Positions 1-24,395 of a DNA stretch of 24,395 bases are shown here, in pieces. Both the position numbers and the translations under genes were made by a program. The notes under the pieces are model-generated. The model searched no databases. It saw only the letters and a program-made list of their open reading frames with translations, and was not told the DNA's origin. Positions within the stretch are counted from its first letter, which is position 1, and each line of letters starts with the position of its first letter. The DNA is taken from positions 1 through 24,395 of the forward strand of contig CAYUTF010000050.1 of the NCBI GenBank assembly GCA_964447495.1. The letters are read 5' to 3'. The DNA comes from an uncultured archaeon (GTDB taxonomy: Archaea > Asgardarchaeota > Lokiarchaeia > Sigyniarchaeales > SOKP01).

Positions 1-2
1 AT

Positions 3-1364
3 CCGATTAAAAAAGAATCTTTAAAACCAAATTTAATACAGCAAGTTCCGCATATTGTTTTAAATATTTTAAAAGACTACGCTAAAAAACCAATAAATAG
101 AGGGCTTTATTTAGATGTAGAGAGTCTAATCTATATGTTTGTCACTTCAGATAAAGTTAAACCTCAAGATATTCAATGGACTGAAAGTAATATAGAACAA
201 TATAAAAAAGTTATTGGTGATTGGACAGAAATTTATTCAGGTCAATGGGAAGATTACTCTGAGAGTCTCTATAACCTTCGTATCCAAAATAATTTATCAA
301 ATCGCTTATCTGAATTACATTTCATACACAGAAATTCTGGTTTTATCTATATGGCTGAAGAGAATTATACACAATTCTTTGAATCATATATGAAAAAATT
401 TGTATTAGATCCCACCCCACGTATGAGAACGGTATTATTTGCCCTGCGATCAATAAATGAATCGTTAGATTTACTTTTTATTAAAATACAGTCAGAAGTT
501 TTTCAAGATCTAAACATAGTTGAACGTAAAATTAAAAATCTTCGTTTACTGCGAGGTTTGATTCAAACCAAGTTGAGTGCAATATATAATGAATTGGATT
601 ATAATAGAAGGCAACATTATACTAGCGTCTTAAAACATCTTTTAAATGAATTCGAAATAACAAATATAATATCTCGTGTAAATGATAAATTCAATACGAT
701 TTATGATGCCATGCAAGTATTATATCAAAAGAAAAATGAGGAGAATCAACAACGAACGGAAAAAGGTTTGAGTTTATTAAATTTATTGTTTGGTGCCGGA
801 GTCTTAGCAGATCTCGCGGGTTTAATTATGATAACCTTCTCAATGCAAGAAGGAGCAGTAAATTCCATTTTTCTAAACGGCCTCATTGCATTATTTATTG
901 TAGCAATTTTATTAATAACAGTTAGTTATTATGTATTTACAAAAATAAAAATTAGAGAAAGCGAAATAAAGAAAGCCGTTGATGGTGTTATTATTACTAA
1001 AGATGAGGGGATTGTTCTAATCAAGCGGAAATATCCCCCATTCCAAGATTATTATGCACTTCCAGGGGGTTTTATTGAAAAAGGTGAAACTCCAAAAAAA
1101 GCGTTAATTAGAGAAGTTAAGGAAGAAACGAATCTGGATGTAAAAATTGTCGATAAAATAGGCTTCTATGATGAAGAGGGCAGAGATCCTCGCGGTAGAG
1201 TTGTGAGTACAGCCTTTAAATGTATTATTATTGGAGATAGCTCTCATATGAGAAGTGGTGACGATTCTAAACATGTGGAAATTATTTCAAAAGAGCAATT
1301 GAAGGATATAGAGTTAGCCTTTGATCACAAGAAAATATTAAAAGATGCTAATATAGTGAATTGA
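3..1364 (+). CDS. 5'-truncated membrane protein: CorA-like helical/coiled-coil region, 2 TM helices, C-terminal Nudix hydrolase (ADP-ribose pyrophosphatase-like)
   Basis: The frame of ORF 135..1364 stays open back to base 3 (PIKKESLKPNLIQQVPHIV...), so the start probably lies outside the window. Nudix box GGFIEKGETPKKALIREVKEETNL plus GRDPRGRVVSTAF and LAFDHKKIL. Two hydrophobic segments (LSLLNLLFGAGVLADLAGLIMITF; IFLNGLIALFIVAILLITVSYYVF) follow a long helical stalk. Confidence 0.8.
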   Translation, partial: PIKKESLKPNLIQQVPHIVLNILKDYAKKPINRGLYLDVESLIYMFVTSDKVKPQDIQWTESNIEQYKKVIGDWTEIYSGQWEDYSESLYNLRIQNNLSNRLSELHFIHRNSGFIYMAEENYTQFFESYMKKFVLDPTPRMRTVLFALRSINESLDLLFIKIQSEVFQDLNIVERKIKNLRLLRGLIQTKLSAIYNELDYNRRQHYTSVLKHLLNEFEITNIISRVNDKFNTIYDAMQVLYQKKNEENQQRTEKGLSLLNLLFGAGVLADLAGLIMITFSMQEGAVNSIFLNGLIALFIVAILLITVSYYVFTKIKIRESEIKKAVDGVIITKDEGIVLIKRKYPPFQDYYALPGGFIEKGETPKKALIREVKEETNLDVKIVDKIGFYDEEGRDPRGRVVSTAFKCIIIGDSSHMRSGDDSKHVEIISKEQLKDIELAFDHKKILKDANIVN

Positions 1365-1433
1365 AATCTAACTAAATTAAACCATTGAGTTTTCAGTTAA
1401 ATTAAGCTGTAGGTATTCTAATATTTTTTTATG

Positions 1434-2699
1434 TTACATCCTTTTGTATAATTTTAATTTACCTGGAAAATTTCTTTGGTGAATGATAAGAACTTTCTTT
1501 TGATTTTCTACTTCAAACAATAACTTAACTGCCTCATTTGCAAAGAATGTTTTATTATCTCTTGTTATCAATGGATATTTTACATTCTTTCTTTCATAAA
1601 TTATCTTATCGTTAACAATTACTATTTTAGCGCCCTCATATTCTCCTTGGAAATCTTTTAGAGCTTTTTTATCAATCTCAATCCCCTCATATTTAGCTTT
1701 ACAATATTCAAGTTCAAATTCTAACAACTCTTTTTTCTCCTGATCTGAAACGGATTTAAAAATCTCATTTAGAGCTAATAAATGCGCCTTTTTTAATGCT
1801 TCCTCTTGAGGGACTGGATAATCGGGGGAGACTCCCTTTCCTTCCCAGTTCTCATTTGAGATAGGATTTATAGGTTTCCCAATAGGAAGAGATATTACAA
1901 ACATTTCAGAAATCGGAAAGTAGTCAATTGGATTTGCTGCTCCTCGTGTAGTTTCACCAATAATAACTGCCCGCTCCATCATCTTTAAATTGTAGGTAAA
2001 TTCTTCAGCAGCGGATGCCGTTCGTCGGCTTGTCAAAACATAAACTGGTTTTTCAAAGAATCTTTTTCCAGGAACATAAGGTAAGGTATAAGTTTGGGAA
2101 TATTTATCTTTTTTACGTTCATAAAAGGTATTAAGTATTTTAGAACTTGGACCAACTAAATAACTAATGATTAATTGCACCATTGATGGATACCCTCCAC
2201 CATTATTCCGAACATCAAAAATCAAGGCGTATGTATTTGCTAAAAATTGGAGGGCTCCTACCATTACATCTCCTGCGTATTCAGCAGGTTGAAATTCATT
2301 GATTTTTATATACCCAATATTACCGGGTAATCGTTCTGCTTTTACAATATGATAATTATCATATAAACTAAGTTTTAGTTCATGCTCATCAATATACTCA
2401 TCTTCTTGTTGGTCATAATCTCTAAGCATTAATTCCTTAGCCATTCTTGGATTATATTCAAAATAAAAATGCAAATCGTTCGAGATTTTATGAAGATCAT
2501 TAGTAATTACCTTTTGTAGCTCTCTTGGATCCGTAATATTTTGATAAGCGCTTTTGTTTAAATTATCTAATAAATAAGATGATATCTTTTCAGCTACTTC
2601 CGGGAAGATGTAATAATTTATTACCTTATTGCAAATTTCAGCAATAACTTCTTCTACTTTATTATTATCCAATAATTGTTCAATATTTTGGTCTTTCAT
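1434..2699 (-). CDS. S41 family peptidase (IRBP-like), no signal peptide
   Basis: 421-aa ORF with GNIGYIKINEF, ALIFDVRNNGGG, TASAAEEF (catalytic Ser), IIGETTRGAA and NWEGKGVSPD motifs. Confidence 0.9.
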   Translation of the reverse strand: MKDQNIEQLLDNNKVEEVIAEICNKVINYYIFPEVAEKISSYLLDNLNKSAYQNITDPRELQKVITNDLHKISNDLHFYFEYNPRMAKELMLRDYDQQEDEYIDEHELKLSLYDNYHIVKAERLPGNIGYIKINEFQPAEYAGDVMVGALQFLANTYALIFDVRNNGGGYPSMVQLIISYLVGPSSKILNTFYERKKDKYSQTYTLPYVPGKRFFEKPVYVLTSRRTASAAEEFTYNLKMMERAVIIGETTRGAANPIDYFPISEMFVISLPIGKPINPISNENWEGKGVSPDYPVPQEEALKKAHLLALNEIFKSVSDQEKKELLEFELEYCKAKYEGIEIDKKALKDFQGEYEGAKIVIVNDKIIYERKNVKYPLITRDNKTFFANEAVKLLFEVENQKKVLIIHQRNFPGKLKLYKRM

Positions 2700-2983
2700 A
2701 TCTTATCCCTTTTTTCAATGAAGATAATTAATTAATAAATAAAAATCTATTAATATTCCAGTCTAATATATTAGAGTTTTCCAAATAATAAGTATATATA
2801 CTCTAAGGGCAGAATACTATTTAATGACAGAATTAGAAGATGATTACGAAAATCTTCAATCAGATTGAGTTACTCTTAGTGTTGTGTAACCTCTTTATCT
2901 TTCAGAATTTTAATATTTTTTTTCTATTCTTTTTATACAATATTTAAATATAGATCAATCATATTGATGTACTGGTGACATAA

Positions 2984-3382
2984 ATGTCAAAACCAACAAA
3001 AGATGATGCCGCATTATTCGTCCAAATTTTGGGAATATTGACCAAGAATAAAGATTTAATGGATGCTTTTAATTGGGTGGCTTATGAGTTCAATATAAAG
3101 ACCTATGACGAATTTAAAGGGAAATATCCTATGGGAAGCGAAGGATTCAAAAAATTTAATGACTATGTGGGTATTTTCGAAACTATAGGCATTCTTGTGA
3201 ACAGAGAACTTCTTAGTGAAGCCTTAATCTTTGATGCATGGGGGGATTTATTTTGGGGAAAAGTGGAAGCGATTGTTCATGGGATGCGAAAGGAGTGGAA
3301 AATGCCACGATTAATGGAAAACTTTGAAATTATGGCTAAGAAATATCCCGAATGGGCTGAAAAAAACCCCCCCAAACTATAA
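2984..3382 (+). CDS. Hypothetical alpha-helical protein (DUF4760-like)
   Basis: 132-aa ORF preceded by a GGTGA Shine-Dalgarno-like motif. The pattern FETIGILVNRELLSEALIFD...W...R...MENFE resembles DUF4760 proteins (from memory). Confidence 0.65.
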   Translation: MSKPTKDDAALFVQILGILTKNKDLMDAFNWVAYEFNIKTYDEFKGKYPMGSEGFKKFNDYVGIFETIGILVNRELLSEALIFDAWGDLFWGKVEAIVHGMRKEWKMPRLMENFEIMAKKYPEWAEKNPPKL

Positions 3383-3392
3383 ACATAAAAAA

Positions 3393-3420
3393 TTCTCATT
3401 TTTTTTTTACTATTTGAGAA
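3393..3420 (+). terminator. Oligo-T terminator (T10 inside a TTCTCA/TGAGAA inverted repeat)
   Basis: T10 run at 3399..3408 just after the stop at 3382, flanked by a 6-bp inverted repeat. Confidence 0.5.
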
Positions 3421-3514
3421 AAATAATTTGGCTATAGTTATCTTAATCAAATAAATAGGTAGTTTATTTTTATAATAATGACATTTTAAAAATATTTATG
3501 GAGGTAAATAGAGG

Positions 3515-3757
3515 GTGACTGGAAAAATATTTGTGCGACCCAGATGTGATTATTGCGATGAACGCTTTTATCAAACTCATAATCCATTTACGAATTATTT
3601 TTGGGGGAAAATTCCTGCTCATTGCCCGAATTGTGGTAAAGAAATTAGCTCTGAGAAACGGAAACAATTATTGCACCATGATGAATTAATCTGGTCGATC
3701 TTATGTGTTATATTTATCACATTCATTATAGTAATTTTGATAATATTTAGTAGGTAA
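3515..3757 (+). CDS. Small zinc-ribbon protein with C-terminal TM anchor
   Basis: CDYC...CPNC pair and a hydrophobic tail (LIWSILCVIFITFIIVILIIF). The GTG start is uncertain. Confidence 0.7.
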   Translation: MTGKIFVRPRCDYCDERFYQTHNPFTNYFWGKIPAHCPNCGKEISSEKRKQLLHHDELIWSILCVIFITFIIVILIIFSR

Positions 3758-3846
3758 TAAATAAATTAAAATCAACAATCTTTAGCATCAAAATTATTAT
3801 CTGATGAATTTGTTTAATATATAACATTACAGAATTGAATTAAAAT

Positions 3847-4125
3847 ATGCCTACTTTAAAAAATATAATACTCCCTAAGAATGCAGAAAATGATTTTAAA
3901 GGATATAAAGTTGCAGAAGTTGTTTTTCTAATTATAACAATTATTACAATTTTCCGGAGTTTAATCCATTTTTTAGCTTTCGACGGTGGAGCAGGATCAA
4001 TTGCTGGGATTGAATTAAGTATTGAAGGTGGCGATATTATTATTGGTATATTTGCTTTATGGGGCATCTCACAGCCAACATTTGAGGGGTGTTTCCTCCA
4101 TCTGATAAATAAATTTTTTGAGTAG
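3847..4125 (+). pseudogene. 3'-truncated conserved hypothetical membrane protein (RSLIHxxxxDGGAxSIA family)
   Basis: Family-like sequence runs to ...FALWGISQ (about 4074). The remaining tail (PTFEGCFLHLINKFFE) is the antisense of the thiolase remnant. Family members as I recall them continue for two more TM helices. Confidence 0.6.
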
Positions 4126-4256
4126 GTTGTAGGTCAAGAAAAAGCTTTTTCAGATGTTTTTACCATAAGATTTAATGGATCAAGGCGATTAATCAAATTT
4201 TTTGGCTGTGTAAATTGCGATGCTCCAACAATTACCGGAATAGGACCATCTTTCAT
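4075..4256 (-). pseudogene. Remnant of an acetyl-CoA acetyltransferase (thiolase-like) N-terminus with internal deletion/frameshift
   Basis: ATG at 4256 gives MKDGPIPVIVGASQFTQPKNLINRLDPLNLMVKTSEKAFS* (stop 4136..4134). The shifted frame continues LDLQPTQKIYLSDGGNTPQMLA. PVIVGxxQ, DPLxLM and GGNTPQxL are hallmarks of this thiolase-like family. Confidence 0.7.
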
Positions 4257-4446
4257 TTAATATCAGAATATAAATTTCAATAAATTATTTAATAAAATAT
4301 ATAAGATTAAGAGCTTAAATTTTTTAAAGTTAAAGAAGATAAGTATATATTCTAACAAAATTACCGAATATTCATAAAATTTATAAATTTCCTAATTTCA
4401 AGTAATTAATATTGAACACATAAAATACCCTTTAAAAATATGTAAA

Positions 4447-5967
4447 ATGCAATTAAAAAAGAAAACTCTAACTATAATTATTTCATTTTCTCTGATCTTA
4501 ATTATTACTATTCCTAGTTTAGTTTTTATTTTATTTTATTATAAGACAGACAACCCAAATCATCCATCAAATATGGTTGTAGAAGATTGGCTGGATGATT
4601 TTGATTCTTTTTATAATTTCATCGAAAAGAATTACCCCTATATTTGGCTCAAAGAACGGACGCATAACTATAACTGGTTGGATTTAAAGCCTATATATGA
4701 GAGCCGAATTAAAAATGCAACCTCGGATGAAGAGTTTTTAGGTATACTTTTTGATGCAGTACAAGCCCTCCAAAATAGACACACCCAAATTGAATACCCT
4801 GCTTTAATGCCTCAATATTACTCTGAATTTAAAGATTTGTATCCCCTCAATGAGATATTTTCTGAAGAAGTTGTAAATTATTCTTATTATTGGAAACCTC
4901 TGTATGAGAATTGTTTTGAAAAAAAATATTATGAGAGCTTTGAAGCACTTATTGTTTATGAAAAAGGTGAGTATATAATAAACGATAGTGAACCTTGGGT
5001 AGAATTCTATGGAACTGGATTAAAGGTAGTTGCGGTTAACGGAGAGCCTATTGATGAAGCAGTGAACGATTGCTATGATCAAGACTACCTTGATTGGGAT
5101 TTTCAGAGGAATAAACATTATTTATGGATGATCTCTCCTCGTGATTTTGGACAAAACGCAAAATTTACGATACGAAATTCTACTGGGTATGAAACTAACG
5201 TAACCTTCGGAACAATATCTAAGTATTCCCTCTCTCCGTATAGTTATTCAGATAATATGATTGATACTCAAATCTGGGAAGATAAGAATGCTAGTTATAT
5301 ATTTATAAAAAATTTTGTATTAGAGGATATCAACCCATATATTGGAGAGATTATAAATTTTTATCATCAAATCGAGGATGATGATTATTTAATCATAGAT
5401 ATAAGGGGGAACCCAGGAGGTAATTACGCGTCTTGGATTAATGCCATTGTAAAACCTTTGATTAAAGATCAAAAAAGATTTGAACTCTATTTAGCATATA
5501 GAACAGATGAATATAGCAACACTTTCCGTGAAGCGATGGGAATCACGAATCAAGTTTCAAAAGGTACCTTCGCGTATTTACCACCAGAAGTATACAGTGA
5601 CGAATTTGAAGTTTACGACTATGAGCATATAATAACGCCTACTTACGAAGTTAATTTTAATGGTGAAATAATCCTACTTACCAATAATGTTGTATATTCA
5701 GCTGCTGAAGCTTTTGCTCTCTTCTGTAAACAAACTGGATTTGCAACGATTTATGGGACTACAAGTGGTGGAGATGGCATAATGGAATTTCCAACTTATT
5801 ATGCCCTCCCGAATAGCAAACTTGTCATTTGTATAACTTCAGCATTAGGGTTAGATCATACTGGGCATGCAAGCGAAGAAGTACGAACGCAGCCTGATTT
5901 CTATTATGAAAGCACCTTTAATAATCATACTGAACTTATTGATTATATTTTAGCTAATCTTCCATAA
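4447..5967 (+). CDS. Membrane-anchored S41 family peptidase
   Basis: N-terminal KKK plus hydrophobic anchor; LIIDIRGNPGG, VYSAAEAFA (catalytic Ser) and ATIYGTTSGGDG motifs; PDZ-like VVAVNGEPI segment. Confidence 0.88.
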   Translation: MQLKKKTLTIIISFSLILIITIPSLVFILFYYKTDNPNHPSNMVVEDWLDDFDSFYNFIEKNYPYIWLKERTHNYNWLDLKPIYESRIKNATSDEEFLGILFDAVQALQNRHTQIEYPALMPQYYSEFKDLYPLNEIFSEEVVNYSYYWKPLYENCFEKKYYESFEALIVYEKGEYIINDSEPWVEFYGTGLKVVAVNGEPIDEAVNDCYDQDYLDWDFQRNKHYLWMISPRDFGQNAKFTIRNSTGYETNVTFGTISKYSLSPYSYSDNMIDTQIWEDKNASYIFIKNFVLEDINPYIGEIINFYHQIEDDDYLIIDIRGNPGGNYASWINAIVKPLIKDQKRFELYLAYRTDEYSNTFREAMGITNQVSKGTFAYLPPEVYSDEFEVYDYEHIITPTYEVNFNGEIILLTNNVVYSAAEAFALFCKQTGFATIYGTTSGGDGIMEFPTYYALPNSKLVICITSALGLDHTGHASEEVRTQPDFYYESTFNNHTELIDYILANLP

Positions 5968-6240
5968 TTTTCTCTGAGTGGTTAATCGGAATTACCACAA
6001 AATTTAATCAAAAAAATGAATCTATATTGAGTTTTGTAATTGTAAAAATAATTTTAAAAAAAGAATAATCTTAGGTTTTGAATCTTTTTCGAGGTAAAAA
6101 CCCTGAGATAACTGTTCCTCTCGAACTAATCTTTACCACTATAACTAGTTGACACAAAATATTACCAACAGCAATATTAATAATTAATGATAAACAGAAT
6201 CATTCATAGGGAGATTAAATATGAAAATATATTTTCAATC

Positions 6241-6266
6241 AAAAAAGGAAAAAAAAAATAAAAAAA
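6241..6266 (-). terminator. U-rich terminator of acs
   Basis: A-rich run on the + strand (aaaaaaggaaaaaaaaaataaaaaaa) is a T tract on the minus strand just after the acs stop at 6275. Confidence 0.55.
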
Positions 6267-6274
6267 TTAATAAT

Positions 6275-8322
6275 TTAATCGATTTTTATATCCATTTTCT
6301 TTCTTTCAGCGAGTAAATCATCCACTACCGATGGATCGGCTAAAGTGGTGACATTCCCGATTTCCGTTCCTGAAGCAATCGCTTTCAAGATTCTTCGCAT
6401 TATTTTTCCACTTCGAGTTTTGGGAAGTGAATCAGCAAATTGAACGACATCTGGCTGAAAAACAGGGCCAATTTCTTTCCGAACATGCATTTTAATTTCA
6501 TTTTCCAACTCTTTGGATTTCTCTACCCCAGCCATCGTTGTTACAAATGCCCATATTGCTTGACCCTTAATCTTGTGAGGGAATGGCGCTACTGCAGCTT
6601 CTGCAACTTTTGGATGGGACACAATTGCACTTTCGACTTCCATTGTACCGATTCGATGTCCAGAAACTTTTATAACATCATCTAAACGTCCTAAGATCCA
6701 GTAGTAGCCATCATCATCGCGTCGAGCACCATCTCCGGTGTATTCATCCCATAATCGAATTGATTTGAAATGGTGTAATAACCCGGATAACGCTCTAGAT
6801 ATGTTGACTTAAATCGCTCTGTATCTCTCCAAACATCTCGAAGCATTCCTGGCCAAGGTTGAGCCATACAAAAATAACCTCCTTCGTCAGCTTCGGTGAC
6901 TTCCTCTCCTTCAAGGTCAAAAATGATTGGCTTGATACCTAAGAAAGGTAAACAACATGAACCTGGCTTGGTTGGAGTTGCCGATGCGATGGGAGTCATA
7001 ATAAAGCCTCCTGTTTCCGTTTGCCAATATGTATCAACAATTGGACACTTGCTCTTCCCTATTACTCGATGGTACCACGTCCATGCTTCGGGATTTATTG
7101 GTTCACCAACAGTTCCAAGCACTTTAAGCGAACTAATATCATGCTTATTCACAGGTGCTTCTCCATATCGCATAAGTGCTCTAATTGCTGTTGGGGCTGT
7201 GTAGAAATGCGTGACTTTATGACGTTCAACAATGTCCCAAAACCTGTATCCGTCGATTGAGAAAGGAAATTCTCGATCGTCTACGTCAGGGTAAGTTGGA
7301 ACGCTTTCAAACATCAAGGATGTTGCTCCATTAGCTAAAGGTCCATATACAATGTAGGAATGTCCTGTGATCCAGCCAATATCTGCAGTACAATACCAGA
7401 CATCATCTTCCTGATAATTAAACACGACACGATGAGTATAAGAAGTATATAAGATATATCCTGCAGTGGTATGATTAACACCCTTAGGCTTACCTGTTGT
7501 TCCACTAGTGTATAGGATAAAAAGCGTGTCTTCAGAGTCCATATGTTCCGGTTCGCATTGTTCACTCACTCCGTCAATGAAATCATGATACCAGATATCT
7601 TTTTTAGTGTGCGGGACTTCATTTCCAGTTCGCTTAACCACGATCACATGTTCGATGGTTGGCACATCATCAATCATTTCAGCAACGTCAGCCATTTTAG
7701 GGTAAAATTTTCCTGCTCGCACCGTCTCATCGCTGGTAAAGAGCAATCGAGAGTCAGAGTCTTCAATCCTGTCTTTTACTGCTTCTTTTGAGAATCCGCC
7801 AAACACGATTGAATGAATTACGCCAATTCGAGCACACGCAAGCATAATTATGGCGAGTTCGGGAATCATAGGCAGCCAAATAGTCACTCTGTCTCCTTTT
7901 TTCAAGCCAAGTTTTCTCATTCCATTCGCTACTTTCGAGACTTCTTTTAACAGTTCGCTGTAAGTAAATTTTTTCGCATGGCCTGGTTCATCAGCTTCCC
8001 AGATAATCGCAATCTTATCACCTTTTCCAGCTTTTACATGGCGATCGAGACAATTATATGCAACGTTTAATTTCCCTCCAACAAACCACTTTCCAGGAAA
8101 TAAATCGGTCGATTCCCATACTTTATCATAAGGTTTAAACCAATCGAGCGATTGAGCTTGTTCACCCCAGAAACCTTCCATGTCGTCAATTGATTTTTTG
8201 TAGAGTGTGTGATATTCTTTAAAAGTCATCCCTGATTTCACAAATTCGGTGTTAAATTTTACTGGGTCGAATTTACGATTTTCAGTGAGGATGCTTTCCA
8301 TTTTATTATCTTCTTTCGGCAT
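6275..8322 (-). CDS. acs: Acetyl-CoA synthetase (AMP-forming), interrupted by two putative BHB introns; exons 8322..7281, 7247..6775, 6742..6275; 660 aa after splicing
   Basis: Motifs [67 protein letters not shown] and [11 protein letters not shown]. ORFs 6691..8322 and 6275..6643 join into one frame after removing 6743..6774. 2048 - 65 = 1983 nt = 660 aa plus stop. Confidence 0.95.
6743..6774 (-). other. Putative 32-nt BHB (tRNA-endonuclease-type) mRNA intron, frame-disrupting
   Basis: Intron ACCAUUUCAAAUCAAUUCGAUUAUGGGAUGAA. Outer helix UCCGG-GU / AC-A-CCGGA, central helix UAUU/GAUG (2 Watson-Crick + 2 G-U), bulges ACA and AAU, inner stems CCAU/AUGG and AAUC/GAUU. Cutting after bulge nt 2 gives PGYYYTGDG. 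Confidence 0.85.
7248..7280 (-). other. Putative 33-nt BHB mRNA intron, in frame
   Basis: Intron ACGAUCGAGAAUUUCCUUUCUCAAUCGACGGAU. Outer helix CCUG/CAGG, central helix ACGU/ACGG (3 Watson-Crick + A.G), bulges AGA and AUA, inner stem CGAUCGAGAA/UUCUCAAUCG (9 of 10 paired). Cutting after bulge nt 2 gives YPDVDRFW. Confidence 0.8.
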
Positions 8323-8413
8323 TATATTTCACAATATTGAATCTTTTGTTAATTAATTGGTTAGAATTTCTTTAATGATTAAACTCTTTAAGAATTTTAA
8401 AGATTTTTGTTCC

Positions 8414-8455
8414 ATCTCATTCTGTTTAAACTTTATGGATTCAAACGGATGAGAT
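8414..8455. promoter_or_regulatory. Imperfect inverted repeat upstream of acs (operator or 5'-leader hairpin)
   Basis: ATCTCATTCTGTTTAAA - 9 nt - TTCAAACGGATGAGAT, about 90-130 bp upstream of the acs ATG. Confidence 0.4.
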
Positions 8456-8577
8456 ATGTTTCAAGAAGGAAATATATAGAATCGAATATAAACCTTTTAT
8501 TTATAAATCATATAAAGATATGACAAATGGGTTGCTCTAAATAAGCAATAGCTTGAGATTTTAAATAAAAAAAAGAA

Positions 8578-8805
8578 TTATCCCTTTTGTTCGCAGTTAG
8601 TTTTACTGAGAGTTCCTTTTTCTTTATTGAATTGTCCTTCACATGTAAAAGTCTCTTCGTAAGAAATATCACATTCGGCTTTAAATTGAACCTCGGCTTT
8701 ATTTTGAATTAATCTTTTCTCTTCAGATTCAGATTTACTGATACCGCACTTTTTAAATCCGAAATCTTTTTCCAATCGTTTTTCGATTTTCTTTTCTTCA
8801 TCCAT
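8578..8805 (-). CDS. Small charged hypothetical protein with 4 Cys
   Basis: 75-aa ATG ORF with GGAG upstream and a T tract after the stop; no family recognised. Confidence 0.65.
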   Translation of the reverse strand: MDEEKKIEKRLEKDFGFKKCGISKSESEEKRLIQNKAEVQFKAECDISYEETFTCEGQFNKEKGTLSKTNCEQKG

Positions 8806-8895
8806 AGGAAAAAACTCCTAATATATGAAAGGAGAAACGATCGAAGTATAAAAATCTGATTTTAATTATACATAAATGAATTTATATACAACATT

Positions 8896-9577
8896 TTAAG
8901 GACCAAGATGTATTAATAGGAAGGGGATTTGTCCATATGCAGTAAATGTTATCGCAATAAAATAAGAGATTCCTGCAAAAATAAAGAATTTTTCATTATT
9001 TTTGTATCCATGAACGATTAAATAAATTACCCCAAACAACCTGAATATGGAGAGAGGTACCAATAGTGTGGTTAAGATCATATATTCAAAAGATTCAAAG
9101 AAACCAATCAGATATAAAATTTGTGGGAGGAGACCTAAAGGATATCCTACTGGTTGAATTATAATCATACTGACGATAAAGGCCAAGATAAACATAATTC
9201 CAGAATACTGAAGATAAGGTCCAAAAGTATCTTTATTTTTTAATCCAAAAAGTAAAATCATCCCGCCCAAGGTAAGGAGGAAAATCATATTGGAAATTAT
9301 ACTTATTGCTATTAAGTAAATGTTGTAGATCATAATTTCAATTGGGAAAGTAGGCGTTATGAGCATTGGAAATGGAATAAAAAAGGATAATCCGATTAGC
9401 ACGAAATTAATGATCGCACTGATTTCGAAATAAGAAGCATAAGGCGTTTTTTTTTTGATTTTCATTAGCATAAAGAAAAAGAAAAACAGAAAGAAGGAGG
9501 AATGGTATTACTTCTAATAAAATTGGAAACAACATATAGTCTAGTGAACTGAATGGAAAATCCCATTGAATTGTCAT
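8896..9577 (-). CDS. Multi-pass membrane protein with a frameshift in an A10 run (about 226 aa if corrected)
   Basis: ATG at 9577 gives MTIQWDFPFSSLDYMLFPILLEVIPFLLLSVFLFLYANENQKK. Removing one A from the A10 run (9456..9447) joins this to TPYASYFEISAIINF... of ORF 8896..9471. Confidence 0.7.
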
Positions 9578-9846
9578 ATTATAATCGTCTAATCAATCTT
9601 TAAATGATTTCTCTCTTCTTGTAATTAGAATATTAAAGTGAATTTATAAATATTTGTTAAACAAATTTCATAAACGAACACAATAATTTTAAGCCTTAAT
9701 TTCTGAAACAGTAATAATAATAATTCCAAAAAGATTATATGGAAGATAGAGCCTATTATAGAAATATTAGAATATATGTTAATTAATAATAAATTTGAAA
9801 TTCTCGAGGAGTAATTGAGAGGGTAGAGCGGTTGAATAATAATTAT

Positions 9847-11736
9847 ATGGACGATGAGTGGAGAAGTGAATGGAAGCAGAAGGAAATTACGGTAGAGGAG
9901 GCAATTGGTAAGATCATTCCAGGAAATCAAGTATTTATTGGATCTGCTTGTTCAGAACCGCAAGCTCTAACATCAGAATTAATAAAAGCTTCAAATAACC
10001 TCATAGATACCGAGATAATTCATTTTTTTACAATTGGTCCTGAAAAATATTTTAAAGATAAAGCAGAAGATTTATTTCGGCATAATGCGTTTTTTATTGG
10101 GAAAACTCTTCGAGAAGAAATTAATAAAGGGCAAGCGGATTATACTCCTATCTTAGCGAGTGAAATTCCTTCATTATTTCTTTCAGGGAGGAAGCATTGC
10201 GATGTTGCACTTATTCAAGTAAGTCTTCCTGATCGGTACGGTTTTTGTTCTTTTGGAATAAATGTTGATTTTGCGAAGCCTATAGCTAAAGCAGCATATA
10301 TCACCATCGCAGAGATAAATCCTCAAATGCCGAGAACCTTAGGGAATAGTTTTATTCATATGAAAGAGATCGATTATTTTGTCTATAATGACACAGCACT
10401 CTTGGAATTTCATTTTAAAGAAAAAGACGAGATAACTGAACGAATTGGAAAAAATGTAGCAAATTTAATCGAAAATAAATCAACCATTCATATAGGCAAT
10501 GGATATTTACCTAACTCTTGTTTAAAATATCTAACGGATAAAAAAGATCTTGGGATGCACAGCCATTATGTAACAGACAATATCATTCCATTGATTGAGG
10601 ACGGCGTTCTAACCTGTAGGAAGAAAAATTTTCATCCAGAGAAGATAATTACGAGTTTTACATTAGGAACGAAGAAATTATATGATTTTATCAATAATAA
10701 TCCTTTCATTGAGTTTTATCCCTCTGATTATATATGTAATCCGAAATATATTGGTATGAATAAAAAAATGGTATCTATAAACCAAGCAATACAAATAGAT
10801 CTTACAGGTCAGGTAAATACGTCAACGAAGGGGTATGATTTTTATTCTGGTATTGGAGATACGGTTGATTTCATGAGAGGAACTGCATTTTCTAAAGGAG
10901 GAAAACCAATAATAGTACTGCCATCAACTAGAAAAAATGAGACCATATCAAATATAGTTCCCCATCTAGATGAGGGAGCGGGTGTGATTTTATCGCGAGC
11001 AGACGTGCATTATGTCGTAACAGAATGGGGTGTGGCATATTTGCATGGAAAGACCATCCGAGAAAGGGTTCTTGAGTTAATTTGTATCTCGCATCCGAAG
11101 TTTCGTCAAGAATTGATGGATGAGGCAAAAAAATTGAATTATATCTTCCACGATCAACTATTACCATGCGATGAAGATGGTAGGATATGCTTATATCCTT
11201 CAAAATATGAGACTCTTTACCGAGCACGAGGAGACGAGCTAATCAAAATTAGACCAGTTAAAACTACTGATGAACCCCTCCTAAAGGATTTATATTATTC
11301 CTTGAATGAACGTGACAGATATTTACGATTTTTTGAAATAAAGAAAGAATTTACTCATTCCAAAACGCAAAGCGAGGTTAATATCGATTATAAAAACATA
11401 TTTTCAATTGGCGCATACATTGGAGAGATTGGTAGGGAAGAGATGATTGGGAGCGCTACTTATTATCTTAATCCAGAAACTAATATGGCAGAATATAGCT
11501 TTTTAGTAAGAGAAGATTACAGAGGGAAGCGTATTGGTTCATTTTTGTATCATCACTTAATCATAATTGCAAAAGAAATGGGAATCAAGGGATTTTATGG
11601 TAATATTCATCTGCAAAATAAAAGTACCGTTCAAATTATTAGAAAAGGGGGGTATACAAAAATTACGCCCCCAGAAGCGGGAGAAAAAGAATTATTCTAT
11701 GAAGTATTTTTTGATAAGGAAAATTCAATTGATTAA
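9847..11736 (+). CDS. Acetyl-CoA hydrolase/CoA-transferase-like domain fused to a C-terminal Pat-type GNAT acetyltransferase
   Basis: DVALIQVSLPDRYGFCSFG, IAEINPQMPRTLG, IQIDLTGQV and DVHYVVTEWGVAYLHGKTIRER motifs. GNAT: IRPVKTTDE...RYLRFF...AEYSFLVREDYRGKRIG. ATG at 9847 preferred over TTG at 9832. Confidence 0.9.
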   Translation: MDDEWRSEWKQKEITVEEAIGKIIPGNQVFIGSACSEPQALTSELIKASNNLIDTEIIHFFTIGPEKYFKDKAEDLFRHNAFFIGKTLREEINKGQADYTPILASEIPSLFLSGRKHCDVALIQVSLPDRYGFCSFGINVDFAKPIAKAAYITIAEINPQMPRTLGNSFIHMKEIDYFVYNDTALLEFHFKEKDEITERIGKNVANLIENKSTIHIGNGYLPNSCLKYLTDKKDLGMHSHYVTDNIIPLIEDGVLTCRKKNFHPEKIITSFTLGTKKLYDFINNNPFIEFYPSDYICNPKYIGMNKKMVSINQAIQIDLTGQVNTSTKGYDFYSGIGDTVDFMRGTAFSKGGKPIIVLPSTRKNETISNIVPHLDEGAGVILSRADVHYVVTEWGVAYLHGKTIRERVLELICISHPKFRQELMDEAKKLNYIFHDQLLPCDEDGRICLYPSKYETLYRARGDELIKIRPVKTTDEPLLKDLYYSLNERDRYLRFFEIKKEFTHSKTQSEVNIDYKNIFSIGAYIGEIGREEMIGSATYYLNPETNMAEYSFLVREDYRGKRIGSFLYHHLIIIAKEMGIKGFYGNIHLQNKSTVQIIRKGGYTKITPPEAGEKELFYEVFFDKENSID

Positions 11737-11779
11737 GAAACCAAAATTTTTTTGACTCTGGATTAATTATCTATGTTGT

Positions 11780-12577
11780 TTGGTTATGAGATATAAATAT
11801 ACTGACTATCATGTTCATACTAATTGGAGCATTGATATCGTAGAAGATGGCCCTTCGTTTGAAGATTATATTCGGATTGCAGATATGAATCGAATTAATA
11901 TTTGCTTTTTAGAACATTATGAATTACGGTATATGGATAAGGAATTTTCTAATCCGTTCTCAAATGAAAATATCAACACATATTTAGAAGAATTAGATAC
12001 ACTTAAGGAAACATATGATTTCATTCTGGCAGGACTTGAAGTGGATTATTATTCAGAAAAAGAAACTGAATTGAGAGAATTCATGGATGATTATGGGAAT
12101 GAATTAGATTTTATCGCGGGTACGATCCATGAATGGATTCCTCTGTATCCCGTGACCACAAGAGAGAGACTAATGGAGTTATTAGAGAAGAAACCGATGA
12201 AAGATGTAATTAAGGAATACTTTTTAGAGTCTAAAAAAATGGTGGAATCAAAAATTTTTAAGAACATTTGTCATATTGACACCATTTTTCGATACATAAA
12301 TGATAATGATATAAAACCCAATAAAGATTGCGATATCTCTAATAAAAATGTATTAGAATTAGGACGGTTATGTATTAAAAATAAAACCAAGATAGAATAT
12401 AATCTCTCTGGATTACGATTTCCCGTAAAGCGACCATTTCCCTCAAAAGAAGTGGTTCATATTTTAAAGAAGGAAGGAGCAGAATTCTTTATTGGTTCTG
12501 ATTCTCATTCTCTTGAATATTTTGAGGAACAGATTTCTAAAATAAAAGATACATATCATTTTATCGACTCAATATAA
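11780..12577 (+). CDS. PHP-domain phosphoesterase (histidinol-phosphatase HisJ-like)
   Basis: Metal-binding motifs DYHVHT, LEH, GLEVDY, CHID and IGSDSH. The true start may be the ATG at 11786. Confidence 0.85.
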   Translation: MVMRYKYTDYHVHTNWSIDIVEDGPSFEDYIRIADMNRINICFLEHYELRYMDKEFSNPFSNENINTYLEELDTLKETYDFILAGLEVDYYSEKETELREFMDDYGNELDFIAGTIHEWIPLYPVTTRERLMELLEKKPMKDVIKEYFLESKKMVESKIFKNICHIDTIFRYINDNDIKPNKDCDISNKNVLELGRLCIKNKTKIEYNLSGLRFPVKRPFPSKEVVHILKKEGAEFFIGSDSHSLEYFEEQISKIKDTYHFIDSI

Positions 12578-12598
12578 GATGAAGGAAAGTGGAAATAT

Positions 12599-13303
12599 AT
12601 GTCAGAGTCAATATTACTCAAAAAAATTGATACATGGGACAAGGAAATAATTATAAAATGGAATGGATTTGGAGGGAAATCTCTCACTTTTCTATTAAGA
12701 ATCATCTCTTTTCTTGGTAGAGAGACAATATGGCTTATTTTAATCGTATTTTATCTATTAATATGGTATGATCCCATCATATTTTCTTATATAGGCTCTA
12801 CATTCTTAGCGGGAATATTATTAATTGTACCTATTAAGAAGATAATCCATCGAGCTCGCCCTTTTGAAAGTTTAAATCAAATAGAAGTTCTGGAACGGCG
12901 TCCAAGTTCTAGAAGCTTTCCCTCATGGCATGTGTATAATATTGTTTCACAGGGATTAATATTTATCTATATATTCAATAATTTAGTTATTATAATACTT
13001 GCTATAGTGTGTACTTTCATTGTAGGAGTCTCGAGAATTCAATTAGGTGTGCATTACCCTAGTGATGTTATTGCGGGGGGTATTTTTGGTATTCTTGGAT
13101 TTTTTTTATCTATACTCCTTATTGCTCCTCTATCGTATACTATTGTAAAATTTTTTGAAAGTTTTATTGAAATACCTATTCAATATCAGAGATTGAATAG
13201 TTTGTTGTTCGAAAATATGTGGTATAACTTACTATGCGCGGGTTTAGTGCTATTAATATTTATCTTAGCTAACTATAAATGGATCAGGGATTATTTTCAT
13301 TAA
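12599..13303 (+). CDS. PAP2-family membrane phosphatase
   Basis: KKIIHRARP, SFPSWH (variant of PSGH) and SRIQLGVHYPSDV motifs; several TM helices. Confidence 0.88.
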   Translation: MSESILLKKIDTWDKEIIIKWNGFGGKSLTFLLRIISFLGRETIWLILIVFYLLIWYDPIIFSYIGSTFLAGILLIVPIKKIIHRARPFESLNQIEVLERRPSSRSFPSWHVYNIVSQGLIFIYIFNNLVIIILAIVCTFIVGVSRIQLGVHYPSDVIAGGIFGILGFFLSILLIAPLSYTIVKFFESFIEIPIQYQRLNSLLFENMWYNLLCAGLVLLIFILANYKWIRDYFH

Positions 13304-13321
13304 TTTAAGTGACTTCAGAAT

Positions 13322-14572
13322 TCAAAGATTGAATTTTCGTTTCTTATCAAATAACTGCTTTAACTCGTTTAAAACTTGAGACCTTGAATCTGCAGCACTT
13401 GATTGACTTCCAGCTTGATTTGGGTTATGAATGCTTATAGGAATACCACTTTGCGCTATTTCGAATGCTCCACTTTCAATAGCTCTCAATCGACTATCTA
13501 AATCATTTAATTGTTTTGAGATACTTTCTGATAAACGAATAACTGCATTCATTGTTTCTTCAAGTGTTTTACCAAGACCTTCTACCTTTTTCAAAGTGGG
13601 ATTAGTAAGAGAATGTGCTGATCTCATAACATCTTTAATATATTTAGAAAATTCGGGTTCATTTGAGATTAAGGAATAGATTGAAGTAAGATATGCTTCA
13701 AAATCGTACCCATACTGCGTTAATAGTTGATTTAGATTATCTTTTAATAATTCAACACTTAATACAATCTCAGGATTATAGCGTAAGTCAGGGTCGTGTT
13801 TATGGATATATACCATAATGAAGGGATTCTCTTCGAGAGTTTTTAAAATCTTCAGTATTTCCTCAAAATACTCAAATGATTCAGCAAAGCGTTCTGAATC
13901 TTGAATATCAATTACATAAATAAGCAAGTCTATTTCGAGAAAATACTGTTCGGGATGACTTAAGTATTTATTACGATATTCTTTTTGACCCCCCATATCC
14001 CATATAAATAAGTCTAATTCAGACCCTTCCATTTGAATATTTCTTCTATCAACTCCCTTAGTAGGAGTTAAAGATACTAGATCACTAATTCCCAATTTAC
14101 CACCAAATTTATTTAAGATTGCTGTTTTGCCGGCATTATCTAAACCAATAATAATAATTTTTTGTCTTTCTTTTTTGAAAACATCTTTATCCTCATTGAT
14201 ATTCATAATAATAGAGCTTATGGTGATTACTTTCTGAAGATTTTTTTCAAGAGAAGGATTTTTTGTCTTTAATTCTTCTAATTTATTGAGTAACTCTTCC
14301 TGAATTTCAGCAGACTTAATAGGGTCCTTAGTCGATTCTGATTTGTTAATATTTTCGAAAGGATCTTCCTTATCAAGCTTTGAAGCATCCTCAATGGTAG
14401 AGATATCTAAGACTTCTCTTAATACCTTTGCTTCGCTTTTATCTAAAAATTTATAGGAATAAATTGGTAGTTTCTTAACATCTTCGAGTGTTTTTAGTTT
14501 ACTCACTTTTGCAACCTTCTCATCCAAGAATTTTGCAAAAATCTTAATTACATTTGAAATATCTGTCGACAT
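13322..14572 (-). CDS. Arf/Rag-like small GTPase with N-terminal helical extension and C-terminal coiled coil
   Basis: G1 GLDNAGKT, G2 TPTKG, G3 WDMGGQ, G4 HKHD, G5 TSIY. Confidence 0.9.
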   Translation of the reverse strand: MSTDISNVIKIFAKFLDEKVAKVSKLKTLEDVKKLPIYSYKFLDKSEAKVLREVLDISTIEDASKLDKEDPFENINKSESTKDPIKSAEIQEELLNKLEELKTKNPSLEKNLQKVITISSIIMNINEDKDVFKKERQKIIIIGLDNAGKTAILNKFGGKLGISDLVSLTPTKGVDRRNIQMEGSELDLFIWDMGGQKEYRNKYLSHPEQYFLEIDLLIYVIDIQDSERFAESFEYFEEILKILKTLEENPFIMVYIHKHDPDLRYNPEIVLSVELLKDNLNQLLTQYGYDFEAYLTSIYSLISNEPEFSKYIKDVMRSAHSLTNPTLKKVEGLGKTLEETMNAVIRLSESISKQLNDLDSRLRAIESGAFEIAQSGIPISIHNPNQAGSQSSAADSRSQVLNELKQLFDKKRKFNL

Positions 14573-14781
14573 TATGATCTCAGAAAACTGATAATTAATT
14601 ATTGGTTTAATAAAAATTTTTTTATAATTTTTTTAGCTTTTAAGATAATAGTTAAATAATTTAAGATATAAATTTTCTCTAGATGTTCCAGATTAGATGA
14701 AAATTTAAATATGTATTTTATTTTAACTATTATACTTGAAGTATATAATTCCAATATAAGAATTGAGATTTATAATATTTT

Positions 14782-15699
14782 ATGCCAAAATCACATTTTG
14801 AAGAAAATGGATTTTTTGAGGAAAACAAGGAGGACTCTTGTTGTGATTCCCCGAAGATTTCAGAGGAAGATGGGTTTTATGTATGCCTAAATTGTGGGTC
14901 GGTATATAGTAGAATTCTTGATGATTCCCCACGTAGAGCTTTCACTCAAGAGGAAATCCAAAAACGCAAGAGTAATGAAAGAGTATATAGTCCCATTGGT
15001 CCCAGAACAATAATTCGAGGAAGTCGTGATGCTCGTGGCACATTACTCAGCCCAAAATATAAATCAAAATTTAACAGATTGGCAAAAATTCATCGATCAC
15101 TCACTACAAGTTATGAAAGGAATCTTTGGATTGCACTACCGAACTTACAAAGATTACAGAAAAGACTTGGTATTCCCGATACTGTTGCTGAGGATGCACT
15201 CCGGATTTATACCCAAACTGTTAAGAAAAAGTTAACTATGGGAAGAAGTATCGATACTTTACTTTCTGCATCAATCTTTTGTGCATTAAGAGTGCATGGT
15301 ATCCCTCGTACTGTTGAAGAAATTACCAAAGTTGCACAAATACCTAAAAAGAAGGTCATTAAAAGCTATCGTCTTATCTTAATGGAAGTCTTACCTAATT
15401 TAAAATTGAAAGTCCAACATTTTACTCCGGATAGGTATGTAGATAAATTTAATGATGAACTCAAACTATCCATGCAATGCAGGAATGTGGCCGTTAAACT
15501 CATAGAAAGTGCAAAAGAGCACGGATTCAATTCTGCAGGCAAGGATCCAAAAGGAATTGCGGCAGCCGCAATCTATATCGGTTCAAAAATATGCAATGAA
15601 AATAAGACTCAAAAAGAAATTAGTAAACTCGCCCGTGTGACCGAAGTTACCTTACGTATGCGCGTTAAAGATCTCATGAAATTTGCAGATACAACGTAA
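14782..15699 (+). CDS. tfb: Transcription initiation factor IIB (TFB) paralogue
   Basis: Zn ribbon (CC...VCLNCG), RRAF, ERNL, GRSIDTLLSASIF, IPRTVEEI, GKDPKGIAAAAIY and TQKEIS...VTEVTLRMR motifs. Confidence 0.93.
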   Translation: MPKSHFEENGFFEENKEDSCCDSPKISEEDGFYVCLNCGSVYSRILDDSPRRAFTQEEIQKRKSNERVYSPIGPRTIIRGSRDARGTLLSPKYKSKFNRLAKIHRSLTTSYERNLWIALPNLQRLQKRLGIPDTVAEDALRIYTQTVKKKLTMGRSIDTLLSASIFCALRVHGIPRTVEEITKVAQIPKKKVIKSYRLILMEVLPNLKLKVQHFTPDRYVDKFNDELKLSMQCRNVAVKLIESAKEHGFNSAGKDPKGIAAAAIYIGSKICNENKTQKEISKLARVTEVTLRMRVKDLMKFADTT

Positions 15700-15702
15700 T
15701 GT

Positions 15703-18700
15703 TTATTCTATAATAGTAATTAGTTCTCTTTCTTCTTCAAATAGAGGTAAAACGTCTAATAAATCTTGGATTTGTTGTAGATATTTATCCATTTTATTTA
15801 TCTTTGCTTCTAAGATGATTCTAATGCACCGAATATAAAAGGTTTCTTGTATCAATCTTTTATTTAATCCTAATGAGTCTAAAAGCGAACTTATATTTAA
15901 TTGGATTGTATATAGCGATTGATTTCCTTTTAAAAAGCACAATCCATGTAATAACATCATTAGTGAAGCCGTCTGTAAATCTTTTCTATTTGCCATACTT
16001 TGGGCTAATTTGAAATATTCATCTCCTGCTTCTTTAAAAGATTTCATAGAAAGAGAGTCAATGACGTTTTGATAATATCTCTTTCTCATTGGATTCCTTC
16101 TAGTTAGAAAATCTTGCTTCTCTCTGAGTACATCACCCCGCATTTGTTTTAATATAGCAAGATCCTGATTCAATTTAACCTGAAGCTTACTAATTTTGCC
16201 AAGATCTTCTCTAGTCATTCTTTCTTGTTCTTCATCAACTTTTTCTTTTTTTGGAATCAACTTTTTTATAATTTCGATTTCGGGCTCAAATAAGACTAGT
16301 CTTTCAATAAGAAGATTTAATCCGTAAACAAACAAGTCAGTCATTTCATTTTCTAAAAGGAAGAAAAGTTCTTCGATCAGCTTAATTTCAGGCAGTTTTT
16401 CTATATTGGATTTAAACCGTTCTAACTTAGTAAGTCTTTCATAAAATTGACTTTTACCTATAGCTAAGTTTTTAAAATTTATTAAAATAGCTGTTCCAAC
16501 GATCAAGCTTATAGCTGCTTCATGTTCAAACTTCTCAATAAGTTTAGGAATAGTTTCATAATATCCTAGGTAGGCATTTTCTAATTTATTGTTAGTTAAA
16601 TCTTCTAATGCCATCCTCCAATATTGGTTTTTCATTAATTTTCGTTTAGCAATGTCTTTCTTTTCCTTAATGATTCTAAAGGCATATTGATCTAGATCAT
16701 CTTTTATTTTTGTAATTTCCAAGCTACGTTCTGTTACTTTTTCAACTGATTTCTCTTTTTCATAGCTCTTTCCTAAATAATCGTATAATAATTTGAGTTC
16801 TTCTTCGAATAATGGGAGATTTACCATTAAACTAACCGTCTCTTTTATTCGGATATCATCTTCAAATGGAATAATATTCACTAAATAATCAGTCAGTGAA
16901 AAAGAAAAGATTTCAGAAATGAGGCTGAGAAGACCAGAAAATCTTGATTTAAAATTACCTAAATAATGTGTAATTTCATTTGTTCTTCTTTCTTTGAGAA
17001 GGATTAGACTTATAATCGCTAATGAAAGACTAGCTAAACTATATTGTGTAATATTAATAAAACGGTCAATACTTTTTTCATATTCCTGAAGAGCTGCAGT
17101 AAGATCGTTAATCCCTAAGAAGTTCAGTCCTTCTTGATAATAGGCTCGTTTATATCCTTTTCTTTGATTAAAAAGGCTAATTTTATCATTATACGCATCT
17201 TTTGCTTTTTTCTTTATAATAGAAAATAAGGCTCTTAACTGATCTTCTTTGTAGGTTTCGTCGACTTTCTTGAGTTCAATCTCTCTTTTTTGATCATCAA
17301 TTTTATTCAAAATCTTGTGCAATTCTTCTTTAAGCATTTTACTATCAATCTTATCCAAAGTAGCGCGTGCTCCAGAGAGATTATCGAGTTCAATATAGAT
17401 TTCAAATATTTCTTTATGAAGATCATCGAAATTACGTTTTATGTTATCCAAATATGCAGAATTTATATCAGAAATCTTTCGAATTAAATTTAATGCGTTT
17501 TCAATTCCTTTATTATTTCTTTCCAAATTAACGATTTTCTGAGCTTTAGTTTTTAAAAAATCAATATAAATTTCCCCAATTTGCTTGGATTGTTCATAAA
17601 GTTGTTGTTCACGATAAATACTTAAAAAATTATCGAAGACTTTTATATTCTCGTCAAAATTTCCTTCAATTTTTATTTCTTTTACTTTTCCTACTATTAA
17701 ATTTAATTTATTTACTAAATACTGTCTTTTTGCTTTCTCAGATAATTCAGGATATATCAGAAAAAATTCATTAAAAACCTTTCCTACTAATAAAATATCA
17801 AGCCCTTTTGATAAAATTTGGTATCTATCCTCTTCCTTACCTAAATTTTTTAAATAATTCGCGTGAGCCTTGATATGATTCGCTGCTTTAAGATAATCTT
17901 GATTTTGTATTAAATTGTTTGCTTCATTAATAGCCTTTTCATTAAGACTTTCGACAATCTTTTGTTCTTCTAGCATAAACTCATTTACGATAGCGAGACC
18001 TTTTTGAATGTTGATTTGAATTTTTTTCTTATACTCTTCTTTATAATCATCTTCAACTTTAGAACTTAATTTAGTAAGCTTTTTTTTAAGAGATAAAGAA
18101 TTTAATTTATTGATTAAAATCGTGGCCATTCCAAAATTCAGAAGATCAAGAAATTGTTCGGCTAATTTTGCTAGTAATTTATCTAAATTTGATTTTTTTA
18201 CATCATATGCTTCCCAAAGATTCTCTATTTCATCAAACGTTTGTTTAGCAGAATAAAGTTCATTGTCATTTATTTGGAGTTCTAAAATTTTAATTAGGAC
18301 CGTCTCTAAGGAGTTTGTGAATTTTTCTAGATGTTCGGTTAAATTTTCCCTTTGATAAACTGAGATCGTTCTATATAATTGCTCTCTCGCTTCAAAAAAT
18401 TTCTTTTCATTGGATAAAAATTTTACCGCATTACCAATTTTTAGTGCTATTTCATCTAATATTGTAAGAACCCCTTCATGAGGCAAGCTATCAAGAATTT
18501 GAAAGGCAAATTCAACTCTACATGCGGATATCCAAGAATTAATAGCTAATCTAAATGCCTCATTCATGAGGTGTTGATCTTTCAATTCTATTGCAGACCA
18601 TTGAGCCACAGATAAATACTTCTTTGCTGCAAGTTCATATTTTCTTTTATTAAATAATTTATTGCCATCTGAAAGCATAGCTTCTGCGTATAATCTCTTA

Positions 18701-19455
18701 TAATTAGCCGATTTTTTCTTATCCACATTTTTTAATATCTTAGATGCTTCAAGATATAAATTAATTTTGGAATATAGGAAAGCTGCCTTCTCACAAATAA
18801 TGAAATATTCATTTTTATTAAATATCTCAGCAATCAAAGCCGATTTCTTAATTGCTTGGGCGGCATAGTAATAATATTCTGGTTTTTGTTCTTTATTTGC
18901 TGTTTTGAAATAAATATTGGCAAGTTGGATAAATATTGGAAATCTCATCCATGCATTTTCTATATTTAAAGGAGAGTCTCCTGTTATCATCGAAAAACAT
19001 AAACATTGGAGTGCTTGAGTAAATTCTATAGGAGATAGATTTGCAAACCCTTCAAAATCAGGATATAGTATCCAGAGGTTTTCTAATAATTCATTTATGG
19101 GGAGAGGAAGAATAGCATAACCATTATTATATACCACAACGAGAGGAATATTCCGTTTAACGGATTTAATTATCGGAACAATCATTTCAAAAAACTCTAT
19201 TTCCTCTTTAATTAAAGGATTAAGGAAATATACAATTCCATCAACCGAAGGAAGAAGCACATCATAATCAGCATTAATAACATCGATAATAGTATCTACT
19301 TCTAAATCGCAAACATCTTCAAATACATTGACTTCCTTATACCATTCTATATATGTTTTCTTATCATCTCCCTCTTCGATAAACGCTTGTGAGATATAAC
19401 TAGATAAGAATTCAGAATCCAAGCCTAGAATTAAAACTTTAAAGATATAACGCAT
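15703..19455 (-). CDS. 1250-aa protein: degenerate GTPase-like N-terminal domain plus long TPR/SNAP-like alpha-solenoid with three C-terminal repeats
   Basis: Starts YIFKVLILG, with VDGIVYFLN and IPLVVVYN strands but no GKT P-loop. Helical repeats such as KYELAAKKYLSVA and DYLKAANH. LPLFEEE/LVLFEPE/LPLFEEE occurs three times. Confidence 0.8.
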   Translation of the reverse strand: MRYIFKVLILGLDSEFLSSYISQAFIEEGDDKKTYIEWYKEVNVFEDVCDLEVDTIIDVINADYDVLLPSVDGIVYFLNPLIKEEIEFFEMIVPIIKSVKRNIPLVVVYNNGYAILPLPINELLENLWILYPDFEGFANLSPIEFTQALQCLCFSMITGDSPLNIENAWMRFPIFIQLANIYFKTANKEQKPEYYYYAAQAIKKSALIAEIFNKNEYFIICEKAAFLYSKINLYLEASKILKNVDKKKSANYKRLYAEAMLSDGNKLFNKRKYELAAKKYLSVAQWSAIELKDQHLMNEAFRLAINSWISACRVEFAFQILDSLPHEGVLTILDEIALKIGNAVKFLSNEKKFFEAREQLYRTISVYQRENLTEHLEKFTNSLETVLIKILELQINDNELYSAKQTFDEIENLWEAYDVKKSNLDKLLAKLAEQFLDLLNFGMATILINKLNSLSLKKKLTKLSSKVEDDYKEEYKKKIQINIQKGLAIVNEFMLEEQKIVESLNEKAINEANNLIQNQDYLKAANHIKAHANYLKNLGKEEDRYQILSKGLDILLVGKVFNEFFLIYPELSEKAKRQYLVNKLNLIVGKVKEIKIEGNFDENIKVFDNFLSIYREQQLYEQSKQIGEIYIDFLKTKAQKIVNLERNNKGIENALNLIRKISDINSAYLDNIKRNFDDLHKEIFEIYIELDNLSGARATLDKIDSKMLKEELHKILNKIDDQKREIELKKVDETYKEDQLRALFSIIKKKAKDAYNDKISLFNQRKGYKRAYYQEGLNFLGINDLTAALQEYEKSIDRFINITQYSLASLSLAIISLILLKERRTNEITHYLGNFKSRFSGLLSLISEIFSFSLTDYLVNIIPFEDDIRIKETVSLMVNLPLFEEELKLLYDYLGKSYEKEKSVEKVTERSLEITKIKDDLDQYAFRIIKEKKDIAKRKLMKNQYWRMALEDLTNNKLENAYLGYYETIPKLIEKFEHEAAISLIVGTAILINFKNLAIGKSQFYERLTKLERFKSNIEKLPEIKLIEELFFLLENEMTDLFVYGLNLLIERLVLFEPEIEIIKKLIPKKEKVDEEQERMTREDLGKISKLQVKLNQDLAILKQMRGDVLREKQDFLTRRNPMRKRYYQNVIDSLSMKSFKEAGDEYFKLAQSMANRKDLQTASLMMLLHGLCFLKGNQSLYTIQLNISSLLDSLGLNKRLIQETFYIRCIRIILEAKINKMDKYLQQIQDLLDVLPLFEEERELITIIE

Positions 19456-19646
19456 GATTGAATGATTTAATTAATTTTTTTATCTTTATTATATTTTAGT
19501 ATAAAAATATATGTTGGGAAGGTACTTACTTTTCAAAATCTCAAATCTTTAAAAATATTATTATTATTAAAAACTTTTTAACCTTCCTTTATCTATTATA
19601 AGTATTAATTTAATCAGAAAATGTTTAATTTAGGATATTTTTAGTC

Positions 19647-20312
19647 GTGATCACTGTGGACTACATAGAGCGTAATTATCAGCTGGTCCAAGAAAGAATG
19701 ATTGAGCAAATGGAAAACTCATTAAAGTTGGGAAGGAAACTAATAGATACTGAATTAGACACAGGTATTCTTAATTTTGTGGTGCGCCCTATTGTAAAAA
19801 CTTTTTATGACTACTGGACGGAACATGAAGCTAAAGTGGGGACGTTAAATCAAATAAAAATTGCTTTAGAGAGCGGAAAAGAATTACTGATTAATGGAAA
19901 TTCAGAAGAAAGCTTTCTTAAAATAATCGAGAAAAATTTTCCTAATTTTCTTAAATCTGATCAGACAACTTATCAATGCAGTAAAAATCATAAAAACTAT
20001 CCAAAATTAGAACAGATCACAAAAGAAACATTTATGAACTATGTGAGAAAAGTTGTGGCTTTTTTACAAGTCAAGGATGATGTGAAAGATTATGGGGATT
20101 TATGCCGAAGTGCGTTTAAAACCAAAGAATATGCTCAGCAAAATTTGATGAAACAGTTGGAATATACCGATAAAAGTATTAGTCTCATTGAAAAAGATTC
20201 TTCTATTCTATCACTACCTTTTGGAAAGAGAATTATTATTAAAGCGTTGAGAAAAGGATTCGAAGAAACTAAAAAAGAGTTTATCAAAGCGATTAATGAG
20301 ACTTATGTTTAA
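19647..20312 (+). CDS. Hypothetical alpha-helical protein, tandem paralogue A
   Basis: 221-aa ORF colinear with the next ORF. The start may be the GTG at 19656. Confidence 0.85.
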   Translation: MITVDYIERNYQLVQERMIEQMENSLKLGRKLIDTELDTGILNFVVRPIVKTFYDYWTEHEAKVGTLNQIKIALESGKELLINGNSEESFLKIIEKNFPNFLKSDQTTYQCSKNHKNYPKLEQITKETFMNYVRKVVAFLQVKDDVKDYGDLCRSAFKTKEYAQQNLMKQLEYTDKSISLIEKDSSILSLPFGKRIIIKALRKGFEETKKEFIKAINETYV

Positions 20313-20392
20313 AAATAAAGAAATTATTAATTCTATAATGAATTTTAAATCTAAAACCTGATATGTGAGTTCATTTACACGGTGATTTATTT

Positions 20393-21055
20393 ATGGAGTA
20401 CATTGCGAGAAATTATGAGATCGTAAAACAGAGAATGATTGACCAAATGGAAATCTCCCTCGGTTTTGGTAAATCACTTCTTGATACTGAATTAGATGCG
20501 GGAGTTTTCAATATTGTTGTTAAGCCTATTGTAAAATCATTTTATAAATATTGGAGTGATAAGGACGCAAAAGTAGGTACATTAGAACAAATAAGGGTGA
20601 CCTTAGATACTGCGAAAACAATTGTGCTAAATGGGAAGATGCCTCAAGAAGTTTATGATAAATTAATCAATAAGAAGTTCTTGATTTATTTAGAAAATGA
20701 CCAAACAGATAGACAGTGTAATAAAAATCATAAAAACTATCAAAAACTAAAGGATATTACAAAAAAATGTTTTATAACTCAAGTAGAAGAGAGCATGTTA
20801 TTTCTAAGTGTGAGAGAAGAGGTTACAGATTATAATCAATTATCACGAATTACTTTCAATAATGACAAATCGAAAGCGTATCAAGCTTTAAAACGTCAAT
20901 TAGATTATAATGAAGCCGGTATAGAAATTGTGGAACAAGATAATTCAATTTTAAAAGTACCCACTGGAAGGAATATAATAGTATCAGTACTCCGAAAAGG
21001 GTTTGAACTTACAAAACAAAAATTAATAGAAGACCTCGAATCTATTTTTAATTAA
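20393..21055 (+). CDS. Hypothetical alpha-helical protein, tandem paralogue B
   Basis: 220-aa ORF with a GGTGAT Shine-Dalgarno motif upstream. Shares YIxRNY, DTELDxG, AKVGTL, DQTxxQCxKNHKNY and LRKGFE with paralogue A. Confidence 0.85.
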   Translation: MEYIARNYEIVKQRMIDQMEISLGFGKSLLDTELDAGVFNIVVKPIVKSFYKYWSDKDAKVGTLEQIRVTLDTAKTIVLNGKMPQEVYDKLINKKFLIYLENDQTDRQCNKNHKNYQKLKDITKKCFITQVEESMLFLSVREEVTDYNQLSRITFNNDKSKAYQALKRQLDYNEAGIEIVEQDNSILKVPTGRNIIVSVLRKGFELTKQKLIEDLESIFN

Positions 21056-21081
21056 TCAAAAAAATTAGTAATCTGATTAAT

Positions 21082-22152
21082 GTGAATGATGCTATTACTG
21101 AACATAAAGAAAAAAATCTACTTAGAACGATTTTTTTGAATGTACTAAAAATACTCTTTATTGTGATGTGCTATTTTTATGTATCTGAGGTTTATGGTGC
21201 CATATCTACGCCATATATCACAGAAAGTGGGTATAATGTTATTTTTGGAGGCGCTTTACTCTTATTTACCTTTTTTTCTATATTAGCAGGTAAATATCTT
21301 TCCTTCATTTCTGGATTTTTAGGAGAGCTTACCTTCCAATTTGTCTTTTATGAAAATATTTATTGGGATTGGGTCATTTTTGTTGCTTTATATGGCTTTA
21401 TTTGTGGATTATATCAATATAAACCATTGAAATATCGTGAGGGAATGAAAATTTATTATACTTTTTTACTCTTAATAATAAGTTCTTTTATTTTTATGGT
21501 CTTAATTACACTGTCTCAAGTTGTATGGTACGCGAATCCGTCAGGCTTCGAGCAAATCTTTATTAATTATGGATTTAAATTCCTGACCCAATGTTTGACA
21601 TCTACAATATTTATTACGCCTATTCTTTTATTTTTATATGATAAATTCCTTGCATCAGAGGAGCGTGAGCTTTATAATATTTTTCTCACTCATCACCCAA
21701 TTTCTGCTCAAGATCACACATTCTATTTAGAACTGGGAAGAACTAAATTTTATTTTTGCTCCAGATGTTCAGGAATTGTTATTGGTGCAATTTTTTCAGT
21801 ATTTATCACCCATATATTTGAGCTGAAATACTTTCTTCCGTTCAATGCTGAAATTTCCTTTATTATATGTATTATCGTTCCTATTATTGCTCTAGCTGAT
21901 TGGGGCTCTCAGCGATTGTTATATAGGAAGAGCAGTACTACATCAAGATTAATTACCGGTGTGTTAATAGGTGTTGCTTGGAGAATGATACTATACACAG
22001 AGCAATATTACTTTATCATTATGATAATAATAAGCATTTATTTTGGAATCCTCTTTTTCTTAATATACTTAGGAAATAGAAAAATTGTAAGACAGATGAG
22101 TAAGGATTTAGATCAGTTATCTGATAATGATGAGAATAATATTGATTTATAA
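21082..22152 (+). CDS. Polytopic membrane protein: ECF S-component-like N-terminal half plus DUF2085-like C-terminal half
   Basis: N half has ISGFLGEL and WDWVIFVALYGFICG. C half has FCSRCSGIVIG, DWGSQ and RLITGVLIG, the CxRCxG signature of DUF2085. Confidence 0.7.
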   Translation: MNDAITEHKEKNLLRTIFLNVLKILFIVMCYFYVSEVYGAISTPYITESGYNVIFGGALLLFTFFSILAGKYLSFISGFLGELTFQFVFYENIYWDWVIFVALYGFICGLYQYKPLKYREGMKIYYTFLLLIISSFIFMVLITLSQVVWYANPSGFEQIFINYGFKFLTQCLTSTIFITPILLFLYDKFLASEERELYNIFLTHHPISAQDHTFYLELGRTKFYFCSRCSGIVIGAIFSVFITHIFELKYFLPFNAEISFIICIIVPIIALADWGSQRLLYRKSSTTSRLITGVLIGVAWRMILYTEQYYFIIMIIISIYFGILFFLIYLGNRKIVRQMSKDLDQLSDNDENNIDL

Positions 22153-22177
22153 AAAATCATTATCTCTTTTACATATC

Positions 22178-22687
22178 TTGAAAAATATAATTTTTATTCA
22201 TGGACTAGAAAGTTCGGGTCACGGTTTTAAAGGAAATTTGTTTCGTACTCTTTTTCCCAATATCTTAACTCCTGATTTTAGTGCATATAATGAAAGAATT
22301 TCTCTGAGAGTCCTTTTAAGCAAGAGAATGAAAGAATTGGAATTAATTATGGAGTATAAACCAGAATGGATTATCATTGGTTCAAGTTTTGGGGGATTAA
22401 TGGGCACTCTTTTTACCCTTCAAAACCTTGATAAAGTTCAATTACTCATTCTATTAGCGCCCTTCTTAGATCCTCAGTTCCTTCGAGTAAAGGATTTTAA
22501 ACCCGTTGATATCCCGGTTATCATATATCATGGCAAAGAGGATGCGATAGTTTCGGTAAAGAAATCGCGAAGGTGTGCTGAATTATTATTTGCCAACTTA
22601 ACCTATAATTTAGTTGAAGATGATCATCAGCTCCATAAAACTGTCTCGAAAATTGAGTGGAAAACACTTTTATCTCAATATAAATGA
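22178..22687 (+). CDS. Alpha/beta-hydrolase (YqiA/YcfP-like esterase)
   Basis: FIHGLESS, GSSFGG nucleophile elbow, HGKEDAIV and DDHQL. The TTG at 22178 avoids overlap with the upstream gene (the track start is 22127). Confidence 0.85.
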   Translation: MKNIIFIHGLESSGHGFKGNLFRTLFPNILTPDFSAYNERISLRVLLSKRMKELELIMEYKPEWIIIGSSFGGLMGTLFTLQNLDKVQLLILLAPFLDPQFLRVKDFKPVDIPVIIYHGKEDAIVSVKKSRRCAELLFANLTYNLVEDDHQLHKTVSKIEWKTLLSQYK

Positions 22688-23029
22688 AATTATTCCAACA
22701 TAAACAAATAATCTTTTTAATTCTTCACTTATTAGATAGCTTTTTTAGTATTTTAAAGGGCTCAAATATTGGACTCCGTTTTTTTTTTAATTATAGTATG
22801 TCTTTAATTTTATAGAAAAATAGGATTTATATTACAACAATAGACGTTTAAAGAATAAAGAGAAAAATGAGATTATTTTTTTATAGAACTTGTATGTTAT
22901 GCTTATATGGTGAGATTCTGTACAGTTTAAAATATAAGTTTGCAATTTACGCTGCAAAATTGAAAGATATCTTTATAATCTCTAAATAAATTTTAAATAA
23001 CATAATGTATATGATAGAGTGAAGATTAG

Positions 23030-24395
23030 ATGGTTAAAAAATTATATATATGTCGAGAATGTGGACATGTGTACCCAGAAGAATTGTCTGAGTACATAGA
23101 GAATAAAGTTCAAGTGTATTGTGAAATGTGTGGCACTCCATTTTCATTAGTTGGGGTAGAATTCAAGCAATTCACGCCTGTTCCTCCTAAAAAGCCACGA
23201 ACTCCATATTCTCCTTATACAAGGTCGGATAAAAGCAAATCTAAGTTAAGCAGCCTAATTAAGACTCTTAATAAGTTATCATATCTTCCCCTTTTAATAT
23301 TTGCGGGAATTATATTAGGTTTGAATTTCCAGGCGATTTTTTATCCCTATGATTGGTTAAACTTCTTTATCAAATCTCTAATTATTGGATTTAGTGCTTT
23401 ATTAATTATGATTTATGATATTTATTACATCTCCCCAAAAGTAAATGAAGAAAAATATGATGAAGTTGTATTAGATGCGTTTTGTTATGGGATTTTAGGA
23501 TGTTTCATCTTTGGAACGGGAGTTATTCTTTTAATCAAAGGTATATTAATTTTAATCTATGTAATGGCAAATGCTAAAGAGGAAAGAAATAAAATATATT
23601 ATTTTGGTTTAAAATTAAAGAACTCAATGAATAATTTCTCCGCTAAGGCAGGAGTGGTGATTTTGTTTTTCACATTTTTTGATATAGTTAATAATTATGA
23701 CGCCTACCCATATATTCAGTCATTTTTTTATTTTATTAATTCTATATTAGCGGGATTTGATGAATGGTTAAAAATAATTATCATTCTAGCAATAACAGCA
23801 GCAATTTGCTTAATTCCCGTGATCATATTATTTATTGACTTTAGGATGAGAAAGAAGATAGCAAATAAACAAATCTTTACGTTTGGAGATTCATTAGGAG
23901 TATTTATCTTAGGAATCTTTGGTACTGCACTATTTGGTAGTGGAATTTTTATTCTTTTAAAGGGGATCCTCTTATTTTTATTATTTGTTGGAAAACCTTT
24001 AGATGAAACTATATTTAAAACCGGAGTAGTTCAAATTGATGACCAAGCATATAAACCATCTAAACTTGAACCTCAGGAAGAAGTAGTATCAAGAGTCCCT
24101 CTTGTTGAAATAAAGGAGCATGATTTCAAGGTTAAAGAGGAGAAATTAGTTGATGCCCCTGTTGTGCATAAAATCTCACCTATACAACCTCCCGAAGTTA
24201 AACCAGAAGAAAAGCCAGTTCTAGAACTTGATGATATCACAGAGGAAGAGCAACAGATAGCATTTAAAGAAGAACCTGAACCCCCCAAAGTAGAAGAACC
24301 AACATCGGAAGTAAAATTAAAGCTTCATGAGTCTTTATTACCCGTAAAGAACGAAAAAGATAAGAAATTAGTAAGAGAATATTTTTCAAAGATTT
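23030..24395 (+). CDS. 3'-truncated Zn-ribbon plus multi-TM membrane protein with Pro/Glu-rich linker
   Basis: Absent from the ORF track because it runs off the window. ATG at 23030 gives MVKKLYICRECGHVYPEE...YCEMCGTPF; the frame is open to the end (about 455 codons) and contains a duplicated TM motif. Confidence 0.85.
   Translation, partial: MVKKLYICRECGHVYPEELSEYIENKVQVYCEMCGTPFSLVGVEFKQFTPVPPKKPRTPYSPYTRSDKSKSKLSSLIKTLNKLSYLPLLIFAGIILGLNFQAIFYPYDWLNFFIKSLIIGFSALLIMIYDIYYISPKVNEEKYDEVVLDAFCYGILGCFIFGTGVILLIKGILILIYVMANAKEERNKIYYFGLKLKNSMNNFSAKAGVVILFFTFFDIVNNYDAYPYIQSFFYFINSILAGFDEWLKIIIILAITAAICLIPVIILFIDFRMRKKIANKQIFTFGDSLGVFILGIFGTALFGSGIFILLKGILLFLLFVGKPLDETIFKTGVVQIDDQAYKPSKLEPQEEVVSRVPLVEIKEHDFKVKEEKLVDAPVVHKISPIQPPEVKPEEKPVLELDDITEEEQQIAFKEEPEPPKVEEPTSEVKLKLHESLLPVKNEKDKKLVREYFSKI

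Follow-up and report, generated by a model that had tools for sequence, protein, structure and literature searches.

The window, the whole 24,395-nucleotide stretch of archaeal DNA analysed here, carries on its minus strand an acetyl-CoA synthetase gene (acs) whose reading frame is broken by a short insert. The upstream frame forms an open reading frame (ORF) of 543 aa (6691..8322) with its stop at 6691, and another frame runs from 6742, beginning YTGDGARR, for 155 aa up to its stop. A further insert remains hidden inside the upstream ORF because it is in frame and free of stops. The features of the locus are listed below, with a slash marking the predicted cut in each bulge of the putative bulge-helix-bulge (BHB) motif.

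8322..6275, minus strand: acs gene, acetyl-CoA synthetase, interrupted by a 32-nt insert at 6774..6743
7281..8322, minus strand: exon 1, with ATG at 8322, ACAS_N and most of the AMP-binding domain (from the ORF, Pfam and the intact-orthologue alignment)
7248..7280, minus strand: 33-nt BHB-like insert, site 'ref nt 1048'
6775..7247, minus strand: exon 2 (from the ORF and the orthologue alignment)
6743..6774, minus strand: focal insert, a putative frame-breaking BHB intron of 32 nt, composed of A, the hairpin CCAU...AUGG, GAUG and AA
6275..6742, minus strand: exon 3, with the YTGDG motif, AMP-binding_C and the PKTRSGK lysine motif; stop codon at 6275..6277
6734..6787, minus strand: whole putative BHB motif of the focal insert, exon strands included
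6787..6781 with 6741..6734, minus strand: its outer helix, with the 5' exon strand UCCGGGU at 6787..6781
6741..6734, minus strand: second strand of the outer helix, ACACCGGA, with A6739 bulged
6780..6777 with 6748..6745, minus strand: central helix, UAUU with GAUG
6776..6774, minus strand: bulge 1, AC/A
6744..6742, minus strand: bulge 2, AA/U
6773..6770 with 6752..6749, minus strand: inner stem, CCAU with AUGG

Removal of both inserts yields an acetyl-CoA synthetase (Acs) of 660 aa that aligns to an intact orthologue with 574/660 identical residues and no gaps. In each bulge, archaeal EndA cuts behind the second nucleotide. A sequence-only reading of this DNA had applied that rule to the focal insert and predicted the junction PGYYYTGDG, with three residues between PG and TGD and the C-terminal domain back in frame. 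Excision of the 32 nt indeed gives this junction and recovers AMP-binding_C, and the spacing matches that of most insert-free sequences of the same gene (PG-x-Y-Y-TGDG); insert site, junction and frame restoration in the orthologue alignment all agree with an intron. The stop at 6691 given in the same reading also holds, and the Asgard host that it proposed fits the close relatives, which are Promethearchaeota. Removal of 35 nt between direct TACACC repeats was considered and rejected: it restores the frame, but its product PGYYTGDG is one residue short. Public proteins contain no match to exon 3 above 91% identity, and hence no recorded product of this species; of the 120 matches listed, 12 were inspected and proved to be fragments or the orthologues of other species. 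The insert itself was found again in further DNA, as a 918-nt contig of sequencing run X2 (6347..7264), from a second sample that may share a sampling campaign with the first, crosses it with 0 differences and 0 gaps. It is thus not an assembly artefact of one sample, an outcome that had been named as a possible refutation.

Each BHB element described earlier was located on the minus strand at the positions listed above. The focal junction, which homology defines in a unique register, falls at the two predicted cut positions, each behind the second nucleotide of a 3-nt bulge next to the 4-bp helix. With the register fixed in this way, only 80/100,000 shuffles of the 32 nt reached four of four central pairs together with an inner run of at least 4. 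The central helix is weak, consisting of two G.U and two A-U pairs. A BHB intron is expected to have its motif as the stable fold of the RNA, and at the focal site this is not the case: the unconstrained minimum free energy (MFE) fold of the region is not the BHB (-19.2 kcal/mol, z -2.17, 5/200 shuffles as good), and in five holders of the insert the BHB conformer lies 5.3-8.1 kcal/mol above the MFE. Nearest-neighbour models assign a penalty to bulges of 3 nt, and the BHB motif is expected to be picked out when EndA binds. Sequence variation at the site favours BHB pairing over MFE pairing. The sequence-only reading had not noted that another fold is lower in energy than the BHB, nor the insert at 7280..7248, nor the wider family of eight sites described below.

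The focal site is occupied in seven sequences (five distinct). These counts are not independent, as the holders are related to one another and five were retrieved with a pattern that demanded an insert at this site. An initial metagenome pattern was too specific and returned 0 matches; a second returned six, five of them in acs. The sixth, L137, is unlike acs and was set aside as a chance match. Among 161 genomes of the class, the pattern matched two (G000, the genome of the window, and G018). All seven sequences show a canonical BHB with four of four central pairs, 3-nt bulges and an inner run of 3-6; the GAUG strand of the central helix is invariant, and the second nucleotide of bulge 2 varies freely among A, U, C and G, as expected for an unpaired position. 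Across the five distinct sequences, 98.7% of 75 cells were paired (100% in the central helix, 100% in the outer helix and 95% in the inner helix), compared with 32-51% when the alignment was slid. Covariation in these five related sequences is modest, with two double-change pairs (one in the inner stem and one in the exons) and 13/500 shuffles as good.

The exons appear tuned to the insert. All seven outer-helix pairs, which involve synonymous exon sites, are complementary in 7/7 holders and in 0/56 non-holders, whereas at the free pair -10/+6, 21/56 non-holders are complementary, close to the chance rate. The insert is retained in lineages whose exons differ at about 22% of nucleotides (77-82% identity), with dN/dS of 0.03-0.05.

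The second insert in the window resembles the focal one in its predicted architecture:

7290..7287 with 7246..7243, minus strand: outer helix, CCUG with CAGG
7286..7283 with 7253..7250, minus strand: central helix, ACGU with ACGG, 3/4 pairs
7248..7280, minus strand: the insert, bulges AG/A and AU/A

Its hairpin comprises 10 bp with one mismatch, and 224/100,000 shuffles were as good. It is missing from intact orthologues and occurs at the same site in the sequences L109, L135 and L136 with compensatory hairpin changes. Keeping it introduces 11 gap columns against the orthologue, and a gapless alignment requires its removal. A DNA contig from run X2 (7247..7706) covers it without a difference.

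Both inserts belong to a larger set. In acs of related Promethearchaeota, inserts of 29-60 nt occupy eight sites, with up to seven per gene; their distribution over close relatives is patchy, and they cluster in a 575-nt stretch of the gene. Site 1276, represented by 12 distinct sequences, has 88.9% of cells paired compared with 31-46% when slid, and has six double-change pairs; its covariation score is reached by 0/500 shuffles. Pairing at site 1090 is 93.8%, and sites 946, 1090, 1437 and 1521 have four of four central pairs in 27/28 rows. Two sites, 1043 and 1200, are a poor match to the canonical geometry in an automatic parse, with only 1-3 of the 4 central pairs formed. Of the 49 distinct inserts, 12 are frame-shifting and nine contain in-frame stops, which speaks for their removal being necessary. 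Those with a length divisible by three (3n) are stop-free in the coding frame in 28/37 cases, compared with about 38% expected, and some of these 3n, stop-free inserts could in principle be translated instead of spliced.

Searches beyond acs did not reveal further members. Scans of the G000 genome for BHB motifs in ORFs gave 902 and 721 matches on the plus and minus strands at loose settings (slid controls 838-909 and 724-795) and 130 at stricter settings (120-146), with no excess when ranked by hairpin energy; strict BHBs in 100-codon ORF contexts numbered 154 (3n) and 5 (non-3n), compared with 139-163 and 3-6 in controls. Because the scans are insensitive, with the strict ORF-context settings missing even the focal intron (inner run 4), these numbers indicate no detectable excess, not absence. 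The five non-3n candidates had an open joined frame in four cases, none resembled the acs inserts, and all were judged to be gene junctions. Seven neighbouring ORFs (window 9701..20000) contained no BHB-like insert when compared with the syntenic regions of G018 and G023, two intron-rich relatives; all indels of at least 18 nt in this alignment lay at gene boundaries, save in-frame ones of 21-24 nt in two ORFs. In a skimmed tblastx comparison of metagenome loci with G000, no broken neighbour gene was seen.

The genome encodes the components that excision of a BHB intron would require. Two EndA paralogues score above the Pfam cut-off (104 and 69 bits); they are 34% identical to each other, and each contains both EndA domains. 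RtcB is present with an intact frame (561 bits). Four runs were compared for RNA contigs, three of them metatranscriptomes, libraries of a kind that can contain DNA; exact contigs on acs span 6471..6621, 7064..7230 and 8189..8322, and one with a single difference spans 6309..6515, with both inserts outside all of them and no exon-exon joint among the matches listed. A 33-nt piece from X10 (6696..6728, three differences) was attributed to another organism, as it runs on into unlike sequence. Rfam gave 0 matches in the window at the gathering threshold, and ARAGORN found no tRNA there. Across the genome, the intron mode of ARAGORN called introns in 15 of 56 tRNAs, several of them of implausible length, and these calls were set aside. 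A group I or group II intron was rejected, as the insert has only 32 nt compared with ribozyme cores of hundreds of nucleotides, and in view of the Rfam result.

On this comparative evidence we regard 6774..6743 as very probably an archaeal BHB intron of the acs pre-mRNA and one of the family of 29-60-nt inserts at eight sites. The reading first put forward from the sequence is thus supported by junction, conservation, selection and the presence of EndA and RtcB genes. The acs transcript would fold such that exon and intron bases together form the outer helix and the 4-bp UAUU/GAUG helix between 3-nt bulges, with a hairpin within the intron. The splicing endonuclease, probably a two-subunit (alpha-beta)2 EndA, would cut after the second nucleotide of each bulge, and RtcB would join the exons into ...PGYY/YTGDG... 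with the C-terminal domain in frame; these two steps are modelled on the known pathway. If the insert at 7280..7248 is taken out as well, the 660-aa Acs would result, whereas unspliced RNA would give a 543-aa protein without the C-terminal domain. The insert family itself would have been inherited and patchily lost or gained.

Removal at the RNA level might also proceed by a route other than EndA and RtcB, for instance through another structure-specific RNase and a ligase. The energetic disadvantage of the BHB conformer and the poor canonical fit of sites 1043 and 1200 would suit such a route, but the cuts deduced from homology obey the EndA rule at the unique-register sites and both enzymes are encoded in the genome. 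EndA with RtcB is, moreover, the only archaeal system for such excisions known according to PMC6379350 and PMC7714728, and we consider a different route very unlikely.

Slightly less probable still is translational bypass, in which the insert would stay in the mRNA and the ribosome would hop over it. A Tyr codon stands directly before and directly after the insert in all five distinct focal-site sequences, a hairpin lies within the gap, and the abundance of stop-free 3n inserts suggests that ribosomes sometimes meet them. However, a Tyr-to-Tyr hop would produce PG-YY-TGDG, one residue below most insert-free sequences. T4 gene 60 and the yeast mitochondrial 'byps' are hairpin inserts of 27-55 nt that lie in coding genes and read as frameshifts. 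Such elements stay in the mRNA and need matching take-off and landing codons. Most acs sites lack these codons and display BHB geometry instead: there is no boundary repeat nucleotide at sites 1090, 1437 and 1521, nor in L019 and L020 at site 1276, and hence no matched take-off and landing codons that would give a homologous product. Neither the exact BHB geometry nor the tuning of outer-helix exon bases plays a part in hopping.

A decaying pseudogene, in which a disabling insertion would have ended Acs production, appears less probable again. The literal frame is broken, public gene calls for acs of relatives are fragments that start inside or directly after inserts, and in 15 of 42 same-genus genomes, many of them incomplete, the acs C-terminus has no match at E<=1e-40, which may mean that the gene can be dispensed with. 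Against decay, taking out the inserts leaves every holder sequence (15/15) free of in-frame stops and of further frameshifts. Between holders, dN/dS is 0.026-0.068 at saturated synonymous sites (dS 1.4-3.3 in 7/9 pairs with saturation precluding an estimate in the remaining two), and the focal insert persists at the low nucleotide identity given above. Nor does the genome hold a second close copy, the next best match to acs being 31% identical. Equally improbable is a MITE-like mobile DNA hairpin with the BHB shape as a by-product, which would fit the short, patchy and clustered inserts, but each of the two window inserts occurs only once in the 3.8-Mb genome, unique-register sites lack target-site duplications, hairpin sequences diverge with pairing retained, exon bases covary with insert presence, and such an origin would still demand RNA-level removal given the selection on exons.

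A BHB intron in acs would have its closest precedent in cbf5 of Crenarchaeota (Watanabe 2002, Yokobori 2009), a coding gene with a BHB intron of 16-44 bp according to PMC2738675 and PMC7714728. As described there, it shares with acs a short intron mistaken for a frameshift or ignored by annotation, lineage-specific loss, and hosts with a two-subunit EndA. The cases differ in that cbf5 has one intron per gene, whereas acs has eight sites and up to seven inserts per gene; cbf5 encodes an RNA-modification enzyme of thermophilic Crenarchaeota, acs a metabolic enzyme of Asgard archaea (Promethearchaeota). Splicing of cbf5 is reported there as shown by experiment, whereas we infer that of acs. The HVO_1309 mRNA of Haloferax volcanii is likewise an EndA substrate, yet its intron, as presented in PMC7714728, lies in the 5'UTR and thus has no effect on a reading frame. 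In Asgard archaea, tRNA introns have been repeatedly gained and most genomes have two EndA paralogues, according to a preprint (bioRxiv 10.64898/2026.10.13.758758); the word 'mRNA' is absent from its main text, and its intron-rich classes, Jordiarchaeia and Atabeyarchaeia, are lineages other than that of the window. Archaeal tRNA and rRNA introns resemble the acs inserts in having two 3-nt bulges around a 4-bp helix that is half exon-made, and in their patchy occurrence at places where exon sequence is able to provide its share of the motif. The acs inserts differ from them in their mRNA substrate, so that excision must keep the reading frame.

A further parallel exists in eukaryotes, where the HAC1/XBP1 intron is 26 nt long and switches the frame. 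As proposed for acs, a very short intron is excised without the spliceosome, by a protein endonuclease that acts at structured sites and a subsequent RtcB-type ligation, and translation then continues in another frame towards a new C-terminus. In contrast to acs, the endonuclease IRE1 belongs to a different family and recognises two stem-loops, not a BHB. This unconventional IRE1/RtcB splicing, named in PMC13149111, is a regulated stress switch.

Among the papers searched, the confirmed archaeal mRNA introns processed by EndA were crenarchaeal cbf5 and one haloarchaeal 5'UTR case; references 39 and 50 of PMC2738675, which concern introns predicted in further archaeal protein genes, may be relevant to the question of novelty. 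We lean, with moderate confidence, towards viewing acs as a mosaic gene with eight mini-intron positions, up to seven per gene, that have been gained and precisely lost among congeners. In two pairs of sister lineages, L135 with L040 and L136 with L045, the introns may have been lost all at once, perhaps through replacement by a spliced-cDNA copy or an intron-less allele. If the gene is such a mosaic, acs would carry more introns than any other protein-coding gene so far described in Archaea, and would do so in the lineage closest to eukaryotes. The predominance of 3n lengths and the avoidance of stops would then mean that ribosomes often meet unspliced RNA, and selection under coupled transcription-translation would act on the form of introns in a cell that lacks a nucleus. 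The bias thereby bears on how such cells cope with unspliced mRNA. With frame-breaking members, the focal one included, the amount of Acs made would depend on how efficiently they are spliced. As a natural series from zero to seven introns, acs may record their arrival, their persistence where exons provide half of the motif, and their precise loss. Annotation pipelines split or discard such genes, and as public protein sets hold acs fragments, gene content and metabolism may be under-called in Asgard metagenome-assembled genomes. More generally, protein-coding genes in the prokaryotes most closely related to eukaryotes may be splittable, with the tRNA-splicing machinery repairing them in their RNA.

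The minus strand of the window carries a gene for an AMP-forming acetyl-CoA synthetase (acs) that runs in two frames on either side of a 32-nt insert. The sequence-only reading had described this insert as pairing with both exons into a bulge-helix-bulge (BHB), the motif cut by the archaeal splicing endonuclease EndA before RtcB joins the exons, and every pairing that it listed was found in place:

8322 to 6691, minus strand: upstream acs frame from its ATG to its stop, 543 aa, Pfam ACAS_N and AMP-binding
7280..7248, minus strand: second BHB-like insert, 33 nt, in frame and stop-free, concealed in the 543-aa ORF
6774..6743, minus strand: focal insert, 32 nt, between the two acs frames
Focal BHB, minus strand: outer helix UCCGGGU/ACACCGGA, with one bulged A
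Focal BHB, minus strand: central helix UAUU/GAUG, bulges AC-A and AA-U (hyphen, predicted cut), inner stem CCAU/AUGG
6742 to 6275, minus strand: downstream acs frame to its stop (YTGDGARR...), 155 aa, Pfam AMP-binding_C

When the 32 nt were shuffled with the register held, 80 of 100,000 shuffles matched the focal insert on its central and inner helices. The GC content of acs is 0.36-0.42, against about 0.29 in its surroundings. A 918-nt contig (6347..7264) from X2, the sequencing run of a second sample, spans the focal insert with no differences and no gaps, and X2 contig 7247..7706 spans the 33-nt insert. X2 and the window's sample possibly come from one campaign, so the match speaks modestly, yet sufficiently, against a one-off assembly error. 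Occupation of the focal site in other organisms argues much more strongly that the insert is real DNA.

The N-terminal part of acs has a strong match in 30 of 41 related genomes, with an uninterrupted 662-codon frame in seven rows of that search, and the C-terminal part is found in 27 of 42 genomes of the genus. Loci were aligned against one intact gene, giving 69 distinct sequences, some of them partial, once 11 exact duplicates were dropped. Fifteen of these (hereafter holders) carry between one and seven inserts, each 29-60 nt long, and the insert sites are fixed at eight positions, after reference nt 946, 1043, 1048, 1090, 1200, 1276, 1437 and 1521. All eight fall within one 575-nt segment (reference nt 946-1521; window about 7380..6743), the whole gene being 1989 nt long. 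The window acs holds two, the focal insert at site 1521 and the 33-nt insert at site 1048; the latter also occurs in loci L109, L135 and L136, with compensatory changes in its hairpin. Site 1521 is occupied in the window, in the related genome G018 and in five metagenome contigs, which were picked by an exon-flank pattern demanding an insert at this site and are uninformative on its frequency; within the class, it was found in 2 of 161 genomes. By eye, many hairpin loops at sites 946, 1276, 1437 and 1521 are alike across sites and genomes (AUUUCG, AAUUCG, AUUUAG), which could reflect a common origin or a preference for certain loops. Public gene calls for relatives (P0002, P0004, P0005, P0009, P0011 and others) are fragments of about 176-180 aa that start at a Met directly after site 1437 (MLRDVW...), and the P0008 fragment starts inside the site-1276 insert; gene callers are splitting the acs genes of these relatives.

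At site 1521 the protein alignment defines a unique exon-exon junction, because no boundary nucleotide is repeated, and in 7 of 7 sequences this junction falls exactly where two 3-nt bulges around a 4-bp helix would be cut behind their second nucleotides. Insert lengths are 32, 32, 32, 32 and 29 nt, all 3n+2. Standard pairs fill 98.7% of the 75 pair cells in the five distinct focal sequences, and sliding the 3′ partners by 1-3 columns lowers this share to 32-51%. All seven pairs that the outer helix makes between the exons are complementary in 7 of 7 holders of the focal insert and in 0 of 56 sequences without it; they depend on the third, synonymous base of Pro, Gly, Thr and Gly codons, and the freest pair is complementary in 21 of the 56, about chance. 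Covariation is modest, with one exon pair changed from G-C to A-U and one inner pair from A-U to U-A (13 of 500 shuffles reach the score).

The unconstrained minimum-free-energy (MFE) fold of the focal region is not the BHB; in it UAUU pairs with the last two intron bases and two exon bases. For window 6725..6800 (minus strand) it is predicted to pair UAUU with AAUA and to leave 4 nt bulged on one side; for two relatives the MFE structure contains a 3-by-4 internal loop in its place. The BHB conformer lies 5.3-8.1 kcal/mol above the MFE, which we counted against the BHB as a fold of free RNA, and the competing fold could reduce splicing efficiency. EndA binding is expected to select bulged motifs. 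Among holders the final intron base can be any of A, U, C and G, and GAUG is invariant; the variation therefore agrees with the BHB and disagrees with the MFE alternative. This observation and that on the outer helix carry more weight at the focal site than covariation.

The same geometry extends to other members of the insert family. At site 1276 (12 distinct sequences) 88.9% of cells are paired versus 31-46% when slid, six pairs show changes of both partners (25 cells), and covariation scores 0.442, compared with 0.197 for shuffles, of which 0 of 500 reach it. Site 1090 (6 sequences, unique register) has 93.8% of cells paired versus 21-53%. All four pairs of the central helix are present at site 946 in 8/8 rows, at 1090 in 7/7, at 1437 in 5/6 and at 1521 in 7/7; sites 1048 and 1276 have three or four. 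The automatic parse gave a poor fit at sites 1043 and 1200 (1-3 of 4 central pairs), partly because gap placement is ambiguous there. In almost every row the 3′ bulge begins with A.

The window is contig C50 of a 3.81-Mb genome (223 contigs, 98.4% complete, 3.75% contamination), and the nearest labelled acs loci are from MAGs of Promethearchaeota or Promethearchaeia, the former lying within the kingdom Promethearchaeati, the Asgard group. This genome encodes an intact RtcB and two paralogues of the splicing endonuclease (201 and 205 aa), which share 34% identity and both have N-terminal and catalytic EndA domains. By eye, the His at what we take to be the catalytic position is kept in the first paralogue only, which would fit an (alpha-beta)2 enzyme. 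Such enzymes are reported for most Asgard genomes in a tRNA-intron preprint (bioRxiv 10.64898/2026.10.13.758758), and a broad substrate range is ascribed to them in PMC6379350. ARAGORN in intron mode called introns in 15 of 56 tRNA genes of the genome, several implausibly long (128-807 nt).

By the established archaeal pathway, EndA would cut both bulges, RtcB would then join the acs exons and the focal intron would be released, probably as a circle. Removal from RNA by a route other than EndA is an unlikely alternative. Translation of unspliced RNA would yield only the 543-aa protein and miss the C-terminal domain, whose PKTRSGK lysine motif is needed for adenylation in the acetyl-CoA synthetase family.

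The 49 distinct insert instances comprise 12 that shift the frame (sites 946 and 1521), 9 with in-frame stops and 28 that are in frame and stop-free; with all inserts taken out, in-frame stops are absent from 15 of 15 holder sequences. Without both inserts the window product has 660 aa, 574 of them identical to an intact orthologue with no gaps; removing the focal insert alone leaves 11 gap columns. The 32-nt excision proposed from the sequence agrees with the three residues between PG and TGD (PG-x-Y-Y-TGDG) seen in most same-gene sequences without the focal insert. A 35-nt deletion between TACACC repeats mismatches this spacing and was rejected. Ribosomes hopping over a retained insert would find a Tyr codon on either side of the focal site, but the hop would drop one residue, and matching codons are absent at several other insert sites. 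A repeated mobile element is not supported, both window inserts being single-copy in the genome. Decay of acs into a pseudogene is excluded by dN/dS of 0.026-0.068 among holders (dS 1.4-3.3) in 7 of 9 pairs, dS being too saturated in two, by the stop-free products, and by retention of the focal insert between sequences only 77-82% identical in nucleotides. A ribozyme intron is excluded by the insert's small size and the lack of any Rfam match.

No second close acs copy was found in the genome, the next best match being 31% identical. We strongly infer that a gene under such selection, with inserts that break its frame, must be translated from a message that has been repaired. The sequence itself displays the motif, its junction, conservation, selection acting on the spliced product, and genes for the enzymes. 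The focal BHB insert is confirmed, and its interpretation as an intron removed from acs mRNA is supported; BHB excision at the RNA level is very probable. Six of the eight sites have 3n lengths (30, 33 and 42/60 nt). Such inserts are stop-free in the coding frame in 28 of 37 instances, which are related to one another, versus 13 and 20 of 37 in the other frames and 38% of shuffles, a hint only that selection may favor tolerating translation of unspliced RNA.

In a 10-kb syntenic stretch adjoining acs, no such insert occurs in 7 ORFs (window 9832..19455) of three genomes, the window's and two intron-rich relatives (G018 and G023) with 4 and 6 acs inserts. Inside two of these ORFs (13322..14572 and 15703..19455) in-frame 21-24-nt indels separate the window from both relatives; they have the appearance of ordinary indels and show no hairpin or BHB features. 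Whole-genome structure-plus-ORF scans, which are insensitive, yielded no more candidates than slid controls did. The present evidence marks acs as a hotspot of BHB-like inserts. In a quick FastTree protein tree, midpoint-rooted, without support values and used to draw no order of events, holders are scattered beside insert-free sisters at 85-88% nucleotide identity, and therefore either precise loss or gain at the same sites has been repeated. In the locus pairs L135/L040, L136/L045 and L027/L049, sequences with 4-7 inserts stand beside sisters without any, at the same 85-88% identity. Such all-at-once absence would fit replacement by a spliced-cDNA copy or an intron-less allele.

Beyond tRNA and rRNA, the crenarchaeal cbf5 mRNA intron was the only one reported by 2020, according to a study of that year that added one BHB intron in a 5′UTR (PMC7714728). 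In the cbf5 paper, these introns measure 16-44 bp, one per gene, and those in other protein genes are predictions only (PMC2738675). The main text of the 2026 Asgard preprint (bioRxiv 10.64898/2026.10.13.758758) does not contain the term 'mRNA', and in the literature searched, freely accessible papers without their supplements, BHB introns are not described for acs or for any Asgard protein gene. Compared with known BHB mRNA introns, the acs inserts would share the mechanism and extend it to a new lineage and gene class and, with up to 7 per gene against the one per gene described for cbf5, to an unprecedented number of sites in a single gene.

What the first reader, a model, noticed from the sequence alone, without database searches (positions are those of the whole stretch)
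7248..7280. Second, in-frame 33-nt BHB intron hidden inside acs
Seen: the ORF reads [19 protein letters not shown] where Acs enzymes have YPDxxRFW, an 11-aa insert. The RNA forms outer helix CCUG/CAGG (extendable by CCAA/UUGG), central helix ACGU/ACGG (one A.G mismatch), bulges AGA and AUA, and a 9-of-10-bp inner stem. Canonical cuts (AG^A, AU^A) give cct-gac-gta-gac-agg = PDVDR exactly. Two independent inserts in one gene, both fitting the EndA cut rule to the nucleotide, are unlikely to be chance. Because this one keeps the frame, it is invisible to ORF callers, and retention could give an isoform with 11 extra residues (inference).
Basis: partly seen in the sequence, partly recalled or inferred. 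Interest (0 to 1): 0.88.

Follow-up and report, generated by a model that had tools for sequence, protein, structure and literature searches.

The report
Hidden in-frame mini-intron in archaeal acs
A 33-base insert inside the acetyl-CoA synthetase gene of an Asgard archaeon has the shape and exact position of an intron cut out by the tRNA-splicing enzyme, one of at least eight such mini-intron sites in this gene across its relatives, although no RNA read yet shows the splice.

Summary
On the minus strand, 7280..7248 is a 33-nt in-frame insert ([11 protein letters not shown]) in acs. All 54 insert-free orthologous alleles I aligned read TYPDVDRFW-like there, as does solved Salmonella Acs.

[quoted passage not shown] Random 33-nt genomic segments score this well 4 times in 10,000. 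Removing this insert and the 32-nt one at 6774..6743 gives a 1983-nt CDS of 660 aa, with no gaps against intact orthologues.

The same intron sits at the same site in two other DNA records, with BHB-forming bases invariant and the interior changed.

Family-wide, acs carries mini-inserts of 30-60 nt at 8 sites. Several shift the frame or hold stop codons, so they must be removed. One shows clear covariation.

The genome encodes two EndA paralogues and RtcB.

Missing: no RNA contig covers the junction, so neither splicing nor the proposed retained isoform is shown.

Verdict: very likely a genuine, annotation-invisible BHB intron. It is a new member of a kind reported in coding sequence only for crenarchaeal cbf5.

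The parts
7281..8322 (-). acs exon 1 (1042 nt; ACAS_N and most of the AMP-binding domain)
7248..7280 (-). the finding: a 33-nt in-frame mini-intron. It consists of 1 bulge base, a 10+6+10 hairpin, the central-helix strand ACGG and 2 bulge bases.
7243..7290 (-). the full bulge-helix-bulge motif including exon bases: outer helix 7290-7287 / 7246-7243; central helix 7286-7283 / 7253-7250; bulges 7282-7280 and 7249-7247; inner stem 7279-7270 / 7263-7254; loop 7269-7264
6775..7247 (-). acs exon 2 (473 nt)
6743..6774 (-). second mini-intron, 32 nt and frame-shifting (family site 1515). Central helix UAUU/GAUG, bulges ACA and AAU. Also present in L018 and L041.
6275..6742 (-). acs exon 3 (468 nt including the stop; AMP-binding_C)

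Best explanation
The 33 nt at 7280..7248 (minus strand) are a bulge-helix-bulge mini-intron in the acs pre-mRNA of a Promethearchaeota (Asgard) archaeon.

Proposed mechanism:
- The transcript folds so that exon bases CCUG-ACGU pair with CAGG (exon 2) and ACGG (intron 3' end), around a 10-bp intron hairpin. This presents two 3-nt bulges.
- The genome's two-subunit splicing endonuclease EndA cuts after the second base of each bulge.
- RtcB joins the exons, giving ...TYPDVD|RFW... as in intron-free orthologues.

It is one member of a population of 30-60-nt mini-introns at 8 or more sites in acs in this archaeal family.

Shown: the insert, its absence from orthologues, the geometric fit at independently defined cuts, conservation of the BHB-forming bases, that sister inserts must be removed, and that the enzymes are encoded.

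Inferred: that EndA and RtcB act on this RNA, and how efficiently.
For: (1) Lineage-specific insert. 54 of 57 aligned family alleles covering the site lack it, and 3 carry it: the window, L026 = G079 of another genus, and metagenome contig L041. Solved Salmonella Acs aligns with an 11-residue gap there.

(2) BHB score is 11/12 at the orthologue-defined cut, against 0.0004 for random genomic 33-mers. Insert shuffles match it 9 times in 200,000.

(3) Removing both inserts gives a 1983-nt CDS of 660 aa with 0 internal stops and ungapped 574/660 identity to L002.

(4) In the three DNA copies, all outer, central, bulge and basal inner-stem bases are invariant. All 8 differences between the window and L026 fall in the 18 interior bases. 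87% of cells pair, against 26-39% when the partners are slid.

(5) Differences in the insert show no third-codon-position bias (2/3/3 at positions 1/2/3), whereas the exons give 49/26/235. Fisher p = 0.026.

(6) The exon-only outer helix is 4/4 Watson-Crick in 3 of 3 intron-bearing alleles. It is 4/4 in only 2 of 54 intron-free ones, and in none with all Watson-Crick pairs.

(7) Sister inserts of the same build:
- Sites 940 and 1515 shift the frame.
- Site 1268 has in-frame stops in 9 of 12 copies, site 1194 in 2 of 5, and site 1431 in 1 of 2.
- Their exons stay under purifying selection.
- 5 of the 8 sites have a copy scoring >=10.
- Site 1268 shows 6 pairs with changes on both sides, and 0 of 500 shuffles reach its covariation score.

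(8) The same A.G position is tolerated in site-1194 introns that carry stops.

(9) The BHB conformer is only 0.6-2.1 kcal/mol above the MFE, among the lowest values in the class.

(10) The machinery is encoded. There are two ~200-aa EndA paralogues, each with the N and catalytic domains, and RtcB. The abstract of PMC5829648 states that (alpha-beta)2 EndAs cut non-canonical introns.

(11) The DNA is real. In an independent DNA run, X2, one contig runs from exon 1 across the 5' junction through the whole insert. A second contig bridges the 32-nt insert.
Against: - No RNA evidence for or against the splice was obtained.
- The local fold is not significantly more stable than shuffles (z = -1.35 and -1.59), and the MFE leaves the central helix largely open.
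- The central helix has only 3 of 4 pairs.
- With three DNA copies there is no pair with changes on both sides. In L026, 2 inner-stem cells are unpaired in the fixed register.
- All four known variants are open in frame, so read-through translation is possible. These are 3 DNA copies plus the protein-only P0002.
- P0002 reads GDIEYLNSIGRY. This changes residues encoded by the central-helix strand. Its DNA could not be fetched, so I cannot say whether the helix is kept.
- A genome-wide search in G000 for BHB candidates that fuse ORFs found no clear further cases.
Confidence: 0.76

Rival explanations
1. The 33 nt are ordinary coding sequence: an 11-residue loop insertion that is translated and never spliced. 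Its hairpin-forming potential is incidental.
For: The insert is in frame and free of stops in all 4 known variants. Gene callers translate it, as in database proteins P0001 and P0002. Part of the peptide is conserved (D.E[FY]..SI..Y). The fold z-score is weak.
Against: The conserved residues are those encoded by the BHB-forming bases. Substitutions show no third-position bias, unlike the exons. The insert lies exactly at canonical BHB cut sites. Same-build in-frame inserts elsewhere in this gene hold stop codons in some genomes. 54 of 57 alleles and solved Acs lack the loop. Exon synonymous sites co-vary with its presence.
Confidence: 0.14
2. The insert is skipped during translation (ribosomal bypass, as in T4 gene 60 or the yeast mitochondrial 'byp' elements) rather than removed from the RNA.
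For: The size (about 30 nt) and the hairpin resemble bypass elements. This resemblance is recalled knowledge, not a tool result.
Against: There are no matched take-off and landing codons: the site reads GAC before the gap and UAC AGG at its end. For the 32-nt insert, bypass from UAC to UAC would give one Tyr fewer than the orthologues, while BHB cuts give GYYYTGDG exactly. BHB geometry recurs at several sites.
Confidence: 0.03
3. The insert is an assembly artefact or a miniature transposable element (MITE-like insertion) that has inactivated or is decaying the gene.
For: It is a short insert with inverted-repeat character. The window comes from a metagenome-assembled genome.
Against: There is no other copy in the 3.8-Mb genome (blastn-short). 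Contigs of an independent DNA run hold the same sequence. The same insert occurs in two other assemblies. Exons are intact and under purifying selection. There is no second intact acs orthologue in G000.
Confidence: 0.03

Closest known systems
cbf5 pre-mRNA intron of Crenarchaeota (Watanabe 2002; Yokobori 2009, PMC2738675: abstract and outline read)
   Same: It is a BHB-type intron inside a protein-coding sequence and is removed by the tRNA-splicing machinery. Its distribution is lineage-specific with secondary loss. It also causes gene-prediction problems.
   Different: cbf5 has a single site in a single gene of hyperthermophilic Crenarchaeota and is verified by RNA. Here the gene is a metabolic one (acs) in mesophilic Asgard archaea, with 8 sites in the family and up to 6 in one allele. 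The introns are very short (30-33 nt, with 42 and 60 nt at one site). This one is in frame and stop-free, so invisible to ORF callers. It is not yet verified by RNA.
BHB intron in the 5' UTR of Haloferax volcanii HVO_1309 (PMC7714728: passages read)
   Same: It is an mRNA substrate of archaeal EndA outside tRNA and rRNA. That paper states that cbf5 was the only other mRNA case known.
   Different: It lies in the untranslated leader, not in the reading frame, and it was shown in vivo and in vitro.
tRNA introns of Asgard archaea (bioRxiv 10.64898/2026.10.13.758758: abstract and passages read)
   Same: The phylum and the splicing motif are the same. The preprint also reports repeated gains and a patchy distribution. 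It reports two EndA paralogues in 44 of 60 genomes, as found here.
   Different: Those are in tRNA genes. My term search of that text found no occurrence of 'mRNA' and one incidental 'protein-coding'.
HAC1/XBP1 unconventional mRNA splicing in eukaryotes (recalled knowledge, not checked here)
   Same: It is non-spliceosomal removal of a short intron (26 nt in XBP1) from a coding sequence, using a protein endonuclease and an RtcB-type ligase.
   Different: The endonuclease is Ire1, which recognises twin stem-loops rather than a BHB. That splice is regulated and shifts the frame.

Membership tests
Archaeal BHB intron (EndA substrate) | [quoted passage not shown] | tested here: met
   Bulges are AGA and AUA. 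The central helix ACGU/ACGG has 3 of 4 pairs (A.G at the position next to the outer helix), so it is a slightly relaxed form. The same mismatch occurs in site-1194 inserts that carry stops.
Archaeal BHB intron (EndA substrate) | Flanking helices h (exon-exon) and h' (intron) | tested here: met
   The outer helix CCUG/CAGG is 4/4 Watson-Crick. The inner stem has 9/10 pairs.
Archaeal BHB intron (EndA substrate) | Cuts after the second base of each bulge restore the uninterrupted gene | tested here: met
   The spliced reading PDVDRFW equals the orthologues. The whole CDS is 1983 nt / 660 aa with no stop and no gap.
Archaeal BHB intron (EndA substrate) | Helices supported by covariation | tested here: inconclusive
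   There are only 3 DNA copies, with 0 pairs changed on both sides. The helices are conserved rather than covarying. The sister intron at site 1268 does covary: 6 pairs, 0 of 500 shuffles.
Archaeal BHB intron (EndA substrate) | Excision seen in RNA (junction reads, circular intron) | tested here: inconclusive
   The one read-laying run gave no RNA contig over either junction. No further call was available.
Archaeal BHB intron (EndA substrate) | Splicing endonuclease and RNA ligase encoded by the host | tested here: met
   Two EndA paralogues with N and catalytic domains and RtcB. The catalytic or structural roles of the two subunits are inferred only.
Translated protein insertion | Codon-level purifying selection (third-position excess of changes), as in the flanking exons | tested here: not met
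   The insert gives 2/3/3 changes at codon positions 1/2/3, against 49/26/235 in the exons. Fisher p = 0.026, on a small sample.
Translational bypass element | Matching take-off and landing codons flanking the gap | tested here: not met
   The site reads GAC ... UAC AGG at the 33-nt insert. Bypass at the 32-nt insert would lose one Tyr relative to the orthologues.
MITE / repeated mobile element | Multiple copies in the genome | tested here: not met
   Only the self-hit exceeded 16 nt in G000.

The most novel reading that the evidence does not exclude
Asgard (Promethearchaeota) archaea carry an overlooked population of ~30-nt BHB mini-introns inside protein-coding genes. acs has 8 sites, and an aEF-2 paralogue also has one. 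The in-frame, stop-free ones such as this are spliced only part of the time. One gene would then yield two proteins, Acs with or without an 11-residue loop. That would be alternative mRNA splicing by the tRNA-splicing machinery in the closest prokaryotic relatives of eukaryotes.
Probability: 0.12. Interest if true: 0.9.

Novelty: new member of a known kind. Interest (0 to 1): 0.72.

Why it matters
BHB introns inside archaeal coding sequences have been reported for one gene only, crenarchaeal cbf5. PMC7714728 says so, and my five literature searches found nothing on Asgard mRNA introns.

Here a central metabolic gene of Asgard archaea carries mini-introns at 8 sites, up to 6 in one allele. They are scattered over the gene tree in a way that calls for repeated loss or spread.

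The in-frame, stop-free ones are silently translated by gene callers. Database proteins P0001 and P0002 contain three or four of them, so they corrupt protein catalogues.

If confirmed by RNA, this makes two things testable in the lineage nearest to eukaryotes: how protein-dependent mRNA splicing coexists with coupled translation, and how introns are gained and lost.

Tried and rejected
**RNA evidence.** Of 24 runs listed, 4 are RNA. I laid 3 RNA runs (X11, X18, X23) and 1 DNA run (X2).
- RNA contigs at >=95% identity lie only on 6471-6621, 7064-7230, 7423-7659, 8189-8339 and 8286-8400.
- None covers 7248-7280 or 6743-6774, and no joints were reported.
- So there is no verdict on splicing.

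**Repeated element.** blastn-short of the insert against G000 found only itself.

**Rfam.** No match at E <= 1 in 6200-8400.

**Genome-wide scan of G000.** I looked for canonical BHB candidates (score >=11, length 24-70) whose removal fuses long ORFs.
- 267 combinations were observed against 191 expected, in 213 clusters.
- The 45 best look like ordinary gene junctions (stop, ribosome-binding-like motif, ATG).
- The known 32-nt intron (score 10) fell below the threshold.
- So the scan is insensitive and gives no evidence of further intron genes in G000.

**Neighbouring 1250-aa gene.** There are no internal stops in any of the 42 listed matches from 40 genomes. It is too divergent to reveal in-frame inserts.

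**aEF-2 across 135 family genomes.** Among the 150 matches listed (105 more were not), only G092 showed 30-nt inserts.

**More copies of this intron.**
- A metagenome pattern scan gave 1 contig.
- A pattern search of 154 genomes of the order gave only G000 and G079. The patterns were exact, so diverged copies are missed.
- A protein search gave P0001 (same sequence as the L041 translation at the sites compared) and P0002.

**Enforced-pair fold.** A first attempt without blocking the bulges let extra pairs form and gave misleading values. One search replaces it.

**Not run.** I considered structure prediction of the retained isoform and did not run it, because a low-confidence loop would not decide anything.

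Full report
**What is there.** The window is contig C50 of a 3.8-Mb, 98%-complete genome. Its relatives are deposited as Promethearchaeota / Promethearchaeia, that is Asgard or 'Loki' archaea. On the minus strand, an acetyl-CoA synthetase gene is split into a 543-aa ORF (6691..8322) and a 122-aa ORF (6275..6643). The 543-aa ORF reads [20 protein letters not shown]. The 33 nt 7280..7248 encode the extra 11 residues.
- outer helix CCUG/CAGG
- central helix ACGU/ACGG, with one A.G
- bulges AGA and AUA
- a 9-of-10-bp inner stem

**Is it an insert?** Yes. I collected 60 acs sequences of the same family from genome handles, named genome contigs and one metagenome contig. Of the 57 that cover the site, 54 lack the 33 nt and read TYPDVDRFW-like. 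Three carry it: the window, L026 (= G079, a different genus) and metagenome contig L041. Solved Salmonella Acs (2p2j and related entries) aligns with an 11-residue gap there.

A search of 5.8 billion proteins with this region found only two clusters that score above the insert-free plateau. P0001 equals the L041 translation at the sites compared. P0002 is a fourth variant, GDIEYLNSIGRY.

**Does it fit the splicing motif better than chance?** The cut sites are fixed independently by the orthologue alignment, with three equivalent shifts because of a shared AC.
- At one of these the canonical geometry scores 11 of 12: outer 4, central 3, inner 4, counting 4 pairs each.
- Random 33-nt segments of the same genome reach 11 or more in 0.00043 of 400,000 trials, taking the best of three shifts.
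- Shuffling the insert gives a central helix of >=3 plus >=9/10 inner pairs 9 times in 200,000.
- Plain MFE folding is unimpressive (z = -1.35 and -1.59) and leaves the central helix open.
- With the bulges kept single-stranded, the BHB conformer lies only 0.6, 2.0 and 2.1 kcal/mol above the MFE in the three copies. These are among the lowest of all inserts in the gene, which range from 0.4 to 13.4.

Removing 7280..7248 and 6774..6743 yields exons of 1042, 473 and 468 nt. That gives a 1983-nt CDS of 660 aa with no internal stop. It is collinear without gaps with the intact orthologue L002, at 574/660 identical.

**RNA-level rather than protein-level constraint.**
- In the three DNA copies every base of the outer helix, central helix, both bulges and the four basal inner pairs is invariant. 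All 8 differences between the window and L026 lie in the 18 interior bases.
- L041 differs from the window at three bases. One turns A-U into G-U and two lie in the loop.
- Changes in the insert are spread 2/3/3 over codon positions, while the exons of the same pair give 49/26/235. Fisher p = 0.026, on a small sample.
- The exon-only outer helix is perfect in 3 of 3 intron-bearing alleles. It forms 4/4 in only 2 of 54 intron-free ones, and never with all Watson-Crick pairs. So synonymous exon sites go with intron presence, even though the window and L026 exons are only 77% identical.
- Against this, with three copies there is no compensatory double change. Two inner-stem cells of L026 are unpaired in the fixed register, although a shifted register (read by hand from the alignment, not scored) gives a 7-bp hairpin.

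**The context that carries most weight.** In this family acs holds mini-inserts at 8 sites. In coordinates of the intact L002 CDS they are:

| Site | Length (nt) |
|---|---|
| 940 | 32 |
| 1036 | 42 or 60 |
| 1042 (this one) | 33 |
| 1084 | 30 |
| 1194 | 30 |
| 1268 | 30 |
| 1431 | 30 |
| 1515 | 32 |

- One allele (L016 = G023) has six of them.
- Sites 940 and 1515 shift the frame. In-frame stops occur in 9 of 12 copies at 1268, 2 of 5 at 1194 and 1 of 2 at 1431.
- The exons remain intact and change mostly at third positions. G000 has no second copy of this orthologue. These inserts must therefore be removed from the RNA.
- They share one build: one base, a hairpin, four bases that pair with the exon just upstream of the 5' cut, then two bases. 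Five of the 8 sites have a copy scoring >=10 at an allowed cut, against a null of 0.0024.
- At site 1268, with 11 distinct sequences, 6 pairs change on both sides and 0 of 500 shuffles reach the covariation score. 84% of cells pair, against 28-48% when the partners are slid.
- The site-1194 inserts, including the two with stops, have the same A.G at the same central-helix position as the finding.

**Machinery.** G000 encodes two ~200-aa EndA paralogues, each with the N-terminal and catalytic domains, and RtcB. That they form an (alpha-beta)2 enzyme of broad specificity is an inference from two sources. One is the abstract of PMC5829648. The other is passages of the 2026 preprint, which reports two paralogues in 44 of 60 Asgard genomes.

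**Distribution.** On a FastTree of the exon-only alignment, intron-bearing alleles are scattered. This tree used the 57 sequences longer than 1200 nt; three short ones were dropped and support values were not inspected.
- The window groups with L041 and with an intron-free allele (L035).
- L026 sits in a distant clade next to alleles that lack the 33-nt intron.
- The interior of the intron differs between the window and L026 about as much as synonymous exon sites do: 8 of 18 against 235 third-position changes in 1362 aligned exon nt.

Both observations fit an old intron with many precise losses. They do not exclude lateral spread.

**What could not be settled.** Splicing itself. Salt-marsh metatranscriptome contigs match the gene at 95-100% identity, but none lies on either junction. 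An independent DNA run holds both inserts. One contig (7247-7706) runs from exon 1 across the 5' junction and through the whole 33 nt. Another (6347-7264) bridges the 32-nt insert and reaches 17 nt into the 33-nt one. The idea of a retained 11-residue isoform is neither supported nor excluded: all four variants are open in frame.

**Comparison with what is known.** By the passages read in PMC7714728, the only archaeal mRNA BHB introns reported were cbf5 of Crenarchaeota and a 5'-UTR intron in Haloferax. PMC2738675 (abstract) describes gain and loss of the cbf5 intron. Five full-text searches found no report of BHB introns in Asgard protein-coding genes. The 2026 preprint on Asgard tRNA introns does not contain the word mRNA. 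Supplements were closed.

The finding works like a cbf5-type intron and meets every membership feature I could test except direct RNA evidence. I file it as a new member of that kind, in a new phylum and a new gene. It is part of an unusually dense set, and it is special in being invisible to ORF callers.

**Verdict.** I put the probability that this is a spliced BHB intron at about 0.76. The main rival, a translated loop, is at about 0.14.

Noticed in passing
window 6743-6774 (minus strand): The frame-shifting insert that splits acs into two ORFs is 32 nt. It sits between GYY and YTGDG. Its central helix is UAUU/GAUG and its bulges are ACA and AAU. It also occurs in L018 (G018) and L041, with a U-A to A-U swap in the inner stem of L018.
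   Followed up: yes
L016 (G023), L026 (G079), L025 (G066), L018 (G018), L041: These are intron-rich acs alleles. L016 has 6 of the 8 family sites. L026 has 5 before its contig ends. L041 has 5, and L025 and L018 have 4 each. Sites 1036 and 1042 are only 6 nt apart and never occur together.
   Followed up: partly
L158 (G092:C25) and L156 (G092:C13): Two aEF-2 paralogues of genome G092 each carry a 30-nt insert with an in-frame TAA. The one in L158 has a 4/4 central helix (UCAG/CUGA), bulges AUA and AAG and a 9-bp hairpin, but a weak outer helix. The one in L156 sits inside the GHxDHGK motif and shows no canonical BHB at the only cut that restores the motif.
   Followed up: partly
proteins P0001, P0002: These public predicted Acs proteins of 573 aa translate straight through three or four in-frame mini-inserts and end in the frame-shifted 32-nt insert. 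So annotation pipelines mis-state this protein.
   Followed up: partly
window 7247-7264, DNA run X2: The contigs of the independent DNA run break inside the 33-nt insert, with an 18-nt overlap between two contigs. This might reflect strain variation at the site or only a graph artefact.
   Followed up: no
G000 whole genome: ARAGORN tRNA genes, 15 of them with an intron of 7-807 nt. Several calls look doubtful, and non-canonical positions are not covered by this tool.
   Followed up: no
L023, L024 at L002 CDS nt 215: There is a 6-nt insertion (TAGTGG / AGAGAA) in two alleles of one genus. It is too short for a BHB intron and looks like an ordinary two-codon indel.
   Followed up: no

Follow-up and report, generated by a model that had tools for sequence, protein, structure and literature searches.

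The window analysed here, a 24,395-nt stretch of DNA, carries on its minus strand the acetyl-CoA synthetase gene (acs, nt 6275-8322) of a Loki-type Asgard archaeon, broken by two short inserts. Exon 1 (nt 7281-8322, 347 codons) codes for the ACAS_N domain (PF16177) and the beginning of the AMP-binding domain (PF00501, profile positions 6-242 of 384) and is followed by a 33-nt insert, here termed intron 1 (nt 7248-7280), which is in frame and stop-free. Exon 2 (nt 6775-7247) is separated by the 32-nt, frameshifting intron 2 (nt 6743-6774) from exon 3 (nt 6275-6742), which encodes the C-terminal domain (PF13193), ends with the stop codon at nt 6275-6277 and is in frame with exon 2 solely after removal of intron 2. 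The unspliced ORF (nt 6691-8322) stops after 543 aa as a result of this frameshift, and a single ORF coding for a 660-aa Acs is obtained once both inserts (33 + 32 nt) are taken out. Removal of intron 1 joins PTYPDVD to RFWDIV in a product as long as the orthologues, and removal of intron 2 likewise gives a product of orthologue length. Contigs of acs from three metatranscriptome runs, where the acs share was small (0.06-0.13 of sampled words) and no joints were reported, matched nt 6309-6515, 6471-6621, 7064-7230 and 8189-8322, none bridging nt 6743-6774 or nt 7248-7280.

Both inserts lie within a tRNA-type bulge-helix-bulge motif (BHB, hBHBh') on the minus strand, in which the four exon bases 5' of the 5' bulge pair with the four intron bases 5' of the 3' bulge. 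The motif of intron 1 (nt 7243-7290) consists of an outer, exon-exon helix of 4 bp (nt 7287-7290 with 7243-7246), a central helix (nt 7283-7286 with 7250-7253, ACGU/ACGG) with three of four pairs and an A.G mismatch, i.e., a relaxed form of the BHB, the two bulges (5', nt 7282-7280; 3', nt 7249-7247) and an inner, intronic helix of 4 bp (nt 7279-7276 with 7257-7254) that goes on past a C.A mismatch. In the motif of intron 2 (nt 6740-6782) the central helix (nt 6780-6777 with 6748-6745, UAUU/GAUG) is paired at all four positions, with bulges at nt 6776-6774 (5') and 6744-6742 (3'), and the flanking helices comprise 2 bp outside (nt 6781-6782 with 6741-6740) and 4 bp inside (nt 6773-6770 with 6752-6749). 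Cleavage of a BHB is said, after Marck and Grosjean in 2003, to fall between the second and the third bulge base; the cuts predicted in this way coincide exactly, for both introns, with the borders given by intronless orthologues. A BHB of the quality of intron 1 was reached by 6.5e-5, and one of the quality of intron 2 by 1.1e-4, of 400,000 random positions in the genome. Free-energy folding did not single out the BHB (z-scores -1.35 and -1.97), the minimum-energy folds taking other registers. The terminal signature described in the original prediction was found by direct reading: intron 1 starts with A-CGAU and its stem closes with AUCG, intron 2 has A-CCAU and AUGG, the 5' bulges are of the A-N-A type (A-G-A and A-C-A, respectively), a G stands right before each of the A-starting 3' bulges (A-U-A and A-A-U), and the loops are unlike each other. 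The G-C to C-G difference between the two stems, there regarded as covariation, has to be withdrawn as such because the positions compared are not homologous.

Real covariation is seen between orthologous introns of other genomes. Nine of 82 distinct Promethearchaeota acs genes hold 21 BHB-type inserts of 30-60 nt at eight sites, up to six in one gene; the other 73, three of which (L015, L030, L105) end short of the intron-bearing region, are without any insert of at least 9 nt when compared with three intronless reference genes. All 21 inserts show a BHB at their borders or within the alignment ambiguity of these borders, and in the acs multiple alignment the motif lay at shift 0 for 13 of 15 inserts. 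The most widespread acs intron, at site 1270, is available in seven distinct sequences and exhibits compensatory changes: 84% of the cells are paired, against 26-49% with slid partners, both sides are altered in six of nine inner-helix pairs, and the covariation score of 0.434 (at most 0.165 when slid) was reached by none of 500 shuffles. In an independent assembly (G018, locus L019) a homologous intron of 32 nt occupies the intron 2 site as well, and here the fourth inner pair, U-A in our genome, is A-U, a single double change. Intron 1 occurs in this genome alone among the 82 genes, with no homologue to compare for compensatory changes.

Introns of the same kind were detected in other genes as well. 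A third one in this genome, of the sort that had been expected to pose as frameshifts, is 31 nt long and frameshifting (contig C22, nt 2930-2960; central helix 4/4, inner helix 6, outer helix 3) and interrupts an ABC ATPase gene directly 3' of the Walker B motif, the upstream piece covering positions 1-136 of 137 of PF00005. It is found in six orthologues of the genus and missing from 18, one more locus ending before the site. Comparison with relatives, whose orthologue matches covered about 15.5% of the bases of the genome before the last batch was added, revealed further such introns in one relative, in the genes for an E2 ubiquitin-conjugating enzyme and a thiolase. The two acs inserts behave as members of a class of mini-introns, of which 31 distinct sequences were found, spread over 14 sites of four genes. 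With alignment-defined borders, the BHB criterion holds for 28 of the 31, the other three failing at the inner helix, versus 0.62% of 400,000 random positions. The A-N-A bulge generalises too, with A as the first base of the bulge at 13 of 14 sites and as the first base of the intron at 12 of the 14.

The genome-wide scan for BHB descriptors that had been proposed as a check did not separate introns from decoys. Requiring a BHB and the restoration of at least 50 open codons on each side, for insert lengths of 20-100 nt, it returned 40,355 'broken if unspliced' matches versus 39,921-40,393 for slid decoys, and no surplus appeared under stricter filters; the BHB motif alone is therefore no marker of introns, and the scan was rejected as a census method, its signal being swamped by junctions of neighbouring genes. 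A search for the best BHB in wide windows around indels was also abandoned, decoys scoring as high as real sites, and alignment-defined borders were consequently used instead. At the sequence level the introns of different sites have a common shape and not a common sequence. When all acs introns were searched against the genome (blastn-short), only the two acs introns themselves were retrieved at E < 1e-4; the longest common words between intron sites were not above shuffles (5.41 vs 5.68), and the one 11-nt word in common was matched by 130 of 1000 shuffles. A MAFFT alignment across intron sites proved meaningless, and structure was scored by position. ARAGORN reported 56 tRNAs and 15 intron calls, several of them implausible (670-807 nt), with a recognisable BHB in just two, tRNA-Thr-CGU (3/4 central-helix pairs) and tRNA-Pro-CGG (3/4, with a middle-pair mismatch); in this weak comparison, neither had any sequence likeness to the acs introns. 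Of the two explanations offered for the resemblance of the acs introns, the constraints of one endonuclease fit these data, and a common origin is left unsupported by a cross-site similarity not above shuffles. No Rfam family was found at gathering scores in the window. Self-splicing group I or group II introns were discarded, the catalytic core needing hundreds of bases and the inserts having 32-33 nt, as were mobile introns driven by homing endonucleases, both acs inserts being too short for any ORF, just as had been noted at the outset.

The presence of the introns is patchy among related genomes. In one relative (G045, locus L206) the ABC ATPase gene has an identity of 93% with intronless genes (L213/L214) and of about 70% with the intron-bearing clade, and its intron is identical to that of our genome at 29 of 31 positions. 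The gene has 21 private differences over 830 nt, and eight of them are found no more than 30 nt from the junction. None of the eight alters the protein (V-L-F-L-D-E-P-T-T); six agree with one or more alleles of the intron-bearing clade, and one agrees with no allele there. Clustering of private differences at intron sites was seen in acs for L019 (29 versus 9.96 expected, P = 1.2e-7) and for L011/L012 (9 versus about 1.1, P about 1e-6); the acs of our genome, whose sister gene is too diverged for this comparison, gave 13 versus 16 expected. Such clusters of exon differences next to introns suggest that recombination has a part in their spread: introns are probably gained and lost between close relatives, at least partly via homologous recombination carrying short exon flanks. 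Flank tracts resembling co-conversion were seen here despite no endonuclease being encoded by the introns.

Two EndA genes (PF01974) are present in the genome. One is closest to the alpha chain of A. pernix (3p1z_B), with K-P-R at the K44/R46 loop and, in the alignment, the Tyr/His/Lys positions kept; the other has Ser in place of the His of 1a79. According to the parts of the literature dealing with these points, the K44/R46 loop confers broad specificity (PMC3241643) and Asgard archaea have an (alpha-beta)2 EndA with such a loop (PMC5829648). The architecture of the endonuclease, whose determination had been proposed as a check, is of the relaxed-specificity (alpha-beta)2 type. The RtcB gene is intact, and by sequence the host is equipped with an RNA ligase and with an EndA whose predicted activity extends beyond tRNA substrates.

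We consider it very likely (probability about 0.85) that both acs inserts are archaeal BHB introns, cut by the (alpha-beta)2 EndA, with the exons joined by RtcB. In the acs pre-mRNA each insert would fold so that four upstream exon bases pair with four bases near the 3' end of the intron, forming a central helix; a bulge of three bases would lie at each end of it, the two on opposite strands, with an exon-exon helix beyond the one and the hairpin of the intron beyond the other. The tRNA-splicing endonuclease of the host, through its broad-specificity loop, would cut once per bulge, and RtcB would ligate the exons; that both steps take place in the cell, and through these enzymes, is what we infer. 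The normal 660-aa Acs would be made from the spliced mRNA only, since retention of intron 2 would yield a protein truncated before the C-terminal domain and retention of intron 1 would add 11 residues. The acs introns would then belong to a structural class of mini-introns of 28-60 nt, distributed over acs, ABC ATPase, E2 and thiolase genes in this Lokiarchaeial genus and probably held together by the shape requirements of the enzyme and not by common sequence.

Ordinary mutation might also be invoked, intron 2 being a frameshift in a decaying acs or an assembly error and intron 1 a harmless 11-residue insertion. MAG assemblies do contain errors, and intron 1 is both in frame and unique to this genome; however, the exons flanking intron 2 are intact and conserved (tblastn 100% and 98%), the very same site holds a homologous insert of 32 nt in the independent G018 assembly, inserts of other genomes show compensatory changes, and BHBs at the borders are not a feature of random inserts. 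For intron 2 this reading is largely refuted, and overall we regard it as very improbable. Intron 1 taken by itself could still be a translated 11-residue insert, given its open frame, its uniqueness and the A.G mismatch in its central helix. The least credible account is that ribosomes hop the inserts in an RNA that is never spliced, as in the translational bypassing of T4 gene 60 and of the yeast mitochondrial 'byps'. The inserts are short hairpins of suitable size, and at intron 2 the word TACACC is repeated 35 nt downstream, offering possible take-off and landing sites, but with a 35-nt hop there the protein would be one residue short of every orthologue, whereas orthologue length is obtained with the 32-nt BHB cut; moreover, border-matching words of at least 3 nt occur at just two of the 14 sites, neither of them an acs intron of this window, and bypassing has no need of exon-intron pairing.

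Removal from the RNA by another hairpin-recognising nuclease, with sealing by RtcB in the manner of IRE1-type or animal 'SOS splicing', is somewhat less improbable, albeit unlikely. Every insert is a hairpin, RtcB is present, and a RTCB-dependent removal of base-paired mRNA insertions is described for animals in the relevant part of PMC12779559. Nevertheless, a system recognising hairpins only would leave unexplained why 28 of 31 introns have a 4-bp helix between exon and intron and two 3-nt bulges a fixed distance apart, and the host has a broad-specificity EndA.

Watanabe and co-workers reportedly described, in 2002, a BHB intron in the cbf5 pre-mRNA of Crenarchaeota. This intron underwent lineage-specific loss and resides in hosts with an (alpha-beta)2 EndA, as outlined by Yokobori et al. 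2009 (PMC2738675), and was indicated, in the section of PMC7714728 concerned, as the only protein-coding case as of 2020. The acs introns resemble it in being short BHB introns within a protein-coding gene of an (alpha-beta)2 EndA host, the cbf5 intron being removed by the tRNA-splicing enzymes; however, cbf5 offers one intron at one site of one gene in thermophilic Crenarchaeota, whereas here we find up to six introns per gene, eight acs sites and four genes or more, in Asgard hosts and with turnover among near relatives. Non-canonical tRNA introns of Asgard archaea and Thermoproteales, for which the pertinent passages of PMC11291895 and bioRxiv 10.64898/2026.10.13.758758 report many independent gains and no general arrival route, have the same motif and presumed enzymes but are hosted by tRNA genes instead of protein genes; protein-coding hosts go unmentioned in the text consulted, 'mRNA' occurring 0 times in the bioRxiv source and the six of 19 'intron' passages seen of PMC11291895 all concerning tRNA. 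In Haloferax volcanii, the HVO_1309 mRNA has a BHB intron in its 5' UTR whose processing affects expression (PMC7714728, in the same section); this is an EndA substrate in an mRNA, as we propose here, but a single case in an untranslated leader, while ours lie within codons. XBP1/HAC1 and animal 'SOS splicing', as presented in the corresponding part of PMC12779559, share the spliceosome-independent cutting and sealing of a small structured mRNA insert, with ligation by the RtcB family and a frame restored or changed; being eukaryotic, with another nuclease and recognition rule, they provide an analogy of logic and not intron homology. No mention of BHB introns in protein-coding genes of Asgard archaea came up in the literature searched, which lay mostly outside subscription journals and included preprints without their supplements.

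A wider scenario can be put forward only tentatively, and we hold it to be rather doubtful: Loki-type Asgards might host mobile mini-introns of tRNA type in protein genes, spreading at the DNA level with about 30 bp of exon flank, piling up in few genes (up to six in acs) and making active enzymes, notably the acetyl-CoA enzymes acs and thiolase, dependent on EndA/RtcB, which would amount to a splicing-gated layer of expression with an XBP1/HAC1-like logic in the closest prokaryotic relatives of eukaryotes. One may ask whether the tRNA machinery, by splicing mRNAs, has a regulatory role in the lineage that gave rise to eukaryotes. Protein-coding BHB introns, thought to be near-unique to crenarchaeal cbf5, may be commoner, with a dynamic multi-site and multi-gene population in Asgards, and near-identical genes with and without introns, whose flank tracts suggest recombination, offer a system for the study of gain and loss. 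In gene calling, intron-bearing genes are mistaken for frameshifted or split genes or for genes with odd inserts, which has consequences for the metabolic reconstruction of these MAGs; the acs of this genome, for instance, would be read as a truncated protein of 543 aa.

The acs gene, coding for an acetyl-CoA synthetase on the minus strand (6275–8322, from the ORF listing, the reading of the strand and the joined product), appears in the unspliced sequence as a 543-aa ORF (6691–8322) and a separate 122-aa ORF in a different frame (6275–6643; table-11 ORF listing). Two inserts, both on the minus strand, interrupt it: intron 1 (7248–7280, 33 nt), adding 11 extra residues within the conserved YPD..RFW region, and intron 2 (6743–6774, 32 nt), which throws the C-terminal domain behind it out of frame. 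Taking out both leads to one 660-aa protein, joined at PTYPDVD|RFWDIV and at a second 13-residue joint. Pfam assigns ACAS_N and AMP-binding to exon 1, AMP-binding_C to exon 3.

Both inserts display the tRNA-type bulge-helix-bulge (BHB) architecture, in which four exon bases just upstream of the 5' cut form a helix with the four intron bases just upstream of the 3' bulge. The central helix is ACGU/ACGG in intron 1 (three pairs plus A.G) and UAUU/GAUG in intron 2 (four pairs). In intron 1 the bulges read A-G|A (5') and A-U|A (3'), with the intron hairpin CGAU/AUCG directly inside; in intron 2 they read A-C|A and A-A|U, with the hairpin CCAU/AUGG. The outer exon-exon helix counts 4 bp in intron 1 (CCUG/CAGG) and 2 bp in intron 2, followed by further pairing past a bulged A. 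Cleavage after the second of the three bases in each bulge, the rule reportedly set out by Marck and Grosjean in 2003, excises exactly 33 and 32 nt. Since this layout could be read on the strand, the original prediction described the two inserts correctly in detail. Minimum-energy folding alone did not pick out the BHB in the two acs intron regions (z −1.35 and −1.97).

The acs gene was searched in 41 genomes: its own (G000), 24 congeners and 16 further members of the order. Species representatives, titled Promethearchaeota or Promethearchaeia MAGs apart from a few with other Asgard names, were scanned as well. As many as 82 distinct acs genes were found at 60% or more identity, 73 of them without any insert of 9 nt or more with reference to three intronless genes (3 of the 73 stop short of the relevant region). 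The other nine hold 21 inserts of 30–60 nt at eight sites (CDS positions 940, 1036, 1042, 1084, 1194, 1270, 1431 and 1515): two in G000, six in the genome G023, four each in G018 and G041, and one in each of five further genes, always at site 1270. A homologous 32-nt intron occupies the site of intron 2 (1515) in G018 too; the site of intron 1 (1042) is occupied in G000 alone among the 82 genes. All 21 inserts show the BHB layout at, or within the alignment ambiguity of, their borders, and for 13 of the 15 in the multiple alignment the cuts fall exactly on them. The eight sites are confined to CDS 940–1515 (about 6743–7380 in the window), a central stretch of 575 nt in a gene of 1980 nt, with none in the first 940 nt or the last 465 nt. 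One orthologue, L083, gave two tblastn pieces of Acs across 3520 nt, compared with the 2 kb of the gene, an excess that a partial tandem duplication or a sizeable insertion could explain.

When all introns were pooled (31 distinct sequences, 14 sites), 28 had a central helix of at least three of four pairs, with the middle two paired, and an inner helix of at least three, compared with 0.62% of 400,000 length-matched random positions; the quality of introns 1 and 2 was matched by fractions of 6.5e-5 and 1.1e-4 of random positions. The first bulge base is A at 13/14 sites, the first intron base at 12/14, and the 3' bulge begins with A at 13/14. At site 1270, where seven distinct copies align gaplessly over 60 columns, 84% of cells are paired, against 26–49% with slid partners, and both sides have changed in six of nine inner-helix pairs. 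The covariation score (0.434) was at most 0.165 after sliding, and none of 500 shuffles was as high. Variation in this alignment is highest in the intron stem and almost absent from the exon flanks, the opposite of what would be expected for a translated insert.

Decay of acs, or an assembly error, is contradicted by the independent assemblies, the conserved exons and this covariation. Ribosomes might also bypass the inserts without RNA splicing; matched border words, found at only 2 of the 14 sites, and the wrong product length at intron 2 make this hardly credible. Removal by a nuclease other than the tRNA-splicing endonuclease EndA is very unlikely. Taken alone, intron 1 is the weakest of the cases: it keeps the frame, occurs in G000 only and contains a mismatch. 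The two acs inserts and their BHB layout are confirmed as an observation, and we infer that they are spliced.

A genome-wide BHB descriptor scan, one of the checks named in the original prediction, failed as an intron finder; therefore, stop-to-stop ORFs of G000 were compared, in both directions, with samples of G041 (400 kb), G023 (1.18 Mb) and the genome G017 (272 kb). In successive batches, 145, 185, 353 and 217 G000 ORFs could be paired with an orthologue (not de-duplicated); up to the final batch, the pairs spanned 15.5% of the bases of G000. The expectation that the genome holds more such introns was borne out by a third, frameshifting one of 31 nt (C22:2930–2960), directly 3' of the Walker B motif of an ABC ATPase, with 4/4 central pairs, inner and outer helices scoring 6 and 3, and cuts exactly on the borders. 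The upstream piece covers positions 1–136 of 137 of PF00005, removal regains LFLDEPTT|GVD, and the region folds better than 200/200 shuffles (z −3.19). At the same site the intron is present in 6 genus orthologues and absent in 18; one locus ends before it.

Three BHB mini-introns (31, 30 and 30 nt) fall within about 170 codons of a G023 gene for an E2 ubiquitin-conjugating enzyme, a eukaryote-like Asgard protein (UQ_con; contig C3, locus L138, about 12625–12940, minus strand); its G000 orthologue (C67:11130–11696) is uninterrupted. A G023 thiolase gene (contig C1, about 47196–47270; g23C1b 7196–7270; G000 orthologue C108:428–1687) has introns of 28 and 31 nt flanking a 16-nt micro-exon, so that parts of both BHB motifs must share the same tiny exon. 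Two more G023 in-frame inserts, one within a histone-fold gene and the other in the counterpart of a G000 C42 ORF, are doubtful, and no intron outside acs was seen in the G041 and G017 samples. Such sparse finds in the sampled ORFs of the four genomes indicate that BHB mini-introns are rare per genome and clumped in few genes. A 33-nt in-frame stretch at 14266–14299 (gene 13322–14572, minus strand), missing from the G041 orthologue (50% identity), had a best BHB score of 12, no higher than decoys (up to 12), and is probably an ordinary indel.

An acs tree was built from 77 rows, omitting five short genes. Explaining intron presence in eight of these rows takes 7 changes, a number as low in 121/500 shuffles; their sisters (L034, L038/L042, L104) are intronless. 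A FastTree tree of the intron-bearing middle segment groups G023 with G041, L104 and L106 (support 98), whereas the flanks group it with G000 and L034, a conflict that gives only a hint of movement. A sharper case is the ABC gene L206 of the genome G045, with 93% identity to the intronless L213/L214 and about 70% to the intron-bearing clade, and an intron sharing 29/31 identities with the G000 copy. Between −467 and +362 this gene has 21 private differences, eight of them within 30 nt of the junction; all eight are protein-silent, and six match at least one allele of the intron-bearing clade. Private differences also cluster in acs, at the four intron sites of the G018 gene L019 (29 versus 9.96 expected, P 1.2e-7) and at site 1270 of the sisters L011 and L012 (9 versus about 1.1); no flank clustering was found in more diverged acs pairs, G000 versus L034 among them. 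Our reading of these clusters is that homologous recombination, co-converting short flanks, brought the introns in or removed them. Selection for exon bases that can form the BHB could strengthen the signal near the cut; it is insufficient, because protein-silent substitutions 12–30 nt away remain unaccounted for.

Introns at the same site are homologous across genomes (site 1270, site 1515 and the ABC intron, with 26–29 of 31 identities). Between the 14 sites of the pooled set no sequence likeness beyond chance was found, nor were further copies of the two acs introns in G000, and among the 31 introns the C(G/C)AU...AU(C/G)G resemblance is confined to introns 1 and 2. Of the two origins proposed for this pair, the constraints of one endonuclease fit and a common origin is unsupported. 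Overall, the sequences support BHB mini-introns under shared constraints, with more of them in the genome.

As for the subunit architecture of EndA, also named for checking, two PF01974 genes were found in G000, one alpha-like and one beta-like. The 201-aa product is closest to 3p1z_B, the alpha chain of the A. pernix heterotetramer (E 8e-36), with the Tyr, His and Lys positions retained and an ungapped alignment across the K44/R46 loop (K-P-R in both), a loop to which a passage of PMC3241643 ascribes a broad substrate range. The 205-aa product has Ser where 1a79 has His, as would be expected of a structural beta subunit. The pair agrees with the (alpha-beta)2 EndA with a broad-specificity loop that PMC5829648 reports for Asgard archaea. 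The RNA ligase RtcB is intact in G000.

A BHB intron in a protein gene is already known from cbf5 (noted in PMC2738675), the only such case as of 2020 according to a passage of PMC7714728. The literature searched gave no report of BHB introns in Asgard protein-coding genes; the passages available from both Asgard intron papers (PMC11291895; bioRxiv 10.64898/2026.10.13.758758) concern tRNA only. The novel points are that a gene can hold several introns, that several genes are affected, that presence/absence changes rapidly among congeners, and that there are flank tracts. As a separate observation, ARAGORN placed 16 same-strand tRNA genes in a 13-kb stretch of G000 (C80:10–13035), a cluster unusually dense for an archaeon, which may represent a mobile element or result from mis-binning of the contig.
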